This document shows positions 1 through 64,000 of a stretch of DNA of 64,000 bases, piece by piece (position 1 is the first letter of the stretch; the number at the start of each line of letters is the position of its first letter). The stretch lies in IMG/VR virus record IMGVR_UViG_3300021319_000003; one strand, given 5' to 3'. The position numbers and the translations under genes are program-made. This DNA comes from a virus (lineage: Duplodnaviria > Heunggongvirae > Uroviricota > Caudoviricetes). Below the pieces are notes generated by a model, which ran no database searches, was not told the origin of the DNA, and was given only the letters and a program-made list of their open reading frames with translations.

Positions 1-36
1 GAGGTACGCATGTTTTGGAAGGGAAGTTGATGCAAG

Positions 37-408
37 ATGAGAAAATATGTAGTAAGAACTTTGGAACGCCCGTACGGCAGTGGTGATTTTAAACTGTACA
101 CACGCCAGATGAGCGAGGAAAAATTTAACGAAATGGTGGATATGAGAGGTTTTCATATCACACCGGAATATTCGGAAACAATTCTGGACGATAAGGGCAA
201 CCCGGTCTTTATGCAGTACGGCATGACATTTAACAGCAGCCTGCGTCATACGGCTTGCCGAGTGATGTCCATTGAACAGGATAATCAGCTGGTCTATCAG
301 TATGGCAACGAAGAAACGAAGTACGCAGATAAGACCTTTGAAGAAATCCTGAGAAGAACTTATGAGCTGAAAAACTGTGCATACGGCAGAGAGGAAGCGG
401 CAGCATGA
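37..408 (+). CDS. hypothetical phage protein
   Basis: Intact 123-aa ORF at the start of a co-directional + strand gene train. Its stop overlaps the next start (ATGA). Confidence 0.5.
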   Translation: MRKYVVRTLERPYGSGDFKLYTRQMSEEKFNEMVDMRGFHITPEYSETILDDKGNPVFMQYGMTFNSSLRHTACRVMSIEQDNQLVYQYGNEETKYADKTFEEILRRTYELKNCAYGREEAAA

Positions 409-758
409 TTGACGTAACCGGCAGAAAAATTGTATCGGGCGATATCGTGGAAATATCCGGCGCATATTTTAAGCGTCATAATGGTTATTGGGTGGTACAA
501 AATTCGCCCGGAGACGAAAATTGGACAGGCAGTGACCACAGTCTTATAAAGGTAAGTAAGCGCGGAAAAATAAGTTATGCAAAAAGCAATTTATGCTTCT
601 GGCCCCTCGTACATTTTGTCAGTAACAGAAAATTGGCAGATGAGGCCAAAGAGCATGACAAAAAATATGCCATTATCCGCGTTATTGGACACGCCGATAT
701 CCAAGGAGCCAATTTTGAAAAAAGTAGTCCTGAGCGGACAGAATATGTGAACTGGTAA
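405..758 (+). CDS. hypothetical phage protein
   Basis: 117-aa ORF, translationally coupled to the upstream ORF. Confidence 0.5.
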   Translation: MIDVTGRKIVSGDIVEISGAYFKRHNGYWVVQNSPGDENWTGSDHSLIKVSKRGKISYAKSNLCFWPLVHFVSNRKLADEAKEHDKKYAIIRVIGHADIQGANFEKSSPERTEYVNW

Positions 759-785
759 CATCCCGGTAAAAGAAAGGAGACGGCA

Positions 786-1667
786 ATGGAAGAGCTGATT
801 AAAAATTGGCTGAAGCTTAAATATCCGCATGGCTACGAATTGTACGCAGACCGTAACGATTGTCTGCAGGATAACACAATTCGTGAAATTCTGGAAGATA
901 AAGACCCGAGAACGGCCTTCAATGAAAAGATGTATTATGCGTACGGCCTCTACGATGGCATTGAGTATAAAGAAATTGCTGAAAATGCCATGGAGGAAAT
1001 TCCTGCATTGGCAGGTGAAGACCTGGACGATGTCGAAGATTGCATTCGGGATAATCTCGATGTTATTTATCCAACCGAGCACTTCCTCCAGCAGAGAGTA
1101 CGCGTGGACATTTATGTGGATACGGGCGACAGCGACTATGATTTTGTCAGCAATGCAATGTATCCCCACTACAACGGCAGAGTGGAATGGATTAACGACC
1201 CGGACGACATACCTGAAGAGACAGAGAAGGCTTCTCTTCTGTGGCTGGCAGAAACTCAGGGATATAGCAAAGAAGACTTTTTGCAGTTCTTGTGTGCAAA
1301 TACGGATAACTCTACTTACAAGAAAAACGGGTTCTTAAATAGCGTATTCCAGGAGCTGGTAAATATGTCGACTCATATGCCGGCACTGGTATTCCTAAAG
1401 ACCTTTACGCTTGGCCAGCTTATCGACATTGTCCAGAATAAAAAGGACATTTACATCCCGACCATGACAATGTGCGGGCTCTATGATAGCTGGAGTGGTG
1501 GTGGCGGCCCGCTCGAAATCGAGCTGGAAAAACCGGTCACACTGCCGTATGACAAGATTTTCCGCATTTATCCGGCAAGGAGTTACAGCTATAACATCGA
1601 CAGATGTTACGGTTTGGTTGACGAAGCCTGGGATTTGACAAACAGAAAACGGAGGTTAGCTGCGTGA
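786..1667 (+). CDS. hypothetical protein (293 aa, acidic)
   Basis: Long ORF preceded by AAAGGAGA ribosome-binding site. No recognisable motif. Confidence 0.55.
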   Translation: MEELIKNWLKLKYPHGYELYADRNDCLQDNTIREILEDKDPRTAFNEKMYYAYGLYDGIEYKEIAENAMEEIPALAGEDLDDVEDCIRDNLDVIYPTEHFLQQRVRVDIYVDTGDSDYDFVSNAMYPHYNGRVEWINDPDDIPEETEKASLLWLAETQGYSKEDFLQFLCANTDNSTYKKNGFLNSVFQELVNMSTHMPALVFLKTFTLGQLIDIVQNKKDIYIPTMTMCGLYDSWSGGGGPLEIELEKPVTLPYDKIFRIYPARSYSYNIDRCYGLVDEAWDLTNRKRRLAA

Positions 1668-1885
1668 TTACAGATAATGTTTTACAGTTCGAAGTAATGC
1701 TCAATGTTTCATTGTTGCTCTTGATAATTTGCCTTTCGACCTACATTGTTGTTCAGGGGACAAAGCTTCGTCGATGCGAAGCAAGGCTGGAAGAAATCCG
1801 GCGGACAGCAAAAATGCAAAGGGAGACGAGGCATTCATCCATTATGAGCTTCGATGACGACTGCAAACACGAAGCCGCAGCTTAG
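1664..1885 (+). CDS. small hypothetical protein with N-terminal hydrophobic segment
   Basis: 73-aa ORF overlapping the upstream stop. Confidence 0.45.
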   Translation: MITDNVLQFEVMLNVSLLLLIICLSTYIVVQGTKLRRCEARLEEIRRTAKMQRETRHSSIMSFDDDCKHEAAA

Positions 1886-1903
1886 TGTGAATAAAGTAGG
1901 AGG

Positions 1904-2107
1904 ATGAGAAGTATGGTTGGAGCTTTTGGAGTGTTAATCGCATTTTTCGTTATTGTAAACGTTCTTGCCCTATTTGGCAATGAGGATGCAAAGCAGTGGG
2001 TAAAAGACGATGCAGCAAAAGGCGGCGACGATGTATGGGGATGCTACATTATAGTTTTCGTGTTTGTCGCCAGCTTTATCGGCTTTTTCTACATGATGAC
2101 ACATTAA
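1904..2107 (+). CDS. small membrane protein
   Basis: 67 aa with two hydrophobic helices. AGGAGGA ribosome-binding site upstream. Confidence 0.5.
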   Translation: MRSMVGAFGVLIAFFVIVNVLALFGNEDAKQWVKDDAAKGGDDVWGCYIIVFVFVASFIGFFYMMTH

Positions 2108-2135
2108 TAAAAAACAAGATAGGAGATAGAAAAAT

Positions 2136-4364
2136 ATGAAAAAGTATGCGCCATTGCTGAAAAAAGAACACCATACTTTTCACAAACAGCCAGCCTTTGT
2201 TTACAACCAGGGCGGCCGCAATAAAGGCAGAGACGGAGAATTTTATTACATTTATTGTGAAAAATGCCATACATGGCACAAATTTTATTATATAAAAGAA
2301 ATAGAAGACATTCGCAGGTTTAAAGGCAGGAAATACTGCAATGACCGCATACAGTGTTGTAGGATTGCATGGGATATCCTTGAACATAGAGAGGATTTCC
2401 CAACAATGCAAGATATCCTCAATAAGTATGGTAAAGTTCTCAAAAAGCTTTTAAATATAAAGGAGCCGGACCTTAAGCCTGGAGAAAGAACAGATACTTG
2501 TTTCCCTCCTTTGACTCTCGAAGAGGTTTTTGATGGTTACCCAAAACAAAATCATTGGATAACCACCTTACTGAATGATTATGTTGCATGCATATCGGTA
2601 TCATCAATGACTGATGCATTCGATCCTTATGCCTATGATTCATTTAGTGAACCGATGGAGTCTGAGGTGCCCAAGAATCATTTTTACAGCCAGGTAGTCC
2701 CGGCATTGCAAAAGATAATTCGCTATTATGCTGACAAAAATGCGGTGAACACCCCAAAGGTCTCAAATCGCTTCTGGTGGAACGGGAACTATTTTAAGTG
2801 TCCTTCCTGTGGAGCACAAGGGCTTGCAAAGCATATGACAGGAAGCAGACCTAATATTTACCCTGTTAACGCAACTGTGTTCAGTATGGAAGATGGCTCG
2901 AAAACGGTTTCTTTTATCATGAGAGAAGAAATACCACTTAAAGTAAAAGTGACAAATAGTAAGGAATTTCAGGAAAAGCCATTGTATCGATATAGAGAAT
3001 TGCAGGGAAGAATCGTATTTAGCGCAGATGGTCACACCTATATCAAGGCTCCCGTAGAGCTTGGTACGAAAAAGGTAGTTGAAAATAATGATGCGCTTTG
3101 GTCATACAAAAGTAATATTGCAGATGTAACATATTCCAGTACTTCTAAGGGGCCATTTTACGAAGTTGCGATTAAAGCAATGGAGGAGGAAGGGGTCCTT
3201 CCGGCAAACTACGCGGCAATAAATCGATTCCGCAATACCAGTAAACAATTTACCGATTGCTTACAACAGCACCTTAGCGAAACTCGTTGTGGACGAAAAA
3301 TGTGTGAAAAGTTTGCACTGAATTTTTTGCGGCAGATTGATAAAAATGATGACGACCTCCAGATATTAAACAATATCTCGAAAAAGTATAAACTTCCCAA
3401 AAGCAAGAAGTTTAAAAAGGCGTTGATGGATGATGTATACATCACAACCAAAGCATTTAAAGCCTGGAAAGGTCTTGGTTTTAAGGACATAAATGCTTTC
3501 TATAAAATTTTGGAAAACGTAAATTTAAGGAATAGCATTTTCCATTATTATTTTTATAGCAGATATGAAATGGATGCCTTCAAAGGTTTTGTTCAGAAAT
3601 ATCTACGGGTTGGTTCCGAAATGTCTTTTGTGAAAGCACTGGGAAATACATTGGTTAATGATGCCATTCGTATACACCACGGTCTTCAGGATTCTGATAT
3701 TACGGAAGAAGACATTAGCCGGTGTTTTAAACCATCTATCAAAAAAACACATGATGCGCTTGTGGCTCTTGCAGATGTACGAAGGGAAATGGAAATTAAA
3801 ATCCAGGCACAGCAAAACATCGATGAGCAGGTACAGCTCTACAAGCAGGCAAAACAAGATGGTAAAAAGACCATGGCCGGTATTGCCATGAGAGAAATTG
3901 TTCAAAACAAACTTGAAAAAGACGGGAAGATTCTTTATACTGAAGAAGAAGTGCGTAAGTATGAAAAGGAGATTAACGGCTTCAAGTTTATTCTACCCAG
4001 AAAAACTGCGGATTTGGTTGCAGCAGGTAAAAAGTTGCACAATTGTGTTGGTCATTGCTATCTTAAACCTGCTTTGTGTAAAACTTCTACAATTGTATTG
4101 ATGGAGAAGGACGAAAACCTTTGTGGTTGTATCGAGATTCACAACAATACAATTCGACAGGCATACGGTCCGTGCAACAACAAGTTAAAGGATGACGTCA
4201 AGGCAGCTTTTGAAACCTGGAGAGTTTCCTGTGGAATAATGGAAAATCTTGTTGGTGCAGTTTTGCCAGCCGACGACGCCACTATCCCCAAAGACCTTGT
4301 AAGAAAGATTTGGGCGGAAATCGTAGAAGAGTATAACCTGCAAGAATACAAAGAGGCGGCATAG
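2136..4364 (+). CDS. large Cys-rich hypothetical protein (742 aa), possibly PcfJ-like
   Basis: Longest ORF in the window. Several CxxC/CxxH clusters and a conserved-looking C-terminal HNCVGHCYLKPALC...GPCNNKL segment. AGGAGA ribosome-binding site. Confidence 0.6.
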   Translation: MKKYAPLLKKEHHTFHKQPAFVYNQGGRNKGRDGEFYYIYCEKCHTWHKFYYIKEIEDIRRFKGRKYCNDRIQCCRIAWDILEHREDFPTMQDILNKYGKVLKKLLNIKEPDLKPGERTDTCFPPLTLEEVFDGYPKQNHWITTLLNDYVACISVSSMTDAFDPYAYDSFSEPMESEVPKNHFYSQVVPALQKIIRYYADKNAVNTPKVSNRFWWNGNYFKCPSCGAQGLAKHMTGSRPNIYPVNATVFSMEDGSKTVSFIMREEIPLKVKVTNSKEFQEKPLYRYRELQGRIVFSADGHTYIKAPVELGTKKVVENNDALWSYKSNIADVTYSSTSKGPFYEVAIKAMEEEGVLPANYAAINRFRNTSKQFTDCLQQHLSETRCGRKMCEKFALNFLRQIDKNDDDLQILNNISKKYKLPKSKKFKKALMDDVYITTKAFKAWKGLGFKDINAFYKILENVNLRNSIFHYYFYSRYEMDAFKGFVQKYLRVGSEMSFVKALGNTLVNDAIRIHHGLQDSDITEEDISRCFKPSIKKTHDALVALADVRREMEIKIQAQQNIDEQVQLYKQAKQDGKKTMAGIAMREIVQNKLEKDGKILYTEEEVRKYEKEINGFKFILPRKTADLVAAGKKLHNCVGHCYLKPALCKTSTIVLMEKDENLCGCIEIHNNTIRQAYGPCNNKLKDDVKAAFETWRVSCGIMENLVGAVLPADDATIPKDLVRKIWAEIVEEYNLQEYKEAA

Positions 4365-4377
4365 GAGAGGATAAAAA

Positions 4378-4953
4378 ATGCAAAAAGAAATTATTTTCCC
4401 GTGTGGGGATAACCTTACGGCAAAAATGGATTATGGCCATGCCTATGGCCGACATGTAAAGCATATCCCCATTGACGGCAAGGGTAAGCCGCAAATTATC
4501 GGACCGTGCGGCGTATGCACAAAGTGTGACAAGATTACTCACATCGGAAGATACATAGATTCGGAAACCGGTGAAGAAAAAAAGTACGAAGACACCTTTT
4601 GTATCGGGTATTCACAGGAATACCTTGACAACAAAGATAAGCCGACGGCCGATTATGTCGACATGGATGGCAGCCCCAGTGACAAATATACCATTGAAGT
4701 AATTCTTCAGTCTGAGGATTATCGCAGAGTTGAATACTTCAAGGGCAATAACGAAAACTGCAGCACGCTGTCGCTGGTAGATGTGGGCATGGATAATTTG
4801 CTGGAAAAGAGTTACAGCGAAGAAGATGAACTTTACCACCTCATTATGTTCAATATGAGAACTGGCCGGGTGCAGGATATTGACTTTGAGAACGAAGATG
4901 AGCTGAAAGACTGTATCGTGTCAGTTCGTTTACTGCAGGAGGAAGAAAAATGA
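4378..4953 (+). CDS. hypothetical protein with Cys cluster
   Basis: 191-aa ORF with GAGGATAAAAAATG ribosome-binding site. Contains CGVCTKC motif. Confidence 0.55.
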   Translation: MQKEIIFPCGDNLTAKMDYGHAYGRHVKHIPIDGKGKPQIIGPCGVCTKCDKITHIGRYIDSETGEEKKYEDTFCIGYSQEYLDNKDKPTADYVDMDGSPSDKYTIEVILQSEDYRRVEYFKGNNENCSTLSLVDVGMDNLLEKSYSEEDELYHLIMFNMRTGRVQDIDFENEDELKDCIVSVRLLQEEEK

Positions 4954-5636
4954 GTGATGAGCTTAGAGTCGGCGACCTGGTCCAGTTTACGCTGGAAGAA
5001 GCCGTGAAAATGGAAATGTATGATACTCTCGATGACTTCGACCCGTTTAACGAAGTGTTTAAGATTACACTTGTTATGAATAGCCACAACGTAAGCATGA
5101 GCGGAGTCTCTCGAAAAACCTGCGTAGTTAACGTAGACCCCAAAACGCTTATCAAAGTGAATGGCACACCGCGCGTTATTGAACGTGCTGTGGAAGAGAG
5201 ACAGTCGAAAGATGAGTATTATCTCGACATTGCCAAGCAGGTTGCCAGCCGCTCGACATGCCTTCGCCGCAAATACGGCGCGCTTATCGTTCGCAATGAT
5301 GTAATTGTCAGTGCAGGATACAACGGTTCTCCTCGTGATGGCCACAACTGCAGCGATAAGGGGATTTGTGTTCGCCAGGTAATGAACATGGCACATAACT
5401 CTGGCAACTATGACCTGTGCAGAAGCGTACATGCAGAGCAGAACGCAATCATCAACGCCGCCCGCCAGGGAACATCACTGCTCGGCGGAACGCTTTATCT
5501 GTATGGATATGACTGCGTGCAGAAAAAGGCTATTGATGCGGAGCCGTGTCCTATTTGCTCTCGCATGATAGAAAATGCAGGGCTTGCTAGAACGGTACGG
5601 TATCGAGTTTTAGAAGATGAGGAGAACACGGTGTGA
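4950..5636 (+). CDS. deoxycytidylate (dCMP) deaminase
   Basis: Zinc-binding deaminase motifs HAEQNAI and PCxxC (EPCPICSRMI). Typical dCMP deaminase length and layout. Confidence 0.85.
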   Translation: MSDELRVGDLVQFTLEEAVKMEMYDTLDDFDPFNEVFKITLVMNSHNVSMSGVSRKTCVVNVDPKTLIKVNGTPRVIERAVEERQSKDEYYLDIAKQVASRSTCLRRKYGALIVRNDVIVSAGYNGSPRDGHNCSDKGICVRQVMNMAHNSGNYDLCRSVHAEQNAIINAARQGTSLLGGTLYLYGYDCVQKKAIDAEPCPICSRMIENAGLARTVRYRVLEDEENTV

Positions 5637-6073
5637 AAAACTGGAAAGATGTTAAAGACGTTGTCACGCCGGGCGGCGACCCGGCGTGGATATGTCCGGT
5701 GTGTGGCGATGAAAGCCGGGAGTCCTACCACGTCTATGGTATTGAGTGCCCGGAGAACAAACTTAATCGCTGCCCACACTGCGGTGAGATGCTGAAATAC
5801 CCCTGGGAGAAAGATAAAACGAATATTGACTATTTTCCCCTGTTGGTAGTAACCAAGGGAAATACGAATGGTTCTCTGGTTGAAGGTGACATTGTTCATT
5901 ACGATGCAAAGGGCAACCTTGTTTTGCATCTGCCGTCCGCATATGGTGGTGGCTGGATGAGCAAAGAAGAACTGACGCCGGAGATAGTCGACTTTGAATA
6001 CGTTGAACATGAAAAATATGCCGTTAAAAGCATCAATGGCAGGGAGTTCATTGTGGGGAAGGACATGATGTAA
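5633..6073 (+). CDS. zinc-ribbon protein
   Basis: CPVCG...CPHCG double CxxC motif. GTG start overlapping the upstream stop. Confidence 0.5.
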   Translation: MKNWKDVKDVVTPGGDPAWICPVCGDESRESYHVYGIECPENKLNRCPHCGEMLKYPWEKDKTNIDYFPLLVVTKGNTNGSLVEGDIVHYDAKGNLVLHLPSAYGGGWMSKEELTPEIVDFEYVEHEKYAVKSINGREFIVGKDMM

Positions 6074-6546
6074 TGGGATATATTTTTAGGCTTCACAATG
6101 CCGACAGAGAAGGCGAAATTGCCATTGAAGCACGAGCTGAAGAGTACCCATCTAACGAATCTATCGAAGATACTCTGCGGCATTTTCAGATTGACGATTA
6201 TAACTCGGATGACTTCACGCAAAACTTATTTGATGTTCGCAGCAGCATTGAAGACTGTGATTATGTTGTTTCTATTTACAAAGAGAATGAGTCAGACCCG
6301 TATGAAGACTTGGCCAAAAAGTGTCAGAAAGCTCGTGAGAGGCTGCAGAAATTCGTCGTAAGACCAGAAGAACATACGCCGCAGAAAAAGACGGAGAAGC
6401 AGAAGGTCTTGGAAGAAGCGGCCACCGAACTGACATCTGAAGGCTGTCTTTCTATCTATCCGAACGATATCGAAGACCTGTATGAAGACGGAATGAACGC
6501 AGAAGATATCGTCAAGCGCTTCAACAAAAGAAGTACATGGCTGTAG
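6073..6546 (+). CDS. hypothetical acidic protein
   Basis: 157-aa ORF, start coupled to the upstream stop. Confidence 0.5.
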   Translation: MGYIFRLHNADREGEIAIEARAEEYPSNESIEDTLRHFQIDDYNSDDFTQNLFDVRSSIEDCDYVVSIYKENESDPYEDLAKKCQKARERLQKFVVRPEEHTPQKKTEKQKVLEEAATELTSEGCLSIYPNDIEDLYEDGMNAEDIVKRFNKRSTWL

Positions 6547-6562
6547 GAAAGGAGGCCAATAT

Positions 6563-6847
6563 ATGTCAGTATATGCTATAAGCGGCTTCAACAACCAGTG
6601 TTACAATGGCATTTTTACGTTGGTCTTTGATAACGAAGAGAAAATGCTTGAAAAAGTAGAAGACCTGATTGCCGGCGATATGGGATTGTCACGAGCAGCC
6701 TTTATCCGGTTACGGCGAGAAAATAAAGCCAAATTTGACAGCTGGTTTAGTGATGGAAGCCGTTCTTACGAGGAGTGCCTTGAAGAGGGTGCTTACTACT
6801 GCAGTAACGGCTATGAACTTTCCTGGGGAGAGTGTGAGGTAAGATAA
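6563..6847 (+). CDS. hypothetical protein
   Basis: 94-aa ORF with AAAGGAGG ribosome-binding site. Confidence 0.5.
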   Translation: MSVYAISGFNNQCYNGIFTLVFDNEEKMLEKVEDLIAGDMGLSRAAFIRLRRENKAKFDSWFSDGSRSYEECLEEGAYYCSNGYELSWGECEVR

Positions 6848-6848
6848 G

Positions 6849-7169
6849 ATGGCAGTATTGTATCGTCCGCATCGCGGAGGACTTACAGAAGCAATGAAAG
6901 AAGTCCGTGCATTCGACACGGCGGAAGAAATCATAAAGTTTGAAGAAGAGCGCTGGAGCAAGATGTCTCCCGGTTGCAGAGCAGAAATCGGAGAAGCAGG
7001 CAGTACGATGGATAAACGCATTGGCTGGCTTACGAGACATGTCCTTATCAGAAATGATGCCAAGAACGAGAAATTTGTCGGCGGCATGTGCGATATCGAC
7101 ACGTACAAAGACTGCTCAAAAGAGGAAGCACTTGCTCAAACCAGAGCCATTTTTGAAAATTGGTTGTAG
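6849..7169 (+). CDS. hypothetical protein
   Basis: 106-aa ORF immediately following the upstream stop. Confidence 0.5.
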   Translation: MAVLYRPHRGGLTEAMKEVRAFDTAEEIIKFEEERWSKMSPGCRAEIGEAGSTMDKRIGWLTRHVLIRNDAKNEKFVGGMCDIDTYKDCSKEEALAQTRAIFENWL

Positions 7170-7475
7170 GTGACTTTAAGGAGTATAACGATGAAAGTAA
7201 CAATTAATGGCCATGAAATGAATTTTTCTGGCTCAGGAAGTATATCCGTTGTCAATGGCAACACTGTGGTAATCAACGGCCAGACCATTAGCGGCGAATT
7301 CATGGAAAGCAAGGTCATTGATATTTATGTCGAAGGTAATGTACAACACATTGAATCGACCGGTTCCGTAGCTGTCAATGGTAACGTAGACCGCGTGGAT
7401 GCCGGCGGCACTGTTAAGGTCAGCGGTGACGCTACAAGTGTTAATGCCGGTGGCAGTGTACTTGTTGAAGGCTAG
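7170..7475 (+). CDS. bactofilin-like beta-helix repeat protein (stop-interrupted?)
   Basis: Repetitive G-N/S-V-x-V-x-G pattern (VNGNTVVINGQTISG...VAVNGNVDRVDAGGTVKVSGDATSVNAGGSVLVEG) typical of bactofilin/DUF583. The same repeat continues in frame after the TAG stop (VRGNINAGGNVRCG). Confidence 0.55.
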   Translation: MTLRSITMKVTINGHEMNFSGSGSISVVNGNTVVINGQTISGEFMESKVIDIYVEGNVQHIESTGSVAVNGNVDRVDAGGTVKVSGDATSVNAGGSVLVEG

Positions 7476-7532
7476 GTGCGTGGCAATATCAATGCTGGCG
7501 GTAACGTACGTTGCGGCTAACGAGGTGTAAAA

Positions 7533-7886
7533 ATGCAAACACGTTTTTCTACTATTCCCAGCATCCCTGAAGATACTATTAAGAGCATTAAGCCGATTAG
7601 GGGCCGCTTCGGCTTGGCCTATTGTGAAGACGGCTCGGTATGGGTAATTCCTTTGAGTTGCAAAGACAATCCCATACACGACACAAATGGAGATGTCCAT
7701 ACGCTTGCAGAATTGGAGAGTGGACAAACAATAAAAGACCGACAGTATTACGAAAAAATCATTAAAGATGCTTATGAAAGCGAAAAAGGCTTAGAAACCG
7801 TAGAAGAAGGTGTGCACTTCACGGATGCACTTCGAGCCTTGTTTGGTATAAAATCGTACAATAAAAAGGGGAGTGGCAGGATATGA
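7533..7886 (+). CDS. hypothetical protein
   Basis: 117-aa ORF with GAGGTGTAAAAATG ribosome-binding site. Confidence 0.5.
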   Translation: MQTRFSTIPSIPEDTIKSIKPIRGRFGLAYCEDGSVWVIPLSCKDNPIHDTNGDVHTLAELESGQTIKDRQYYEKIIKDAYESEKGLETVEEGVHFTDALRALFGIKSYNKKGSGRI

Positions 7887-9796
7887 CCAAAGAAGAGCTT
7901 TTGTCGGCCATCAAACAGGCTGACCATGAATATTATGACCTGGACAATCCGTCCATGTCTGATGCAGAGTACGACCAGTTGCGCCGTAGTTACATTGACC
8001 AGTACGGTGCCGAGGATTTGAACTATGTCCCCGGCAATGCCGTAGATGGTTTTGAAAAATTTCGGCACCCGACGCCGGTCACATCTTTGGGTAAGTGGAC
8101 TAAGGGCGTAGACGATGAGAGCGACCTTAAGGCACAGATTAAGAAGCTGTGGCCGGTAGAGGTTCAGCCGAAATACGATGGACTCACCATAGTAGCATAT
8201 CCGAACAAAAACGGTTCCTGTAAATTCGTGACTCGTGGCCTTGGTGGAGAAGTAGGGGAAATTCTGCCCAACTTCATCCCCGACTATGAAGGCACACATG
8301 TCAACGATAGCGGTTATCCGATTCGTGGCGAAGTATTTATCACGCCAGGGAATTTCGAAATGCTTAACCGGATGCTAGAAGCGGACGGCAAAGAACCGAT
8401 GAAAAATATGAGAAATGCGGCGGCCGGATTATTACGTCGCAAAGAGCGCAGTCCTTACCTGGATTTGCTGACATATATTGTGTATGACATACCTGGTGCA
8501 GATATGACACCGGAGAAAATGCGTACCGAAATTATGCTAAGCACAAGGTTCAGATTCACAGATGGATTTAGCTACGAAACACCTGAAGATACTGTCTCTG
8601 GTATCGAACAGGTGTATGAAGATATAGTTAGCATTGGTGCGTTCCCGATTGACGGTATTGTTATCAAGAGCTGTCAGGAAAATAGCTTGGCAAAGTTCGG
8701 CAATACCGGGCATCATCCCAAGAATGCCGTGGCATGGAAACCGGGCAGAACTGTATTCACAACGGTAGTTCGCGATGTTATCTGGCAGATGGGACGCTCC
8801 AAAGCAACGCCTGTAGCCATCGTAGACCCCGTGGAAATCGACGGCGCTACGGTCACAAAAGCATCCTTGCATAACGCAGAGCAAATTCGCAAGCTGGGAC
8901 TCAAAATCGGAGCTAAAGTCACAATTTTCAAGGCAAATGAGATAATTCCTCAGCTGGGTGAGGTGCTTGAACCGGGCGACAAAGACATCGTTCTTGACGT
9001 TTGCCCCGCATGCGGTGGCCCGCTGAAAACCGTTAATGGCCAGCAGTTCTGCACGAACCCCGACTGTACCGAACGCATCGCACAGAATATCGCATTCCTG
9101 GGGCAGAAAGATGTCTTAGACATCCCCGGCCTGTCTATTCAGACCGCCCGCAAGATTGTCGAAAAGTGGCCGGATACTTCCAAGGAGTATAAGCAGAATA
9201 TCATTTTCGCTATGGACGTTTCCGCTATCAAGGATTTACCGGGCTTTGCAGAAAAATCCGCGCAGAAACTTTGCGACGCCATTCAGAAAGCTCGTAAAGA
9301 TGTTGAATTGCCACGTTTCATTAAAGCTCTTTGCATTCCAGGAATCGGAAACAATATCGGTAAGATTTTGGCTGATAAATATGGCAGCCTTGATGAACTG
9401 TGCACAGCTTGCACAGGCTCCGGTGTCGTTGAAAGACTGCAGCGTATTGATGGCATTGGCCCTGTGGCCGCACAGACCATTGCTTTAGATGAATTCTGGT
9501 CAGCTGTCAGTGACTTGAAAGATTATGTTACTATTGCGTCTTATGAGAAGAAAGACGTTGTGGTGGGCGAATTTGTCGGTAAAGTATTTGTGCTGACCGG
9601 CAAGATGGCTCATCCGCGCAGCTACTATGTCGAGAAAATCGAAGCGGCGGGCGGCAAAGAAGGCAGTGCTGTTAATAGCAAGACAGATTACCTGGTTATC
9701 GCTGATGTTAATAGCCAGAGTTCTAAGGCCAAAAAAGCCAGAGAACTGGGTACAACTCTTATCAGCCCGGAAGAATTGGAGGAAATGCTAAAGTGA
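7883..9796 (+). CDS. ligA: NAD-dependent DNA ligase
   Basis: Adenylation motif KYDGLT, N-terminal Ia domain, Cys4 zinc finger (CPACGGPL...CTNPDC), HhH region and C-terminal BRCT-like segment. 637 aa. Confidence 0.9.
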   Translation: MTKEELLSAIKQADHEYYDLDNPSMSDAEYDQLRRSYIDQYGAEDLNYVPGNAVDGFEKFRHPTPVTSLGKWTKGVDDESDLKAQIKKLWPVEVQPKYDGLTIVAYPNKNGSCKFVTRGLGGEVGEILPNFIPDYEGTHVNDSGYPIRGEVFITPGNFEMLNRMLEADGKEPMKNMRNAAAGLLRRKERSPYLDLLTYIVYDIPGADMTPEKMRTEIMLSTRFRFTDGFSYETPEDTVSGIEQVYEDIVSIGAFPIDGIVIKSCQENSLAKFGNTGHHPKNAVAWKPGRTVFTTVVRDVIWQMGRSKATPVAIVDPVEIDGATVTKASLHNAEQIRKLGLKIGAKVTIFKANEIIPQLGEVLEPGDKDIVLDVCPACGGPLKTVNGQQFCTNPDCTERIAQNIAFLGQKDVLDIPGLSIQTARKIVEKWPDTSKEYKQNIIFAMDVSAIKDLPGFAEKSAQKLCDAIQKARKDVELPRFIKALCIPGIGNNIGKILADKYGSLDELCTACTGSGVVERLQRIDGIGPVAAQTIALDEFWSAVSDLKDYVTIASYEKKDVVVGEFVGKVFVLTGKMAHPRSYYVEKIEAAGGKEGSAVNSKTDYLVIADVNSQSSKAKKARELGTTLISPEELEEMLK

Positions 9797-10185
9797 GCGA
9801 TAAAATAGAAGCGGGACAGGAATTGTACGTTATTCCTACAGGCAGTCTCGCGCGTTATTATGGTTCGGATGTTCGTAAGGGGGTCGTAACAAAGGTTGGC
9901 CGAAAATACCTGTACGTCAAAATTGAGGGCGTATACTTCGGAGGCGAAGAAGGTAGCCGATTTGATAAGAACACCTTACGAGGTGAATCCGAATACAACT
10001 CAAATTGGTTAGCATTTTGTTCGATGCAGGAAATCGAGGACCGAGAAGAAGCAGGCCGACTTCACGAAGAGCTTCAAAAATTCTTTGGTTGGGGCGGAGG
10101 AAGTCATAAGCTCACACTTAAGCAGTTAAAGGCTATCGAGAAGATTATAAAATCCTCCGAAGAACCGGAGGGTAAGCCGAAATGA
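9793..10185 (+). CDS. hypothetical protein
   Basis: 130-aa ORF. GTG start overlaps the ligA stop (GTGA). Confidence 0.5.
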   Translation: MSDKIEAGQELYVIPTGSLARYYGSDVRKGVVTKVGRKYLYVKIEGVYFGGEEGSRFDKNTLRGESEYNSNWLAFCSMQEIEDREEAGRLHEELQKFFGWGGGSHKLTLKQLKAIEKIIKSSEEPEGKPK

Positions 10186-10433
10186 TAAAATCATGGAAAA
10201 CGCGCGCCAGATTGGATATCTTGAAGCTCAAGAGAAAACATTGCTGCTTTGGAAAAATAGCTGTAAATGCTTTAGCAGTAGCCACAAGACGAATGATAGC
10301 ATACAATCGGCCTCCTCTCTATATCCATATGAAGACAAAACGCAGAAGAGCTTATATTGCCGCGCGGATATTGCTAACCGGTCACGCTCATGAGGTCTGG
10401 AGGAAATGCAATGAAAATTGTAAACGTGCCTAA
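10182..10433 (+). CDS. small basic hypothetical protein
   Basis: ATG overlaps the upstream stop. GGAGGG ribosome-binding site. Basic, low-complexity sequence, uncertain. Confidence 0.3.
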   Translation: MIKSWKTRARLDILKLKRKHCCFGKIAVNALAVATRRMIAYNRPPLYIHMKTKRRRAYIAARILLTGHAHEVWRKCNENCKRA

Positions 10434-10755
10434 CGATGTATCTTATAAAGAACTTATTGAGAAAGTTCAGACTGAACTCAATACAACGCGCCCTCATAGC
10501 AGGGCGCTGGTTCTCCTTGAGGGTATTCGCAACAAAATAGATATTTCCACAGAAACGCATACGATTATCTGTATGCCTATTACGCGGACATTGCCTATGG
10601 CTTTATGTGGCCAAAGGGCAGACATCATCGCGGTCGAAAGAGCAGAGAACATCACAATAGAAAGTTTACTGAAGTTGGGTGCTATTTTGTGCGACCATGT
10701 AGAAGATACCGGAGTATTGATTTGTCCTGAAATGATGGGAGCGTTGTTACAATGA
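10411..10755 (+). CDS. hypothetical protein
   Basis: Internal ATG with strong GGAGGA ribosome-binding site preferred over the track start at 10390. Confidence 0.5.
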   Translation: MKIVNVPNDVSYKELIEKVQTELNTTRPHSRALVLLEGIRNKIDISTETHTIICMPITRTLPMALCGQRADIIAVERAENITIESLLKLGAILCDHVEDTGVLICPEMMGALLQ

Positions 10756-11126
10756 CAGAATGGATGCCAGCTTACAAGCTTTTTTGGGACTCAGTTCGCA
10801 GAAAAAATCCTTATGACCCGCAAAGGCCCTTTAGGTGGTTAGACCCGCTCATCTGGAGAATAAATTCTGGAAAGCAAACAACGCTTATGATGCTTCAAGA
10901 GCGGGACAGAATGAACTTTGATGCTCAGCGATTATTAGATAATAAGACTTATCATAAGTCATATGAGTCTATTGAGGCGCATATGCTTATTTTTGGAGCA
11001 GAAAATAAAAATCTTCGGAAGCTGCAGCCGACATTATTTGTGCCGCGTAACTTTTGCGCAACAGACGTAAGGATTTCGCTGGAACGCAGAATTCTAACGG
11101 ATTTGGCTCTGCAGAATTGGTGGTGA
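10752..11126 (+). CDS. hypothetical protein
   Basis: 124-aa ORF overlapping the upstream stop. Confidence 0.5.
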   Translation: MTEWMPAYKLFWDSVRRKNPYDPQRPFRWLDPLIWRINSGKQTTLMMLQERDRMNFDAQRLLDNKTYHKSYESIEAHMLIFGAENKNLRKLQPTLFVPRNFCATDVRISLERRILTDLALQNWW

Positions 11127-11374
11127 TGACATTGATTGAATTTAACGATAAGAAATATCCAACGAGACTGCTGAATATTCCTGGTTTTGGAGCAATGCTT
11201 GTCAGTGTGGAAAGTTTAGAAAAATCTCTTCATAATGCGGAAGGCTTTTATGTATCCGATGAAGCGCGGCTTGTAGATGAAAAGATTTTCTTCTATGTGC
11301 CGGATGACATCATTGATGACGACGATGAAAGTTTGACCGAGTTTGTCGAGGAAATTGTAAATGAACCGGGTTAA
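11126..11374 (+). CDS. small acidic hypothetical protein
   Basis: ATG overlaps the upstream TGA (TGATG). Acidic C-terminus. Sits immediately upstream of the Panacea-domain gene. Confidence 0.45.
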   Translation: MTLIEFNDKKYPTRLLNIPGFGAMLVSVESLEKSLHNAEGFYVSDEARLVDEKIFFYVPDDIIDDDDESLTEFVEEIVNEPG

Positions 11375-11768
11375 GGCGAGTGATTTGGTCGGCACTATTG
11401 TTGCCGCCAGCGAAAAGTATCATACAGCTTTGACCCCGCTAAGGCTGCAGGCAATGCTTTTCTTTATCCAGAAAGAGTCGTTGTGGCGCCGGTTTGTGCC
11501 GGCGTTTGACGACGATATTTGTGCTTGGGACTTTGGGCCGATTGTGCCTGATGTGTACTATGAGTATAGTTGCTATGCCAGTACCCCGATAATCAACGTC
11601 AAAGAAAAAGAAATTGACGAGAAGCTGAAGGATATTGTAAACTGCGTGGTATGCAGATACAGCGGCATTGCGACATGGAGGCTCATAGATGCAATGATAA
11701 GAGATAAAGCATATGTTAGGGCCCGTGAACAAGGAAACAGTATTGTTAGACTGGAGGAGGCATTATGA
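11361..11768 (+). CDS. Panacea (DUF4065, SocA-like) domain protein
   Basis: LRLQAMLFFIQKESL...AWDFGPIVPDVYYEY matches the Panacea consensus (KLQKLLYfaqg...AWxYGPVvPxvY). Confidence 0.65.
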   Translation: MNRVKASDLVGTIVAASEKYHTALTPLRLQAMLFFIQKESLWRRFVPAFDDDICAWDFGPIVPDVYYEYSCYASTPIINVKEKEIDEKLKDIVNCVVCRYSGIATWRLIDAMIRDKAYVRAREQGNSIVRLEEAL

Positions 11769-12100
11769 CTTACGCAAAATGCATAACTATTAGCAAGGAA
11801 AAAGCAAAGTTTATCAATTATGCCTTAACCCATGAGCCGAGATGCAAGGAAGACATGGTTATTGGAGAGGACAGCACAATTGTAAATTACGTGAACTTCC
11901 CCAATGGCTATTCGATGGACATTAAATGCTGCGGCGTCAAGTTTGACTCGAGCACGAGCAATACGGCCTGGGCAGAAGCCGTACTGTTTGATGAGAACGG
12001 AGTTGAGGTTGCGTGCTCGGACGCCGAAGAACAGTATGTAGGCAAATGGGAGCTGAAAGATAACGGCACGACTTACATTGTAGATGTGATGGTTGCTTAA
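11765..12100 (+). CDS. hypothetical protein
   Basis: 111-aa ORF overlapping the stop of the Panacea-domain gene. Confidence 0.5.
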   Translation: MTYAKCITISKEKAKFINYALTHEPRCKEDMVIGEDSTIVNYVNFPNGYSMDIKCCGVKFDSSTSNTAWAEAVLFDENGVEVACSDAEEQYVGKWELKDNGTTYIVDVMVA

Positions 12101-12113
12101 GGAGGAGTAGTAA

Positions 12114-12287
12114 ATGCATAAAGACAAAATGCGAGTAAAGATAACGGGGTATGCTTACTTAGATATCCCAGAAGAGTTGAAAGGCAAAGACTTCGACGAA
12201 ATTGAAGAGGAGCTGCAGGACGATATCTCCGATATTGACTGCGGTGTATTGGAAGGCATCGATTCTGAATGTGAGGAGATTATATGA
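12114..12287 (+). CDS. small acidic hypothetical protein
   Basis: 57-aa ORF with GGAGGAG ribosome-binding site. Below the ORF-track size cutoff. Confidence 0.4.
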   Translation: MHKDKMRVKITGYAYLDIPEELKGKDFDEIEEELQDDISDIDCGVLEGIDSECEEII

Positions 12288-12487
12288 AAATCACAGACCT
12301 TGAAGGGCTTTATGTAGCCACGAGCGCAGACAACTTCAAAATCCTGGTGGCGTCAGACGACAGCTTCGACGCCAAGACCAAGGCCGAAAACTACTTTGGC
12401 GACGCGGGGATTGATTCCGAAAACGTCAAGGTGGAAGCATTTACGGACGTAAATACGCATTTCGATTGTGATTATGTAGTGTATTAA
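12284..12487 (+). CDS. hypothetical protein
   Basis: 67-aa ORF overlapping the upstream stop. Confidence 0.5.
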   Translation: MKITDLEGLYVATSADNFKILVASDDSFDAKTKAENYFGDAGIDSENVKVEAFTDVNTHFDCDYVVY

Positions 12488-12519
12488 GGAAGTGCCATAT
12501 AAACGGAAGGGAATAGGAT

Positions 12520-12738
12520 ATGAGAATTGGTAACATAATCATCAATCCGCGGCATATATGCTACGCAGAGATAATCGAGAACAACGATTGGCTCGGCATT
12601 CAGGATGGCTATCTCATCCAATGTAAACTGGCTGACGGCAGAAAAATCAAGATAAAGGATTCAGACGGCAGAGGCTTTTCTTGTTTTGAAGCCGACGATG
12701 CTCTGGATAAGATTAACGACGCGCTGGAGGAAGAATAG
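12520..12738 (+). CDS. hypothetical protein
   Basis: 72-aa ORF with GAAGGGAATAGGATATG ribosome-binding site. Confidence 0.5.
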   Translation: MRIGNIIINPRHICYAEIIENNDWLGIQDGYLIQCKLADGRKIKIKDSDGRGFSCFEADDALDKINDALEEE

Positions 12739-12739
12739 C

Positions 12740-13180
12740 ATGAAATATCTGTTCCTTGATGTTGACGGTGTGATGAATTCCGCTGCAGACCGGTTCTCTG
12801 TGAAGCTCATAAGCGATAAGCCATTTGAGCTCTTGAAGAAAATCATAGATGAAACCGGCGCAAAAATCATACTGTCATCATCATGGCGCGCTGGTTATGA
12901 GCATGGTACTTGCGACCGGCTCAAACAGCGTTTAGCTGAATACGGCATGGCCATAGAGGATGTAACGCCTATTAACAACAATAGACGCGGAGAACAAATC
13001 CGGGAATGGCTTATAACGCACGACTATGATGAGAATGTCGATACTTTTGCCATATTGGATGACGAGGACTTCGATATTCTGGCCCTCTATCCGGAACAAA
13101 TGGTCAAGACGGATGAAATGGTAGGATTAACGGATTATCAAGTCTGGAAGTGTATCGATAGGTTAAATCGAAAGAAATAA
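12740..13180 (+). CDS. HAD-superfamily hydrolase-like protein
   Basis: Start moved to the internal ATG with GGAGGAAGAATAGCATG ribosome-binding site. N-terminal LFLDVDGVMNS is a HAD motif I (DxDG). Confidence 0.5.
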   Translation: MKYLFLDVDGVMNSAADRFSVKLISDKPFELLKKIIDETGAKIILSSSWRAGYEHGTCDRLKQRLAEYGMAIEDVTPINNNRRGEQIREWLITHDYDENVDTFAILDDEDFDILALYPEQMVKTDEMVGLTDYQVWKCIDRLNRKK

Positions 13181-13204
13181 CAAAGGAGTTTTGGAGGAAG
13201 AATA

Positions 13205-13546
13205 ATGGCAATTAAACAGATTGCAGAACATATTTATGAAGCCGACGAAGATACGACACGAAAAGAGTTAAAGGAAGCCGGCTGGATTTCGTCCGTTAAA
13301 CTCTCCCGTATGGAAGATATGTGGGCTGTCGCGTTGCTGAAGCGGGATATCAACGGACTTGTAGCAGCAGGCTTGGAAATCCTCAGCTTTCATGGTGGCT
13401 GCAGTAAAAAGTATTACTATCGCGAAGAACAGGTGGTGCCGGCTCTTCGAGCGATGCAGAAATATCTGTGTAACAGAAACATTAACCATGTGTATGAATC
13501 GGGGATGGAACGGATAAGAGATTTTTGGAGGCAATACAATGGCTGA
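13205..13546 (+). CDS. hypothetical protein
   Basis: 113-aa ORF with GGAGGAAGAATAATG ribosome-binding site. Confidence 0.5.
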   Translation: MAIKQIAEHIYEADEDTTRKELKEAGWISSVKLSRMEDMWAVALLKRDINGLVAAGLEILSFHGGCSKKYYYREEQVVPALRAMQKYLCNRNINHVYESGMERIRDFWRQYNG

Positions 13547-14036
13547 AATATACAGAGATAAGCGCGGCTGGCTTTATACGATTGATAAAGCATTTGCAAT
13601 ATATACCGCACTTTACCGCAAGCCCGAACAGAATAATTGGTATGTAGCAAGGTCTATATTAACTAGCTCTAACTTCAAAGAAGTAGAAGTGGCACTTATG
13701 CTTAAGCTGGACCTTAGCAGCACTGGTATCGTGGGCTGGTATAATGGCGAAGGGAAGAAAAATCCCATTTTAACCGAGGTGGGACTATATAATGTCGACA
13801 AATACCTCGATGAGTTGTCCAGCCAGCAGGCCGAAATGGTGGCAAGTGGAGAAGATACCGCAGACGATACCGAAATTGCAACCGTAGCCGACATTTTAAG
13901 TGATATGGATGAAGATACCGTCCAGGATGTGGGCGATGGTTTGGAATACCTGAACAGCTGGCCCGTAACGGACAACTACGAAGCAGACTATTCGCTTCGT
14001 CTGGAGTACGGAAAAGACTTTGTATGGTTAAGCTGA
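13539..14036 (+). CDS. hypothetical acidic protein
   Basis: 165-aa ORF overlapping the upstream gene. Confidence 0.5.
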   Translation: MAEIYRDKRGWLYTIDKAFAIYTALYRKPEQNNWYVARSILTSSNFKEVEVALMLKLDLSSTGIVGWYNGEGKKNPILTEVGLYNVDKYLDELSSQQAEMVASGEDTADDTEIATVADILSDMDEDTVQDVGDGLEYLNSWPVTDNYEADYSLRLEYGKDFVWLS

Positions 14037-14082
14037 TATAATATACTGTAAGAGTATATATTGCAGCAAGGAGAAGATTTTT

Positions 14083-14628
14083 ATGGGAAATTACAGTTAT
14101 ATCTGCAAATGTGGCACCCCTATTTGTACAGGAGAAAAAGTCCATCTGATACATGTACGGCATGGTAAAGTGCTGGGGCATGCAGAGGGTAAATTTGATG
14201 GCTATGGTTCGGTCTTTGAAAACGAAGGTTTCAATAACGCCTCCTTTGACAAATGGGATGGCGTTGATAAAGCTGACCCGAATTGCCACGAGGAAGTCAT
14301 AAGCTCTTGTTTTGATTTTGATGACTCGGAGCGTAGAGTTTATGAACGGCGTAAGATTTATCATGGCAAACCGGTTGATATTTACGAATACTGTGAGTTA
14401 AGGAACATTGCCACGAAATGGCCGGAAGCAAACATCGTAGATTTCAACGAAGCTTGCCAGGACTATAAGCAGCTGGAAGATGCGCCTAAAGTCGCTCCTA
14501 AAAGTGGTGTAGTAGCTTACCATAAGGTGTGTTACGACGAAGCCGTGAAGAATAACGGTGTGGATTTAACGCCTTCTGAAAGCGACCCGAACCAGGGCTC
14601 CGGAAGGCCGCAGGAAAAGTTCATGTAG
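14083..14628 (+). CDS. hypothetical Cys/His-rich protein
   Basis: 181-aa ORF with AAGGAGAAG ribosome-binding site. N-terminal CKCGTPIC motif. Confidence 0.5.
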   Translation: MGNYSYICKCGTPICTGEKVHLIHVRHGKVLGHAEGKFDGYGSVFENEGFNNASFDKWDGVDKADPNCHEEVISSCFDFDDSERRVYERRKIYHGKPVDIYEYCELRNIATKWPEANIVDFNEACQDYKQLEDAPKVAPKSGVVAYHKVCYDEAVKNNGVDLTPSESDPNQGSGRPQEKFM

Positions 14629-14688
14629 GAAACCCGCAGGCTTGCCTGCGGGGCTGTCTGGCGACATAAAAGATTGGAGCAAAAAAGA

Positions 14689-14889
14689 ATGAGTAAAATG
14701 ATTGAGATGAGGGCAAATGAGGACAATTTTATCACGGTTGCAGAATTGATGTCTGCGCTCCAAAAAATCAAGGACAAAAATGCCAAAATCGTTCTCTTCG
14801 ATAACGAGTATAGCGGGCGAGCTTTGCAGGAAGATGACCTTTACTATGACGAGGCATCTAACAGCGTATATCTCGGCTGCGACATTTAA
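14689..14889 (+). CDS. hypothetical protein
   Basis: Internal ATG (MSKMIEM) with GGAGCAAAAAAGAATG ribosome-binding site. Confidence 0.45.
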   Translation: MSKMIEMRANEDNFITVAELMSALQKIKDKNAKIVLFDNEYSGRALQEDDLYYDEASNSVYLGCDI

Positions 14890-14904
14890 CGGGAGTTGGT
14901 GAAT

Positions 14905-15159
14905 ATGAGTAAAAATAAATTTGTTTGGCTTGGCTACAATACCTACGTGCCCTATACGGATGTTTTACTGTTGACGGATTACAGCGAGCCGCAGACAAAA
15001 AAGATAGTCAAGAAAGCCAAAGAGGAGAATATGCTGTTTGACTACTCTCGCGGGAACGGCAAAGCAACTGTCTGTATGCTTAAGGACAACACGGTTATCG
15101 TAACCGGAACCAATCTGCAAGAAGTGCTGCGTTCGTTTGAGGAGCCGGAACAGGCTTAA
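14905..15159 (+). CDS. hypothetical protein
   Basis: MSKNKFVWLG start with GGGAGTTGGTGAATATG ribosome-binding site. Confidence 0.5.
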   Translation: MSKNKFVWLGYNTYVPYTDVLLLTDYSEPQTKKIVKKAKEENMLFDYSRGNGKATVCMLKDNTVIVTGTNLQEVLRSFEEPEQA

Positions 15160-15175
15160 AAGGAGGTGTTCCGTA

Positions 15176-15550
15176 ATGACACCACAAGAACAGTTACTCG
15201 ACAGAACGCAAATAGATGTTCAAGCTCTGAACAACGACGATATCTTCTATCTGCTGGATGCCACGGTGGCCGAAATCCTCAAGCGATATGGCAAAGAGGA
15301 AACTGCCAGAGCACTAAAAATGCGAACCGTTGGGATGAATCATCTTACGTCTACAAAGGAGATGAATCTTTCAGCAAGAGCATTCAATGTGCTATGGCAC
15401 AGTGGAATATATACGCTTGAACAGCTACTTGTAACAAGAGCTGTGGATGTATATACAACCAGAAATTGCGGCAAGAAAACTTTTCGGGAAATTGTTGATG
15501 CCGTAAGGCGCTACGGAAACGAAGAGTGGGGTAAGTATTTAGTGAAGTGA
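15176..15550 (+). CDS. helix-hairpin-helix protein (RpoA C-terminal domain-like)
   Basis: LSARAFNVLWHSGIYTLEQLL...NCGKKTFREIV resembles the RNA polymerase alpha-subunit C-terminal HhH motif. AAGGAGGTG ribosome-binding site. Confidence 0.5.
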   Translation: MTPQEQLLDRTQIDVQALNNDDIFYLLDATVAEILKRYGKEETARALKMRTVGMNHLTSTKEMNLSARAFNVLWHSGIYTLEQLLVTRAVDVYTTRNCGKKTFREIVDAVRRYGNEEWGKYLVK

Positions 15551-15565
15551 GGTGGTGAAGATATA

Positions 15566-15778
15566 ATGCTTAAGTATAATGTTCGCGCTTATCCGATGAC
15601 CTTTACCAATGACTTTCCCATTGTAAAAAGGGAAATCGTCGCAAAGAAGATATCGCCGGATAAAATCATCAAGGATTTCTACGGACGAAAGGTAACTCAT
15701 GCCAGTAAAACATCTGATGGTTATATCGTTACAAGTGGTTACGTTGATTTCAGAATTGAAGTGGCCAAGGTGAAATGA
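15566..15778 (+). CDS. hypothetical protein
   Basis: 70-aa ORF with GAGGTGGTGAAGATATAATG ribosome-binding site. Confidence 0.5.
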   Translation: MLKYNVRAYPMTFTNDFPIVKREIVAKKISPDKIIKDFYGRKVTHASKTSDGYIVTSGYVDFRIEVAKVK

Positions 15779-15921
15779 GGCGTATTAAAGTCAAAAACAG
15801 AACAACGCAAAAGACCGCCCGAAGGCGGCCAACTGCGTGTTAGGTAACAAAAAAAGAAAATGTTTCAATCCGCTCTCGGCCTGAAGACCGGGAGACAAGC
15901 CGCCTATTCGGCGGTACACTG

Positions 15922-15950
15922 AAGCCATCGCGGCTTATATATTTATATTA
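15922..15950 (+). terminator. putative intrinsic terminator
   Basis: AAGCC-ATCGC-GGCTT hairpin followed by an AT/U-rich tract. Sits in the 260-nt intergenic region after gene 15566-15778, which also holds two CCGCC...GGCGG hairpins. Confidence 0.4.
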
Positions 15951-16039
15951 TCAGAAAATTTTCGATTTGCCTAGCAGGAATTTCAGTAACTCAAATCGAA
16001 TATAAGTAGATTGAGTAAAAGGAATAACAGGAGGCTAAA

Positions 16040-16336
16040 ATGAAAAAAGAACGGATATTGGGAATCATCGGAGATAAACATGGAGAAGAATACCGTCGGT
16101 TATTTGTGTATAAAAATGTACACGGATATGACGGAGATGTTGAGATTGTCAGCGAAAAAAGTCGCTATTACGGCGACCTTGTAGGTTGTTTTGTCGTAAA
16201 ATACGAAGAACCTAGTATCTTTCCTATGTCCATAGAAGAGGTCCATGGCGAAGAATTTAGTCAGGCTTGGAATATTCTTGAAGAGAATGGGCATATTGAA
16301 CGAAATGACCATGGTGTTCCATTCTGGAAAGACTGA
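16040..16336 (+). CDS. hypothetical protein
   Basis: 98-aa ORF with ACAGGAGG ribosome-binding site. Confidence 0.55.
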   Translation: MKKERILGIIGDKHGEEYRRLFVYKNVHGYDGDVEIVSEKSRYYGDLVGCFVVKYEEPSIFPMSIEEVHGEEFSQAWNILEENGHIERNDHGVPFWKD

Positions 16337-16414
16337 AAGAAGAATAACTCCTTATGCCCCACATTGGTGGGGATGAGCCGCAATTGAGGCGACAGATAAA
16401 AAGGAGTGATTGCT

Positions 16415-16636
16415 ATGAAAAAAGCATGCAATGTAGTCTGGAATGGAAGCCGTTGGATGGATTCCGAAGGTATTCTGGATAGCTATGAACAGGACGGAAA
16501 ATACATCTGGACAGATGGCCATGGTGTTTTTGAAACATCTGAGCTAATCAATCTGGATGAAGTATTCTGGAGTGAGGAAGGAGGCTTTGTATATAAAGGG
16601 AGCCCCTTAGATACTTACATCATAAGCGAAGTGTAA
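16415..16636 (+). CDS. hypothetical protein
   Basis: AAAGGAG ribosome-binding site 9 nt before the ATG. Confidence 0.5.
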   Translation: MKKACNVVWNGSRWMDSEGILDSYEQDGKYIWTDGHGVFETSELINLDEVFWSEEGGFVYKGSPLDTYIISEV

Positions 16637-16731
16637 AAAAGTGTTTCCTCTCTTTGTTTACCACCGAATAGGTGGCTTGCGTCATTTGGCGCATAATTTT
16701 CATTTTCTATTTTTAAAGGGAGGAATAGACT

Positions 16732-17319
16732 ATGGCTATCATGGTTAAAAGGGTTGTTGACTGGGAGGAGCACTGGGATGACTTCAATGAGGAATCTTAC
16801 CTTCTGTCCGGAACGGTCGAACTGACAAACGGGAAAAGACTGAACGCGAATCTGTTTTGTGAATCTGACGACGGCATTGATATGCACAGGGGTTACGGCA
16901 GTGACAACGAGCAGGTCTGGGATGGCGACAGAGAGATAGGTGACCTGGGCGAATTCTTTGATATTGATGACGAAGCCGGTTGCAAGCTTTGGAAAGATAT
17001 CTTTGATGCGCTCTGGCACGAATACGAAAAAAGTCTGGAGCATAAAGACTACTCCGCGTATAGCGATAAGATTTTTCAGTTTGACGATTTGCTGGAAAGG
17101 ACCAATGGCTACATTGCTTCCCGTTGCTATTACCTCACCACAAAAAACGACAAATGTTTTTGTGTGAAGAAGTACTGGGAAAGTGATAGGTTCGAGTTTG
17201 CAGAAATCACCAAAGAACAGTATGACGCTATCGATAACTCTTGGAATCCCAGCAACGATGCTGTATTCCACCTCATAGAAGATATGGGGTTAGAATTCAA
17301 AAAGTGCCGTGTCAACTAA
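16732..17319 (+). CDS. hypothetical acidic protein
   Basis: 195-aa ORF with AAAGGGAGG ribosome-binding site. Confidence 0.55.
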   Translation: MAIMVKRVVDWEEHWDDFNEESYLLSGTVELTNGKRLNANLFCESDDGIDMHRGYGSDNEQVWDGDREIGDLGEFFDIDDEAGCKLWKDIFDALWHEYEKSLEHKDYSAYSDKIFQFDDLLERTNGYIASRCYYLTTKNDKCFCVKKYWESDRFEFAEITKEQYDAIDNSWNPSNDAVFHLIEDMGLEFKKCRVN

Positions 17320-17353
17320 AACGCGGCGAACAGAAAAACGAGGAGGATAAACT

Positions 17354-17857
17354 TTGAATATCAGAATCGCCGGCATTCAGGATGATTCTGTAGTTGATGG
17401 AGAGGGCATCCGCATGACCGTATTCGGTCAGGGGTGCCCTCATCACTGTCACGGATGCCACAATCCTGCTACTTGGAATAGTGAAGGTGGCTATACGACA
17501 ACTACCGAGGAAATTCTGGAGCAATATAAAAATAATCCGCTTCTGGACGGCATGACGTTCAGCGGCGGCGAACCATTCATGCAGCCGATGATGTTTTTTG
17601 AACTGGCTAAAGAAGTACACAGAATGGGCGGAGACATCTGGTGCTATACCGGCTACACATTAGAAGAGCTTCTTGGGTACACTTATGGCCCGCACAGGAT
17701 GTTGTTAGAGCATGTAGATGTGCTGGTAGATGGTGAGTATAAAGAAGAATTAAGGAATCTTACTCTCCAGTTCCGTGGCAGCAGTAATCAGCGTATCTGG
17801 GAACGTCATGGTGATATGTGGCTGCCCTGGAATCGGGATAAAGAAGGCGTAGCGTAA
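17354..17857 (+). CDS. nrdG: anaerobic ribonucleoside-triphosphate reductase activating protein (radical SAM)
   Basis: Cys cluster CPHHCHGCHN, glycine-rich SAM motif GGEPF, about 167 aa. TTG start with AGGAGG ribosome-binding site. Confidence 0.8.
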   Translation: MNIRIAGIQDDSVVDGEGIRMTVFGQGCPHHCHGCHNPATWNSEGGYTTTTEEILEQYKNNPLLDGMTFSGGEPFMQPMMFFELAKEVHRMGGDIWCYTGYTLEELLGYTYGPHRMLLEHVDVLVDGEYKEELRNLTLQFRGSSNQRIWERHGDMWLPWNRDKEGVA

Positions 17858-17874
17858 AAAAGGAGGGACTTCTC

Positions 17875-18336
17875 ATGTTAACCACAGAAGAAATGAAGAA
17901 AATTGCCTTAAAGAATCTCTGTACACTCAATGCATACCCGGAAGTGATTAAGAGATTCAAGGAAGACGAGAATGACGTATGGTGTTCAGAAAGGTGTGCT
18001 CTCGGTGCAGCAAAGGTAGGCATCCTCTACGACACCACGCAGAGCAACTATACCTATAAAAAAGAAGTCGATGCGGCACTGGCTTATGTTCGCAAGCAGG
18101 GAGATTTGCCATATCACGTCATTCAGACAAACATGGAGTTTGGCAATACGTTTGCTGTGCTTTATGTGTCTCACGACGAAGAAGAGGACAGTGTGATTGG
18201 TAAAGACGCATTTATCGGCAGCCGTTCTGGCTATAGAGTGTATGCTTACGTCTACAACGCAGATGAGGAAGATTTCTCCGAATATGGCGGCATTGCTATT
18301 AAAGAATCGGGCGGCGGGCTTATTCGCACGGCGTAA
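17875..18336 (+). CDS. hypothetical protein
   Basis: 153-aa ORF with AAAGGAGGG ribosome-binding site. Confidence 0.5.
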   Translation: MLTTEEMKKIALKNLCTLNAYPEVIKRFKEDENDVWCSERCALGAAKVGILYDTTQSNYTYKKEVDAALAYVRKQGDLPYHVIQTNMEFGNTFAVLYVSHDEEEDSVIGKDAFIGSRSGYRVYAYVYNADEEDFSEYGGIAIKESGGGLIRTA

Positions 18337-18508
18337 TGGAGACACTTCCTATGAATAAAGGCGGATTCTCCTGGAAGACCCTTTTGGGTATCACGAATAT
18401 GAAACGCCAGTTTGCCAGAAAGACCGGTATTCCGACATCAAAAACAGGTTTGGAAGCGAAAGTCGGAAGGCTTGTCTTACAGACAATTTTTGGCGGCAAG
18501 AAAAAATC

Positions 18509-18536
18509 TTGACAAATTGCGAGTAAGTGCTATACT
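18509..18536 (+). promoter_or_regulatory. sigma70-like promoter (TTGACA, 16 nt spacer, TATACT)
   Basis: Consensus -35 and near-consensus -10 upstream of gene 18607. Followed by a GAGGGGCGAATCACCCCTTA hairpin. Confidence 0.55.
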
Positions 18537-18606
18537 GAAAATTGTAAGTAAGAGGGGCGAATCACCCCTTAATACCATAAAATGAATATATTGGAGGAAA
18601 AAATCG

Positions 18607-19413
18607 ATGAAAACCATTTTTGAGGTTAATGACGTAGTTCTGCATCTTCCCGATTCCTTTGTAGGTATGATTAATGCCTGCGACTATGCCGAGAACAAAT
18701 ACAACATTATCGGCAAAGACGGAGAAATCGTGGAAGGCGTCAAAGCAGAAGACATTGTTCTTTGTGCTTCAGGGGCAATGCTGGATAAGATTGTAAACGA
18801 CGCCTGCAAGTTTGACCAGCTGCTGTATTGGGGCAACGGCTTGTGCGGTGCAACGCTGAGTGAACTTGAGGAAAAAGGCTACAAAGCTACAGCAGATGAA
18901 TTCACGGTCCTTTCCAAGAAGGCCTGGAACACCTGTATGAGCGCCGGAATCAAGATTGGCAAAGGTTTCTTTGTCAGGTTCCCGGAAGAAAAAGGTGAGG
19001 ACCCGATTAATGGTCCGTATGTCCTTGATGAAAAAGGTGACTACACTAACCCAATTTCAGGAAAAGGTGGGGACATTACCGATTTGGTTCGCGCGATTAA
19101 CCGAGGAGTGGTTATCTTGGATGCCGCAGAAGAACTTAAGAAAATCGGCTTTGTTCCGGAAAACAGCCAGGCGCAGGTACAGGCAAATGTTGTAAATACG
19201 GACAAAAAGCGTAAGGTAAGCCATCATTCCAGCCAGCCGTCTGCTGCACGCGGAAAAGCTACGGAAATCTTTGCGGATTACAGCTCCAAGCAGTATTCTG
19301 TCAAACAGCTTGCTGATAAATACAACGCTTCCATGTCCACCATTTTTCGCATTTTGCGACAGGAGCGCAACAACCTCCGCAAACGCATGCAGAGTGCCAT
19401 CGATGCCGCGTAA
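18607..19413 (+). CDS. hypothetical protein with C-terminal helix-turn-helix
   Basis: 268 aa. C-terminal YSVKQLADKYNASMSTIFRILRQ looks like an HTH. TTGGAGGAAAAAATCGATG ribosome-binding site. Confidence 0.55.
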   Translation: MKTIFEVNDVVLHLPDSFVGMINACDYAENKYNIIGKDGEIVEGVKAEDIVLCASGAMLDKIVNDACKFDQLLYWGNGLCGATLSELEEKGYKATADEFTVLSKKAWNTCMSAGIKIGKGFFVRFPEEKGEDPINGPYVLDEKGDYTNPISGKGGDITDLVRAINRGVVILDAAEELKKIGFVPENSQAQVQANVVNTDKKRKVSHHSSQPSAARGKATEIFADYSSKQYSVKQLADKYNASMSTIFRILRQERNNLRKRMQSAIDAA

Positions 19414-19454
19414 TCCTTTTCTCTTCATTCCCTTTTCGCCCGCTCCGCGGGCAG

Positions 19455-19841
19455 TTGTCTTGTTTTCTTTGTCTTCTTTTTACGGAGGATATTTTGCGAT
19501 ACTACAATGAAACTCTCATCGCCCGTAGTCGCGACGTTGCAATTAACCGCGTGTGTCGGTTAACGACTCAGCACTTGCAGGCGGGGGACTGCTATAACTT
19601 TTATGGTTTTGGAGCGACTGGCCGCGTGACATTAAAAGTCAATATGCACCCAGGATACGATAAAGCCACAGGAGAAAATGGTTATGTGAATATGTCGGCA
19701 ACGCACGAAGACCTTTTTACGGAAAAGACGTATAAGGTTTATGAAAAAGAGCATGTCGGCATAGCGGACGGAAGTTACTTAAAAGAGCTGAGATACATCT
19801 GGGAAGAGTATTCCAAACCCACCCTTAAAGAAAAAACGTAA
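19455..19841 (+). CDS. hypothetical protein (start uncertain)
   Basis: Open frame with no convincing ATG start (TTG candidates). Low confidence. Confidence 0.35.
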   Translation: MSCFLCLLFTEDILRYYNETLIARSRDVAINRVCRLTTQHLQAGDCYNFYGFGATGRVTLKVNMHPGYDKATGENGYVNMSATHEDLFTEKTYKVYEKEHVGIADGSYLKELRYIWEEYSKPTLKEKT

Positions 19842-19877
19842 TTAAGAAAAATTTTTACTTTTTCTTACGATTTTTTC

Positions 19878-19906
19878 TTGACATTAAGAACAAGATGGTA
19901 TATAAT
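19878..19906 (+). promoter_or_regulatory. consensus sigma70 promoter (TTGACA, 17 nt spacer, TATAAT)
   Basis: Perfect -35/-10 with 17-nt spacer, in an AT-rich intergenic region upstream of a ~580-nt leader and gene 20491. Confidence 0.65.
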
Positions 19907-20490
19907 TAAATCATCGTCAGGGATGACGATAAAACAAATCTCCTATCATAATTCAAACCAATCACAAAGTAGTACAGAAGCAAGCGCCTCTTGCCTTCTA
20001 GTTCTCCCAACAGTTTTAGTAACATCCAATCTCCTATCTTTTTCATTTCAAACCATAGAAAAATCTCCTAACCAGTCCTATCCTCTATAGGCTGGTTGAT
20101 GTAAAGAATATGTTTTGTCACTTTTTCATTGGTGATTTCTCCTTTCTTTCAAAAAAATTAATTTACCGTATTCTTTGCATCAATGAACCTATAGAGAGGC
20201 ATCTTGTCCTAAGCAAGACGTAAAACTACTGACCGGTTTTGAGTCGGCTAACACACAGAAGAACTAAATTCTTTGCTTATCACCGCCTTTCGTTTTTTAG
20301 TTTTTCTGTGGGTTAACGGGCCCAAAACGGGCCGAATCGAGAGTTCTTCTCTTGGTTCCTCCTTTCAATAGAGTGAATAAACGACCCTATTCCTTGGCGC
20401 GGGAAACAAAATAAAGCGCTACCCCTTAAGCGTATATCGGTGAAAACCGATGATTATAAAGCGAAAAGACAGAAAGGAATGGTTATCACA

Positions 20491-21159
20491 ATGGAAATGA
20501 CAATCCACAGAGCACTGCTTGAGCTCAAGACGCTCAAGAAGCGCATTGAAAACGAAATCGACCATGCCAGCTTTGTTACTTACGTAAAAGGCCGGGCAGA
20601 CAAGGTCAACGGTGTTCCCATCAAAGAAGTCGAAGCAGGCTTTCAGGGCGAATATGACAGCATCGTAAGTCTTATCAGCAACTATGAAAAGATTAAAACG
20701 GCTGTTATCCGCTCCAACGCTGGTTTGCAGGGCGAACCGCGTACCGTAAAGGTAAACGATAAGGATTACACGGTAGCAGAACTCATTGAAGAACTCAACA
20801 CGGTTTACGGCCGCAGCTTCAATGGCGGTTTCAAAGGTTCTCTTCTGCAGCGTATGCAGAGCAACCTGGCTTCCGCAAAGAGACGCATCGAGGTTATGGA
20901 AGCTGATGCGGACGCGCGCATCAACACCTACCTTGCCAATGTGGCCGGTAAGGATGCAAAGCTTACGGCGGAAGAAACTGCTCGTCACACGGCTGACTGG
21001 CATAAGTACAATGACCTTAAGCTGGTTGACCCGCTTAACCTTGAAGCAAAAATCAAGGCCCTCAACGAGGAAATCACAAAGTTCCGCGTTGAGGCTGACG
21101 CTAAGCTGTCCGAGGAAAACGCAATCCAGAAGATTGACGTAGACCTTACCAGTCTGTAA
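20491..21159 (+). CDS. hypothetical protein (likely abundantly expressed)
   Basis: Downstream of the consensus promoter and followed by a strong terminator. GAAAGGA ribosome-binding site. The overlapping minus-strand ORF 20419-21003 is judged spurious. Confidence 0.55.
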   Translation: MEMTIHRALLELKTLKKRIENEIDHASFVTYVKGRADKVNGVPIKEVEAGFQGEYDSIVSLISNYEKIKTAVIRSNAGLQGEPRTVKVNDKDYTVAELIEELNTVYGRSFNGGFKGSLLQRMQSNLASAKRRIEVMEADADARINTYLANVAGKDAKLTAEETARHTADWHKYNDLKLVDPLNLEAKIKALNEEITKFRVEADAKLSEENAIQKIDVDLTSL

Positions 21160-21164
21160 GAAAT

Positions 21165-21196
21165 TTTGCGACCGACATTCATGTCAGTCGCAAAAT
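21165..21196. terminator. long hairpin terminator (bidirectional-looking)
   Basis: TTTTGCGACCGACAT...TGTCAGTCGCAAAA stem with T-tract upstream and A-tract downstream. Shares the 17-mer AAATTTTGCGACCGACA with the hairpin at 23942. Confidence 0.55.
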
Positions 21197-21636
21197 ATAA
21201 AGTTTCAAAACTACACACAATTTTATATGGATGAAGCGCTGAAAATCTTGCAAGTAACAACTTCTGACCAAAGTATAAAATGGTTCTAACAGCACATGCA
21301 AGTATGTGGAAAATCAGCCGATATGAACAATTGGCACCGCTTTTTTAAAGCGTATATGAATAAAGAAGATTGCTCCGCACAATGGAGCCCTACCTTGCAA
21401 AGCTCAAAAATCTAAAGCAAAAAGCTGAAAGATTTAACTGTTAAAGATTTTTTCGTTTAACGATAAAAGCGCAAACCTTTAAAGAAGCACCGTCACCATT
21501 TAATTTTCTTTTTTTGAAAAAAGTATATTTAAGGTATGGGGTTGACGGTCGGATAAAAATCCAGGTATTTTACTTTTATTGGTGGTTACAACCAAAGATT
21601 TTTAGTCCTGGCTGGCGTTTTGTCCATATTCATCAT

Positions 21637-21711
21637 GCCGATGTAGCTCAATAGGGAGAGAGCACCGAAACTGTAACCTCGGCGACCCAGGTTCGAGTCC
21701 TGGCATTGGCT
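21637..21711 (+). tRNA. tRNA with atypical (9-10 nt) anticodon loop, isotype unresolved
   Basis: Acceptor GCCGATG/CATTGGC, D arm GCTC...GAGC, T arm CCAGG-TTCGAGT-CCTGG. The anticodon arm has only a 4-bp stem CCGA/TCGG with loop AACTGTAACC. Confidence 0.5.
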
Positions 21712-21829
21712 TAGCTAATATTAGTCCGGTTGGTCCGATCAACCGACTGGGCGCAACACTACGTGTAGTGCCGCGAAAGCGGTATCCTTCGCGGTCGAGG
21801 GATGTAAAAATTGCCGGCCGCCTGATAAT

Positions 21830-21862
21830 GCCCAACACCAGGTTAACGTCTGGTTAGAGGCT
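21830..21862 (+). repeat. bipartite hairpin, GTTAACGT-loop family copy 1
   Basis: Inner stem ACCAG/CTGGT around loop GTTAACGT, outer stem GCC/GGC. Covaries with the other five copies. Confidence 0.6.
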
Positions 21863-22003
21863 AACAATTTCCTGGACGCCCACTGCAGCGTGGTATCATT
21901 ACCCCCCCTGAGCCAAGTACCAAATGCAGTATTCTATGAATAATCCCCTGCAAAGGGATTAGATATATGTTGTTGAGTCCCAGACGGTCTTAATGACAAA
22001 AAA

Positions 22004-22022
22004 TGGCTACTATTCGGCCACG
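22004..22022 (+). repeat. spacer repeat TGGYTACTATTCGGCCAC (copy 1 of 2)
   Basis: Near-identical 19-mer recurs at 22231-22249 in the next inter-tRNA spacer. Confidence 0.4.
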
Positions 22023-22091
22023 AGACTGCCTTAATCCGTCGGTAGAATTGGAAAACAGAGTAGTTCCTGAGCATGAAATAACTGCTCAACC

Positions 22092-22183
22092 GGAGTCGTG
22101 GCCGAGAGGCTTAAGGCGGCACCCTGCTAAGGTGTTATACCCATTATAGGGTATCGTTGGTTCAAATCCAACCGGCTCCGCCA
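22092..22183 (+). tRNA. tRNA-Ser (anticodon GCU)
   Basis: Acceptor GGAGTCG/CGGCTCC, anticodon stem GCACC/GGTGT with loop CTGCTAA, long variable arm, T arm GTTGG-TTCAAAT-CCAAC, encoded CCA. Confidence 0.8.
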
Positions 22184-22186
22184 TCA

Positions 22187-22220
22187 TGTTTCGAACCGGG
22201 TTAACGTCCGGCAAGAAACA
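22187..22220 (+). repeat. bipartite hairpin, GTTAACGT-loop family copy 2
   Basis: Outer stem TGTTTC/GAAACA, inner stem CCGG/CCGG, loop GTTAACGT. Begins 4 nt after the tRNA-Ser CCA. Confidence 0.65.
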
Positions 22221-22230
22221 ACACTAAGGA

Positions 22231-22249
22231 ATGGTTACTATTCGGCCAC
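22231..22249 (+). repeat. spacer repeat TGGYTACTATTCGGCCAC (copy 2 of 2)
   Basis: Matches 22004-22022. Confidence 0.4.
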
Positions 22250-22324
22250 TCATGTCGGCTTACAACGGCCCTGATATGAGGGAAACAGAATAGGTCCTGG
22301 GTATGACCTAACTGCCTACGCCCT

Positions 22325-22400
22325 TCCCCGATAGTTCAGCCGGTAGAACGGTGGACTGTTAATCCATATGTCGCTGGTTCGAGTCCAGCTCGGGGAGCCA
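22325..22400 (+). tRNA. tRNA-Asn (anticodon GUU)
   Basis: Acceptor TCCCCGA/TCGGGGA, anticodon loop CTGTTAA, T arm GCTGG-TTCGAGT-CCAGC, encoded CCA. Confidence 0.8.
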
Positions 22401-22403
22401 TTT

Positions 22404-22479
22404 GCGGAAATAGCTCAGTTGGTAGAGCACCGTCCTTCCAAGTCGGGTGTCGCGAGTTCGAGTCTCGTTTTCCGCTCCA
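22404..22479 (+). tRNA. tRNA-Gly (anticodon UCC)
   Basis: Acceptor GCGGAAA/TTTCCGC, D arm GCTCAGTTGGTAGAGC, anticodon loop CTTCCAA (one stem mismatch), encoded CCA. Starts 4 nt after tRNA-Asn. Confidence 0.7.
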
Positions 22480-22485
22480 TATTAC

Positions 22486-22571
22486 GCCCCTGTCGCATAG
22501 AGGCCGATTGCACCGGTTTTGTAAACCGGTTCCGAAAGGACACGTCAGTTCGAATCTGACCGGGGGCTCCA
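22486..22571 (+). tRNA. type II (long variable arm) tRNA with anticodon UGU by eye
   Basis: Acceptor GCCCCTG/CGGGGGC, anticodon stem CCGGT/ACCGG with loop TTTGTAA, 14-nt variable arm TTCCGAAAGGACAC, T arm GTCAG-TTCGAAT-CTGAC, encoded CCA. Confidence 0.55.
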
Positions 22572-22596
22572 TTTTAAATAACGGAGAAAGATAAAA

Positions 22597-22824
22597 ATGT
22601 TCAACTTGTTTTTCTCGGAAGAAACACTAGATAAAATATGTGAGTATGCAACTTACTTGGTTGCAACTTGTGCAGTGGTTATTGCAACACTTCTTGTTGT
22701 ATTAATAGCTTCAAAACTTTATGAAGGAGCAATTGTGCTTGCAGTGGTTGTGTTTATCGCAGGGCCGGCGCTTGGCTTCCTCATAAAAAACATAATGAAT
22801 TTTTTGATAGAAAGGTTTGGTTAA
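22597..22824 (+). CDS. small membrane protein
   Basis: 75 aa with two hydrophobic helices. GGAGAAAGATAAAAATG ribosome-binding site. Confidence 0.45.
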   Translation: MFNLFFSEETLDKICEYATYLVATCAVVIATLLVVLIASKLYEGAIVLAVVVFIAGPALGFLIKNIMNFLIERFG

Positions 22825-22991
22825 TCTATGGTAAAAACTTATTCTAACAACACAAAAGGAAGCAGAGTTGGTAAGAGCCTGTTTTATCCCAAGGCAAAAT
22901 GCTGCGCTACGGTAAATACGCCGGTTATGAACGGCTGGCTGATGGGCCGCTATGTAGCTACTACTGGTAAGAAACACTGAGGTAGCATATA

Positions 22992-23636
22992 ATGAGCAAT
23001 TGTCTTGAAAAACAAGTTATTTGCAGCTATGGGGCTGGAGATTGGTTTGATAAGATTCCATTGGCGAATCTTATCGACGGCGGCATAACAGCAATCAACG
23101 TAGACCGTCGTTTTGGCAAAACCACTTTTATCGCCAATGCGGTAAAGAAAATCTTATCCCAAGATATGGCTGACCACATTGTCATTAAGTGCGGTTATAT
23201 AGTTCATTCCAAATTTATGGAAAGGACTCTAAAAGAAGTCCTTGGCGATGATTACAAGAAACAGTATCCGCAAATCGACATCGTTCCCAATGAGCACAAT
23301 ATGATTACATTGTGTTCGGATAAACGACGCACAGTAACGTTCATTGACGAATTCGCAAGCGCAGGAACAACACAGGATGTACGTGATATTCTGGAAAGCG
23401 AAATCACTGCCGATGCGCAGACATGGGTTATCCTGGGAACATCTTACGAGGGTTCACTTGATATAAGAGAGAAGAATCCATTCGTAGGTTTATTGGAAAT
23501 GCCTTTCGTGCGAACTTTTGAGGTAGTCGGCCGTATTCCCGAAAACTGTCTTGTTTATTTCGATGAAAAGCGAAAGCAGATAATAAAGATGCGCCAGGAA
23601 GTGTTTCCGACTATTAGTTTTGGCAGCTTTGAATAA
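22992..23636 (+). CDS. P-loop NTPase-like protein (deviant Walker A)
   Basis: VDRRFGKTT (Walker A-like) and VTFIDEF (Walker B-like). 214 aa. Confidence 0.45.
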   Translation: MSNCLEKQVICSYGAGDWFDKIPLANLIDGGITAINVDRRFGKTTFIANAVKKILSQDMADHIVIKCGYIVHSKFMERTLKEVLGDDYKKQYPQIDIVPNEHNMITLCSDKRRTVTFIDEFASAGTTQDVRDILESEITADAQTWVILGTSYEGSLDIREKNPFVGLLEMPFVRTFEVVGRIPENCLVYFDEKRKQIIKMRQEVFPTISFGSFE

Positions 23637-23716
23637 ATCCCCTCCATGTGACTGGCCCGGATGAGGCCATAGAATATCGTCCACCTTATGAGAATCCTGT
23701 TTTAGGAGAGAAGAAT

Positions 23717-23944
23717 ATGACAGTATATATGGTTATTCACCAAACTTTATGCGATGATTATGACCAGGACGTTATGGGTGTTTTTTCAAACGCCGAAGCC
23801 GCCCAGGCATGCTATGACGACTGGGTTAATGAATACGGCCTTGAAGATTGTGACAATGGCGCGTATTACAACGATGGTGAACATCGCTTAGAAATTCACT
23901 CATATAAAATTGAGGAAACTTACGAGCGAGATTCAGATTTTTAA
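23717..23944 (+). CDS. small acidic hypothetical protein
   Basis: Internal ATG with TTAGGAGAGAAGAATATG ribosome-binding site preferred over the track start at 23648. Confidence 0.45.
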   Translation: MTVYMVIHQTLCDDYDQDVMGVFSNAEAAQACYDDWVNEYGLEDCDNGAYYNDGEHRLEIHSYKIEETYERDSDF

Positions 23945-23953
23945 ATTTTGCGA

Positions 23954-23969
23954 CCGACACTAATGTCGG
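23954..23969. terminator. hairpin sharing the AAATTTTGCGACCGACA motif
   Basis: CCGACA-CTAA-TGTCGG hairpin directly after the stop of 23717-23944. Same 17-mer context as the terminator at 21165. Confidence 0.4.
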
Positions 23970-24296
23970 CCATAAAACATGCGTGACCTGACTGCTGGTT
24001 GCCAAGAGAACCATGCAGCGAATAAAGAATGCAGAGAGGCTGTACCGCTTCCTGCAAGCCTCCGGAGCGCCCAGAAAGAAACTTGGCCAGTGGTAGAAAG
24101 TCTCCAATGAGGACACCGTATGAACGCCTAAAGAAATACGGTACATCCGGCCCTAGAGGACAAGCCGGATAGGTGCAAGGCTTTCACGGTTCGACCGTGG
24201 GCAACGGCAAGGAAAAGCCGTTAAAACCCGGCACGAGAGGCTACACCGACGCTGAGTAGCCAAGCTGTTTGAGACGAGCAGCAATCAAAAAATACC

Positions 24297-24323
24297 TGCC
24301 TCCTTGGCAGGTATGATGCAATA
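24297..24323 (-). terminator. intrinsic terminator for a minus-strand transcript
   Basis: Perfect 8-bp stem TACCTGCC/GGCAGGTA followed, on the minus strand, by a T7 tract. Confidence 0.6.
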
Positions 24324-24361
24324 GATATAAAAATAGCCGGGAATATCGTTTTATGCAAGTA

Positions 24362-24451
24362 TTAGGACTTAAACGCTAAAACTACGAGTGCGACGGCATA
24401 CAGCGCATCGCGCAAAGAGTCGAAAAACTCCGGAGTCAAGGATAATTCCAT
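24362..24451 (-). CDS. small minus-strand peptide (29 aa, hydrophobic C-terminus)
   Basis: MELSLTPEFFDSLRDALYAVALVVLAFKS with AGAAAGGAAG ribosome-binding site 8 nt upstream. Intrinsic terminator lies 40 nt downstream. The only credible minus-strand gene in the phage region. Confidence 0.4.
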   Translation of the reverse strand: MELSLTPEFFDSLRDALYAVALVVLAFKS

Positions 24452-24806
24452 GGCTAAATCTTCCTTTCTAAGTTTTTTGGAAAAACTTCAGCGGGGCGGG
24501 CAGGTCGCGAGGTCTTTTGCAAGATTGCGAGCTGTTATCCCATACCTGGCCTACATGTATTGCTACCGTGCTTGCCCAGTAGCAAGGAATGCTCGGTGAG
24601 GAGCATTTGTTATGCATGTTTTGTGAAAGGTAGATAAAGTATTTTTACGATATTCTCAGCCGATGTCTATTGTATCATACGTGTCAAGGAAAAGACGATA
24701 AAACCCGATAAGGAAAAAAATCGTATAAATTCCCCCTGGCGGTAGAGGCAACGGTTGACCGCATATCCGAAGGCGGCAGGATGTAAAACAAGTCGCCCCC
24801 ATAATG

Positions 24807-24887
24807 AGGCAGTAGCTCAAATGGCTAGAGCGGACGAGAAAGCAAATGGGGCTTTCTTATGATGGTGGTTCGATTCCTCCCTGCCCC
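24807..24887 (+). other. degenerate tRNA-like element
   Basis: Acceptor-like GAGGCAG/CTGCCCC, D arm GCTC..GAGC, T-arm-like GGTGG-TTCGATT-CCTCC with a central mismatch, non-canonical anticodon arm. Confidence 0.3.
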
Positions 24888-24898
24888 TATATCATACA

Positions 24899-24969
24899 TC
24901 CCCAAAGCTCCTCCGGCAGAGCTCGTAAGGCTACGGCTTGCGGCGAAGGTTCGAATCCTTCTTGGGGGT
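24899..24969 (+). other. tRNA-like element with non-canonical anticodon region
   Basis: Acceptor TCCCCAA/TTGGGGG, D arm GCTC-CTCCGGCA-GAGC, T arm GAAGG-TTCGAAT-CCTTC. Central arm does not fold canonically. Confidence 0.3.
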
Positions 24970-24974
24970 ATCAT

Positions 24975-25029
24975 GCTCAAAGTCTGGGGGACACCGGCCG
25001 GTAGACAGGTTCGATTCCTGTATTGAGCA
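24975..25029 (+). other. mini tRNA-like minihelix (acceptor + T arm, ~55 nt)
   Basis: GCTCAAA...ATTGAGC acceptor and ACAGG-TTCGATT-CCTGT T arm with a single ~22-nt internal segment. No D or anticodon arm. Confidence 0.35.
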
Positions 25030-25149
25030 ACATTGTTCTGAGGGAAATGATCAATCTTTTCGGAACAAACATTGTGCCACAATGATTTCCAGACGTGGCA
25101 TCCCCCGCCTGAGGGATGGTAAAAGCATATCAGGCGCCTATAATGTTCC

Positions 25150-25221
25150 AACTCTGGGAGCTATGCTTATACTGGATAACCAATCCAGTACATAAGGCAG
25201 GTTCGATTCCTGCAAGGAGCG
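25150..25221 (+). other. tRNA-like 3' half / degenerate tRNA
   Basis: T arm GCAGG-TTCGATT-CCTGC plus acceptor-like 3' strand. 5' partner poorly matched. Confidence 0.25.
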
Positions 25222-26594
25222 CTTATCCAATCTCCACCGTGCGCAATTGGGCGCCGGAAATGTAAAAGGGTCGCTACCTTTACAGGCGATGTTAAATCCA
25301 TGATGCTGCCTTGGGAGCCGGGCATCAAGATGTTTCCCGATATTAAAATCGGGCACCAATTGGCTATCGGGTGTGTATAAGCTTAGGATAGCCCGTGAGG
25401 TCAAGCTTCCGCGACGATGAAGGTGTAAAGCACGTTAAACAGCTCCATGAATATTTCGCGGGTTTTCCGAAGTTCTAAGAATCGGGCGTTCAATGGCTGC
25501 GAGCGCGTAAATAGACAGCCAGCTTGAGTCACCGTGGACCCCGGATGTCCCGAAAGGAGCATGCCGGACAGGCGATAAGGCCGCGTTCCACGACACGAAA
25601 GCTTTCCTTGCCCGGCACGGTAGGTTAAACCGGGATAAGGGCTCCATTACCCTTGGCTGTAACCAGAATAGGCCAACCGCGTTTTTGGGTTCGCACTGCT
25701 GTGTGCAGGCGTCTCGATTACCCGGTGCCAACAGCCGAAGAGATGACCTTTATCGGAGCGTTCGCTATCGGACAATTGCTGAGGAAGTAAGAACTAAAGG
25801 CCACGGTTTTTAGCACTCAGAATAACGACGCGAAGGCATTCCTTTCGGTGGAGGTATACCGAAGAATATAAAACCTGGTCCACCCCGATAACGCCGTAAA
25901 GTACAAACGGTAGCTCGGTTCAGTGGTAGCAAGGTTGCGCCAAGCGTACCTGGATTACTTTTATCTGGATGAGCTAAAGTACACAGCTTATCAACTTAAG
26001 GATAATAACAGGCACGAAGGTGATTTAGCCTCCAAGGCGAAAAACGGCGTAGGGTAAGGGCACTACGTAATAAGCCGCCCGAGTCGGAAGAACCGACATA
26101 AAACCTGCATAAGATAACTGCTTGGCACAGGGTTAAGCAGGGAAACCGGTGGCTACGGCAGTAATCCGGTAAACGCCAAAGACATGTGGGCCTCCCCTGC
26201 GGGGTGAGTAAGTTACTTGGCGGCCGTAAAAGGAATTCATAAAAAAAAGCGAGAACTCGGTCATGGAGACTAACCCATCTCCAAATTCTCCAGATACTGC
26301 TTATCCTTTCGGGTATCATAGCTCATTCGCGACAAATGCGGAAGGAGTACCTTGTTCCGTATAGCGCAATGCGGAGCATGCTATTATTAGACCTCGTAAG
26401 CAAAGACAGGGACAGCAATCTCGTTCAAATCGGTAAAGCTTACCCCCCAGGTATCGGGCAGTTATTTGCCAAAGCTTGGATGGGTCAATCCGACACAGTG
26501 CTGCTGTATCTCGGGCACTAAAAACCTGCACTGGTACTTCATCATCTTTCATACCAGTAAAAGCGTTTAATAGCCTGACCCGAAAGGGTCATAT

Positions 26595-26992
26595 GGGGAC
26601 GAAATTGGTTTCGACAGGGTGTTGAAGCCGTAAGATTCGCAGACCGATGGTTATGACGTCTAACTCATTAACCGCTAAATTTAACTGACGAAGTTGAATA
26701 TCGTCTCGCTGCCTAATCTGCCGTAAGGTAGATTGGTTAGCCCCTATCGTATCACTAGCTGTGAGCAGGGCGGTAGGTTTCAAATAAACACAGCAAACGT
26801 CAGGAGGCCCGCTCGACGTAAACAACACGGGGAGTTTTCCTGCTTTCGAAAAAGCAGGTGGTGGAGGTGTAGACCATTACGCTTTGTTCGGCTGGTTACA
26901 CCCTAGAGAATGGCGCTCTTAAAAATGCCTATTGCGATAATGTCTTACAGGTGGATGCATTTTGGACACGGGTTCGACTCCCGTCGTCTCCA
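26595..26992 (+). ncRNA. ssrA: tmRNA (ssrA), tag reading frame ...DEVEYRLAA*
   Basis: 5' GGGGACGAAATTGGTTTCGACAGGG matches the tmRNA 5' consensus. 3' T arm ACGGG-TTCGACT-CCCGT and acceptor CGTCTCC pair with the 5' GGGGACG. Internal ORF GAC GAA GTT GAA TAT CGT CTC GCT GCC TAA ends in LAA like canonical tags. Confidence 0.75.
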
Positions 26993-26995
26993 CGG

Positions 26996-27023
26996 CCGCG
27001 ACAAGGTTAACGTCTTGAAGCGG
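26996..27023 (+). repeat. bipartite hairpin, GTTAACGT-loop family copy 3a
   Basis: Outer stem CCGC/GCGG, inner stem CAAG/CTTG, loop GTTAACGT. Begins 4 nt after the tmRNA 3' end. Confidence 0.65.
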
Positions 27024-27030
27024 CAGCCAC

Positions 27031-27062
27031 CGTTCCGATGAGGTTAACGTCTCAAAGGAACG
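27031..27062 (+). repeat. bipartite hairpin, GTTAACGT-loop family copy 3b
   Basis: Outer stem CGTTCC/GGAACG, inner stem TGAG/CTCA, loop GTTAACGT. Tandem with copy 3a. Confidence 0.65.
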
Positions 27063-27190
27063 AAAATTACGGAGCTTAAGAAATCAGCCATATCGGCTGA
27101 TTAAGGCAAATCTATTGAAATGTTTTCCGGAAGCTTGCACCGGATTATAGATTTGTCTTAATGAACTGATATGAGAAAGGGGAAAATATT

Positions 27191-27724
27191 TTGTTAGCTT
27201 TTGCGATGGATTACGAAGACGCGCTCCGTAAAACGGACCGTGCAAACTGGATGAACCCAAACACAAAGTGGTATTACGGTGGATGGGAAACAGAGATTGT
27301 TGTTGACAAGAATACCTGGAATAACATCCAGATGGTATCAGTCGATAAAGAAGACAATGTACATGGATATTTTAGCGTAGCTGTCGACGAAACGCTTAAC
27401 AGGCTGGCCAGTATGAGTGTAATCAACTATGGCCCCAAGTGTGACCTTGTTTTTTCAAAAGACTTTTACCAGTTCTTAAAATATCTATTCGTCGATAGAG
27501 GGTTTCACAAGTTGGAATGGACAGTGGTAATTGGGAACCCGATTGAGAAGATGTATGACCGTTTTTGTAAAAAAGCGGGCGGAAATATTATCGGCATTTC
27601 TCACGATTCGGCAATGTTACGTGACAGAAGACCGTATGACCAGAAACACTATGAGGTTTTTGATAGAGGCGTAATCGCCTATCTGGAAAGCAAAGGCATA
27701 AAAGATAAATGGAAAAGAAAGTAA
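27191..27724 (+). CDS. GNAT-like acetyltransferase fold protein (weak)
   Basis: 177 aa. C-terminal FHKLEWTVVIGNPIEKMYDRFCKKAGG resembles GNAT motif A. TTG start with GAAAGGGGA ribosome-binding site. Confidence 0.45.
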   Translation: MLAFAMDYEDALRKTDRANWMNPNTKWYYGGWETEIVVDKNTWNNIQMVSVDKEDNVHGYFSVAVDETLNRLASMSVINYGPKCDLVFSKDFYQFLKYLFVDRGFHKLEWTVVIGNPIEKMYDRFCKKAGGNIIGISHDSAMLRDRRPYDQKHYEVFDRGVIAYLESKGIKDKWKRK

Positions 27725-28266
27725 AGTTATACCTTCTCGGCGGTACTGCTGTCGTAGACTTTGTTTATTCAGCAACATCGCCAATTATCCACATATATTT
27801 TATAAGCCTGATAAGTTCCAGTGTTTTGGCCATGGCCAATATTCTGACCACCGCTTTGGCGGCAGGCGTAAACGCATCTATCCAGTCAGATAAACTCAAA
27901 GACTTTTATCGGCATCACTTCTTATGGATAATCGCAATAGATGTTGTCTGTTTCGCGCTTATCAGTTTTGAAGGCATATCAATCCCGGAAGTCAGATTCT
28001 TAGGCTTAGCTGTTTTAAATGCCGTATCATCAACTCTTTGGTTTACTGTGGTAAATGACGCAATCAATCATAAGATTGAGGGCGATAGATTGACAAAATG
28101 GAACAGCTTGTCTAAAACGGTTAATCTGACGGCGGCACTATTAGGCAGCGTAATCGCGATAATCTTTACGCAGATTAGTGTAGAGTATTGTATCGCGGCA
28201 CAATGCATAGCAAACTTATTCATGGGTGCCACAGACTGGTTAGCTTATAAGAGGATACGATATTAA
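27709..28266 (+). CDS. integral membrane protein (about 5 TM helices)
   Basis: 185-aa hydrophobic ORF overlapping the upstream stop. Confidence 0.5.
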   Translation: MEKKVKLYLLGGTAVVDFVYSATSPIIHIYFISLISSSVLAMANILTTALAAGVNASIQSDKLKDFYRHHFLWIIAIDVVCFALISFEGISIPEVRFLGLAVLNAVSSTLWFTVVNDAINHKIEGDRLTKWNSLSKTVNLTAALLGSVIAIIFTQISVEYCIAAQCIANLFMGATDWLAYKRIRY

Positions 28267-28387
28267 GAGGTGTAAGTATGACGGCAGCAGATAGTGTCTT
28301 TGCAGGCTTTATGTTAATTTTCGCCCTTGTAATGATTGGGGCAATAGCGATTGGAGCTGTATCTATGTTGAACGATGAAGATAGAAC

Positions 28388-28603
28388 ATGAGCAAGGTCA
28401 TTGATTTACAAGAGTACAAAGAAAAGAACAGTCCGCATGAAGTGGCCGAAGTAATCTGCCTGCATTGCATGCACCGTTGGTTGTCCGTGCACAAGCAGGG
28501 GGAATGGCTTGCTAAATGGGATTGTCCTAAATGCGGCAAAGTGGGTGGCATAATATATACCGGCCAGCCGTTGCCAGAGGATGGTGAGAGATATGCAGAC
28601 TAA
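28388..28603 (+). CDS. zinc-ribbon protein
   Basis: CLHCMHRW...CPKCGKVGG motifs. 71 aa. Confidence 0.5.
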   Translation: MSKVIDLQEYKEKNSPHEVAEVICLHCMHRWLSVHKQGEWLAKWDCPKCGKVGGIIYTGQPLPEDGERYAD

Positions 28604-28823
28604 ACTTCCGGAGCAAGTAATCGAAAGTATTAATGCAGGTATAGCTAAAGCGCATGAAGCGATTTCGGCTCACGACCGCATCCTTTCAATGAACAAATCT
28701 CATAAAAGATATTGGCAGATAAATAAAGCTTATCGACTTTTGCAGTCAAAAGCGGAAATTGTGCTGCCACACGAAATTCACCAAATCGTGACAACCATAA
28801 AATTGTCAAGGAAAAGACATTAA
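28581..28823 (+). CDS. hypothetical protein
   Basis: 80-aa ORF overlapping the upstream gene. Confidence 0.45.
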   Translation: MVRDMQTKLPEQVIESINAGIAKAHEAISAHDRILSMNKSHKRYWQINKAYRLLQSKAEIVLPHEIHQIVTTIKLSRKRH

Positions 28824-29267
28824 AACCCATCACAGCAGGAGCGTCTGTGAATATGTCGAGCTCGCACCCAGGAGTCAATAGCCGTGTTAGAGTCCGGCGA
28901 CGTAGAGGTCAAATACTTAGTCATAACAGTAGTGGCACCCCGGTAAGGGGGAGGTGTACGGTGCAAGTCCGTACGGACATTGACAAGAGAGCTTCAGAAC
29001 CTGCAGTAAAGCAGTAAAAATCCTCCGCCCACGTTTGCAACGGGTTTAGGGCGTAAAAGATGTAAGCCAGTCCGGCCGAACGCAATAACCTGCCGATGTG
29101 CACTTCAAGCAGGAAGGGTGCTGCCGCCTTAAGATAAGAAAAGCACCTCACGCGGGAACTTCCGTCGTTCCGCCCGCGTAATTTATTAAAAAGGGGATAA
29201 AAATGAGTTTTCAAGATTGGCTTGATGACGAAGAATTATAAAGTCGGTTATCGCATCTAATATCATG

Positions 29268-29319
29268 TACTCTGGTCTGGTGGCCTTTTGGAAGAAGCAG
29301 GTTCGATTCCTGCAGAGTA
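29268..29319 (+). other. mini tRNA-like minihelix
   Basis: Acceptor TACTCTG/CAGAGTA and T arm CAGG-TTCGATT-CCTG with a ~22-nt internal segment beginning GTCTGG (also found in the 24975 element). Confidence 0.35.
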
Positions 29320-29885
29320 GATACCTCTCTTGGTTGCGACAAGAGCGTAATTGGACAGGCCTGAATTCACCTGTCGGAGCTGAACGAGAAACAGCAAAAA
29401 CACCTGCGCCAACAGGTGATTGGCGTTGCCGCGCCGCGTATTTACTGCTATGCGTAAGAAAGCAGCGTAAACCTGATTGCAGGACTGATCATCCTGAAAA
29501 ATGACTGTACGAAAATCAGTTACCGAAATGACAGGGTTAGATTTCGGCGGATACCATGACAGACCAAGCATCATGGGATGCCGTGACAAGGCAAAGCCGG
29601 TTGTCAAGGACAAGACATAAACCCCAAGACATCACTTAGCTGATGATGCTCTGTCGGGAAGAGTCATATACTAACCAAAAAGCGGGCGGCTATATGCCCC
29701 AGGATACTGCATTAACAGTCGGGTATCAACGCAATTATATAATAAAGGGGCCATCAGTAGTCCACTGCAAAGGACGAGTCTGTAGAATGACGGGTTGGCA
29801 TCCTCCGTTTCGAGCTTCGTAAAAGTATCACGGGAGTTGCGGTAGGATTTGCAGCTACCGCAGCAACATTCCCGTTTATATCATG

Positions 29886-29915
29886 TCCCCAACGAGGTTA
29901 GCGTCTCAGCGGGGA
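29886..29915 (+). repeat. bipartite hairpin, GTTAGCGT-loop variant (family copy 4)
   Basis: Outer stem TCCCC/GGGGA, inner stem GAG/CTC, loop GTTAGCGT. Confidence 0.55.
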
Positions 29916-30177
29916 GGAATCCGTTTTAGTTTACCCTGAGGAATAGGCAATGATGAGTGCGCAATTATCTAACTGAAACAAAGGGTAAATGAGAGCCTGC
30001 AAGGCAACCAGGTGCGGAAATGGTATGCAGAAAACCATAACCTGCCGGAGACTTGACTGGCCGTTATAGATGTCAAGCGCAGAATACCGCGATAGGTGTA
30101 TCGAGGGAGTAGGCGAACTCCCGACGTTAGCAAAAAAACTCACTAGAGACGGCAAAATGCCATGTCGTCTCGATTAA

Positions 30178-30219
30178 GGACCCCTAGCTCAGTTGGTTAG
30201 AAGCCCTGAGGGGTCCACC
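30178..30219 (+). other. tRNA-derived hairpin: acceptor stem GGACCCC/GGGGTCC closed over a D-arm-like loop
   Basis: GGACCCC-TAGCTCAGTTGGTTAGAAGCCCTGA-GGGGTCC-ACC. Its 3' 17 nt, GYCC-GAGGGG-TCCACC, recur at 31048-31064. Confidence 0.4.
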
Positions 30220-30223
30220 TTAC

Positions 30224-30302
30224 CCAGGCGTAGCTAAGTTGGTGGTAGCGGCGGCCTTATAAGCCGTGTCTTACGTGGGTTCAAGTCCCACCGCCTGGAC
30301 CA
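30224..30302 (+). tRNA. tRNA-Ile (anticodon UAU, reads AUA)
   Basis: Acceptor CCAGGCG/CGCCTGG, anticodon stem GCGGC/GCCGT with loop CTTATAA, T arm GTGGG-TTCAAGT-CCCAC, encoded CCA. Confidence 0.75.
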
Positions 30303-30384
30303 TTAATTAATTTGTGAGCACTTTTTGAACTAACATCATGTTTTAAGTTCACACAATAGGTAATGTTGCCTACGGTGATATGAA

Positions 30385-31014
30385 TTGAAATATGTATGTA
30401 AAGTTTGTGGCAATGAATATGAATATGGCCGCAGTAAAGGACACTCAAAAGACATTTGTAACACTTGCAGACAAAACTATAGAAAAAAGCTTTTGAAACA
30501 AAGAGCTGTTAAGTACAAAGGCAGGAAATGTCAGGTATGCGGATACGATAAATGCGAAAATGCATTGGTATTCCATCATCTCGACCCCCAGCAAAAGAAT
30601 TTTGGCATTGGACAAAAATACAATCTCGGCTGGCATCGCTTAAAAAAGGAATTAGACAAATGTGTTCTTCTTTGCGCTAACTGCCATGCCGAAGAACATG
30701 CTAAAGGACAGCACAAACTTAATGAATACGAAAAATGGATTGTTCCACTAAAAGAAAGAGTTCGTATAGCAGAAGAAAAAGTTGCAAAAAAAGCGATGGA
30801 AAAAGAAAAATTCTGTAACCATTATGATGTCGATGAAGCGGTCTTAGGAAATATACGTCCCTGGGCAAGAAAGACGGTGCGTCCAACGAAAGAAGAATTC
30901 TTCAAAGAGTATGAAGAAGTTGGTCGCAACAAATCTGAGATGGGACGGCGCTATGGCGTTTCTGGTAAGGCCATAGCAAAATGGATAAAGTCGTACGAAA
31001 AGTATGGCGCATAA
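30385..31014 (+). CDS. HNH homing-type endonuclease with C-terminal HTH
   Basis: HNH core FHHLDP...NLGW...LLCANCH and N-terminal Cys pairs. C-terminal RRYGVSGKAIAKWI is HTH-like. Confidence 0.75.
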   Translation: MKYVCKVCGNEYEYGRSKGHSKDICNTCRQNYRKKLLKQRAVKYKGRKCQVCGYDKCENALVFHHLDPQQKNFGIGQKYNLGWHRLKKELDKCVLLCANCHAEEHAKGQHKLNEYEKWIVPLKERVRIAEEKVAKKAMEKEKFCNHYDVDEAVLGNIRPWARKTVRPTKEEFFKEYEEVGRNKSEMGRRYGVSGKAIAKWIKSYEKYGA

Positions 31015-31020
31015 ACAAAA

Positions 31021-31064
31021 TCAGTGGACGCGGGTCCTCGGTTCAAGTCCGAGGGGGTCCACCA
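31021..31064 (+). other. tRNA 3' half (variable region + T arm + acceptor 3' strand + CCA)
   Basis: GGGTC-CTCGG-TTCAAGT-CCGAG-GGGGTCC-ACCA. The acceptor 3' strand is complementary to GGACCCC at 30178. Confidence 0.4.
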
Positions 31065-31303
31065 TATGGAATAAGCAAGGCGAAAGCCTTGTAAGTTCCT
31101 CTCCTTTTTCTAAGAAACAAACAAAATAGCGAGCGCTCTGAACTTCGGTTCAGGCGCCCGTAGAGCTCTTAATAAAGATTGAGAGTTGTACGGGCGAAAG
31201 CCTTTTTAGCTATTGTTCAAGAAACAACTGCGCTCAGACAGTATAACATTCTGGGTAGTGCTTCGGTGTGCTGTGCACGAAAGGAATACAGCCTTCCACT
31301 TAT

Positions 31304-31361
31304 GAGGGGTCGTTGAGAGGCGGGCGCAATGCGTCGCAGGTTCGAACCCTGCCGTCCCTCA
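31304..31361 (+). other. mini tRNA-like minihelix
   Basis: Acceptor GAGGGGTC/CGTCCCTC and T arm GCAGG-TTCGAAC-CCTGC with only about 24 nt between them. Confidence 0.35.
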
Positions 31362-31365
31362 TCTT

Positions 31366-31448
31366 AGGGGTATAGCCAAGTTGGTTAAGGCGGGAGCCTT
31401 TGAAGCTCCGATTTACTTACACTGGTTCGAGTCCAGTTACCCCTGCCA
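31366..31448 (+). tRNA. tRNA-Gln-like (anticodon UUG), 11-nt variable region
   Basis: Acceptor AGGGGTA/TACCCCT, anticodon stem GGAGC/GCTCC with loop CTTTGAA, T arm ACTGG-TTCGAGT-CCAGT, encoded CCA. Confidence 0.55.
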
Positions 31449-31482
31449 TCATCTTCAAAATCAGGCTAACGTCTGACGATGA
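31449..31482 (+). repeat. bipartite hairpin, GCTAACGT-loop variant (family copy 5)
   Basis: Outer stem TCATC/GATGA, inner stem TCAG/CTGA, loop GCTAACGT. Begins at the nucleotide after the tRNA-Gln CCA. Confidence 0.6.
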
Positions 31483-31783
31483 AGGAAAAGAACGCTGGTA
31501 TATTGGCGTCGGCTTTTCCCGTATGATAAAGATACGGACAAGTCATATGGCCATATATCGGCACCGGCAAAAGCTCAAAACAAAAGTGAGTAGCCGGGGC
31601 AAGACCGGGACACCTTCCGGACTTTATTATGTACATCGAGTTGAATATTTTTATGCGTATTATCCAAAGAGTTAGGTGTAGCTCCCGACTCGATGCGGCG
31701 AAGAGAGGATAAGATGCATAGTGAAGATATCTACAAAGGGCAACCGCTTAGTCGAGCTCCCTGCGAACCGGATATCTATCATC

Positions 31784-31868
31784 CGCGTGTAGCTCAGTGG
31801 TGGCAGCGCCTGCTTTGGGAGCAGGAGGCCGCAGGTTCGAATTCTGTCATCCCGACCAATATTATCAT
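31784..31868 (+). other. degenerate tRNA-Pro-like element (anticodon UGG)
   Basis: Anticodon arm CCTGC-TTTGGGA-GCAGG and T arm present, but the acceptor stem does not pair. The overlapping ORF 31693-31938 is judged spurious. Confidence 0.3.
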
Positions 31869-32025
31869 GGCAGTGTCGGCTATATTAAGTTTTCTGGTTG
31901 CAAACAGGACTCTTAACGAAATGGTTGCGCCGATATAAAACAGAACATGCCTATAACACTGGTTGCAAACAGTTTATAGGTGATGCTGGTTGCGGGTTCG
32001 ATTCCCGCCACTGCCCCTTATTATG

Positions 32026-32038
32026 GCTTGGTAGTCTA
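32026..32038 (+). other. 5' fragment of split tRNA-Cys (acceptor GGCTTGG + TA + GTCT)
   Basis: GGCTTGG is the exact complement of the CCAAGCC acceptor 3' strand at 33691-33697. GTCT can pair with AGGC at 33647-33650 as the D stem. Confidence 0.5.
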
Positions 32039-32039
32039 G

Positions 32040-32342
32040 TCAATAACCCCCGTCTAGCGCTTTGCGCTTGAAGGCGGGAGCTTGCGAAAGCAAGCTCTTA
32101 CCGACTAGCCTAAGTCCGGTATTAGACAAGTGCTTGAAAAAGCCTCGGACTACGTTGTTTTCGTTATCACACCCGTGGGTGTTTATCCTAGCTCCCCGCT
32201 CTGTGTAGGCTCTGTAAAAGTTCTGAGAGGAGGAACGGTCAACCTAAGGACGGCCCGCCATTGCGGGCAAGCGATTACAACATTGGCGAAGGGTAGATTT
32301 ACTCTAATTTGAAGCTTCAGCTTCGGAAAGGAGGTACACGTT
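32040..32342 (+). ncRNA. putative IscB omega RNA
   Basis: ORF-free, hairpin-rich region (for example GCGCTTTGCGC and GGGAGCTTGCGAAAGCAAGCTCTT) directly 5' of iscB, which is where IscB guide RNAs are encoded. Confidence 0.45.
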
Positions 32343-33611
32343 ATGTTCGTGTACGTTATCAATAAAAACGGACAACCGTTAATGCCTTGTAAACCTCAGA
32401 AAGCTAGAAAGCTGCTGAGGGAAAACAAAGCTATGGTTGTAAAATATGAGCCGTTTACAATTAAGTTGAAATATGGCTCAGCTGGCTATAAACAGCCAAT
32501 AACTCTTGGTATTGATGCTGGCTCTGTACATATCGGAGCCTCAGCATCAACAGAGAAACAAGAATTATATGCTTCAGAAACGATTATGCGCTCTGGTGAT
32601 GGCAAAGCATCTATTGTAAGGCTTTTGGCTAAACGGTTAGAACTTCGTCACAGTCGCCGGAACCGCAAGACACGGTATCGCAAAGTAAGATTTTTGAATC
32701 GGGTTCGCCGTAAACACAAAGGTTGGCTTGCGCCAAGCGTGGAGAACAAAATCAATGTTCATCTAAAGCTTGTGGCGGATATCCATAAGATTCTTCCGGT
32801 AACGAAAGTTATTGTAGAAGTAGCTCAATTCGATATTCAGAAAATCAAGAATCCTGATATTTCTGGGGTCGAATATCAGCAGGGAGAACAGTTTGGATGG
32901 GCGAATGTTCGTGAATACGTATTATTCCGTGATGGTCATCAATGTCAGTGCTGTAAAGGGAGTTCTGGCGACCCAATACTCAATGTACATCATATTGAAA
33001 GTCGTATGACTGGAGGCAATGCGCCGAATAACCTGATAACGCTTTGTGAAACCTGCCATCAGGGATATCATCAAGGCAATATCTCTTTACCGAAGACAAT
33101 ACATCGTGGCATGAGATTCCGAGACGCGACTTTCATGGGAATTATGCGTTGGGCTTTTTACAACAAGCTTAAAGAGCAATATCCTGATGTGCATTTAACA
33201 TACGGCTACATCACGAAAAACACTCGCATCAAAAATGGTATTACAAAAACACATTCGGCAGACGCCTACTGTATTGCGGGCAATATCAATGCAGAACGGC
33301 TCAACTACGAATATCTTCGTAAACAAATTCGTCGGCATAACCGTAAGTTGCATCGCGAAGTGCCAGCAAAAGGCGGCGTTCGTAAGCGAGCACAAGCCGG
33401 ACATATTGTTCGGGGGTTCTGCTTAAATGACACAGTGTTTTATCAAAAGCAATGCTGGTTTGTGAGAGGTATGAGAGTCAAAGGTTCTTTTGTCTTAAAG
33501 CACCTAGACGGAACTAAGGCTGAAGTAGCACCATCAAAAATAACATTTTTGATGCATAATAATTCGTATTTAGTCGAAAGGAGAGAAGCGGCGCTCACCT
33601 CCACTCTGTAG
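32343..33611 (+). CDS. iscB: IscB OMEGA nuclease (RuvC-HNH, Cas9-ancestor family)
   Basis: N-terminal PLMP motif (NGQPLMPCKP), RuvC-I ITLGIDAGSVHIGAS, arginine-rich bridge RRNRKTRYRKVRFLNRVRRK, HNH HHIESRMTGGNAPNNLITLCETCH, and C-terminal RuvC-III (HSADAYCIAG). 422 aa. Confidence 0.8.
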   Translation: MFVYVINKNGQPLMPCKPQKARKLLRENKAMVVKYEPFTIKLKYGSAGYKQPITLGIDAGSVHIGASASTEKQELYASETIMRSGDGKASIVRLLAKRLELRHSRRNRKTRYRKVRFLNRVRRKHKGWLAPSVENKINVHLKLVADIHKILPVTKVIVEVAQFDIQKIKNPDISGVEYQQGEQFGWANVREYVLFRDGHQCQCCKGSSGDPILNVHHIESRMTGGNAPNNLITLCETCHQGYHQGNISLPKTIHRGMRFRDATFMGIMRWAFYNKLKEQYPDVHLTYGYITKNTRIKNGITKTHSADAYCIAGNINAERLNYEYLRKQIRRHNRKLHREVPAKGGVRKRAQAGHIVRGFCLNDTVFYQKQCWFVRGMRVKGSFVLKHLDGTKAEVAPSKITFLMHNNSYLVERREAALTSTL

Positions 33612-33639
33612 AGGGTGGAGTCCCCCGCGCCGCGTTTTA

Positions 33640-33701
33640 AGTGGTTAGGCAACGGTCTGCAAAACCGTTTCACGCCGGTTCGATCCCGGCCCAAGCCTCC
33701 A
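33640..33701 (+). tRNA. tRNA-Cys (anticodon GCA), 3' portion of a gene split by the IscB element
   Basis: Anticodon stem ACGGT/ACCGT with loop CTGCAAA, T arm GCCGG-TTCGATC-CCGGC, acceptor 3' CCAAGCC + T + CCA. The 5' acceptor half lies at 32026. Confidence 0.55.
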
Positions 33702-33707
33702 TATCAT

Positions 33708-33784
33708 GTGGTTGTAGCTCAGTTGGATAGAGCAGCCGCCTCCTAAGCGGCAGGTCGTGCGTTCAAATCGCACCAATCACACCA
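33708..33784 (+). tRNA. tRNA-Arg (anticodon CCU)
   Basis: Acceptor GTGGTTG/CAATCAC, anticodon stem GCCGC/GCGGC with loop CTCCTAA, T arm GTGCG-TTCAAAT-CGCAC, encoded CCA. Confidence 0.8.
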
Positions 33785-33790
33785 TATTAT

Positions 33791-33877
33791 GCGCCTATGA
33801 TGGAATTGGCAGACATGGGAGATTCAAAATCTCCTGGTAGTGATACCGTGCAAGTTCAAGTCTTGCTAGGCGCACCA
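33791..33877 (+). tRNA. tRNA-Leu (anticodon CAA)
   Basis: Acceptor GCGCCTA/TAGGCGC, anticodon stem GGAGA/TCTCC with loop TTCAAAA, long variable arm, encoded CCA. Spacer ATATTATG to neighbouring tRNAs. Confidence 0.8.
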
Positions 33878-33883
33878 TATTAT

Positions 33884-33960
33884 GCCCTTCTAGCCCAATT
33901 GGCAGAGGCAACCGGTTTAAGCCCGGTACAGTCAGAGTTCGAATCTCTGGAGGGGCACCA
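33884..33960 (+). tRNA. tRNA with anticodon UAA (Leu codon UUA) but class I short variable arm
   Basis: Acceptor GCCCTTC/GAGGGGC, anticodon stem ACCGG/CCGGT with loop TTTAAGC, 5-nt variable region, T arm CAGAG-TTCGAAT-CTCTG, encoded CCA. Confidence 0.65.
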
Positions 33961-33966
33961 TATTAT

Positions 33967-34063
33967 GGGAAACGTCAGGTGGCGGAAAAGAGCATTCGGG
34001 TTCGATTCCCGACGCCCTGCGGGGTCCGTGGTGGTCAGCCTGGTTCGAGTCCAGGGTTTCCCT
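33967..34063 (+). tRNA. tRNA-Ser-like (anticodon CGA), 97 nt with long variable arm
   Basis: Acceptor GGGAAAC/GTTTCCC, anticodon arm TCGGG-TTCGATT-CCCGA, long GC-rich variable arm, T arm CCTGG-TTCGAGT-CCAGG. No encoded CCA. Confidence 0.5.
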
Positions 34064-34085
34064 TTATAAGGAGTTCCTACATTGG

Positions 34086-34140
34086 ACAGTAAGAGCGGGT
34101 TTCGATTCCCGACACGCCGACGGGCGTCCTGGTGGTAATA
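34086..34140 (+). other. pseudo-tRNA fragment (partial duplicate of the tRNA-Ser(CGA)-like anticodon/variable region)
   Basis: GAGCGGGTTTCGATTCCCGACACGCCGACGGGCGTCCTGGTGG aligns with GAGCATTCGGGTTCGATTCCCGACGCCCTGCGGGGTCCGTGGTGG at 33990-34034. Confidence 0.3.
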
Positions 34141-34336
34141 AGTGTTGGTGCGTACAGGCTTCAATTCCGGATGCGAAGTCTGTGCAATTCCAACAGCTCC
34201 AAGTGCGCAAACACTATAAATATGCCTGCTACATGCGGCTGCAGGTATCTTCTTCGGGCGGAGACAATAAATAAACGCCCGAAAGGTCCCGTCAGTGTAG
34301 GGGAACCGTCTGAATACTCATTGCCGCATTTATCAT

Positions 34337-34429
34337 GGACAGGTACTCAAGTGGTTGAAGAGGGTGAGCTTGAACCTCACTAGGTCGCAGTGATGCGGCG
34401 CGCGCGTTCGAATCGTGCCCTGTCCGCCA
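34337..34429 (+). tRNA. tRNA-Ser (anticodon UGA)
   Basis: Acceptor GGACAGG/CCTGTCC, anticodon stem GTGAG/CTCAC with loop CTTGAAC, long variable arm, T arm GCGCG-TTCGAAT-CGTGC, encoded CCA. Confidence 0.75.
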
Positions 34430-34456
34430 GTAATTATATAAGGGGGAGTTTTCACA

Positions 34457-34582
34457 ATGATGAGAGCAATGATTCTTTGTCTTACAGTTGCTTTTATTGG
34501 CTTGTTTGTATTCTTCGGAATTCATTATGCCAATGAAGTAGGACGTGAGATTAAGGATACCCTAAAAAAGTTGTTCGGCTAA
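34457..34582 (+). CDS. small membrane peptide (41 aa)
   Basis: MMRAMILCLTVAFIGLFVFFGIHY... with GGGGGAG ribosome-binding site. Below the ORF-track cutoff. Confidence 0.35.
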   Translation: MMRAMILCLTVAFIGLFVFFGIHYANEVGREIKDTLKKLFG

Positions 34583-34610
34583 AAAGCCGGGAAAGAGGAG
34601 GAATTATATT

Positions 34611-35492
34611 TTGGAAAACAAAGGTCTTGGTTTGGTAGGAATCTTAGGCGCCATGGCACTGTTTGCGGTGATTGCGTTTCTTTGCGTAACACGCATCGGT
34701 CCGGGCTATGCAGGAGTCATCTATAACATGGATGGCGGCATTGAAAGCGAAACGCTCGGTCAGGGTTTCCATATGGTAGCACCGTGGAAACACGTGAGCG
34801 AATATCCGATATCCACGGAAACCGTGTACTACACGAAAAATTCTGTAGATGGCGACGATAAGGACAAGAAAACCGATAAGTCCGTCAATGTAAACACACG
34901 GGATGGCAAACAGGTCAACGTTTCGGTAACGTATGCTTACCATATGGATCCGGAGAAGCTTCCGACCGTTTTTGCTAAGTTCCGCGGCCAGGACATTAAA
35001 TCGATTGAATCAGGGTACATGAAGAATGCCATGTACGAAGCGCTCAATAATATCACCTCCCAGTATTCTTTGATGGAACTGGTAGGCGATAAGCGTCCTG
35101 AAATCAACCAGAAGATTTACGAAACGTTCAAGGCTGACCTTGAAGATTGCGGTATTGTAATTGAGACTTTCAATCTGTCTGACGTGGTGCCAGATGAGGC
35201 TACGGCAACGGCAATCCAGAACGTTGTAAATGCCCAGAATGCACTCCAGCAGGCCAAGATTGAAAAACAGCAGGCCGAAGTTGAAGCTGAAAAGGCCCGT
35301 GTGGCAGCAAAGGGTAAAGCTGATGCTGCATTGATTGAAGCGGAAGGCCAGGCACAGGCTAACGCCAAGTTGCAACAGTCTTTGACGCCCGGCGTACTCC
35401 AGCAGAATGCAATCTCTAAGTGGGACGGAAAGCTCCCTCAGATTAGCGGTCAGAACGGCGGTTTCATCCTTGGAGCCGACTTCTTGAAGTAA
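34611..35492 (+). CDS. SPFH / band-7 (prohibitin-stomatin-HflK/C) family membrane protein
   Basis: N-terminal TM helix followed by an SPFH-like core (GYAGVIYNMDGG...) and a C-terminal Ala/Gln-rich coiled coil. AGAGGAGGAATTATATTTTG ribosome-binding site. Confidence 0.8.
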   Translation: MENKGLGLVGILGAMALFAVIAFLCVTRIGPGYAGVIYNMDGGIESETLGQGFHMVAPWKHVSEYPISTETVYYTKNSVDGDDKDKKTDKSVNVNTRDGKQVNVSVTYAYHMDPEKLPTVFAKFRGQDIKSIESGYMKNAMYEALNNITSQYSLMELVGDKRPEINQKIYETFKADLEDCGIVIETFNLSDVVPDEATATAIQNVVNAQNALQQAKIEKQQAEVEAEKARVAAKGKADAALIEAEGQAQANAKLQQSLTPGVLQQNAISKWDGKLPQISGQNGGFILGADFLK

Positions 35493-35973
35493 TATTGAAG
35501 TTATATTGAAGTAGCTTCAAAACCAACTCTTGCGGGTTGGTTGATGTTCAGATAATCTTATCTGGGCATCAACGGGCCCACAAGGTTCGACTAAAACTAC
35601 ACATAGCTATCCGCAGCTAGGAGCCAGTCGCAGGTGGCTGGCTGCCAAAAGTGGAGTCCTCAGCACGACATAACTGCTGATTTGCTTCCAGGGCCGAAAG
35701 CTGATACTTGACCGTTCAGCCTTAGTAAGCGGGCGCATTGATGTCCGCGCCCATGACCTGTAAGTCAACCTGGAAGTATAATGCCTTGGCCGCTTAATAG
35801 AGAGATAGTGGTTATCACGAGCCGGTGCAATTCCGGGGTAAGGCTTTCTTAATAAAAACAAAATAAAGATATAAGGACATCATATAAGAACACAAGCAGA
35901 GGAAAAGGCTGGTTTATTTCGCATGCCCTTATTCTCTGCTTTTTGTTTTGTGTACACACTAATCAAGAGAGGA

Positions 35974-36378
35974 ATGAAAAAGAAAATGGAAGAGTATAAC
36001 GAATTTGGCGTATACAATGATGTTTATGACGAGATAGAACAAGCGATAAAATCATTGGACAAAGTGATATCTATAAGTGGGGAATTATCCAGCCGGCTTT
36101 CTCAGTTGGACAGACAAGTTAACGACATCCTCCATGAAATCGAAATGGATAATCTGGATGCAGTTGGGCTTGTGCACTGGGCCTCCTTACTTCGCAAAGC
36201 TTTGCGCGAAAGAAGAAAAATAAAGAGAACCCACCAGATGGTTCAGAGCTTGCAGAGCTTAAAAATTCAATCTCACCTTGATAGATGTGTGAAAAATGCC
36301 AAAAAGCGCCCAGAGAAAATGGAATATCATTATCGTGAGATTGAAGTCCCCATCGCAGTGGGTAAGAAAGTCGCTTAA
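35974..36378 (+). CDS. coiled-coil hypothetical protein (start uncertain)
   Basis: ORF with alternative ATGs at 35974 and 35986. Charged, coiled-coil-like sequence. Confidence 0.45.
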   Translation: MKKKMEEYNEFGVYNDVYDEIEQAIKSLDKVISISGELSSRLSQLDRQVNDILHEIEMDNLDAVGLVHWASLLRKALRERRKIKRTHQMVQSLQSLKIQSHLDRCVKNAKKRPEKMEYHYREIEVPIAVGKKVA

Positions 36379-36391
36379 TAACCAAAATGGG

Positions 36392-36420
36392 TTGACGAAA
36401 ACGCATTTTACGTGTATACT
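36392..36420 (+). promoter_or_regulatory. sigma70-like promoter (TTGACG, 17 nt spacer, TATACT)
   Basis: Good -35/-10 spacing upstream of a small membrane-peptide ORF and gene 36660. Confidence 0.5.
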
Positions 36421-36485
36421 CTAATAAGAAAACATGTAAGTAAGTTTCCAAACTTTGAAAGTAAGGAAGGTACACAAAAGTAACT

Positions 36486-36659
36486 ATGTTTTATAATAAA
36501 GAAACCTCAAATCAGGTTAATCGCATATTGCGGGATTTGCTTTTCTGGTTTACTGTTTGGGCGGGTATCCTTTCGCCGATTTTTTCTTATGCAGCAGCAG
36601 TGTTCTGGCCGGCATTGTTTTGTGCGTTTTATGTAGCAATCGAAAAGGAAGAGGAATAA
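36486..36659 (+). CDS. small membrane peptide (57 aa)
   Basis: MFYNKETSNQVNRILRDLLFWFTVWAGILSPIFSYAAAVFWPALFCAFYVAIEKEEE. Sits between the promoter and the next gene. Confidence 0.35.
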   Translation: MFYNKETSNQVNRILRDLLFWFTVWAGILSPIFSYAAAVFWPALFCAFYVAIEKEEE

Positions 36660-37484
36660 ATGAACCAGAAATTTAAAGTTGGAGAAAAGATATACCATGA
36701 CGTATATGGTAACGGCGTCATTAAGGAAATCGTTCCGGACTACACTGGTGACACACGTTACGAAGTAGAGTTTTCCCGCTACCCCCATCAGACGTTAAGT
36801 GTTATGGGGGATAGTTCCCTGCGGCGGGATAATAAATTGACAGACAAGAAAAAAGGAGAGAATGCATCTATGTATTTTGGTAACCAGAATAAGGCAGTAC
36901 AGGAATTCGTTGAAAACCTTGCAAAAGCCGGCGCGAATGAAAAGGATTTTGCAAAAATCTTGGCTGACAAGCTGGGTAACGGCGTCTGTGTCATCGGCGG
37001 TGTTATCGGCGATGACGACGATAAGGAAGAAGAAAAGCAGCCGACGAAAAAGGCAAGCGACAATGAAAAGCATGAGCGTAAACTTACGGTAGACGGCGAC
37101 AATAATGTGGTTGGCGGGGCAATTTTCGGTAACCCTGCAGCGCATACCGATAAAGTTGAGCCTATGTTTTGCGCAGCACCTGTAAGCCGCAAGGCCGAGC
37201 CGGACAATGTTGCCCGTCACCGCAAAATCGTAATGGGGCTTAATGAGCTCTATGCAAAGAAGAATGCTGATTATGGCGACAGCTTCCATGATACATACCT
37301 GGAAGAAGGCATGGCCATGGCCAGAATTCGCCTGTCGGATAAGCTCAGCCGTTTCAAATCCCTGACTAAGTCCGGCCAGCAGAATGTAAAGGACGAAAGC
37401 ATTCGCGACACCCTTTTGGATTTGGCCAACTACGCCATCATGACCGTGCTTGAGCTGGACCGCGAAGGAGCTAAAGTAGGATGA
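36660..37484 (+). CDS. hypothetical protein (274 aa)
   Basis: Long ORF with AAGGAAGAGGAATAAATG ribosome-binding site. Confidence 0.55.
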   Translation: MNQKFKVGEKIYHDVYGNGVIKEIVPDYTGDTRYEVEFSRYPHQTLSVMGDSSLRRDNKLTDKKKGENASMYFGNQNKAVQEFVENLAKAGANEKDFAKILADKLGNGVCVIGGVIGDDDDKEEEKQPTKKASDNEKHERKLTVDGDNNVVGGAIFGNPAAHTDKVEPMFCAAPVSRKAEPDNVARHRKIVMGLNELYAKKNADYGDSFHDTYLEEGMAMARIRLSDKLSRFKSLTKSGQQNVKDESIRDTLLDLANYAIMTVLELDREGAKVG

Positions 37485-37717
37485 ACCTCATAAACAAGCA
37501 GCGGCTCCTGGGGCTCTTGCAGGAATACGCAAAAGAAAAATGCAAGAACCAGTCCGGAGAAGGAGACGGTTGCCCCTTCAACGATGGTGATACCGAAGGC
37601 ATGCATTGGTGTGCCTTCGACACCATTTTCGAACAGCTCGGAGAAGAAACGGGGCAGGGCAATAAAGTCTCGGAAGACTTTGATAACTTTAAAACACAGT
37701 TGGAAAGCAGGGGGTAA
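37481..37717 (+). CDS. hypothetical protein
   Basis: 78-aa ORF overlapping the upstream stop. Confidence 0.5.
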   Translation: MNLINKQRLLGLLQEYAKEKCKNQSGEGDGCPFNDGDTEGMHWCAFDTIFEQLGEETGQGNKVSEDFDNFKTQLESRG

Positions 37718-37719
37718 AA

Positions 37720-38058
37720 ATGGAACCAATTATCAACCCGTGGATTATCTACTGTATCGATGTGATACATAGCCTGTGCGTTGTGTCTGTTCTCGCCATC
37801 GCCGTATCCGTCATAGGTATACTCGTAGTTCTTGGAAACAGTTCACCGACTGTAAGTGAAGATGAGAAAAAAATTGTAAAAGCATTTTTCAAGGTTCTCC
37901 TTGCGTCTGTACTGCTTTTGATTATACTGCCCTCCAAGAACACCATGCTTACTATGTTAGCGCTTCAGTACGTAACGCCTGATAATATTCAGATTGTACA
38001 GGGCAATGTAGTGGATTTTGTAGAACAGGTAGCACAAGCTGTTAAAAGTGTAAAATAA
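37720..38058 (+). CDS. membrane protein (2-3 TM helices)
   Basis: Hydrophobic 112-aa ORF with AGCAGGGGGTAAAAATG ribosome-binding site. Confidence 0.5.
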   Translation: MEPIINPWIIYCIDVIHSLCVVSVLAIAVSVIGILVVLGNSSPTVSEDEKKIVKAFFKVLLASVLLLIILPSKNTMLTMLALQYVTPDNIQIVQGNVVDFVEQVAQAVKSVK

Positions 38059-38081
38059 ATTATAAATGGAGGCACGGATAA

Positions 38082-38837
38082 GTGTTTGATGTCGGAGACA
38101 TTGTTGATGGCCACGCCATTTGCCTGAAAGCGTTGGTAGGTAGCCATAATTATAACTTGAACACACCAAAGTCCGATAAAGACTACAAGTATTTCGTGTG
38201 GCCAACGTTTGAGGACCTTTATCGCAATCAGGAATATCATAAAGAAGTTGTCACCAATACGGAAGATTATACCATCCATGATATTCGCAAGCTTCCGAGT
38301 TTACTTTGGAAAGCGAATCTAAACTTTATTGAAATCCTGTATTCCAGAGAATTGAGCGGCAATTCTACCCTGATTGATTATTTAACAGAGAATAGGGAAA
38401 AGCTGGCAACAATGAATCTGCCTCGCTTATATGCAGCATCGATGGGAACGTCTATTCAAAAGGAAAAGCTGATGTTGATGGACTCGCCCGCTAGGCATGA
38501 GGCAATTCAAACGTATGGATACGACCCTAAGAGCGCCCATCACGCTATACGTGTAGTGGACTTTCTTACGAGGTATTATAAAACTCGATATTTTGCAAGC
38601 GCTTTTTGGTACGAACAAGATAGTATGTGCCGAGATGCATTACTTTGGTTCAAAGAAGGGGAATTTTCACTGAAAACGGTAAAGTTTCATTTGGATAATT
38701 ACCGCAATCACGCAAAGGAAGTGGAATCCTTTTTTGTGGACCAAAAACCAAACCCCCAGCCGCTTGAAGATTTAAATAAATTCATAAAAGCGGCAATACA
38801 CGAAAGAATAATAAACACAAAAAGAGGCGATGCGTAG
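38082..38837 (+). CDS. Pol-beta-type nucleotidyltransferase fold protein
   Basis: GSHNYNLNTPKSDKDYKYFV fits the GS-x(9-13)-[DE]x[DE] nucleotidyltransferase signature. 251 aa. GTG start with GGAGG ribosome-binding site. Confidence 0.55.
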   Translation: MFDVGDIVDGHAICLKALVGSHNYNLNTPKSDKDYKYFVWPTFEDLYRNQEYHKEVVTNTEDYTIHDIRKLPSLLWKANLNFIEILYSRELSGNSTLIDYLTENREKLATMNLPRLYAASMGTSIQKEKLMLMDSPARHEAIQTYGYDPKSAHHAIRVVDFLTRYYKTRYFASAFWYEQDSMCRDALLWFKEGEFSLKTVKFHLDNYRNHAKEVESFFVDQKPNPQPLEDLNKFIKAAIHERIINTKRGDA

Positions 38838-39016
38838 TGAAGTTTGTAGCAAAGAACCCCAAAACAGGTTTGACATTCTCAGCTAGTGCTGAAGATAAAC
38901 AGGATTTCATTTTGACTCTGGTAAAAAGAGCGCCGCATATCGCCGGCTGGTATCCTGATGAAATCAGGGCGTGCGTGGAAGAAGATATGATTGAAGAAGC
39001 GCCCGAACACATATAA
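38837..39016 (+). CDS. small hypothetical protein (59 aa)
   Basis: GTG start overlapping the stop of the nucleotidyltransferase gene. Below the ORF-track cutoff. Confidence 0.35.
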   Translation: MKFVAKNPKTGLTFSASAEDKQDFILTLVKRAPHIAGWYPDEIRACVEEDMIEEAPEHI

Positions 39017-39080
39017 GAAAAAGGGCGTAAACTTAGGAAGCCCTGCAACTTGCAGGGCTTTTTGTTGGAGGACGTAACAC

Positions 39081-39485
39081 ATGGAAAAACATAATGGCGT
39101 AGCCTTGCTTTATTACAAAGAAACGAATTTTTGCCGTATTCAGCCCGTAAATGCTGAGCATACACTGGAGGGGCTTTATAAGCTTCTCGATTGTGAAGCG
39201 GTGGAAGCAGTTCACATGAATATCGCAGGAAAGAACTATACCGTGTATCTTGACGAGGAAGGTAAGTTCAAGGAGCCATGGGCACCGACGGGTGTTCTTT
39301 ACGACAACGCCGGAAACATTGCAGATATTCTGGCTGGTTCGCTTCTTGTCGTTTGTCAGGAATACGATAAAGAAACCTTTGAGGAGCTTTCTGAACAGGA
39401 ATGCGATGCGATTGTTAAGCATTTGCGGAACGGTTTCTCTGTTGCGCAAAAAGAAGTGCAGCGTCTGGCGGAGGAAAAGTTATGA
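39081..39485 (+). CDS. hypothetical protein
   Basis: 134-aa ORF with TGGAGGACGTAACACATG ribosome-binding site. Confidence 0.5.
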   Translation: MEKHNGVALLYYKETNFCRIQPVNAEHTLEGLYKLLDCEAVEAVHMNIAGKNYTVYLDEEGKFKEPWAPTGVLYDNAGNIADILAGSLLVVCQEYDKETFEELSEQECDAIVKHLRNGFSVAQKEVQRLAEEKL

Positions 39486-39931
39486 TTGTAGCCGTAGATT
39501 TCGACGAAACCTTAAGCTTTGGCACGTATCCCGAGGTAAAGCTGTTTTTTCCGGCCATCAATGTTTTGCGCCGGGCCAAGAAGAATGGCCACAAGATTAT
39601 CCTGTGGACGTGCCGACATGACGAAGCATTGGAAAAAGCTGTTAAAGCGTGCCGAGAGGCCGGTCTTGAGTTTGATGCGGTAAATAAAAATGACCCGCAG
39701 CATGCAGCTGAATGGATTGCCCGCACAGGGGATAACCGTTTCAGCCCCAAAGTTTACGCCGATTGCTATATCGATGAGAAAGCATATCCGCGTGGCCAGG
39801 TTAACTGGCGCGAGTGGGATGCCAAGCTTAACGGCGTATATCCGAGTACCTGGGAAAAATTCAAGACCGTATTTATCCTGGGCGGCATCGGCTTTGTAAG
39901 TGGGTGGCTTACCGCTATACTTACAAAATGA
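39482..39931 (+). CDS. HAD-like phosphatase fold protein with C-terminal TM segment
   Basis: N-terminal VAVDFDETL matches HAD motif I (DxDxT). Overlaps the upstream stop. Confidence 0.45.
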   Translation: MIVAVDFDETLSFGTYPEVKLFFPAINVLRRAKKNGHKIILWTCRHDEALEKAVKACREAGLEFDAVNKNDPQHAAEWIARTGDNRFSPKVYADCYIDEKAYPRGQVNWREWDAKLNGVYPSTWEKFKTVFILGGIGFVSGWLTAILTK

Positions 39932-39956
39932 TGCGAACAGCAAAGGAGTGACAAGA

Positions 39957-40187
39957 ATGATAACCATAGATAAAAAAAATGGGGAAGACACACGTAAAAT
40001 TACGATTTGTTTTACGAAAGAAGAAGTAAAAGAAGCAATAACATATTATACCGGCACAGAATACGTGGTGCTGGAAGATGATGTAATGAATCTTGGTTGG
40101 CTTGACGATAGCTACATTGCAGGTAGAGCACCGAACCACAAGGGGAACATCATTATTACGCCTAACAAGTCATGGGCAAAGGAGTGA
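39957..40187 (+). CDS. hypothetical protein
   Basis: 76-aa ORF with AAAGGAGTGACAAGAATG ribosome-binding site. Confidence 0.45.
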   Translation: MITIDKKNGEDTRKITICFTKEEVKEAITYYTGTEYVVLEDDVMNLGWLDDSYIAGRAPNHKGNIIITPNKSWAKE

Positions 40188-40193
40188 AAAAGG

Positions 40194-40562
40194 TTGGATA
40201 ACTTAATATGGGCCGAAACAAATTTGGAAGTGTGCCCTTGCTGTGGAAGTAAACACGTAGAAATCAAAAATGTATCCGTTTATGGGCCCAAAAAACTCTA
40301 CTACATCTGTTGTTCCGTTTGTGGTTTGAGGTCGCGTCATGCAGAAAGAGAAACGATTCGCAGACTGGTCAATGACTGGAATGACCGCAAAGGCGAATAT
40401 GTCAGCAGCGATTTTATGTTATGGCGCAAAGCCAAATATATCGCTTTGTGGCCGGTATTCATGATTCCCATATATGCAATGGCGATGGTAGCTACCATAG
40501 GCAAAGTCTGTGATATAGCTTCAGACAATCTGCTTAAAGCATATAGAGATTTTGTTAAATAA
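40194..40562 (+). CDS. Lar-like zinc-ribbon domain fused to a TM region
   Basis: CPCCGSKHVE...YYICCSVCG...ETIRRLVNDWN resembles the Lar restriction-alleviation zinc ribbon. TTG start. Confidence 0.5.
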   Translation: MDNLIWAETNLEVCPCCGSKHVEIKNVSVYGPKKLYYICCSVCGLRSRHAERETIRRLVNDWNDRKGEYVSSDFMLWRKAKYIALWPVFMIPIYAMAMVATIGKVCDIASDNLLKAYRDFVK

Positions 40563-40574
40563 GGGGGCAAAATT

Positions 40575-40808
40575 ATGAAGGTATACGCATTAGTCGAATG
40601 GAACCACGAAGGCGCATATTTGTGCGGTGTATTCGACACATATACGGAAGCAAGGAAGGCTTTCTTTGAACGCTTAAAGGTTAACGAGTATGACATTAGT
40701 AAAGGCGACCTTCAGGACGGCGATACACTATGCTTCTGTGATGATCCGGGCAACGCTGAATACGAACTTGAGCTTGTTGAGAGAGAAGTTAAACGAGCGG
40801 AGTTTTGA
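40575..40808 (+). CDS. small protein, paralog family A (member 1)
   Basis: KVYALVEWNHEG...GVFDTYTEARKAFFE is homologous to 48387-48623 and 52899-53183. Confidence 0.55.
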   Translation: MKVYALVEWNHEGAYLCGVFDTYTEARKAFFERLKVNEYDISKGDLQDGDTLCFCDDPGNAEYELELVEREVKRAEF

Positions 40809-41074
40809 AAAAGGAGCGTGAAAAAAATATGGCAGAAGAAAATAAAGTCATTATGGTCGATGAAGTCGCAATTTCATATCGTAGCGACGGCACAATCGTG
40901 TATGATACGGATGAGCCAACGGACGATTACGTGGAAGTTGCCCGTAAAATGGCGCGGATAATCCGTGGCGCTATAAATATGAAAGAAGCGCATAGTGGGC
41001 CGATACCAGAACCGGGAGCCCTTGAAGGCGAAATAACAAATGCTTTTATGGGTGTTATTCTGACGGAAAGGTAG
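40805..41074 (+). CDS. hypothetical protein
   Basis: 89-aa ORF overlapping the upstream stop. Confidence 0.5.
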   Translation: MKKEREKNMAEENKVIMVDEVAISYRSDGTIVYDTDEPTDDYVEVARKMARIIRGAINMKEAHSGPIPEPGALEGEITNAFMGVILTER

Positions 41075-41082
41075 GAAGAGGC

Positions 41083-41337
41083 ATGCTTATGGATGTTCAG
41101 AGAGTAACTGTATGGGAACGGGCCAAAACAAAATATGGCCACTACGAGCACAACCATATTGAAAATGGTTGGTCGCGACTGGCAGCGCCTGTTCGTGGTT
41201 ATACGGACAAGCAAGTAGCTGACTGGATGAACTATAGCTGGCGAAAAACTTTCGCATTCCTTATCGATGGACATGTATGTGTCAGTGAGGCCCAGGATTA
41301 TATCCTGCGGGCAGCAGAGAATGGAGAGAAGATATGA
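41083..41337 (+). CDS. hypothetical protein
   Basis: 84-aa ORF with GGAAGAGGCATG ribosome-binding site. Confidence 0.5.
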   Translation: MLMDVQRVTVWERAKTKYGHYEHNHIENGWSRLAAPVRGYTDKQVADWMNYSWRKTFAFLIDGHVCVSEAQDYILRAAENGEKI

Positions 41338-41501
41338 GATACGTTGTAACCTATGAATGCAAGGGCGCAAAAGGCGTAGAAGTTGTTGAAGCAGACAGTA
41401 TCGAAGATGCGGCAGATGTTTTCCAGCATGAGAATCCGCAGCTCGAAAATGTTTTTGTAACCTCTGTAACAAGAGGGTATAAGACTGTCCCGGAGGAGTA
41501 A
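41334..41501 (+). CDS. small hypothetical protein (55 aa)
   Basis: ATG overlaps the upstream stop. Below the ORF-track cutoff. Confidence 0.4.
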   Translation: MRYVVTYECKGAKGVEVVEADSIEDAADVFQHENPQLENVFVTSVTRGYKTVPEE

Positions 41502-41507
41502 ACGCGC

Positions 41508-42044
41508 ATGAATAAATATGGCTGTATCGCGTGTGCAGTATTGCTCTTTCTTGGTGCGTATATTCTTTACCCCAAACATGCTACGATAGAAGTAACCGAT
41601 ATTGGTTGGGAATGTGATGTAAACATTCTGGAGCGGAAAACGGTAGAAGAATCCGACTGGAATGCTCCGCCAGGAGCACGTGTGCATGACGAATGTAGCG
41701 AGATTTTTTCGTACACGTATGTAAATGGCATTTCCATACCAATGTATCAGACAAAACACTACTACAGCATTGAACGTTGGGTAGAAAGCCGGGTTGTAAA
41801 AACTACCGGCAATGACAAGTCGCCATACTATGGCGAAGTAGAACTTGCACCACCTTCGGGAGAATACGGGGTCGGTGAAGAAGCGGAAAAGAATAGAAAA
41901 ACCATACGCACCATTACAGGAAATGTAAACGGTGAATCCAGAGTTCTAATTGTCGACGACGAGTCCTGGTGGCAGGAAATTAATATCGGTGACAGAATTA
42001 GTGGAGACATTACGTTTCTCGACCACTTAAAGAGAGAGGGATAA
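41508..42044 (+). CDS. hypothetical protein with N-terminal TM/signal segment
   Basis: 178-aa ORF with a hydrophobic N-terminus. Confidence 0.5.
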   Translation: MNKYGCIACAVLLFLGAYILYPKHATIEVTDIGWECDVNILERKTVEESDWNAPPGARVHDECSEIFSYTYVNGISIPMYQTKHYYSIERWVESRVVKTTGNDKSPYYGEVELAPPSGEYGVGEEAEKNRKTIRTITGNVNGESRVLIVDDESWWQEINIGDRISGDITFLDHLKREG

Positions 42045-42047
42045 GAA

Positions 42048-42287
42048 ATGGTCAACGAATTTTTTCGTTTTTTCAATGAAATGATTGAACGCGGTTATTA
42101 TATGCACCTGGAAATTGGCTACAACAAGGTTGCAGATTATTGCGTTAGAGTTTACCGCAAAGGTCTCGGAGAAGATGGCAAGGATTTGGAGTTATGCTGG
42201 GCACAGGACAGCGACATGGAGCTGGCTTTCGCAAAGGCTTATGTTGAAATGAAGCAATGGCTTCGCGATAACGAAGGTGGTTATTGA
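42048..42287 (+). CDS. hypothetical protein
   Basis: 79-aa ORF with AGAGAGGGATAAGAAATG ribosome-binding site. Confidence 0.5.
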   Translation: MVNEFFRFFNEMIERGYYMHLEIGYNKVADYCVRVYRKGLGEDGKDLELCWAQDSDMELAFAKAYVEMKQWLRDNEGGY

Positions 42288-42444
42288 TGATAAGGGAAAA
42301 AGAGTTTTGGGAAAAGCTTGGAAATATCCTAGAACGTGACCTTGTATGCAATCTTTGTCCAGCAAACACCATCTGCCTGCAATCTTGTCCGTGCAGCGTA
42401 ACTCTGGAAGAAATGTATGAACGAATCATCAGGGCAGAGGGGGG

Positions 42445-43182
42445 GTGCCGATGTTAACAAAAGATGATGTTACAATGCTGGTTTTCGCTTACCGCTATGC
42501 GATAGGACGCAAAACATATGCGCCGGGATTGGTCTGCGATTATATCACAAGTAAAATCCCTGAAATGAGCGAGCAGCAGATAAAAGAGGTGATTAACGAA
42601 GTCACGAAGACACTGGAGCATGGCGATTATGCTGACAGCATCGCTCTTGATGAGGTCAACAAACTCTTTTGTCGGTTACGCCGTGGCAATATCATGGTCA
42701 GGGATTGGTTTACAGACGTAGATGGCGAGCATGCATGGGCATTGGTAGTCCACAATAACCGTTACTGCTACTGGGGATGCAAAATAAAAGACGTATTCCC
42801 TGATAGTCAGGATTTTTACGATGGCTGTGACCAGGGAAGCAAATTGTTGTTGAACAAAATCCTTCGTGACGGTTTTGACCCGGCTAAGCTCCCGCATATT
42901 GAAGATGCTGACCCGGTTATGCAGCAGTTGTGGAGAAACATCACTGAAAGCGATAACAATATGTGGTTCATTGACGAACCGGCATATAGCAGTGACACAG
43001 AAGAAGATATGGTGTGGGCATATGATTTTGGAATAACCAGAGATGAATATGAACGCCGAATGGATGCTGCTATCAAAAAGTACCATTTGGAAGATGTTAT
43101 CACAAAGTGCGAAGATGAATCCACAATGTATACGTGTTATGGCGACTTGCAAAGTATGTTTTCGGGGCCATTGCACGAATAA
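42445..43182 (+). CDS. hypothetical protein (245 aa)
   Basis: ORF with GAGGGGGGGTGCCGATG ribosome-binding site. Confidence 0.55.
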   Translation: MPMLTKDDVTMLVFAYRYAIGRKTYAPGLVCDYITSKIPEMSEQQIKEVINEVTKTLEHGDYADSIALDEVNKLFCRLRRGNIMVRDWFTDVDGEHAWALVVHNNRYCYWGCKIKDVFPDSQDFYDGCDQGSKLLLNKILRDGFDPAKLPHIEDADPVMQQLWRNITESDNNMWFIDEPAYSSDTEEDMVWAYDFGITRDEYERRMDAAIKKYHLEDVITKCEDESTMYTCYGDLQSMFSGPLHE

Positions 43183-43283
43183 AAAATTAAGTGCAACTAA
43201 GAGTGCTCAAGTGTAATGTTTGAGCACTGCTATGTTTCACTTAAGGTAATTAGATTAGACGAATAGAAGGAGTGACGAATAAT

Positions 43284-43580
43284 ATGCGATGGGTTACATA
43301 TTTTGATGATTTGATGATTGAAGGTGGAGTAGCTGATGTTGTCCTTCATAAAGACAAAGAATCGGCAACAGAATATTTTAAGGCGCATTATAAGGATTAT
43401 TTCCGGTTAAACAATAAGTTGGAAGTTAAACTTCCGATGCGTTACGGGTTTCCGTTTCGCGCATTTTACGGCGTGTCTTTATTGAAATTCAAACGCAGAA
43501 TGATGCAGAGATTCAATATGGACGAGAAAGAATTCAATAAAGAATTAAAAGAGTTGGAGCGGAAGAGCGATGAAGACTGA
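43284..43580 (+). CDS. hypothetical protein
   Basis: Internal ATG with GAAGGAG ribosome-binding site 11 nt upstream. Confidence 0.5.
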   Translation: MRWVTYFDDLMIEGGVADVVLHKDKESATEYFKAHYKDYFRLNNKLEVKLPMRYGFPFRAFYGVSLLKFKRRMMQRFNMDEKEFNKELKELERKSDED

Positions 43581-43811
43581 GGAATGGTTAAATTATTTAG
43601 ATAATTATTTCAAAAATGCACGAGAGATAGAAGCGTGGGAAGAACGGAAAAAGAAAAAAGAAAAAGAGCGTGAGGATAATGACGATTGATTACTGGATTG
43701 AGCTTTTAGCAGACAGGTCTAAAGCTGGGGATATTGGTGAGTATTTTCATCGAGAACAATGCGCAGAACTTTTGGAATTGCTGAATGAATTGAAGCGCAG
43801 GAGGTTGGAAG

Positions 43812-44033
43812 ATGGCATTCAAGAAGGGCGATAGAGTTAAATTTAAGATTGGCGGCGACCAATGGGCTTATATGCAGGAGATGAAAGTTCAGAAGGTCAA
43901 CAACGACGGCACTTATGATGTTGTCGGAAAAAATCCGCATTTGAAGCGACAGTATAAAACAGAATATTGCTGTGCCGTACGTGTAAAAGAATATAATTTG
44001 GAGCGTGTATTAGATGGCGGAAAACAGAATTAA
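43812..44033 (+). CDS. hypothetical protein
   Basis: 73-aa ORF with AGGAGGTTGGAAGATG ribosome-binding site. Confidence 0.5.
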   Translation: MAFKKGDRVKFKIGGDQWAYMQEMKVQKVNNDGTYDVVGKNPHLKRQYKTEYCCAVRVKEYNLERVLDGGKQN

Positions 44034-44292
44034 ATTTAACAATCAAGAAACAAGTATGCTTCTATGTGCAATTCAAGAATATATCGACATTATGTTGGAA
44101 GGTGAGGAAACTCACGATTACACGCTATATATGCTGGATAACGGTCTTGGCTCAGCCATGAGAAAACTTACGAAAGGGCGTAACGGTAATCGCTTATTTA
44201 AAAAGTATCCTTTTCATCGAGAATCGTATCGCTATCCATCGTTTGAGGATTGGAAATTGGCAGGTGGTTCAGATGACAGAGAAAATGACTGA
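44014..44292 (+). CDS. hypothetical protein
   Basis: 92-aa ORF overlapping the upstream gene. Confidence 0.5.
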   Translation: MAENRIKFNNQETSMLLCAIQEYIDIMLEGEETHDYTLYMLDNGLGSAMRKLTKGRNGNRLFKKYPFHRESYRYPSFEDWKLAGGSDDREND

Positions 44293-44473
44293 ACGCGAGC
44301 AGCTTTGTTACGACAAAGGCCGTGCTGACGGCAGGAAAGAATTGGTGCAAAGCATTTGCGATAGTTTAGAAGAAGAATTGTATGACTATGATTCTAAAAA
44401 CGATTATTGTGCAGGTTTTGATGCCGGCCTAGAAAGAGCGTGGAGGCTCATAAGAGCGGAGGTGCGCGAGTAA
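44243..44473 (+). CDS. hypothetical protein
   Basis: 76-aa ORF overlapping the upstream gene. Confidence 0.45.
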   Translation: MRIGNWQVVQMTEKMTEREQLCYDKGRADGRKELVQSICDSLEEELYDYDSKNDYCAGFDAGLERAWRLIRAEVRE

Positions 44474-44654
44474 GATGGCGGAGAACACATGTGGTGACTG
44501 CTTTTGGTTTACCAGGGTAGTCAACATCTATAAATTCAACGAGCATTACTGTAAGCTGCATTACATGCAGGAGGCTCGCCATAAAAAAGAAAAAGCTTGT
44601 GTGGATTTTCAGGAGCGTGTTTTGAATGGCGGAAAGTAAATCGGAGGGTTAACA

Positions 44655-45023
44655 ATGGGAAAGTGTGTGAACTGTGAGCATGCGCTGATTGCAAGGAGCA
44701 GGGTCGTAGAATCGATAAGCGGAACAGAAAGAGTGGTTTCGGATTGGACTATTGATGGCATAGATTGCACGTGTAATCGAAAGACCAGCATCCATGGCGA
44801 AGTAAATTGCTCAGACTACAAGATGACCGAGAAGAATAAAATGGGCGACAAGAAAGCGCCGCATTGGATTAGAAGAGGTTACATTGGAAACGAGCGCACT
44901 ATCGAGATGTTGGTGTGTTCGGCATGCAGAGCCGAGTTTAGCTTTGACTACGAAACAGGCGTTGGTGCGGAAGATTGGAATTTCTGCCCGAACTGCGGTG
45001 CTAAAATGAAACGGGAGGGCTAA
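44655..45023 (+). CDS. zinc-finger protein
   Basis: CVNCEH...CSACRAEF...CPNCGAKM Cys motifs. 122 aa. Confidence 0.5.
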   Translation: MGKCVNCEHALIARSRVVESISGTERVVSDWTIDGIDCTCNRKTSIHGEVNCSDYKMTEKNKMGDKKAPHWIRRGYIGNERTIEMLVCSACRAEFSFDYETGVGAEDWNFCPNCGAKMKREG

Positions 45024-45025
45024 AG

Positions 45026-45232
45026 TTGACAGAGAATAAAATGATTTATTTTTTGGCAGGATACATCTATGCACAAGCCGAACAGCTTGTAAAAGAATTA
45101 TACCCGACACTATCTGACAAAAAACAATTTCGTGCAGAAGTTGATTGTATGCAAAGGCGACTAATCCGCAGTTTGATTAATGAGAAAAAAGAGGTGATTG
45201 CAGAAAATGATTTATATGAGTTATTTTGCTAA
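45026..45232 (+). CDS. hypothetical protein
   Basis: TTG start with GGGAGGG ribosome-binding site. Confidence 0.45.
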   Translation: MTENKMIYFLAGYIYAQAEQLVKELYPTLSDKKQFRAEVDCMQRRLIRSLINEKKEVIAENDLYELFC

Positions 45233-45554
45233 GATGCGCAAGATGACGCCGGAACAGCAGGCACGGTGTATGAGCATCGCGCGCTTTACACCTAAAGGTG
45301 TCAACATTCCTATCAACACTATGCTGGCACCTGGATGGGAAATCCTTAAGGCTTATAAGGAGGACGGCGACGAAGAAAAGTACACGAAGGCTTACCGGGA
45401 ATACCTTAAGACCCTCAATGTACATAAAGTCGGCGCCAATATGCAGGGCAAAATTCTCCTGTGCTACGAAAAGCCAGAGACTTTTTGCCATCGTCATATT
45501 CTGGCCGAATGGTTAAATGACCACGGATACGAATGTGAAGAGTTAAAATTGTGA
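45198..45554 (+). CDS. hypothetical protein
   Basis: 118-aa ORF overlapping the upstream gene. Confidence 0.5.
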   Translation: MQKMIYMSYFAKMRKMTPEQQARCMSIARFTPKGVNIPINTMLAPGWEILKAYKEDGDEEKYTKAYREYLKTLNVHKVGANMQGKILLCYEKPETFCHRHILAEWLNDHGYECEELKL

Positions 45555-45591
45555 AATACACCGGCGAAAGATTTGGAAGGGAAGATTCAAG

Positions 45592-45861
45592 ATGACCGAA
45601 GAGAAAGATTTCACAAAAGAAGCGCTGAAAAACATGGGCGCAACGGCTACAGTAGCTTTAATTGTTTTTGCGATATCGGCCTTAATCATCGGGACGCCTG
45701 TAGCGGTGGCTGCCGTACTAGGTTTAGACTGTCAGGAAGCTTTTTGCGTAGGTTACCTCCTGTTCATTTTTATCGTGGTCATGTTGCTCTGGTTTATGGC
45801 TGAATACGGTGCCGTCGAAAGAAAACATTGCGACCAAGGCGCTTATTGGGAGGAGATTTGA
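45592..45861 (+). CDS. membrane protein
   Basis: 89 aa with two hydrophobic helices. GGAAGGGAAGATTCAAGATG ribosome-binding site. Confidence 0.5.
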   Translation: MTEEKDFTKEALKNMGATATVALIVFAISALIIGTPVAVAAVLGLDCQEAFCVGYLLFIFIVVMLLWFMAEYGAVERKHCDQGAYWEEI

Positions 45862-46163
45862 TGCAGCTATCTGATACACAAATGATGGCCACTATGGATG
45901 TAATCAAAGCATATTATCGGAACATCACGGAAAATCCGAGCGAAAATGCTACGATTTCCACGATGGTTGCTACTACGCTGGCTGTGATTGAATGGAAACG
46001 ACATATGCCCAAAGAAACTGTGTACTGTTCAGAGTCTCGGAGTATCACATTGGATGATGCCCTTGATAAACTATTGGCAGACATTAAAGAAGCCACCACC
46101 AGCCAAGATAAAGTCATAGCGGACGTAGCCCGCAAATGTTTTCGGGGGTTAATGGTTTTATGA
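45861..46163 (+). CDS. hypothetical protein
   Basis: ATG with GGGAGGAG ribosome-binding site, overlapping the upstream stop. Confidence 0.5.
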   Translation: MQLSDTQMMATMDVIKAYYRNITENPSENATISTMVATTLAVIEWKRHMPKETVYCSESRSITLDDALDKLLADIKEATTSQDKVIADVARKCFRGLMVL

Positions 46164-46369
46164 GTGCCTTTGGTAGTTACGAAGCTTGTTTGACGGTATG
46201 CCAATGTCATGATTGCAGGTTGCGTAATATACTTTGTAATCCGTGCATCTGTTGCGAGGGAATACACGAAAGCGAATTGACCGACGATGACATTGAATGG
46301 GGCAGCTGCGGTTATATGATGCGCGGCGAATATTGCGAAATAAGAGAAAAAATGGGAAAGAAAATATAA
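46136..46369 (+). CDS. small Cys-rich protein
   Basis: CQCHDCRLRNILCNPCICCEG Cys cluster. Possibly related to paralog family B. Confidence 0.4.
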   Translation: MFSGVNGFMSAFGSYEACLTVCQCHDCRLRNILCNPCICCEGIHESELTDDDIEWGSCGYMMRGEYCEIREKMGKKI

Positions 46370-46388
46370 AAATGTGGAGGTTTTTTGA

Positions 46389-47246
46389 ATGAAGACAGCA
46401 GAGCAAATCTTGATGGGGTATTACGAACAGCTCAAAAAGACTAATCCCAATTTTGAGGTAAAAGGGTATTCCCCTTACTACTTTGTTTTTAACCAGGATG
46501 TGTTGCATTTTTATTCCACAAAACTTAATAGCGACAAAAAACATGGCTGGACGTTTGGTATCTGGGCTCGCTACGACAAGAGCGGAAACATCACCGGCTG
46601 CACGTATTTTGGTGAAGCAAACGAGTTTATGGATAAGTTTAAGCCGAGCCGTACAAATATCTCCACAGACAGCGCGGAGGTATTTCTGAGAAAGGTCGCG
46701 GAGCTGGAAAAAGACCCCAAGCAAGGGTTTATTGATGAGTATTTTGCCGATGATGATACAGACGGCGTAGAAGAATACAATGAGTATTTCGCCGAAAAAG
46801 AGCAAAAGGAAAAAATAAAGGAAGAAAGCCTTGAGCTCTTAAAAACAGAACTTCCCCGCCTTGCAAAAGAAGCCGGATTGGGACTTCGCGGTATTGCTAT
46901 CGAGGATAGAAATTGGAGCACCGGATGGTTGGTAAGTCCCCGTTACCGAATCCATGGCTGGGAAAGCAATAAAACGGCCAGGACAGCTACCAGTAGATAC
47001 TGGCAAGATTTTGAAGATAGAATTCTTACGCCGTACAACAAAAAGCTGGAAAGTTTGGCGGGAGATTTCGTATGGCTTGTTCGTACTGATTTTGAGATTG
47101 ATACGTACGAGGTCAAGCTTTGGACAAAACAGGAGGATATCTGCCGTCGCGGACGATACATTACGTTCTTCGAACCTCCGATTAAAAAACAAAAACATCC
47201 GAGAAAAATCATGATTGCAAAAGCAAAGAAGGGAATGCGGCAATAA
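46389..47246 (+). CDS. hypothetical protein (285 aa)
   Basis: ORF with GGAGGTTTTTTGAATG ribosome-binding site. Confidence 0.55.
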   Translation: MKTAEQILMGYYEQLKKTNPNFEVKGYSPYYFVFNQDVLHFYSTKLNSDKKHGWTFGIWARYDKSGNITGCTYFGEANEFMDKFKPSRTNISTDSAEVFLRKVAELEKDPKQGFIDEYFADDDTDGVEEYNEYFAEKEQKEKIKEESLELLKTELPRLAKEAGLGLRGIAIEDRNWSTGWLVSPRYRIHGWESNKTARTATSRYWQDFEDRILTPYNKKLESLAGDFVWLVRTDFEIDTYEVKLWTKQEDICRRGRYITFFEPPIKKQKHPRKIMIAKAKKGMRQ

Positions 47247-47248
47247 AA

Positions 47249-47431
47249 GTGAGCAATTTAGATACTTCTAGAAGAGAGTTTTGGGACTTTATAGGTGATG
47301 CTGTTAAAAAGAATAATAACATTTATTGTAAGAATTGCCCTGCTTATAGTGCATGTAATGCTAGGTGTCATCTTTCGTGTGCAGAAGCTCTTAGGTACTA
47401 TTACGAACATTTGGGTACTGAGGAAATGTGA
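47249..47431 (+). CDS. small Cys-rich protein, paralog family B
   Basis: CKNCPAYSACNARCHLSC motif shared with 51861-52055, 52067-52297 and 57711-58148. Confidence 0.5.
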   Translation: MSNLDTSRREFWDFIGDAVKKNNNIYCKNCPAYSACNARCHLSCAEALRYYYEHLGTEEM

Positions 47432-47443
47432 GGAGCTGATTTT

Positions 47444-47692
47444 ATGAAATGCATAATTAAAAGCATGCAGTATCAAAAGATAGGAAACCTTATCGATGAA
47501 TACGCAAAGCCCATTCTTGAAGCTGGCTTCACGTTGGAACGACTTGACGAAGGCGAAAATGCCAAGCTCTTGATTGAACTTGACTCTATGGAAGATTTAA
47601 AGAGATTAGCTGATGCTGTAGAACGCAATATCGTCTTTGAGTCACAGCGTTCTTGCAACGGCATCTACCCAATCCTTACTATTTATCTGTAA
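47444..47692 (+). CDS. hypothetical protein
   Basis: 82-aa ORF with GAGGAGCTGATTTTATG ribosome-binding site. Confidence 0.5.
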   Translation: MKCIIKSMQYQKIGNLIDEYAKPILEAGFTLERLDEGENAKLLIELDSMEDLKRLADAVERNIVFESQRSCNGIYPILTIYL

Positions 47693-47706
47693 AGGAGGTG
47701 CAACCT

Positions 47707-48075
47707 ATGGCTATTGTGGTCAAAAACAGTGTCGCCTATGCTAATTGGAGACGGATTCTTGCCCGTTATCCGCGACTGATTGCTTGCATGATTGAAGAGT
47801 CGCTGGGGTATTTCACACCGCACGCTGCAGCCGAAGCTATCCGGGCGCATAAAACCAACGGCTATTGGGGCTGTGAATGGTACACTCATATAGATTCTTG
47901 CAGAAATCCGGGTAAGACATGGGATGATGGCTACAACGACCGAATCAAGCAGATTAACCATGATGTTATTAGCGATGCATTTTCGCGCCGTAAATATTAT
48001 CGCTCAGAACAGGCACGCCACGTCGTACAACTGAATCTGAACGGAAAAGAATCTGTTGGTGCTGCTTGGTTTTAA
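47707..48075 (+). CDS. hypothetical protein
   Basis: Internal ATG with AAAGGAGGTG ribosome-binding site preferred over the track start. Confidence 0.5.
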   Translation: MAIVVKNSVAYANWRRILARYPRLIACMIEESLGYFTPHAAAEAIRAHKTNGYWGCEWYTHIDSCRNPGKTWDDGYNDRIKQINHDVISDAFSRRKYYRSEQARHVVQLNLNGKESVGAAWF

Positions 48076-48088
48076 TGAAGGAGAAAAA

Positions 48089-48370
48089 ATGAAAAAGTTT
48101 TTTGCCGCAGTATTGTTAACAACTGCTATTCTTTGCGCCGGATGCGGTGGAGATAAAAAACTGGTTGACGATGGGGATACAACTTTTGTTGACTTGCCTG
48201 TAGGAGAAAAATTTGTGAATTTTGCCCACAGTAATGTCAATGGCTATGTTGCTCATCGAAAAAGACGGGCAGGCGAAGAACCTGAGGAGTATGTAATTGA
48301 TTTGGTTCATCAGGACGGTTTTGGACATAGTGAGCAAATAAGTAAAGTCTTTGTTATTCGCGAGCATTAA
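48089..48370 (+). CDS. putative lipoprotein
   Basis: MKKFFAAVLLTTAILCAGCGG signal peptide with lipobox. GAAGGAGAAAAAATG ribosome-binding site. Confidence 0.5.
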   Translation: MKKFFAAVLLTTAILCAGCGGDKKLVDDGDTTFVDLPVGEKFVNFAHSNVNGYVAHRKRRAGEEPEEYVIDLVHQDGFGHSEQISKVFVIREH

Positions 48371-48386
48371 GGAAGGAGAATCGAAT

Positions 48387-48623
48387 GTGAAAGTATATGC
48401 ATTAGTAAGCTGGACACACGATGGCGCATCTCTGCGTGATGTTTTTGATTCAAGAGAAAAGGCTCACAAGGCTTTTTATGAAACCCTCGATAATATGTTC
48501 TATTCCGATGAAATAGCAGACGGCGACTTAGTGAATAATATTGCCGAACTTCATTTTTGGGACAATAAAGAACACTGCGAAGCTGAATACGAATTGAAAC
48601 TTGTCGAAAAAGAACTTAAGTGA
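48387..48623 (+). CDS. small protein, paralog family A (member 2)
   Basis: GTG start with AAGGAAGGAGAA ribosome-binding site. KVYALVSWTHDG...VFDSREKAHKAFYE is homologous to 40575-40808. Confidence 0.55.
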   Translation: MKVYALVSWTHDGASLRDVFDSREKAHKAFYETLDNMFYSDEIADGDLVNNIAELHFWDNKEHCEAEYELKLVEKELK

Positions 48624-48633
48624 GGTTGTTGAC

Positions 48634-48819
48634 ATGTCTTTGGATAAAGCCATTGCCCATGGCAAGGAACACCGCAAGCCATATCGCGGCGCCAAAGCCG
48701 TAGACCATACTTGCCGCAATCACGGCTCTTGCGAATACTGTAAGAGCAATAGGCTGCACAAATTTAAAAAAGACGAACCGATAGAGGAAGAAAGGTTGAT
48801 TTCCTTTGAAGACGATTGA
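48634..48819 (+). CDS. small Cys/His-containing protein
   Basis: Internal ATG preferred over the track start. HTCRNHGSCEYCKSN motif. Confidence 0.45.
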   Translation: MSLDKAIAHGKEHRKPYRGAKAVDHTCRNHGSCEYCKSNRLHKFKKDEPIEEERLISFEDD

Positions 48820-49735
48820 GCATATTCAGAACATGGCTCAGCGTATTGCTGCATTAATGGGGGATAAAGAAACATTTACCCTCAAAGAGCTTAACGAGGC
48901 AATACAAGACAAGCCTGCAACAACACTACGTGCCAGGGTATATGATAACCTTGGCACTATGTTTCAACGAGTAGGACGTGGTGTGTATACGGTTATCCGT
49001 GATAATGGAGCGAATATTATGGCCATTAATGGTGATGGTCGGGATTTGTCTATGATTAAGGATGCGAAAATTGATGCCATTATTACTGACCATCCGTATG
49101 AGGATAAGAAAAGTCTTAAGGGAGGCAATCGTAATTTTGCTAATTACGATGTCTTCAAATACACACAGGACGATTTCAACGAAAAGGCTCGCGTGCTAAA
49201 AGATGGCGCTTTTCTTGTCGAATTCTTTGCGGAGGAAAACGCCAATAACTATGACTACATTTACCAATGCAAGAAGATGGCGGAGAAAGCCGGCTTCAAA
49301 TATTATGCTACTGTGCCATGGACGAAAGGAACATTCGTGGCCAACACAGGACGGAAAGCAAAGAATATGGAGCAGGTGGTTATCTTCACGAAAGGCGAAC
49401 CACGCAGGCTTCGACCTGATAAACAGCGCGGAGGAATTATGCGCGGTGCTGCAGGGATGCTACCAATAGCTTTTGATTATCAGCCCAAGTCTGTCAGAGA
49501 AAAGATTCATAAAGCAGAAAAGCCGGTTGAACTCTTAAAGCAAATTATAAGTTATGTCACAAAGCCGGGCGAATATATTTTAGACCAGTTCGCCGGCTCG
49601 GGCAATCTTGGTATTGCCGCAAAACAGACTGGACGATCTGCAATGCTCATAGAAAAGAGCAAGGAAATCTATGCGAAGATGCTTGCCAACTTATCATGTG
49701 AAATTACAGATAAGGGCGTACAGGCTGTTGCTTAA
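48806..49735 (+). CDS. DNA methyltransferase (beta-class N6-adenine/N4-cytosine type)
   Basis: DPPY-like motif IV (IITDHPYE) precedes the SAM-binding motif I (LDQFAGSGNLGIAA). This ordering is typical of beta-class amino-MTases. No adjacent restriction endonuclease. Confidence 0.7.
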   Translation: MKTIEHIQNMAQRIAALMGDKETFTLKELNEAIQDKPATTLRARVYDNLGTMFQRVGRGVYTVIRDNGANIMAINGDGRDLSMIKDAKIDAIITDHPYEDKKSLKGGNRNFANYDVFKYTQDDFNEKARVLKDGAFLVEFFAEENANNYDYIYQCKKMAEKAGFKYYATVPWTKGTFVANTGRKAKNMEQVVIFTKGEPRRLRPDKQRGGIMRGAAGMLPIAFDYQPKSVREKIHKAEKPVELLKQIISYVTKPGEYILDQFAGSGNLGIAAKQTGRSAMLIEKSKEIYAKMLANLSCEITDKGVQAVA

Positions 49736-49804
49736 AAGCTAGTACAGTTGGGGGCAGCCAAATGCTCTGCTCTCAATCATAGTGGTTTTTAGAGAAGAGA
49801 AAGG

Positions 49805-50137
49805 ATGAAAAAGATGTATACATACTATCAAAAGGTTGAATCCAACGAGCATTATTTGTATGCTAGTGAAGTAGCAGAATATCTTCAAACAAAGTATGGA
49901 ATAGTAACGTTATCAGGCCGTCCGGCCATTAAAATGGTTGAAGCAGTTTTGGCCGACAAGGAAGCCGACCAGGAACGGCTGTTCTATATGACGCGAAAAG
50001 GCCTCAGGCTTGTTCATCCTGCCGGCAGGCAGTTAATGGAGCTTCCTATAGAAGCATGGACCAGCGGAAAAAAAGAAGACGATTATTATATCGCCTCGGC
50101 TAATGGCCGGAACTGGAAATATCGAGTATTGAAGTAA
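49805..50137 (+). CDS. hypothetical protein
   Basis: 110-aa ORF with GAGAAAGGATGAAAAAGATG ribosome-binding site. Confidence 0.5.
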   Translation: MKKMYTYYQKVESNEHYLYASEVAEYLQTKYGIVTLSGRPAIKMVEAVLADKEADQERLFYMTRKGLRLVHPAGRQLMELPIEAWTSGKKEDDYYIASANGRNWKYRVLK

Positions 50138-50151
50138 GGTTGCAACAGCAA

Positions 50152-50553
50152 ATGAGTAAGAAAAAACCGATTGACAGTTTCTGGATGAAGCATTATAGTA
50201 AGAAAGAGGGCGTAGTATTTAGCAGTAAGCGCCTAAAGTCGTTATTAAGAAGCGGATATTGTGTTGAAACTGTGTCAGAACTCTGGTTCGATAGCGAAGA
50301 AGGCCTGGGCTACAACAATTGGGTAGATGAGTACGCCGAAGGCGTTTGGGACATGTCCCAGAAAGAGGTTAATGACATGGCATATTATGTCGTGAGGAAA
50401 TTCTCCCACCTGTCCAGACGATGCGCCCAGAAAGCTATTCCGCGAGCTTATAAGAAGGAAGAATCCGCCGACACAATTAGCTTTTATCTCTATATGCGAG
50501 ATAGAGGATATTGTGATTACATGATTTTCCTTACCAAGAAAAGAGGGAATTAA
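50152..50553 (+). CDS. hypothetical protein
   Basis: Internal ATG preferred over the TTG track start. Confidence 0.5.
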   Translation: MSKKKPIDSFWMKHYSKKEGVVFSSKRLKSLLRSGYCVETVSELWFDSEEGLGYNNWVDEYAEGVWDMSQKEVNDMAYYVVRKFSHLSRRCAQKAIPRAYKKEESADTISFYLYMRDRGYCDYMIFLTKKRGN

Positions 50554-50554
50554 C

Positions 50555-50896
50555 ATGCTTTATAAAGTAAGAATCAGCGAGGAACTGGCCCGCACTATCG
50601 AAGTTGAGGCTGAAGACGAAAACGAAGCTTACGACAAGGCTTATGATATGTACCGTGATTGTGAAGTCGTCCTGACTTCGGACGATTATGTTGGGGAACC
50701 GGATATCCGTGTCGGCAACCCGATGACGTTGGGAGATGCAATATGCGCACTTAACAAGCTTAATTATTCAGTCACTTTCGTGCGCGAAGATGATATTGAG
50801 GACAATAATGAGTCCATTCTTGTTGAGTCGCCAGAAGGTTGTGTTAAATTTTTGCCAACGTATGAGTCGCTTATTGCATTTGCAGAAGAGGTGTGA
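50555..50896 (+). CDS. hypothetical acidic protein
   Basis: 113-aa ORF with AGAGGGAATTAACATG ribosome-binding site. Confidence 0.5.
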   Translation: MLYKVRISEELARTIEVEAEDENEAYDKAYDMYRDCEVVLTSDDYVGEPDIRVGNPMTLGDAICALNKLNYSVTFVREDDIEDNNESILVESPEGCVKFLPTYESLIAFAEEV

Positions 50897-50902
50897 GTAA
50901 AA

Positions 50903-51175
50903 ATGCAGATTTACGGAGTAGTGGCAGCAAGGCATGAAGGCCAGGCGAAAGCTATCCTTATGGATTTGGTAAGCGAAGGCATCCTTGACTACTACGAACT
51001 GGATGGTAGAGAAGATCTGGACTATGACGAAATTAACAGCAGGTGTGACGCTGTAGTTGACAATGAAGGCTATCTCACTACTGGCGAAGAATACACAGGA
51101 GACTTGGCTGACCTGCTGTATAACATGCACGGGCTGCACACTTACAGTTTTGAGGCAGAATGTCTGGGGGTGTAA
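50903..51175 (+). CDS. hypothetical protein
   Basis: 90-aa ORF with GAGGTGTGAGTAAAAATG ribosome-binding site. Confidence 0.5.
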   Translation: MQIYGVVAARHEGQAKAILMDLVSEGILDYYELDGREDLDYDEINSRCDAVVDNEGYLTTGEEYTGDLADLLYNMHGLHTYSFEAECLGV

Positions 51176-51177
51176 GT

Positions 51178-51621
51178 ATGTTCGATTGGTTTAAGAAGCG
51201 AAATAAAGAAAACCACGAGAAAACGGTTAGTAACCTTATCAAACGAGTAGAAGCGATGGAAACGAAGCATAAGGTGCAGAACGCGCCAGGGATGTTCTTT
51301 ATCAAGACTCCAGCCGGTACTTTCGCCAATACGCAATTTAAGAGTATTAATAGGAATGGTCAGTATATTGAGCTGAGATTCTATAATATTATGGATTATA
51401 CATTCAAATCCCAGAAGCCTAAAGAAGTATACAACGCCATCATTAAGGCTTTGGCAGATGCAGCGGCAAAACTTGTACCGTGTACGATTAACGAGGCGCC
51501 GACACCCTACGGAATGTTTTCTTATCACGAGAACCCATATCCGGGGCCAACGGGCGAAGACCTTATCGTAGATATCGATGCTATTGTAAAAGAAGTGAGG
51601 AGGGAAAAGTGTGTTGGATAG
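51178..51621 (+). CDS. hypothetical protein
   Basis: Internal ATG (MFDWFKK) used instead of the track start. Confidence 0.5.
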   Translation: MFDWFKKRNKENHEKTVSNLIKRVEAMETKHKVQNAPGMFFIKTPAGTFANTQFKSINRNGQYIELRFYNIMDYTFKSQKPKEVYNAIIKALADAAAKLVPCTINEAPTPYGMFSYHENPYPGPTGEDLIVDIDAIVKEVRREKCVG

Positions 51622-51859
51622 GGCAGAAGCAATTAAAAGGATTCATGAATTTGCCGACTATAATCATTGGGAGATGGTTGATTACCGGCTTTTAGATATC
51701 CGGAATGGCGAAGTAAGCTTTGCCACCATCTACACGGATGAGAATGGCTCTCTATGGGGCGCAATCATCATTGACGATAAAGTCGTGGTAAACGGAGGCA
51801 CCGGTTGTACATCCGCATCGGAATACATCGTCGAATATTTCCGTGAAGAGGTTATGTAA
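51611..51859 (+). CDS. hypothetical protein
   Basis: 82-aa ORF overlapping the upstream gene. Confidence 0.5.
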   Translation: MLDRAEAIKRIHEFADYNHWEMVDYRLLDIRNGEVSFATIYTDENGSLWGAIIIDDKVVVNGGTGCTSASEYIVEYFREEVM

Positions 51860-51860
51860 G

Positions 51861-52055
51861 ATGCAAAACGCGGATTATGTCAGAAGTTTGTCCAACGAAG
51901 AATTGGCACAATTCGTCAGGAACATAAACCTACTCGGTTGCGGTGCCACATGCGCCTACGCAGAATACTGCAAGCACGATGGCGTAGAAGAAGATTTTTG
52001 CCAATTAGGCACTCGGCTATGGGTTGAGCAAAAGTTTGAAGAAGACGTAAAGTGA
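51861..52055 (+). CDS. small Cys-rich protein, paralog family B
   Basis: YVRSLSNEELAQF...CGATCAYAEYCKH is similar to 52067-52297 (YLRSLSNKELAEN...CSHCPAWKYCC). Confidence 0.5.
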   Translation: MQNADYVRSLSNEELAQFVRNINLLGCGATCAYAEYCKHDGVEEDFCQLGTRLWVEQKFEEDVK

Positions 52056-52066
52056 GGTGAGCCATA

Positions 52067-52297
52067 ATGAAAAGAGCCCGCGACGAGCTGATTGATTACC
52101 TGCGTTCATTGTCGAATAAAGAATTGGCAGAAAATGTAAGCATCAAATGTTCGCATTGCCCAGCATGGAAGTATTGTTGCACTCATCCCACGCTGAAAAC
52201 CTGCGAAACAACGTTGGCAAAATGGATGGATAAATCAGACGAAGACCTTAAAAAGGCTTTAGTATACGACCCGCAGCAAGAATGTGTATCTGGGTAG
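52067..52297 (+). CDS. small Cys-rich protein, paralog family B
   Basis: Shares the RSLSNxELA + CxxCPA motif with neighbouring paralogs. Confidence 0.5.
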   Translation: MKRARDELIDYLRSLSNKELAENVSIKCSHCPAWKYCCTHPTLKTCETTLAKWMDKSDEDLKKALVYDPQQECVSG

Positions 52298-52331
52298 GAA
52301 AGCCTTTAAAAATATTCAAGGAGGTACTACT

Positions 52332-52529
52332 ATGGGTTGGGGCATTTCCGAAAAGGCAAGCGAGAAAGAAAAGCTCAAAGCTGAAATCAACGACTTTTTT
52401 AGCGGGCTAAATTCGACTTGCGAAATCGATTACGAAGCATACAGCCAGATTTATGACGCTGTTATGCCAATTATTGATGATATGTATGAACGTAAGCGTC
52501 AGGAGGATGAAAATGAGTCAGTTGAATGA
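52332..52529 (+). CDS. hypothetical protein
   Basis: Internal ATG with CAAGGAGG ribosome-binding site preferred over the track start. Confidence 0.45.
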   Translation: MGWGISEKASEKEKLKAEINDFFSGLNSTCEIDYEAYSQIYDAVMPIIDDMYERKRQEDENESVE

Positions 52530-52902
52530 AAATACCCTGGCTGAGTTCAAAGGCCAGCTTATCGATACTTTGGAAGATTATCTTACAGAAGAGGGGGTAG
52601 CACCTAGCATGCTGCCCAACGAAGACCGTGATGACGAAGATGAGTGCAGCGCCATTATTTACGGTGAACATTACGGTATGTTAGAAGACAGTATCCAGCA
52701 TGAACTGGATATTTACAATCTGGTCGGCCGCGAAAACCCCATCAGCAACCCCCAGATTATCGCAATGACTGTTAGTCATATTTTTGAAGGCTATCAGGAG
52801 CTGATGGATATGATTGACACTTTTAAGTTTAATGACGACGATGAACGCCGGCTGAAACAGGAAATTCGCCAGACATTCGTGAACTGGGAGGTGTTCGCTT
52901 GA
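52513..52902 (+). CDS. hypothetical acidic protein
   Basis: ATG 7 nt after AGGAGGA. Overlaps the upstream gene. Confidence 0.5.
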   Translation: MSQLNENTLAEFKGQLIDTLEDYLTEEGVAPSMLPNEDRDDEDECSAIIYGEHYGMLEDSIQHELDIYNLVGRENPISNPQIIAMTVSHIFEGYQELMDMIDTFKFNDDDERRLKQEIRQTFVNWEVFA

Positions 52903-53183
52903 AGAAAGCGTGGATTATTTTGTTTTACAATTTCCCGGAAACTGGAGAACCTATCCAGATTAGGGGTGTATACGATTCCAAAGAAAAGGCTCGCAAAGGT
53001 TTTGAAAAATGCCTTCGCGAAAACTGGAAGCAGCTCACAGAAGACGAAGACGAATGTGATTGGGATTGCCATGGGAACTTTGACGAGTGCGTTAAAAACA
53101 TGGACTTCGAAAATCACAGTTATCGTTTGAGTGTTGAAGCTTGGAATGTCAACGAAGATTGGAAAGGCTCCATCTTTTGGTGA
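52899..53183 (+). CDS. small protein, paralog family A (member 3)
   Basis: GVYDSKEKARKGFEKCL aligns with family A members at 40575 and 48387. Confidence 0.5.
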   Translation: MKKAWIILFYNFPETGEPIQIRGVYDSKEKARKGFEKCLRENWKQLTEDEDECDWDCHGNFDECVKNMDFENHSYRLSVEAWNVNEDWKGSIFW

Positions 53184-53215
53184 TTATTGAGTTGGGAGGT
53201 ATTCGTTTGAAGAAC

Positions 53216-53578
53216 ATGAAAGTATTTGTCGCATTAATCTTGGTAGCCTTTGCGCTCATGCTCTGCGGTTGTCAACAGGATGCCCGCCGTACGGGCGGCA
53301 CGTCTACCATCGATGTAGACCCGGGCAAACGCATTATCCCGTACACCGTACAGTGGGATAAAAATGCCAACATCTGGTATCTCACCGAAGATGCTCCGGC
53401 CGACTATCAGCCCAAAACCTATGTATTCAAAGAATCATCTAACCTGGGCATGATGGAGGGCGAAGTTATTATTGTTGAGCATAAGGCTGGTGACACGGTA
53501 AAGGTCGGTAAACGCGACGTAAATGAAACCGCCGCACAGGCTAAAAAAATTCTGGAGCAGGGGCAGCAGGGTAAGTAA
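53216..53578 (+). CDS. putative lipoprotein
   Basis: MKVFVALILVAFALMLCGCQQ signal peptide with lipobox. Internal ATG chosen. Confidence 0.5.
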   Translation: MKVFVALILVAFALMLCGCQQDARRTGGTSTIDVDPGKRIIPYTVQWDKNANIWYLTEDAPADYQPKTYVFKESSNLGMMEGEVIIVEHKAGDTVKVGKRDVNETAAQAKKILEQGQQGK

Positions 53579-53592
53579 TCGGAGGTGCTTGT

Positions 53593-53775
53593 ATGAAAAG
53601 GGTAAGAGTTAATTTTAATGTCGTAAAAGAAGGCAGCGTAACCATCGAAGTTGATGACGATTACGATGTATCTGAACTCCGGCGGCAAGCAGAAGATGAG
53701 TACAGCGACGGAGATTTGTTCTGCGGCGGCGACATTTTTGAGATTACGGATTACGAAGAAGTAGGTGAATGTTAA
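53593..53775 (+). CDS. hypothetical acidic protein
   Basis: 60-aa ORF with GGAGGTGCTTGTATG ribosome-binding site. Confidence 0.45.
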   Translation: MKRVRVNFNVVKEGSVTIEVDDDYDVSELRRQAEDEYSDGDLFCGGDIFEITDYEEVGEC

Positions 53776-53777
53776 AA

Positions 53778-54035
53778 ATGCCAAACGAATCTGTATACAA
53801 AAATTACGACGCAGGAAGAACAGAAATTAAACAGATTACACTTGCGTTGCTTCGAGGAGTCACCGGCAGCGATTATGCGGGCGATATTACAGATAGAATT
53901 TCCGAAGATGTTATCGAAAATGTATTTACAACTTCAGCAGTAGACGAAAGCCATGATTGTCAGGACTTCAATACAGACGATGTGAGACTTGCAATCGGCC
54001 GCGTCCTGCTCGAACGTTTGGAGGTTTTGTCATGA
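53778..54035 (+). CDS. hypothetical protein
   Basis: Internal ATG (MPNESV) 9 nt after AGGTGA. Confidence 0.45.
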   Translation: MPNESVYKNYDAGRTEIKQITLALLRGVTGSDYAGDITDRISEDVIENVFTTSAVDESHDCQDFNTDDVRLAIGRVLLERLEVLS

Positions 54036-54214
54036 ATGTAAAAGAACTGATTGATATTCTAAAGGAATATCCGGACGATATGGAAGTTGTTGCGCGCGTC
54101 GCCGTCAAGACCAGCCCTTATCAATATGTAGAAGAACAAGAAGAGACCGGATTTGATGTATGGGAACGAGATGGCAAAATTGCTATTGATGTGGATGGGG
54201 TGTATTTTCGTTGA
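54032..54214 (+). CDS. hypothetical protein
   Basis: ATG (MNVKELI) preceded by GGAGG. Overlaps the upstream stop. Confidence 0.45.
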   Translation: MNVKELIDILKEYPDDMEVVARVAVKTSPYQYVEEQEETGFDVWERDGKIAIDVDGVYFR

Positions 54215-54567
54215 TGTTCATTACAACCAGAGACGGTAAGAAAATCCGTCTGAATGAAGAAGATGTAAAGGCGGCCGAAGACAAAAACGGCGGCATCAAT
54301 TTTATCGGAAAGCCTGTGGCAGTATGCAATGAAGGTGACCGGATGAGAAAAATCTGGATTGTCACCGTGGAACAGGATAAAAAGGCACATAATTACCGCA
54401 GCTTCAAAGGCGAAATGGACTTAGAGTTTTTGGCCGAGATAAAATTCGACCATGAGCCGACTCAGGAAGAGCTCTTGTATGTATGCTCGGCTCACGGCGC
54501 AGGGCTTTATGAAACCATCGTGCGTGTAGATACCGCTTATGAATGGACAACGGAGTATGACGACTAA
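54211..54567 (+). CDS. hypothetical protein
   Basis: 118-aa ORF with start overlapping the upstream stop. Confidence 0.5.
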   Translation: MMFITTRDGKKIRLNEEDVKAAEDKNGGINFIGKPVAVCNEGDRMRKIWIVTVEQDKKAHNYRSFKGEMDLEFLAEIKFDHEPTQEELLYVCSAHGAGLYETIVRVDTAYEWTTEYDD

Positions 54568-55034
54568 TGAATAAGTACATTAAGTTAAAGAAAAGATACC
54601 CGGCAGAAAAATACACCACCATTGCTGATATTAAATTCTTTATCCGCAAAGCCCCTGAAGAAGCTCATAAGACTCTGTACTGGAAAGATGGAAAGGTAAA
54701 CCTTATAAACGCTCTTCGTGCCCATAGGCTTGTTGACCGGGGAGATTATTTCCATCGGTCCATTAACAATAAAAGGCTTGAAAAAGGGAAAGACAGACGT
54801 CGGAAAGCTTTAAAAGATATCATGCTTGACAAGTGGTGTCTTAGGCCGAATATCCTAAAGGGAGCTCGCTTTAAGAATGGAAAGATTGCCTGTAATAAAT
54901 GCGGTTCAACGGAATTGAAATATACCATGTATGGTGATGGTTGCGGTTTCGTTGAATATGAATACGAATGTCAGGGATGCGGCAGTACAATTTATCACCT
55001 GAAGCGAAGCGGAACGGAGTATAGATTCCTTTAA
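54567..55034 (+). CDS. hypothetical basic protein with C-terminal Cys cluster
   Basis: 155 aa. CNKCGS...CQGCGS motifs. Confidence 0.5.
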   Translation: MNKYIKLKKRYPAEKYTTIADIKFFIRKAPEEAHKTLYWKDGKVNLINALRAHRLVDRGDYFHRSINNKRLEKGKDRRRKALKDIMLDKWCLRPNILKGARFKNGKIACNKCGSTELKYTMYGDGCGFVEYEYECQGCGSTIYHLKRSGTEYRFL

Positions 55035-55053
55035 GTTTAGGATGGAGGGTAGT

Positions 55054-55476
55054 ATGGCAGAAAAAGTTTTAAAATCAATCACGCTTAACTTTGAAAACGT
55101 ATCCAGTATTAAAATTCCGGCTCGTTACATTGAGGCGTTTAGAGTTGGCGGAATTACGTCAACTATGTTTAAATACCGGAAATGTGACAATGCGCTGCAA
55201 GAGCACGAAGTATGTAGCTACTTCTTCGTCGAGATTAATCCAGGGGCTAACAAAAAAGAGTTTTGGCAGCAGGATTATTTCCAAGAAGAAGGTGAACTTC
55301 CTTTTGAACGCATCCAAAAACATAAAGATATCTGCAGTGTCACACTCGAACACGAAGGCGGGTTTTACGAAGAAATCTATATGGAATGGGACGGCACGCC
55401 GGAAGAGAATAACCGTCAGACAAGTGGCTTTGAAAAAGACGGCCCGTTCTTCATCAAAATTGGCGAGTTTGAATGA
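55054..55476 (+). CDS. hypothetical protein
   Basis: Internal ATG (MAEKVLK) with GGATGGAGGG ribosome-binding site. Confidence 0.5.
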   Translation: MAEKVLKSITLNFENVSSIKIPARYIEAFRVGGITSTMFKYRKCDNALQEHEVCSYFFVEINPGANKKEFWQQDYFQEEGELPFERIQKHKDICSVTLEHEGGFYEEIYMEWDGTPEENNRQTSGFEKDGPFFIKIGEFE

Positions 55477-55491
55477 GAGTAGGTATGAACG

Positions 55492-55830
55492 ATGACTTTG
55501 ATTTCGCCCTGGACAGGGTATTTAGTACATGCGACATATTTCATACGTGAAATTATGTTTATGCTTGGTTTTGCCAGCGTTGTTATCCTAGCAAGTACCA
55601 TTCCATTTTATTGTGCTTGCGAAGAAGAAAATTGGCTTAAACGCAACTTCAAATCGTATGCCATGTGTATGGTTTTTGTTGTGGCGGCGGCGATAGGGAC
55701 ACACTTAGTCATTCCGCCCGCAGAAGTAATGGCCCGCATAGCTATTGTGCACCAATTGCCGGAAGATGCAGATGCAGAGGTGGTGGATGAATTGGTAAGA
55801 CTGGTTTGCAAGGAATCAGTCAGGTTGTAG
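55492..55830 (+). CDS. membrane protein
   Basis: Hydrophobic 112-aa ORF. Confidence 0.45.
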   Translation: MTLISPWTGYLVHATYFIREIMFMLGFASVVILASTIPFYCACEEENWLKRNFKSYAMCMVFVVAAAIGTHLVIPPAEVMARIAIVHQLPEDADAEVVDELVRLVCKESVRL

Positions 55831-55841
55831 GAGAAGTTGTT

Positions 55842-56150
55842 ATGGCGAAAAGTCAACGAGAATTATGGTTGCTTAATTTAGGTGGCGTTTATATTTTTAC
55901 AAAAGGCACAGAAGAAGAAGTCAGGCAATACCTGGAAAAAATGGTCGAGGATGCAATGGCGGACTATGAAGACTGCTATTGCGATGGTGTCAAAAAATGG
56001 GAAGATAAATATCTGTACGCAACGGTGACTTATGAAACCGGCGCCGAAGAGGAACCAACAGCTGAATTTAAGGCTATTCCACTTAGGAAGGTTGCTGCAA
56101 AACCTATAGGGGAATTGCTGAAGGCGTGTGAAGAAGAGAAAAAGGAGTGA
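55842..56150 (+). CDS. hypothetical protein
   Basis: Internal ATG (MAKSQRE) with AGGAGAAG ribosome-binding site. Confidence 0.5.
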   Translation: MAKSQRELWLLNLGGVYIFTKGTEEEVRQYLEKMVEDAMADYEDCYCDGVKKWEDKYLYATVTYETGAEEEPTAEFKAIPLRKVAAKPIGELLKACEEEKKE

Positions 56151-56154
56151 GTTT

Positions 56155-56649
56155 ATGACACAAGAATCTTTAGCACAGATGTGTGATGTCTATAAGGCAT
56201 TCTCTAAAGAGTTTTTTAACACTGAGGATATCAGCTTTGTTAAAGGCAATCCCATTATCCACATGGAGGCTGATGTTGACTCCGTCTTGGTAGGAGCTGA
56301 GGATACTGAAGCAACGGGCGCCCGAATATACTCAACTGCTGTTAAGACTGGCGCAAACGCAGAAGTCCTTTCAGAAGTCGAAAAGATGATTGATAAAGGG
56401 AAGAAATCGGCGGCAATTCGCCACGATTGGCCGGCAGCCTTTCGCAAAGTGAGAAATGGGCGTGACCTTAGTCACGCAATCGGTTGGGGTTTTTATAAAG
56501 ACGATTTGCGTACATTTATTGAACTCCATAAAGCAAACAAGTTCCGTAAAAAGATTGAAGACGTGCTCGAAGATTGCAACTATCATACTTTCTGCGGATA
56601 TTTGTCTGAAAAGGATTATGATGGAGCACAAAAGGCGGAAGAGCTATGA
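56155..56649 (+). CDS. hypothetical protein
   Basis: ATG with AAAAGGAG ribosome-binding site (MTQESLAQM). Confidence 0.5.
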   Translation: MTQESLAQMCDVYKAFSKEFFNTEDISFVKGNPIIHMEADVDSVLVGAEDTEATGARIYSTAVKTGANAEVLSEVEKMIDKGKKSAAIRHDWPAAFRKVRNGRDLSHAIGWGFYKDDLRTFIELHKANKFRKKIEDVLEDCNYHTFCGYLSEKDYDGAQKAEEL

Positions 56650-56897
56650 TGAGATTTGAGGTCGAGTGGCACAAAACATCAAAAGAATTGCCATCACCAT
56701 GGGTAGATTGTTATCTTGCCGTCCTTGATGACCACAGCGACGACGAATTAATGGTTGTCTTCGGTCACTATGTTCCTCAAAATGATAATTTTGTCAGTGA
56801 TATGTTTAACATTACATGGAAAAGAGAGCAGGTTAAGTACTGGACGGCGCAGCTCCTTCCATGGGCGGATGAATTGAGGGAAAGCGATGAAATATGA
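56646..56897 (+). CDS. hypothetical protein
   Basis: 83-aa ORF overlapping the upstream stop. Confidence 0.5.
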   Translation: MMRFEVEWHKTSKELPSPWVDCYLAVLDDHSDDELMVVFGHYVPQNDNFVSDMFNITWKREQVKYWTAQLLPWADELRESDEI

Positions 56898-57138
56898 AGT
56901 GCATTGGGTAAAGGCGTTTGGAATGTGCATAGGTGAGCCTCATAAGGACGAATATCATGGCACATTCAACAGCCTTGAAGAAGCTCAACAGTCTGTAAGA
57001 GACTGGTGGCAGAAAAACGAATATCAGCCGCGATATGTTCGTCAGATGGCCGACGACAAGGGCCGTATCTGGTGGGACTACGGACTTCACTCATCATTCT
57101 ATGTGTTTAAGGAAGTGGCCAATGAAAAAATCGGATAA
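56887..57138 (+). CDS. hypothetical protein
   Basis: 83-aa ORF overlapping the upstream gene. Confidence 0.5.
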   Translation: MKYEVHWVKAFGMCIGEPHKDEYHGTFNSLEEAQQSVRDWWQKNEYQPRYVRQMADDKGRIWWDYGLHSSFYVFKEVANEKIG

Positions 57139-57290
57139 GGTGCGGCGCCACCAAGAACGTCATTGGTGGTATCGCCGCTTGAAACAGAGACAAGTACGGT
57201 ATCAGCAATGATGTATTTGAAGAACGCAACGGCAGATATCTTTATAGTGTAACCTGGTGGCTGTGTGAGTATTTTACGGGGCTGTGAACG

Positions 57291-57482
57291 ATGGCTAAAA
57301 TTTGCATGACGGAGAGAACTCCGGAAAAGAATTGCAATAAGTGCGAACACTATAAATACGACGTCACTTACGGCGAGAAGTGCTGCTATGCCGAGCCTAA
57401 CGAATATGGCGAAGTATATTGGGCGCCGGTAAAAGAAAAGCCGAAAAAGAGCTACATCTCTTTTAGTTCGGCTTGTGGCTGA
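57291..57482 (+). CDS. small Cys-containing protein
   Basis: 63-aa ORF with CNKCEHYKY...CCYAEP motif. Confidence 0.45.
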   Translation: MAKICMTERTPEKNCNKCEHYKYDVTYGEKCCYAEPNEYGEVYWAPVKEKPKKSYISFSSACG

Positions 57483-57502
57483 CAAAGAAAGGTGAGAATA
57501 GA

Positions 57503-57706
57503 ATGATTCTGTACACGGCTGATATGCTCAACAAGGTAGCTGAAGCGATGCCAGAAAATGTAGCTATTCTTGGAGACGAAAAACTGATAAAATTTCTTGA
57601 ACCATTCGGCGATGTCTATTATGTCACGGACGGTGAGTGGAAACTGCATAAAAAAGGCATCGAACCCACCAAAGAGAATGTGGCAGAAAGGATAAAGCAG
57701 AGGTAA
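57503..57706 (+). CDS. hypothetical protein
   Basis: Internal ATG with AAAGGTGAGAATAGAATG ribosome-binding site. Confidence 0.45.
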   Translation: MILYTADMLNKVAEAMPENVAILGDEKLIKFLEPFGDVYYVTDGEWKLHKKGIEPTKENVAERIKQR

Positions 57707-57710
57707 AGAC

Positions 57711-58148
57711 ATGGCAAACAAAGAGAAATTGATTGAATGCCTGGCAACGCTAACGGAGGAAGAACTCGCTCTGACTATGGCCACAGGCTTAGACTGTAAG
57801 CATTGCCCCGTAGCGCAGGAAAATGGGAAAAAGTGCTATGACAAGGTTGTCTGCTTCAAAAACATGATGACCTGGTTTGAGGAGGAAAAAATGGAAGAAA
57901 CAAAGTACCCGGAACAGATTGAAATTATCTGGACCGTAGATGATGTTCTCGATATGCTGGTAGCCTTTGATAAAAGCAACACAGAAGTACTTTATCGGGA
58001 TTTAGGCATGACCAGACAGGAAGCCGCCCATGTGTTGCATGAAGTAAAAGCACATCACGATGCCAACCTGGGTGTAGCCTGGGATACACTGCGTTACTGG
58101 ATAAAAGAGCTGTATGGCGATAAATACAGATATAACGGAGAGGCTTAA
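57711..58148 (+). CDS. hypothetical protein with N-terminal family B-like Cys motif
   Basis: LTEEELALTMATGLDCKHCPVAQ resembles the EELA + CxxCPA motif of family B. Confidence 0.5.
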   Translation: MANKEKLIECLATLTEEELALTMATGLDCKHCPVAQENGKKCYDKVVCFKNMMTWFEEEKMEETKYPEQIEIIWTVDDVLDMLVAFDKSNTEVLYRDLGMTRQEAAHVLHEVKAHHDANLGVAWDTLRYWIKELYGDKYRYNGEA

Positions 58149-58151
58149 ATC

Positions 58152-58691
58152 ATGGAGCTAAAGAAGCTAAGCAAATTCTTATCTCTGATTTTGCGCCATA
58201 AGCCAGAGACAATAGGCATCACGCTTGACGAGCATGGCTGGGCTAATGTGGAAGAACTGCTGCAAAAAATAAATAAGACAGGCCACAGTATAGACCTTCC
58301 CCTGCTGGAGAGAATTGTCGCAGAGAACGACAAACAAAGGTTTTCGTTCAGCGCAGACAGAAAAAAGATAAGAGCCAACCAGGGACATTCGATACATGTG
58401 GATGTGGAGCTGAAGCCGGTGAAACCGCCCGCCGTACTATATCACGGTACTGTAGAAAAGAACAGCGCTTCCATTGAGGCAAAAGGACTGATAAAAGGAA
58501 ATAGGCTGCATGTACATTTATCGGAGAACGTAGAAACCGCGACAAAGGTAGCGGCCAGACGCAAAGGCAAGAATATTATTTACAGGGTGTTTGCTGGTGA
58601 GATGTACAGGGATGGTTTCCTGTTCTACCAGTCCGTCAATGGCGTATGGTTAACGGACAGAGTGCCGGCAAAATATTTGTCAAGGTTATGA
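58152..58691 (+). CDS. kptA: RNA 2'-phosphotransferase (Tpt1/KptA family)
   Basis: LSKFLSLILRHKPETIGITLDEHGWANVEELL, HGT, and R-x-HVHL motifs across 179 aa match the KptA/Tpt1 consensus. Confidence 0.8.
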   Translation: MELKKLSKFLSLILRHKPETIGITLDEHGWANVEELLQKINKTGHSIDLPLLERIVAENDKQRFSFSADRKKIRANQGHSIHVDVELKPVKPPAVLYHGTVEKNSASIEAKGLIKGNRLHVHLSENVETATKVAARRKGKNIIYRVFAGEMYRDGFLFYQSVNGVWLTDRVPAKYLSRL

Positions 58692-58710
58692 AAAAGGAGC
58701 GTGAATAACT

Positions 58711-59013
58711 GTGGCGGTTAATGATAAAATCAGAGAAATGGCCCACGAAGAGGCTTTTAAGCATTATTTCTGCAACGTCGGTGAAAGTGATTGGCCGGAT
58801 GACCCGGACGCATTCATGGATAAAGTTGATCGGGATGAAGAATATGAATGTGGGGCCGATGAACTATCGTACGAAGATGAAAACGGAAAGTGCATGGATA
58901 TCTGGGCGCCATTTGAGACATACAGTATTAGCGATATGCGAGAGTTAATGGCGGATTTTGAAATAGCCCTGATTAATTTTTACAATGAAGCAAAGAAACA
59001 TGATAAGGAGTGA
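58711..59013 (+). CDS. hypothetical acidic protein (duplicated; paralog of 63519-63828)
   Basis: About 80% identical at the protein level to 63519-63828 (VNDKIREMA..EAFKHYFCNVG.SDWPDDPDAFMDKV...). GTG start. Confidence 0.55.
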   Translation: MAVNDKIREMAHEEAFKHYFCNVGESDWPDDPDAFMDKVDRDEEYECGADELSYEDENGKCMDIWAPFETYSISDMRELMADFEIALINFYNEAKKHDKE

Positions 59014-59286
59014 TTGGTTATGGCACTGAAATGGATTCCTAACGAATTGGTATTAAAGCATAAGGGGGTGTTTATCTATCACATTTACAGACATGACGAC
59101 CATGAAGGCGGGGTTCGTGAATACTGTTTTGGCCTGGACGAATTCGGCAGCGACGACGGCACGGATGAGGATAGCGGCACATTGTGTTCGATGTGCGGGA
59201 TTTGCCGTCCTATGATTCCAATTTGGATGTCGAAGATAATCTGCGCAAGGCCATTGATAACGGCGAAATCACGCAGGATTATGTGA
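59014..59286 (+). CDS. hypothetical protein
   Basis: 90-aa ORF found only in the first copy of the duplicated segment. Confidence 0.45.
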   Translation: MVMALKWIPNELVLKHKGVFIYHIYRHDDHEGGVREYCFGLDEFGSDDGTDEDSGTLCSMCGICRPMIPIWMSKIICARPLITAKSRRIM

Positions 59287-59303
59287 AGACGGAGGAATGA
59301 GCC

Positions 59304-59606
59304 ATGAAATACGACATCGTTCTCTGCGAATGCATTGGCAATAAAGGTCTTAACAAAGCAATCGTAGCTGAAATGGCTGATATGCTTAATGACGGCGAGT
59401 TCTATCCCGTAGAATTTTACGCTGACCATGCTGAAGCGTCAGCTATCGGCTTCATTTCTCGTACAATCGCTGAGAAGCTGCAGTTTGACTACGACGAGCT
59501 AAAGGCGCATATCGGCGGCATCCTTGACGAAGACCATGAAATGGTTTACGAAATTGACGGGGTAAAGATTTTTATCGGAGATAATGGAGAAGACGAGGAG
59601 GACTAA
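59304..59606 (+). CDS. hypothetical protein (duplicated; paralog of 63830-end)
   Basis: Nucleotide sequence from about 59345 to 59470 is essentially identical to 63880-64000. Confidence 0.55.
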   Translation: MKYDIVLCECIGNKGLNKAIVAEMADMLNDGEFYPVEFYADHAEASAIGFISRTIAEKLQFDYDELKAHIGGILDEDHEMVYEIDGVKIFIGDNGEDEED

Positions 59607-59608
59607 AA

Positions 59609-59884
59609 ATGGCAACAGATAAACATATGTGGGCCGGTTGCGAATGTCTCGCCCATTTGGATAATGTCAAATGCTGGCAGGAACGATGCGGAGACACCAT
59701 CGAAAATACGCTCATGGACGCCGTTAAACTCATCTACTCAATGACTTATGGAGTTTCCACTCTTCAGGCAGATGAAGATGAGTTACGGCCCATCGTAAAA
59801 GAGGTAATGCCGGTGCTCATCAAGACGATGCGGGATAATGGTGTCCCTGTATGGAATCCGGAGGCAGATAGCTATGAGTTCTAA
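59609..59884 (+). CDS. hypothetical protein
   Basis: 91-aa ORF with GGAGGACTAAAAATG ribosome-binding site. Confidence 0.5.
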   Translation: MATDKHMWAGCECLAHLDNVKCWQERCGDTIENTLMDAVKLIYSMTYGVSTLQADEDELRPIVKEVMPVLIKTMRDNGVPVWNPEADSYEF

Positions 59885-60119
59885 TGTGCCTTTACTGATT
59901 GAGCTGCACGAAACAGTCTATGTAAGAGACAAGGAAGATGTCTTAAAAGGCGCATTCATGGCTGACATTTGCCATATCGAGCATATCGAATCGGCGCAGC
60001 CAGAATCTTATGTGGGCGATAAGCAGGCATGGATTGACAGGCGTAAAAAGCATGATATCGAGAAATGCTGGGGAGAATACTCGGCTCCTCGCTATTTAGT
60101 ATGGGTTAACAGTATATAA
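59874..60119 (+). CDS. hypothetical protein
   Basis: ATG with GGAGG ribosome-binding site. Overlaps the upstream stop. Confidence 0.5.
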   Translation: MSSNVPLLIELHETVYVRDKEDVLKGAFMADICHIEHIESAQPESYVGDKQAWIDRRKKHDIEKCWGEYSAPRYLVWVNSI

Positions 60120-60134
60120 GTATTAAGAGAAAGG

Positions 60135-60395
60135 ATGGATATCTTGGACATAACAACAGCATCAGAAGAAGTAACTATTTCTCGCAAAAAATTATATTGC
60201 TTCGCGAGAATGTATCAAGCTTTGGAGACTACAGGTTCCCCATTTTCTGGCTGTGCATATTGTAAGGTGCACTGCAATGATGGCGACAGTTATAGAAAAA
60301 TCAAAGATTATTTCAGGAGACTTACGGGCGTTAATCTTAGCATAATATTGCCTCAAGAGGTTAACCTAGACACAGAACAAGACATACTCATTTGA
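60135..60395 (+). CDS. hypothetical protein
   Basis: 86-aa ORF with AGAGAAAGGATG ribosome-binding site. Confidence 0.45.
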   Translation: MDILDITTASEEVTISRKKLYCFARMYQALETTGSPFSGCAYCKVHCNDGDSYRKIKDYFRRLTGVNLSIILPQEVNLDTEQDILI

Positions 60396-60639
60396 AAGCT
60401 TTATGCGATATGGCTAGGAAAAGAATTGTAGATTGGGCATTTTGCTAGACATTCACTAGAAGGATCACATGTAAAGTCCACTATGTTCGAAACTTTCCAG
60501 CGGTCGTGGCGAATTTTTTCTTCGCCTTTAATTTCCATGAAAGAGTCAGACACATACATACGAGATATACGATGTCGTTGGTTTGTTATAGGACAGATTC
60601 CCTCACGTGCTTTGATATTATTCATTACAAGTCTCTCCC

Positions 60640-61866
60640 TTATATATCTAAATTCAATTTTCCGCAGCCCAGATAAATCATAGTCTTGAAATACTCATCG
60701 TTACGGAATCCGCGGGCACGGCGCTTTATATTCTGGATAATGCTATTCATGCCTTCCAAAATAGCGTTGGTGTAGCGATAGTCAAAGTAATTGAGTATTT
60801 CCTGTCAGTGATTTTTTAGCAGTTTAGCAAAGTTTTTCATGGGGGTAAGTCGCGAACGTGTGAGCCAATTGTACAGCTGGTTAAGACGCTCTTCAGCGGT
60901 GGTGCGGTTAAAAGATGTCTCGTAAATATCCTGCAGGGTAACGCGCATAGCGTAGGCTCTAGCCGTTTTCAGGCGCTTGTGCATTAGCGACTCCTTGCGC
61001 TCAAGCTGTTTATCGGTGAGATTCGCATCATTCTTGAGCCAGAGCCATTTGCTCTTGTTAAGCAGGTGCTTATACCAAGGACCTTGCCTGACTTCATCGC
61101 GGCGAACCTCGTCCAGAGCTTCATTGATATGCTTGATGACATGGAATTTATCGATGACAGTGCTGCTGTTGACGAAGTGCTCGTTAATGCCTTTCTTGAA
61201 GCCCAAGGACATATCGCAGGTGACGATTTTGATATTGCCCGGAATGCCTTTATGTTCCTTGAAGTCTTTTACGAACCGATCTACGGTGGCAGAATCTTTG
61301 CCGTTAGTAACAAAGATAACCTTGCGTTGGGCCAAGTCAACAACTACGGTGACATACTTGTGACCTTTCTTGCTGGTCTCGTCGATGCCGATAGCATTGA
61401 CTTCGGAGTAATCTTCACGGGCGCGGGCCTCATCGACATAATGCTTGATGAACCGCCAGAGGCGGGTGTCATGCTCATCTACCATATTGGCAATAGTGGC
61501 GACAGGCAGGTGCTTAGCCAGCTCCACAACCCAGCCTTCGAAGAGTAGGGTAAAACCAGAACCTTCTCTAGCCCAAGGGACGCTGACGGTTTTTACACCA
61601 TGTTCGCCGCACTTAATCCGTGGTAGGTCAGCATGGATATAGGTCTTGTATTGAAAGAAATTAAGGTGGCGCCAGGTTCTAGGCGTCGTGTCGTAGGCAG
61701 TAGTTTCAGCTTCGCATTCGGGGCAAGCAAACTTACTGCCTCTGGGAAAGGAGAGCTCTATATGAAGTTCCATAGTTCCGGATGAGTCCGGCTTGAACTC
61801 CACCTTGGATATAGACCAAGGTTCCGGCAGGTTCAAAGCTGCCGCAAATAAGTCAGTTGTATTCAT
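60640..61866 (-). pseudogene. ISL3-family transposase with an in-frame TGA (codons 60805-60807)
   Basis: The N-terminal zinc-finger and DDE ISL3 regions are intact for 353 aa. A TGA then sits where ISL3 transposases usually have Trp (KNH*QEILNYF). The conserved C-terminus YRYTNAILEGMNSIIQNIKRRARGFRNDEYFKTMIYLGCGKL continues in the same frame. Confidence 0.7.
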
Positions 61867-61945
61867 GATAAGTAAGATAACGCCTTTCTGTCTTATAATC
61901 TCATGGATATAATTCTATAAGATTTTTGGGTGGGCTTCAAGCCCT
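60640..61945 (-). mobile_element. ISL3-family insertion sequence (approximate ends)
   Basis: Encodes an ISL3-type transposase. Terminal imperfect inverted repeats GCAGCCCAGATAAATC / GAAGCCCACCCAAAAATC lie near 60662 and 61945. Inserted immediately upstream of a truncated tnpB. Confidence 0.6.
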
Positions 61946-62417
61946 TACCCACAGTAAACAGCGAAAGGCCAAGTTAGGTTCTGGTCAATGGAAAAAACAA
62001 CGTGTACGAGTTGCTCGTGTTCACGAAAAAATTACAAACACGAGGAATGATTTTCAGCACAAATTATCTTATCACTTGGTTAATGAAAATTCCCTCGTTG
62101 CCGTTGAAAAATTAAACGTCAAGGGCATGGTAAAGAATAAAAAATTAGCTAAGGCAATAAGTGACGTTGCATGGGGAATGTTCTTCGAAAAACTGGACTA
62201 TAAAACCAAAGAGCGTGGCGGGAAATTGGTAAAAATTCCAACGTTCTATCCGTCCAGCCAAACATGCCATGTCTGCGGATTTCAGAATCCAATCGTCAAA
62301 GATTTAAGCGTTCGAGACTGGGTTTGCCCGCACTGCGGAGAATCCCTCGACCGTGACCGAAACGCGGCAATCAACATCTTAAAAAAGGCGCTTTCGATGA
62401 AAACGAAAGTTGCCTAA
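61926..62417 (+). pseudogene. TnpB (IS605/IS1341-type OrfB) C-terminal fragment
   Basis: RuvC-II/III and zinc-finger region (KLAKAISDVAWGMF...CHVCG...CPHCG...DRDRNAAINI). The N-terminal ~240 aa are missing. The open frame starts exactly at the ISL3 boundary. Confidence 0.65.
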
Positions 62418-62600
62418 ATCACATAAAATCAGTACCGTGGGTCACACGGGAACTGGCCCTCAACGGGGCGAACGCCTTTGGAGAGCGCGTAAGACGGGCC
62501 TGACTAAGGTCAGGGCGCTGCGCTCGATGAATCAGGAATCCGCCACCTCTTTAAGTGGCGGAGTGTTCAAGAAATCAGCAATTTCTGACCCAACGTATCC
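62418..62600 (+). ncRNA. putative TnpB omega RNA (reRNA) scaffold / IS605-type right end
   Basis: Hairpin-dense region directly 3' of tnpB (CGTGGGTCACACGGGAAC, GGGCCTGACTAAGGTCAGGGCGC, CCGCCACCTCTTTAAGTGGCGG). The track ORF 62410-62712 overlapping it is judged largely spurious. Confidence 0.4.
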
Positions 62601-62708
62601 ACATACACTCGATGAGCACATCGAAGCAGCTCGTAAATGGTTGGCTGCGCCGATAAAACATGACGGAAAAATGATAAAAGAAATTTGTGCAAGAATGGAG
62701 GAGCATAA

Positions 62709-63074
62709 ATGACCGAAGAACAGATGAAGAAGCGGCTTTATGAGCTTTATCAGCTTGACTGGATGATGTCTCATGGATACAGCCTGAGAGACGTCATTAA
62801 GGGCATGGACAACCATGAGGCTGTAGACCACGACAGCCATATCCTTGATAGCGAAGTTGGCATGCGCGCAGACATTGAAGGCATCTTTGCAGAGTGGGAA
62901 GGCGACGTAGGGGTCCCCGGCGGCTGCATTTATGTTTGTTTTGATGAGTTCTGCGGCGCGGAGCTTACCATGCCGGATTACATCCAGGGACTTCTGGATG
63001 TAGCTGATGATGATGAGCTGACAGAAGCCTACAAGAAATGGCTCAAAGAAAACGGAAGCGAGGTACAGGTATGA
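62709..63074 (+). CDS. hypothetical acidic protein
   Basis: 121-aa ORF with GGAGGAGCATAAATG ribosome-binding site. Confidence 0.5.
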   Translation: MTEEQMKKRLYELYQLDWMMSHGYSLRDVIKGMDNHEAVDHDSHILDSEVGMRADIEGIFAEWEGDVGVPGGCIYVCFDEFCGAELTMPDYIQGLLDVADDDELTEAYKKWLKENGSEVQV

Positions 63075-63095
63075 GAAAAGTGGACGAATATCTGC

Positions 63096-63500
63096 TTGAA
63101 GCAGATTACTTGGAAACACCACGCAATGTGGAAATTTGCGACATTTAAGTGGAAACGTACATCGGAAGCATTGCCTGGGCTGTATCCCGACAAAAATGTT
63201 TTGTTCTATGGCCCGAAGTTTGGGGTAGCGCACGGGAGATATGAGCAGGGCGCATTTTATGTAAACGGTTCATCAATACATATCTCATTGGAGTTTGTAA
63301 CTTGGTGGGCATATGAGCCGGAACATCCGAGAGAAACAGTGGATGCCTGGGAAGTCCTGATTGATTACGGCCGAGGCTGGGAAGTAGAATGCATAAAAGA
63401 GGATGAAGCGGAGGCTAAACGTTTCCTGAAATTTTCTGAGAAAGATGCGCCGCAATGGCCGCATAAACTTCGCCATTGTTGTATCTTCCGAGATGAGTAA
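63096..63500 (+). CDS. hypothetical protein
   Basis: 134-aa ORF. Confidence 0.5.
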   Translation: MKQITWKHHAMWKFATFKWKRTSEALPGLYPDKNVLFYGPKFGVAHGRYEQGAFYVNGSSIHISLEFVTWWAYEPEHPRETVDAWEVLIDYGRGWEVECIKEDEAEAKRFLKFSEKDAPQWPHKLRHCCIFRDE

Positions 63501-63518
63501 AAAAGGAGCGATGATAAC

Positions 63519-63828
63519 CATGGAAGTTAATGATAAAATCAGAGAAATGGCCTGTAAAGAGGCATTTAAGCATTATTTCTGCAATGTTGGCGACAGTGAT
63601 TGGCCGGATGACCCTGACGCATTCATGGACAAAGTTGAATCCCAGAGTGAAGAGGATGAATGTGAGGCCGCCGAACTGTCGTACGAAGACGAAAACGGAA
63701 AGTGTATGGATATCTGGGCGCCATTTGCGCAGTATAGCATTGTCGATGTGCAAGGGTTAATGGCGGATTTTGAAACAGCTCTGATTAATTTCTACGAAGA
63801 AGCAAAGAAACTCGATACGGAGGAATAA
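63519..63828 (+). CDS. hypothetical acidic protein (duplicate of 58711-59013)
   Basis: ATG with AAAAGGAGCGATGATAACCATG ribosome-binding site. Paralogous to 58711-59013. Confidence 0.55.
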
Positions 63829-63829
63829 A

Positions 63830-64000
63830 CATGAAATACGATATTGTTCTCTGCGAGTGTGTTGGCAATAAAAGTCTTAACAAAGCAATCGTAGCTGAAA
63901 TGGCTGATATGCTTAATGACGGCGAGTTCTATCCCGTAGAATTTTACGCTGACCATGCTGAAGCGTCAGCTATCGGCTTCATTTCTCGTACAATCGCTGA
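63830..64000 (+). CDS. hypothetical protein, partial at window edge (duplicate of 59304-59606)
   Basis: MKYDIVLCECVGNK... is near-identical to the 59304 gene. Runs off the window. Confidence 0.5.

Follow-up and report, generated by a model that had tools for sequence, protein, structure and literature searches.

An IscB OMEGA element in the D loop of a phage tRNA-Cys gene and its predicted tRNA-derived guide

In this study, we describe an IscB element that interrupts the D loop of a tRNA-Cys gene in a 64,000-nucleotide stretch of phage DNA (hereafter, the window). Taken jointly, the evidence makes it highly probable that this is an OMEGA element lodged in the tRNA gene and that it could recut the empty allele under guidance of tRNA sequence. 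Judged from the sequence, RNA-guided cutting of the empty allele, with the guide supplied by the tRNA array, is the most likely way in which the element persists and spreads. The element is an IscB/HEARO insertion sequence of a published kind, not a new kind of system; IscB is an ancestor-type relative of Cas9. The features of the locus are as follows.

30385-31014: HNH homing-endonuclease-like ORF in the same array
31869-32016, plus strand: unusual tRNA-like gene of 148 nt, whose 3' end lies 22 nt ahead of the omega RNA scaffold
32023-32038, plus strand: predicted 16-nt omega RNA guide ATGGCTTGGTAGTCTA, outside the element and directly 5' of the scaffold, placed relative to the HEARO start
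32025-32038, plus strand: 5' fragment of tRNA-Cys(GCA), read directly (acceptor 5' strand GGCTTGG, U8 A9, D-stem 5' strand GTCT, A14)
32039-33640, plus strand: inserted IscB element (OMEGA, IS200/IS605-type, ISC-like), 1602 nt, GTCAAT...TTTTAA
32039-32302, plus strand: omega RNA scaffold (Rfam RF02033 HEARO, full-length model), with conserved sequence continuing to about 32330
32330-32334, plus strand: GGAGG ribosome-binding site, read directly, 8 nt 5' of the iscB ATG and kept in paralogues
32343-33611, plus strand: iscB ORF, 422 aa (PLMP domain, split RuvC, bridge helix, HNH, C-terminal TAM-interacting region)
33588-33633, no strand assigned: subterminal imperfect palindrome at the omega RNA-distal end ("LE" in the TnpA convention), overlapping the last iscB codons
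33641-33644, plus strand: inferred target-adjacent motif GTGG, corresponding to the conserved tRNA D-loop residues G15 U16 G18 G19
33641-33701, plus strand: 3' fragment of tRNA-Cys (rest of the D loop, D-stem 3' strand, GCA anticodon arm, variable loop, T arm, acceptor 3' strand, U73, CCA)
Uninterrupted tRNA-Cys (empty allele or excision product): expected junction-spanning sequence GGTAGTCTA-GTGGTTAGG

A preliminary description of this DNA had placed the first 13 nt of a tRNA-Cys at 32026-32038 and the remainder at 33640-33701. Both parts are present, and the CCA does end at 33701, but the boundaries shift by one base: GGCTTGGTAGTCT occupies 32025-32037 and is followed by A32038, and the 3' part starts at 33641. 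When 32039-33640 was removed in silico, joining 32038 to 33641, ARAGORN recognized a 75-nt tRNA-Cys(GCA) with a canonical cloverleaf, U73 and CCA, restored without need of any target-site duplication; Rfam also reported a partial tRNA match at 33629-33690. The insertion point lies in the D loop at the A14/G15 boundary. The register of the junction is ambiguous by up to 3 nt, owing to a shared trinucleotide AGT, and 32039-33640 was chosen because it agrees with the conserved GTCAAT scaffold start of relatives. The empty site of L001, the closest relative, was also sought, without a match, and the register therefore rests on the related phage contig L037 and on the conserved ends.

This contig, from IMG/VR, carries both tRNA-Cys halves as one collinear, uninterrupted gene in a conserved Pro-Cys neighbourhood. 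The gene is identical to the rejoined window tRNA at 73 of 75 positions (14/14 in the 5' part and 59/61 in the 3' part). The earlier proposal that the element splits a single tRNA-Cys, with related genomes as the check, is upheld by this gene as well as by the tRNA recovered upon deletion. The empty site in L037 matches the predicted guide at 16 of 16 positions, identity stops at the 17th base, and GTGG, whose recognition by the protein is predicted, comes next. The window and L037, from related large gut phages, represent a clean natural pair of occupied and empty alleles, in which the 16-nt guide matches perfectly and the adjacent motif is defined. L037 was the only empty-site contig found, and none came from samples with the occupied allele; the exact pattern of the 3' tRNA half had no match in IMG/VR, and a shorter pattern common to L037 returned L037 alone. 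A metagenome scan with the 16-mer GGCTTGGTAGTCTAGT gave at least 120 matches, with no occupied junction among the matches listed; those viewed among them resemble a tRNA-derived repeat, on contigs taken as eukaryote-associated.

The iscB ORF encodes a full IscB, a predicted RNA-guided nuclease with intact catalytic motifs. Its product matched the NCBIfam equivalog NF040563 guided_IscB over residues 3-311 (362.8 bits, E 1.3e-108; cutoff 175 bits), the Pfam domains RRXRR (E 5e-61) and HNH (E 7e-7) and, by phmmer, solved IscB structures (E 1e-39 to 1e-41). Profile searches had been suggested as a check on the full IscB domain order read from this ORF; they detected RRXRR/PLMP, RuvC and HNH, and all named motifs are in place. 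The RRXRR/PLMP N-terminus contains NGQPLMPC, followed by RuvC-I GIDAGS with D58, an Arg-rich bridge helix (RLELRHSRRNRKTRYRKVRFLNRVRRKHKGW), an HNH domain inside the split RuvC (NVHHIESR...LCETCH) and RuvC-III HSADAYCIA. In the phmmer alignments, GIDAGS of the window protein pairs with GIDPGR of the solved IscB, VIVEVAQF with VVLELNRF, NVHHIESR with HYHHVVPR, NNLITLCETCH with ENRVGLCEEHH and HSADAYCIA with HYLDAYCIA. The catalytic set conserved between the two comprises D58, the RuvC-II Glu, the HNH His-His/Asn and the RuvC-III H..D motif. Values of dN/dS between iscB and its phage-borne relatives were 0.03-0.07, indicating strong purifying selection, from which we argue for selection on a protein function.

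The ORF-free region ahead of iscB, which had been thought to fit an omega RNA, was recognized as such by cmscan against Rfam, with a HEARO match directly 5' of iscB and on the same strand that begins exactly at the tRNA break. Its score of 83.7 bits (E 1e-16) only just reaches the gathering score of 83, because the omega RNA has two insertions, which are common to L001. Compensatory double changes occurred in 22 of 41 consensus pairs among omega RNAs of 13 phage-borne homologues, and all 20 IMG/VR relatives scanned also had a HEARO omega RNA. With a guide length of 16 nt, adopted from published IscB work, 14 of the predicted guide nucleotides are tRNA-Cys positions 1-14, in agreement with the earlier suggestion that tRNA sequence at the insertion site templates the guide; the other two are phage spacer. 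The guide is unique within the window at up to 3 mismatches. Neither a sigma-70-like nor a terminator-like site was found on the plus strand from 31700 to 32343. IscB omega RNAs rely on transcription from outside (Meers et al. 2023, PMC10055086).

The assignment to an IS200/IS605-superfamily element carrying a guide-RNA nuclease also stands, but without TnpA. Hairpins were present at both ends, there were no terminal inverted repeats and no target-site duplication, and the tRNA was restored precisely. The subterminal palindrome folds as DNA at -13.9 kcal/mol, and the same hairpin, with an altered stem sequence, was observed in L165 and L185; a second set of hairpins lies at the other end (32042-32097). 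No Y1 (HUH) TnpA was detected in the window among the best 25 of 37 Pfam families (80 ORFs of at least 105 aa), a strong though not absolute indication, and iscB is the sole gene in the element, which is therefore classified as non-autonomous. Most ISC elements are likewise non-autonomous (PMC13565253). The element may have first arrived with the help of TnpA in trans or by homing from another phage. A search of 31300-34500 with 4227 Rfam models (E up to 1) gave no match to any ribozyme family, group I and group II introns included. With no ribozyme around the nuclease ORF, as an IStron or self-splicing intron would have, the tRNA was probably inactivated, and the interrupted tRNA-Cys is most probably non-functional.

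Relatives of the element were found at 28 IMG/VR loci, in approximately 100 clusters at 80-90% identity in gut metagenomes and in 38 of 50,697 GenBank phage records; megablast of GenBank phages with 31300-34500 gave no match. L001 is 81% identical at the nucleotide level over 32046-33644, and its flanks are unrelated. Goltsman et al. (2022, PMC9755519) report more than 16% of HEARO/IscB contigs as viral or prophage-derived. Together with the counts above, this indicates that the preliminary description overstated how unusual such an element is in a phage; IscB/HEARO in phages has been published before, and what sets this locus apart is that a tRNA gene is interrupted. When each element was deleted in silico over a grid of offsets and the product examined with ARAGORN, only the window, 1 of 22 insertion sites tested, yielded an interrupted tRNA. 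Other relatives occupy ordinary intergenic or coding sites without a splicing signal. The clade (at least 84% identity) occupies at least eight distinct sites, and this, along with the occupied and empty tRNA-Cys alleles, is evidence of mobility of the element family, which need not be recent, or ongoing at the tRNA-Cys site. Identical IscB sequences at seemingly different sites (P0002, P0006) were rejected as evidence of recent transposition: their flanks are the same sites on truncated contigs.

RTGG was found immediately after the conserved element end at eight distinct sites of this clade; the ends read ...TTTAG followed by ATGG(A/G) at six sites and ...TTTTGA followed by GTGG in L001. We infer a target-adjacent motif of approximately RTGG, realized as GTGG at the window site, which differs from the clade-majority ATGG. 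In TnpA orientation the motif would be CCAY, comparable to TTCAT of the ISGst5 IscB, and its placement at the element end agrees with the orientation rules in Meers et al. (PMC10055086). As a separate observation, residue 355 of IscB correlates with a GTGG versus ATGG flank, in two cases only.

These features suggest how the element could be maintained. Since the scaffold has no upstream promoter of its own, the omega RNA would come from read-through of the co-directional tRNA array, and a transcript of this origin would carry as its 5' guide the final 2 nt of the spacer and tRNA-Cys positions 1-14. The 5' end of the guide would probably be fixed by 3' processing of the tRNA-like gene 22 nt upstream. 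IscB and the omega RNA would then cut the uninterrupted allele, ATGGCTTGGTAGTCTA followed by GTGG, whether that allele is carried by a sister genome that has lost the element by excision or by a co-infecting relative such as L037, and recombinational repair would copy the element back into the cut allele (retention or homing). The occupied allele would be immune because the guide match is followed there by GTCAAT rather than GTGGTT. If this IscB strictly needed ATGG, it would be unable to cut the empty tRNA-Cys allele, a caveat to self-homing.

A broader reading, which we put forward tentatively and regard as possible rather than probable, is that phage IscBs of this clade are RNA-guided homing endonucleases acting between co-infecting phages (non-restorative homing or marker exclusion). 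The window element would cut the intact tRNA-Cys allele of relatives such as L037 and copy itself in, using omega RNA taken from the tRNA-array transcript with a 5' end made by tRNA-processing enzymes, and arrays would be favoured landing sites because guide expression is guaranteed there. Engineered tRNA-gRNA arrays would have a natural counterpart in such a tRNA-processed omega RNA. OMEGA homing between co-infecting phages is listed only as a concept in a recent review (PMC13565253). The allele pair makes it testable, beyond restoration after TnpA excision in bacterial chromosomes.

Alternatively, the element could be a fixed, inert passenger that landed once, neither moves nor cuts and is inherited with the phage. 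The missing TnpA fits this idea, as do the GTGG flank, off the clade consensus, and the fact that every contig with this exact IscB shows one and the same occupied site. We nevertheless consider it unlikely: the ORF is unbroken and retains every catalytic motif, dN/dS is low among phage copies, omega RNA pairs covary, the clade has many insertion sites, and a diverged second copy apparently resides in the same phage. It is very improbable that the tRNA-derived guide serves as a weapon, sending IscB to the host tRNA-Cys gene to cut the chromosome. Most of the guide does derive from a tRNA, and many tRNA genes contain GTGG as a conserved D-loop element, but two guide bases are phage spacer, and the 18-mer GGCTTGGTAGTCTAGTGG occurred in a single Deltaproteobacteria MAG among 185,579 species-representative genomes, so the target looks phage-specific; on this search, host targeting was rejected as unsupported.

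Slighter still is the chance that the tRNA is made after all, by removal of the 1.6-kb insert at the RNA level or by split-tRNA assembly, possibly with phage RNA-repair enzymes. The window does encode Tpt1/KptA RNA 2'-phosphotransferase and a HAD "Swiss-army-knife" RNA-repair domain, and the insert would still allow the acceptor and D stems to pair across it. Against this are the lack of any intron or ribozyme family in the region searched and the location of relatives at sites devoid of splicing signals; moreover, we know of no splicing of HEARO/IscB elements and of no D-loop introns in bacteria. An assembly chimera of an IscB element and tRNA fragments is the least credible explanation, with a probability close to nil. 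Short-read metagenome contigs do break near the element, and three Logan contigs begin 18 nt before the ATG, but these breaks are explained by a 35-nt stretch identical in the window and the paralogous copy. The occupied locus is 99.98-100% identical to the window in at least five independent samples or assemblies, and L159, L160 and L163, from different assemblers and samples, cover both junctions at that identity. Samples in which the phage occurs include ERZ27247041, SRR7031257, SRR7031287 and JGI 3300036347. The split tRNA locus is not an assembly artefact.

The closest known systems include the IscB-omega RNA (OMEGA) nucleases, for example OgeuIscB (PDB 7UTN, 7XHT, 8CSZ; Altae-Tran et al. 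2021). Domain order, catalytic motifs and an upstream HEARO-type omega RNA with a flank-derived 5' guide are shared, whereas the window protein is shorter (422 versus approximately 496 aa), with identity of approximately 30-35% in aligned blocks as estimated by eye, the element is lodged in a tRNA gene of a phage, its omega RNA departs from the Rfam model by two insertions, and activity is predicted. ISGst5 of Geobacillus stearothermophilus (PMC10055086) has the same IS200/IS605-type architecture, with the guide outside the scaffold end and the target-adjacent motif at the opposite end, shared with the TnpA target. For its IscB, Meers et al. (2023, PMC10055086) proposed a role in restoring the element by cutting the empty donor joint. 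For ISGst5, however, the genome also encodes a cognate TnpA, and the motif is TTCAT (read on the iscB strand, ATGAA), whereas no TnpA was seen in the window and the inferred motif is RTGG (CCAY). In the phage setting, a co-infecting genome could act as the "homologous template".

The RNA family match and viral residence are shared with HEARO elements (RF02033), including their virus-associated clades (Goltsman et al. 2022, PMC9755519), whereas the window clade (approximately 100 clusters) comes from animal-gut phages; as far as we are aware, insertion sites such as tRNA genes are not described in the Goltsman et al. survey. T4 SegB and other free-standing homing endonucleases of phage tRNA regions (PMC2330249, cited in PMC13565253) likewise place a nuclease gene in a phage tRNA cluster, with the tRNA region of related phages lacking that gene as the target, as predicted here. 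SegB recognizes DNA by protein contacts and sits between genes, whereas the window element would use an RNA guide and interrupts the tRNA gene. IStrons (group I intron plus IS200/IS605 TnpB; PMC4227781, PMC10690162) are also OMEGA-type elements inside genes, but they are harmless because they splice out at the RNA level; the window element has no ribozyme. Our observations suggest that tRNA arrays, being strongly transcribed and processed by RNases, offer a convenient setting for expressing externally transcribed guides. For tool development, the clade supplies IscB variants that are compact (422 aa) and whose inferred motif, RTGG, is short.

The host is an animal-gut phage of approximately 340 kb with a large tRNA/tmRNA array. 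Samples with the window copy also contain a second IscB, 84% identical to it, and the longest contig reported for either protein is the same, 339,914 bp; the phage appears to carry this second copy elsewhere in its genome. The tRNA-like gene upstream of the element (RNA fold z = -3.1) has a 7-bp acceptor stem and a T arm, fits a relaxed ARAGORN model only and is absent from L037. Its loops carry GCA, but a role as the tRNA-Cys replacement is unlikely given the relaxed match and the lack of U73 and CCA. A related element, in L179, also resides in a phage tRNA array and gives a second case of a scaffold placed shortly after a tRNA, in line with read-through transcription; it was considered as a second split tRNA and rejected, since the ARAGORN matches represent an intact tRNA-Ser abutting the element, whose scaffold lies 21 nt past the tRNA 3' end.

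The inserted element was found to split a tRNA-Cys(GCA) gene of the window. A preliminary description had correctly noticed the 5′ fragment of this gene but had placed it one base too far to the right; direct reading of window 31700-34000 gave the following arrangement.

32025-32037, then A32038: 5′ fragment of tRNA-Cys, GGCTTGGTAGTCT
32039-33640 (+): inserted element, 1602 nt, GTCAAT...TTTTAA
32039-32302: omega RNA
32343-33611 (+): iscB ORF, 422 aa
33641-33701: rest of tRNA-Cys, ending in CCA

When 32038 was joined to 33641, a canonical 75-nt tRNA-Cys(GCA) with U73 and CCA was obtained. The predicted empty junction pattern matched one IMG/VR contig, the related phage L037 (IMGVR_UViG_3300019373_000006, 211 kb), whose tRNA-Cys(GCA) is uninterrupted, identical to the reconstructed gene at 73/75 positions, and located directly 3′ of tRNA-Pro(tgg) and 5′ of tRNA-Ser(cga). 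L037 is approximately 90% identical to the window in the region 5′ of tRNA-Pro, and many other segments of its 6.2-kb locus match the window tRNA/tmRNA region at 80-98%. The intact gene and the matching neighborhood indicate that the two window halves are collinear parts of one gene, as had been proposed. AGT is common to both junctions, leaving a 3-nt ambiguity of the element ends; the scaffold start GT(C/T)AA(T/C), which is present in all relatives and paired in the first helix, fixes the register at 32039-33640, without a target duplication.

Samples from ENA, Logan and JGI together yielded 15 contigs encoding the exact window IscB protein. An assembly artefact was ruled out by retrieved occupied loci from other samples, which were 99.98-100% identical to the window and in three cases spanned both junctions. 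Some Logan contigs begin 18 nt before the iscB ATG because a 35-nt stretch is identical between the window copy and its paralogous copy.

Profile searches bore out the earlier assignments of both the nuclease and its RNA. The ORF scored 362.8 bits against the equivalog NF040563 'RNA-guided endonuclease IscB' of NCBIfam (cutoff 175 bits) and matched Pfam RRXRR (E 5e-61) and HNH. In alignments with solved IscB chains (OgeuIscB and others; E 1e-39 to 1e-41), conservation included the RuvC-I Asp (D58 in GIDAGS), the RuvC-II Glu (VIVEVAQF), the HNH motifs NVHHIESR and NNLITLCETCH, and RuvC-III (HSADAYCIA). The iscB ATG is preceded, at a distance of 8 nt, by the ribosome-binding site GGAGG. Upstream of the ORF, Rfam HEARO (RF02033), the IscB omega RNA, was matched over the full-length model with 83.7 bits (E 1e-16; gathering score 83). 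Among 13 aligned omega RNAs from phages, compensatory double changes were present in 22 of 41 consensus pairs, and dN/dS between the window iscB and its relatives was 0.03-0.07, with dS close to saturation. By comparison of sequences, selection on both nuclease protein and omega RNA is taken as established.

Subterminal hairpins are present at both element ends, and the scaffold-distal one is kept with changed stem sequence in two other loci with related elements (L165 and L185), as expected of IS200/IS605 ends. No Y1 transposase (TnpA) family was among the best 25 of 37 Pfam families for 80 window ORFs, and the element is therefore classed as non-autonomous. Unlike IStrons, which have a ribozyme, the element gave no ribozyme match with Rfam models in 31300-34500, and it was not classed as an IStron. 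At the sequence level, it qualifies in all respects as IscB/omega RNA and as a non-autonomous IS200/IS605 (ISC-type) element, and is of the IscB/HEARO kind already published.

IscB relatives were identified at 28 IMG/VR loci (50-87% identity), with HEARO upstream in 20/20 scanned. A large protein database yielded about 100 clusters at 80-90% identity, nearly all metagenomic and some labelled gut or pig gut, and tblastn detected homologs in 38 of 50,697 GenBank phage records. Goltsman et al. 2022 (PMC9755519) reported a viral or prophage origin for more than 16% of HEARO contigs; thus, phage residence as such was already known. A second IscB, P0021, is 84% identical to the window copy and is flanked by NUDIX and isochorismatase genes. 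Its longest contig (339,914 bp) is also that of the window IscB, and the two occur in the same samples; the phage thus appears to have two or more diverged copies. Many contigs had a copy 23 nt 5′ of the gene for DnaB helicase, and further copies were located 3′ of capsid/cement genes or 3′ of a peptidase gene. Wherever a retrieved locus came with gene calls, the genes next to iscB on either side ran in the same direction. Systematic in-silico excision of 21 other elements revealed no other split tRNAs. An element of the same clade (related IscB, 84% identity) is situated within the tRNA array of another phage (L179, ERZ27297467 k141_129967, 187 kb), where it is flanked by tRNA-Arg(cct) and tRNA-Ser(tga). 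Its scaffold begins 21 nt past the upstream tRNA, and the first two bases of tRNA-Ser are shared with its ATGG motif. At L179 909-929, the 15 nt before this scaffold (TCTACGGGTCACCAC), a guide-sized stretch, duplicate the 3′ end of tRNA-Arg, with AATTT between. In the closest IMG/VR relative, L001 (IMGVR_UViG_3300045988_178545; 2634-2695 and 4297-4398), the element is inside a small phage ORF, and the iscB frame continues past the element end to take in the 3′ portion of this ORF, so that it encodes 465 aa versus 422.

According to Meers et al. (PMC10055086), the transposon end called RE gives rise to the IscB scaffold, with the guide outside this end and the motif (TTCAT for ISGst5) 5′ of LE. 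This orientation implies the iscB-strand order guide, element, ATGAA. The distal ends were as follows.

Distal element ends and adjoining sequence
Six sites of the close clade: ...TTTAG, then ATGG(A/G)
Window: ...TTTTAA, then GTGG
L001: ...TTTTGA, then GTGG
More distant relatives: ATGA or ATGG after the end

We infer RTGG as the target-adjacent motif; in tRNA-Cys, GTGG corresponds to D-loop G15 U16 G18 G19. In many relatives the ATG of the motif coincides with, or just precedes, the start codon of the downstream gene, which is a by-product of the motif. IscB residue 355 (window 33405-33407), the x of AQAGH-x-V in the C-terminal region, is Ile in both GTGG-flanked elements (window and L001) and A, F, M, S or T in six ATGG-flanked elements; this residue may contact the motif.

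With up to 3 mismatches allowed, the window contains a single occurrence of the predicted guide, ATGGCTTGGTAGTCTA. L037 matches this guide at 16/16 positions, the 17th base being different. Judged from sequence, both the insertion into tRNA-Cys and the match of the empty allele to the predicted guide are regarded as established. The 18-mer comprising the tRNA part of the guide and the motif was found in only 1 of 185,579 species-representative genomes, so host tRNA-Cys genes do not stand out as the target. In the occupied allele, GTCAAT instead of GTGGTT comes after the guide match, which would protect self.

The omega RNA would be transcribed by read-through from the tRNA array, since no promoter-like or terminator-like sites were detected on the + strand of 31700-32343 and neighboring genes are all co-directional with it. 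Its 5′ end is probably set by processing of a tRNA-like gene ending 22 nt upstream. IscB would then cut empty alleles, recombination would restore or spread the element, and the interrupted tRNA-Cys would presumably be dead. In its setting the window element resembles T4 SegB (PMC2330249, as cited in PMC13565253), a nuclease encoded within a phage tRNA cluster and directed against relatives; unlike SegB, the window element would target by an RNA guide. The element offers a ready-made test case for the proposed RNA-guided homing between phages and tRNA-array-driven guide expression.

The tRNA-like gene (31869-32016, +, 148 nt) follows tRNA-Pro and precedes the split tRNA-Cys. Its acceptor stem comprises 7 bp (GGCAGTG/CACTGCC) and its T arm is normal. 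It also forms two hairpins, both with the loop GUUGCAAA, which includes GCA; the discriminator is C, and CCA is lacking (RNA fold z = -3.1). With ARAGORN, a model was obtained only when the threshold was 80%, namely a tRNA-Cys containing a 58-nt intron. It is absent in L037, where Pro is followed directly by intact Cys. The window tRNA-Pro(tgg) (31783-31858, +) has two mismatched acceptor-stem pairs (5′ CCGCGTG versus 3′ CATCCCG) and scored only 46 bits (Rfam), and that of L037 has a perfect stem (CGGGATG); the window gene is possibly decaying. A free-standing HNH homing-endonuclease-like ORF (30385-31014, +; PHROG 2255, E 7e-29) is also inside the array, between tRNA-Ile(tat) and tRNA-Gln, so the array hosts several selfish elements. 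Also encoded in the window are a tmRNA (26595-26995) and 14 or more tRNAs, some of which are unusual in length or in anticodon call. In the related phage L032 (IMGVR_UViG_3300021255_004061), a ROOL RNA (1098-1677; Rfam RF03087, 217 bits) directly precedes the tmRNA within the tRNA array.

In addition, window 61926-62417 (+) encodes a C-terminal TnpB part (OrfB_IS605 positions 62-119/120 and a Cas12f1-like TNB domain), abutting a gene for an ISL3-family transposase in the reverse orientation (60805-61866, -). No N-terminal TnpB part was found upstream, and the arrangement resembles a disrupted OMEGA-type element, which would be the second in this part of the phage. RNA-repair-type genes were also detected in the window (58152-58691, +; 7883-9796, +; and other ORFs), including Tpt1/KptA RNA 2′-phosphotransferase (E 9e-48), a HAD 'Swiss-army-knife' RNA-repair domain and an NAD-dependent DNA ligase.

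Follow-up and report, generated by a model that had tools for sequence, protein, structure and literature searches.

The analysis covered the window, 64 kb of a jumbo phage genome of about 340 kb, plus a further 1.9 kb. The window contains a phage ORF with a replaced 3' end, a complete ISL3-family insertion sequence (IS) with two passenger ORFs and an interrupted transposase gene, the 3' part of a tnpB gene, and an ωRNA (reRNA) scaffold that runs up to the right end of a TnpB element. We set the ends of the ISL3 element by comparison with independent copies bearing 8-bp target duplications, which places it at 60083..61970 (1,888 bp) with its transposase on the minus strand. First, the right inverted repeat (IRR) occupies 60083..60107 on the plus strand (GGCTCCTCGCTATTTAGTATGGGTT); it differs from the IRR of the relatives by one mismatch, and this 25-mer occurs as a single copy in the window against zero expected by chance. 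Second, the left inverted repeat (IRL) at 61946..61970 (GGCCTTTCGCTGTTTACTGTGGGTA in the minus-strand reading) has the sequence with which all the relatives start, three contigs beginning exactly there, and position 61970 is the start of homology to six independent ISL3 copies (L011–L016). The IRL and IRR match at 19 of 25 positions and are thus imperfect terminal inverted repeats. Third, the same ends recur in four independent insertion contexts (L011/L012, L013, L014, L015), and 8-bp direct repeats flank sister copies with these ends (ATTGATTA in L011 and ATTTTTCT in L013). The window copy has no 8-bp target duplication, its left flank reading GAATACTC and its right flank AAGTTAGG; the missing duplication is a property of this copy and not of the ISL3 element type.

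An earlier, sequence-only reading of this DNA had placed the left end of the IS at 60640 and its right boundary near 61925, for a size of about 1.3 kb; the IRR at 60083–60107, the IRL running to 61970 and the inclusion of the two passenger ORFs supersede these values. No inverted repeats were found beside the transposase ORF (60600–60660 and 61870–61930), and no target duplications were found either with those earlier boundaries or with the 3' homology break at 60649. The 64-kb window holds no second ISL3 copy.

The transposase gene (61866..60640, minus strand) spans 408 codons and is, as the same reading had it, intact but for one TGA, which falls at codon 354 (60805..60807, minus strand; context AAT CAC TGA CAG). 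Past the TGA the frame resumes and runs to a TAA at 60640–60642. The 408-aa product with W at the stop matches the Pfam domains Zn_ribbon_ISL3, HTH_Tnp_ISL3 and DDE_Tnp_ISL3 (PF01610 at 2.4e-71, also PF13542 and PF14690) and the NCBIfam model transpos_ISL3 (NF033550) with 342 bits against a cutoff of 180. With the TGA at codon 354, the uninterrupted frame expected of an active copy is absent. Trp occupies the TGA column in every relative with at least 80% identity, and K, S or F in the more distant ones; Trp354 is thus conserved within the subgroup and not family-wide, as against the Trp that the earlier reading took to be conserved among family members. In the DNA of the relatives the codon is TGG, from which TGA is reached by a single G-to-A change. 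Across codons 355–405, comparison with three relatives gave 15–18 synonymous and 1–2 non-synonymous changes, and the codons past the TGA thus still bear the signature of purifying selection. Such undamaged codons fit a recent mutation and would equally fit continued use via read-through.

The 353-aa truncated product (P0013) is called on 16 contigs, and on all ten of the contigs that we fetched the called product ends at the TGA. An assembly chimera or artefact is ruled out, as independent JGI, ENA and Logan assemblies agree. The proposed check of assemblies for a TGG/TGA polymorphism gave no TGG allele: the exact TGG version was not found in a collection of 15 billion proteins. The 55 C-terminal residues of the transposase, which the TGA cuts off, are its most conserved block (YTNAILEGMNSIIQNIKRRARGFRN) and probably contain the third acidic residue of the catalytic DDE triad; this role is assigned to E371 by analogy with IS256/Mutator-type transposases, no solved ISL3 transposase structure that could place the catalytic Glu being detectable by sequence. 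The ISL3 element should accordingly be incapable of mobilizing itself, barring occasional read-through of the UGA.

The best reading of the TGA is a recent nonsense mutation, as the earlier reading had also proposed; the TGG in the DNA of the relatives and the undamaged downstream codons favor it. Two other accounts of this codon were weighed. In one, which we consider very unlikely, read-through at the UGA of codon 354 would be leaky or programmed: the majority of ribosomes would stop there and leave a 353-aa protein that binds DNA but has no catalytic tail, and a few would insert Trp and yield the full-length transposase, transposition thereby being kept low. The UGA does stand in for a Trp codon, and natural read-through usually is a near-cognate reading of UGA by tRNA-Trp. 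Moreover, the base after the UGA is C, and Poole, Brown and Tate reportedly found in 1995 that UGA-C is the weakest termination context in E. coli; the 51 codons 3' of the TGA are undamaged, and the TGA allele is fixed across the assemblies seen. However, this fixation is uninformative on selection, since the contigs are clonal (of the ten fetched, nine match the window over the region at 100% identity and the tenth at 99.8%). Further, a stop at the TGA column was seen in none of the approximately 120 listed relatives, and a 21-sequence alignment shows a sense codon at this position in all of its full-length relatives; P0073, the only listed protein comparable in length, is cut at its N-terminus rather than stopped here.

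The other account, for which we see hardly any chance, holds that TGA is recoded as Trp in late infection by means of a suppressor tRNA coded outside the window, in which case the transposase would be intact when read with the code of the phage. The late genes of some large phages use stop-codon recoding, the window has a large tRNA set as well as one tRNA-like gene whose anticodon loop is abnormal, and 64 kb of the approximately 340 kb were seen. Nevertheless, among the 93 plus-strand ORFs in the window that reach at least 90 aa, TGA terminates 37, with a median read-through extension of 9 codons, the same as after TAA. LigA ends in TGA, bearing out the earlier remark that the phage's own genes use it as a stop, the anticodon UCA is absent among the 13 tRNAs of the window, and just one of the Trp positions of the transposase has a TGA. 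The 64-kb window thus shows neither depletion of TGA as a terminator nor a suppressor tRNA, and TGA is an ordinary stop codon in it; with TGA as a common terminator and no suppressor tRNA, the read-through or recoding option that had been offered beside the nonsense mutation is left unsupported.

Two passenger ORFs lie inside the IS ends. The first, of 86 aa (60135..60395, plus strand), is 43% identical to a 105-aa ORF at the same place in the sister copy L013, and it has nine homologous clusters (54–64% identity) with a common conserved N-terminal stretch of 45 residues; in related phages it always sits just downstream of an IRR. The second, of 74 aa (60625..60401, minus strand), is a small Cys-containing protein with positional homologues in other ISL3 copies, those of 71–73 aa in L013 and L103 displaying the same G-x-C...C...CP(I/V)Y pattern. 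The stretch 60396–60640, previously taken for a remnant free of ORFs, is thus a minus-strand gene and internal cargo of the IS. Among 1.8 billion representatives, relatives of the 74-aa ORF beyond its own cluster amounted to two weak partial matches. A Pfam search of the passenger genes recovered nothing, and PHROGs gave one weak match, that of the 86-aa ORF to phrog_1664, a family without an assigned function. AlphaFold modelled the 86-aa protein with a pLDDT of 56. The passenger module beside the IRR differs completely between copies whose transposases are 90–95% identical, and related phages hold a solo IRR with the 86-aa gene at other sites, where the transposase has been lost. It is conceivable, though we rather doubt it, that ISL3 acts in this jumbo phage lineage as a shuttle for small accessory genes. 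The phage would then be keeping the cargo, and the window copy, with its transposase knocked out and its cargo intact, would be a step in that process.

Immediately adjoining the IRL is a 3' fragment of tnpB (61971..62417, plus strand) of 148 codons, corresponding to approximately codons 229–376 of the intact gene and without a start codon of its own. The 163-aa ORF at 61926–62417 had been described as opening exactly at the ISL3 boundary; in fact, its first 15 codons are IS (IRL) sequence, and the DNA homology of the TnpB fragment starts at 61971 (against L097) or 61976 (against L105 and L106), which puts the junction of the two elements at 61970/61971, flush with the last base of the IRL. 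This ORF matches only the C-terminal part of the model NF038281 (positions 218–360 of 360; 205.5 bits against a cutoff of 425), and its C-terminal 141 residues align to residues 233–373 of the ISDra2 TnpB (PDB 8BF8/8EXA) with E = 2.5e-42. The equivalents of E278 and D361, i.e., the RuvC Glu and Asp, and the CxxC...CxxC zinc finger are kept, and D191 (the RuvC-I Asp), WED and REC are gone; of the RuvC D-E-D triad that, together with the zinc finger, marks a full-length TnpB, the first Asp is missing. The sequence-only reading was therefore right to see a C-terminal fragment retaining just the RuvC/zinc-finger half. Such a stump should be able neither to cut DNA nor to bind its RNA.

Intact relatives of 373–376 aa with about 89% DNA identity are found elsewhere, in bacterial and phage-like contigs, and define a TnpB element of 1,431–1,434 bp, of which the window fragment is the back 40%. 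These relatives came from a cluster look-up, and a word-indexed protein search with the fragment gave short fragments only. The intact sister copies have no TnpA beside them, and the more distant L017 copy has one. The search for the missing N-terminus that had been suggested found none in the 64-kb window, which likewise has no TnpA and no second TnpB copy; the left end of the element is absent, about 835 bp including this end not being in the window.

The region 3' of the TnpB ORF is a complete ωRNA scaffold that extends to the right end of the TnpB element (62418..62570, plus strand; ending ...GTGTTCAA at 62570). This right-end boundary is common to four copies in different contexts, all of which diverge right after GTGTTCAA. 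Several lines of evidence bear out the hairpin-dense, omega-RNA-like region seen from the sequence, for which folding and covariance models had been put forward as a check. The region is a structured RNA with an MFE z of -3.9, and is 95% identical to that of L097, with compensatory changes. The covariance model R1 gives a full-length match and detects this RNA immediately 3' of tnpB across many genera (E down to 3e-14), placing it in a conserved ωRNA family; once the alignment is fitted to the model, paired cells make up 91.5%, compared with 38–45% in slid controls, and an independent RNAalifold run gave 26 pairs, 8 of them with double changes. The window version has an extra hairpin relative to the Megasphaera and Mitsuokella copies. 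From the boundary and the known layout of TnpB ωRNAs, the guide is predicted to occupy the first ~16 nt past the right end (62571..62586, plus strand; GAAATCAGCAATTTCT). No second ωRNA was found in the 64-kb window.

Completeness of the scaffold raises the alternative that the TnpB stump, the intact ωRNA or both have been kept for a new job, e.g., as an orphan guide RNA serving in trans a full-length TnpB, be it the host's or one from elsewhere in the phage, or as a regulatory RNA. In its favor one may count the full-length model match, the presence of close intact TnpBs in bacterial and phage-like contigs, and the better conservation of the ωRNA relative to L097 (95%) than of the coding part (84%). 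However, higher conservation of the RNA is expected in any case, since synonymous sites are free to change in the coding part (of its codon differences from L097, 39 are synonymous and 22 non-synonymous). In addition, the stump is without WED, REC and RuvC-I, has neither a start codon nor a ribosome-binding site of its own, and has no outward promoter-like site facing it; as all copies of the locus are clonal, they give no evidence of selection. We regard such a new role as very unlikely.

On the other side of the IS, a phage ORF (59838..60082, plus strand) has had its 3' end replaced by IS sequence, its frame running through the IRR to a stop at 60117–60119; no homologue or paralogue showing its original end was found. 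The composite had also been said to lie between two copies of a duplicated phage segment. Duplicated segments do flank it (58691–59010 and 63500–63822, 84%; 59289–59623 and 63817–64149, 93%), but they do not abut it: the left duplicate ends about 460 bp before the IRR and the right one begins about 930 bp past the TnpB right end. A megablast of the region against GenBank phages gave no match, and in IMG/VR the relatives of the flanking ORFs were limited to one 57% match. No paralogue joining the left and right flank fragments was found, and an empty or pre-deletion site was not recovered from L097, L098, L105 or L106, which have nothing in common with the flanks.

Taken together, the region is very probably a composite in which two transposable elements of a jumbo phage genome, both inactivated, lie side by side, and both represent ordinary genome decay. 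One is a complete ISL3-family IS with its IRL, IRR, transposase gene and two-gene passenger module, and the other the last 600 bp (61971–62570) of a 1.43-kb TnpB-only IS200/IS605 (IS1341-type) element. The ISL3 IRL sits exactly at the break in tnpB. The nesting of IS elements reported earlier stands insofar as an ISL3 element adjoins a truncated TnpB with an ωRNA-like 3' scaffold; a simple nested insertion does not, because there is no 8-bp target duplication and about 835 bp of the TnpB element, left end included, have gone. Rather, the ISL3 element may have inserted into or near the TnpB element, and, the window copy having no target duplication, a later ISL3-associated deletion probably took the 5' part of tnpB together with the left end and some phage DNA. 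This could have happened by intramolecular transposition or through two ISL3 copies recombining; that ISs bring about deletions by recombination is established (PMC13216065). As no related phage with an empty site or the pre-deletion state was found, we infer both the succession of events and the extent of the deletion.

The locus matters mainly for annotation, since with its boundaries corrected three errors are kept from being passed on: a 163-aa "TnpB" with an IS end as its first 15 codons, a 100-aa "gene" whose first half is the ωRNA read as protein, and an IS that is 600 bp too short and whose cargo is credited to the phage. Further, with ISs being uncommon in phages, a lineage in which ISL3 occupies several different sites offers a modest but useful example of the entry, rearrangement and decay of mobile elements, cargo included, in very large phages. 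For the TnpB catalogue, L105 and L106, the intact sister elements with a defined ωRNA and right end, are ordinary new entries.

Both elements are new examples of already known types. Like other ISL3-family ISs, the first has a transposase with Zn-ribbon, HTH and DDE_Tnp_ISL3 domains and terminal inverted repeats of about 25 bp starting with GGC; the 8-bp target duplications are present in its sister copies and absent from the window copy. ISPst2, also of the ISL3 family, has been described with two passenger genes (PMC6305408), the number carried by the window element, which differs in that its module is a pair of small unknown ORFs and its transposase has a nonsense codon. The closest annotated transposase in the plasmid collection has 61% identity (Bifidobacterium longum), and all 49 phage matches are below 60% identity, the best being 30%. 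The second element resembles ISDra2 TnpB and the TnpB-only IS200/IS605 (IS1341-type) elements in having the ωRNA scaffold between the tnpB stop and the right end, and its intact 1.43-kb sister copies are without an adjacent TnpA; relative to such intact elements, the window keeps the last 600 bp only, and the RuvC-I Asp, WED, REC and left end are gone. In Rfam, the sole match is a sub-threshold one to RAGATH-18 (RF03064; 24.7 bits against a gathering score of 44.9, E = 0.3), and 11 relatives gave no match. This is a weak local resemblance at 62475–62538, where a long-range stem with GGAG...GAUGAA...AGGAA is found. RAGATH-18 is the reRNA of IS607 TnpBs (PMC11061315). The TnpB fragment itself fits the IS200/IS605 model with 205 bits against 123 bits for IS607. 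Finally, the locus recalls the TldRs, nuclease-dead repressors resembling TnpB, in featuring a TnpB derivative unable to cut DNA beside an ωRNA-like RNA. In TldRs, the N-terminal domains that bind RNA and DNA are retained and RuvC function is lost, whereas the window TnpB keeps the opposite half and its break coincides with an IS end, so that it represents damage rather than domestication.

The minus-strand gene at 61866..60640 (408 codons, closed by a TAA at 60640-60642) carries a single in-frame TGA at 60805-60807. With Trp substituted at this stop, its product matched three ISL3 Pfam domains and the NCBIfam ISL3 model far over the cutoffs, bearing out the ISL3-type assignment of the sequence-only reading. 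We set the boundaries of the element from independent copies of the closest transposases on comparison contigs L011-L016 (84–92% DNA identity). On the 5′ side, the homology begins abruptly at 61970 with GGCCTTTCGCTGTTTACT(A/G)TGGGTA, and three contigs start exactly at this position. On the 3′ side, it ends a few codons ahead of the transposase stop codon, with a matching inverted repeat, GGCTCCTCGCTATTTAGTATGGGT, lying 500–700 bp farther on in every copy; in the window this repeat (IRR) was located at 60083-60107. Direct repeats of 8 bp at the ends are an ISL3 hallmark, and such repeats, ATTGATTA and ATTTTTCT, border both ends in L011/L012 and in L013. Together, these shared ends and repeats set the window element at 60083-61970, a length of 1,888 bp.

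The TGA, at codon 354, had been proposed to replace a conserved Trp. This holds for every relative at least 80% identical to the window transposase but not for the more distant ones, which have K, S or F. Relatives read AAT CAC TGG CA(A/G) in the DNA, against AAT CAC TGA CAG in the window: a single G-to-A transition, as the proposed TGG-to-TGA change requires. The 51 codons past the stop differ from those of three relatives by 15–18 synonymous and only 1–2 non-synonymous changes; this region evolved under selection until recently. In JGI, ENA and Logan samples, the truncated 353-aa transposase was called on 16 contigs. Of ten that were compared, nine matched the window at 100% identity across the region and one at 99.8%. 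The TGA is real, but the population carrying the locus is clonal, and because of this clonality its fixation is uninformative about selection. The TGG/TGA polymorphism sought in these assemblies did not appear, and an otherwise identical TGG allele was absent from a collection of 15 billion proteins. Recoding, the alternative raised for this codon, finds no support in the window: 37 of the 93 ORFs on the plus strand that reach 90 aa or more terminate in TGA (LigA among them, as already noted from the sequence), read-through extensions after TGA are as short as after TAA, and none of the 13 tRNAs has the anticodon UCA. TGA is an ordinary terminator here, and the codon is most simply read as a recent nonsense mutation by which the transposase is disabled. 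Past the stop lies YTNAILEGMNSIIQNIKRRARGFRN, the block most conserved in the ISL3 family; as no solved ISL3 structure was detectable by sequence, we infer that E371 within it may be the catalytic Glu from likeness to IS256/Mutator-type DDE enzymes.

Next to the terminal repeat IRL (61946-61970) lies the remainder of a TnpB element. Of the 360-position IS200/IS605 TnpB model, the 163-codon plus-strand ORF at 61926-62417 covers positions 218-360 alone, in keeping with the C-terminal half already recognized. The frame had been thought to open exactly at the ISL3 boundary; instead, its first 15 codons, TTG start included, are IS sequence, and DNA homology to the closest relative, contig L097 (86%), starts at 61971, immediately past the end of IRL. 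The remaining 148 real codons align to residues 233-373 of ISDra2 TnpB (PDB 8BF8/8EXA). They retain residues equivalent to E278 and D361 as well as the CxxC...CxxC zinc finger, whereas D191 and the WED and REC domains of ISDra2 TnpB are missing; the stump lacks every part needed to act. A search of the 64-kb window for the absent N-terminal half, TnpA, a second ωRNA or a second ISL3 element found none.

Intact proteins of 373–376 aa are present in the 90% cluster of this fragment. Two intact copies were compared: that on L105 has phage-like surroundings, and that on L106 is bacterial in context and adjoins an MCP gene and mazEF. Each has ~89% DNA identity to the window, and the two share 92% identity over 1,431–1,434 bp. 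They define a TnpB-only element of that length without TnpA, of which the window retains the last 600 bp. Similarity ends directly after ...GTGTTCAA in all four copies (window, L097, L105 and L106), placing the right end at 62570, a position confirmed by three Megasphaera copies. L106 also has a second, more distant TnpB-like gene (661-1845; 394 aa) 3 kb from the intact copy, with the mazEF pair between the two. In the closest phage-borne relative (L097 2480-3625), tnpB is nearly full-length and shows no frameshift; TAA codons interrupt it in frame at two places (GAA to TAA near codon 20; AAA to TAA at 3431-3433), and it is probably a pseudogene. Directly after the right end of this TnpB element, a 111-aa ORF (3809-4144; ...LHSQSVQAV...) resembles the N-terminal region of another TnpB, which would make it a second fragment of TnpB type in tandem.

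The ωRNA-like scaffold proposed 3′ of tnpB was corroborated. The 153-nt stretch bounded by the tnpB stop and the right end folds stably (z = -3.9); compared with L097, it is 95% identical and shows compensatory changes. A covariance model derived from the window and L097 RNA sequences found matches (E-values as low as 3e-14) immediately 3′ of tnpB in Megasphaera, Selenomonas, Mitsuokella, an Erysipelotrichaceae MAG, Psychrobacter, Microcoleus and methanogens. In the model-fitted alignment, 91.5% of cells were paired, against 38–45% in slid controls, with double changes in 45 of 48 pairs; an independent MAFFT/RNAalifold analysis of nine sequences gave 26 pairs, eight with compensatory changes. 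The fold, the model matches and the covariation together show that the ωRNA call is correct and the scaffold complete. The sole Rfam hint was a sub-threshold match to RAGATH-18, the reRNA of IS607 TnpBs (PMC11061315), and membership was rejected. The 100-aa ORF at 62410-62712 is chimeric: its first ~54 codons are merely a translation of the ωRNA and right end, and its last 44, which overlap the start of the next gene in ATGA, resemble the 3′ end of a phage gene whose 5′ part has been lost.

A target duplication of 8 bp, sought at the window ISL3 element, is absent, the flanks being GAATACTC on the left and AAGTTAGG on the right. IRL abuts tnpB codon ~229, and IRR abuts a phage ORF whose frame now continues into the IS. 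Missing are ~835 bp of the TnpB element and whatever separated it from that ORF. Intact IS ends, no duplication and one-sided loss are the classic product of adjacent deletion or recombination. Intramolecular transposition by the ISL3 element may have produced an adjacent deletion; alternatively, two same-orientation ISL3 copies could have recombined, such deletion being established IS behaviour (PMC13216065). Since no related contig is syntenic at the composite site, the ancestral arrangement was not recovered, and we can only infer the order of events.

The window, which codes for LigA, an HNH endonuclease, a methyltransferase, an RNA 2′-phosphotransferase, 13 tRNAs and a tmRNA, looks like part of a jumbo phage; the longest contig with the locus is 339,914 bp. 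ARAGORN predicts the tmRNA at 26595-26993 (tag peptide DEVEYRLAA) and, heading the 13-tRNA cluster, a tRNA-like gene at 21637-21711 with an enlarged anticodon loop and no assigned anticodon. The composite had been described as lying between copies of a duplicated phage segment. The direct two-gene duplication is real (58691-59623 and 63500-64000, to ~64149 in contig L001; 84–93% identity), but it lies 0.5–0.9 kb away and looks like an ordinary paralogue array rather than IS-linked. The left copy has an extra ORF of ~280 bp. In related jumbo phages syntenic with other parts of the window, ISL3 or its remains occupy other sites: a complete copy with an 8-bp target duplication lies in L013 (2896-4833) beside the equivalent of ~22.6 kb; in L099 (2959-2983 and 3444-3752), LigA is followed by two IRR-like 25-mers, one of them right after it, and the second precedes an 83-aa cargo-gene homologue without transposase; and L102 has, between the equivalents of 51.2 and 51.9 kb, an IRR and an 84-aa homologue of the 86-aa cargo, again without transposase (3444-3755). 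Evidently, the element has been mobile in this lineage and its cargo outlives the transposase.

Two ORFs make up this cargo in the window, both located between the transposase gene and IRR: one of 74 aa (60625..60401), on the same strand as the transposase, and one of 86 aa (60135-60395), on the opposite strand. The stretch 60396-60640, earlier taken for a possible remnant with no convincing ORF, corresponds to the 74-aa passenger gene. Diverged homologues of both occupy equivalent positions in L013 and L103, with 23–25% identity for the 74-aa ORF and, for the 86-aa ORF, 43% with L013 and 62% with protein P0267 of L103; other copies have unrelated cargo (129 aa in L011; 180 aa with a HEARH motif in L015). 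Across copies with 90–95% identical transposases, the modules from transposase stop codon to IRR are unrelated or strongly diverged (window 60083-60642; L011 4234-4761; L013 4228-4833; L015 1335-2034; L103 128-655). In every copy, DNA homology breaks off at one common position just a few codons short of the stop, which suggests that cargo may be exchanged at a fixed point in this ISL3 subgroup. This variable cargo and its spread among jumbo phages, partly explored here and outside the original claim, are the most interesting residue. ISL3 members with two passenger genes, as in the window element, are known already, e.g., ISPst2 (PMC6305408), and the composite, a real finding, is best seen as a pair of decaying mobile elements, each of a known kind.
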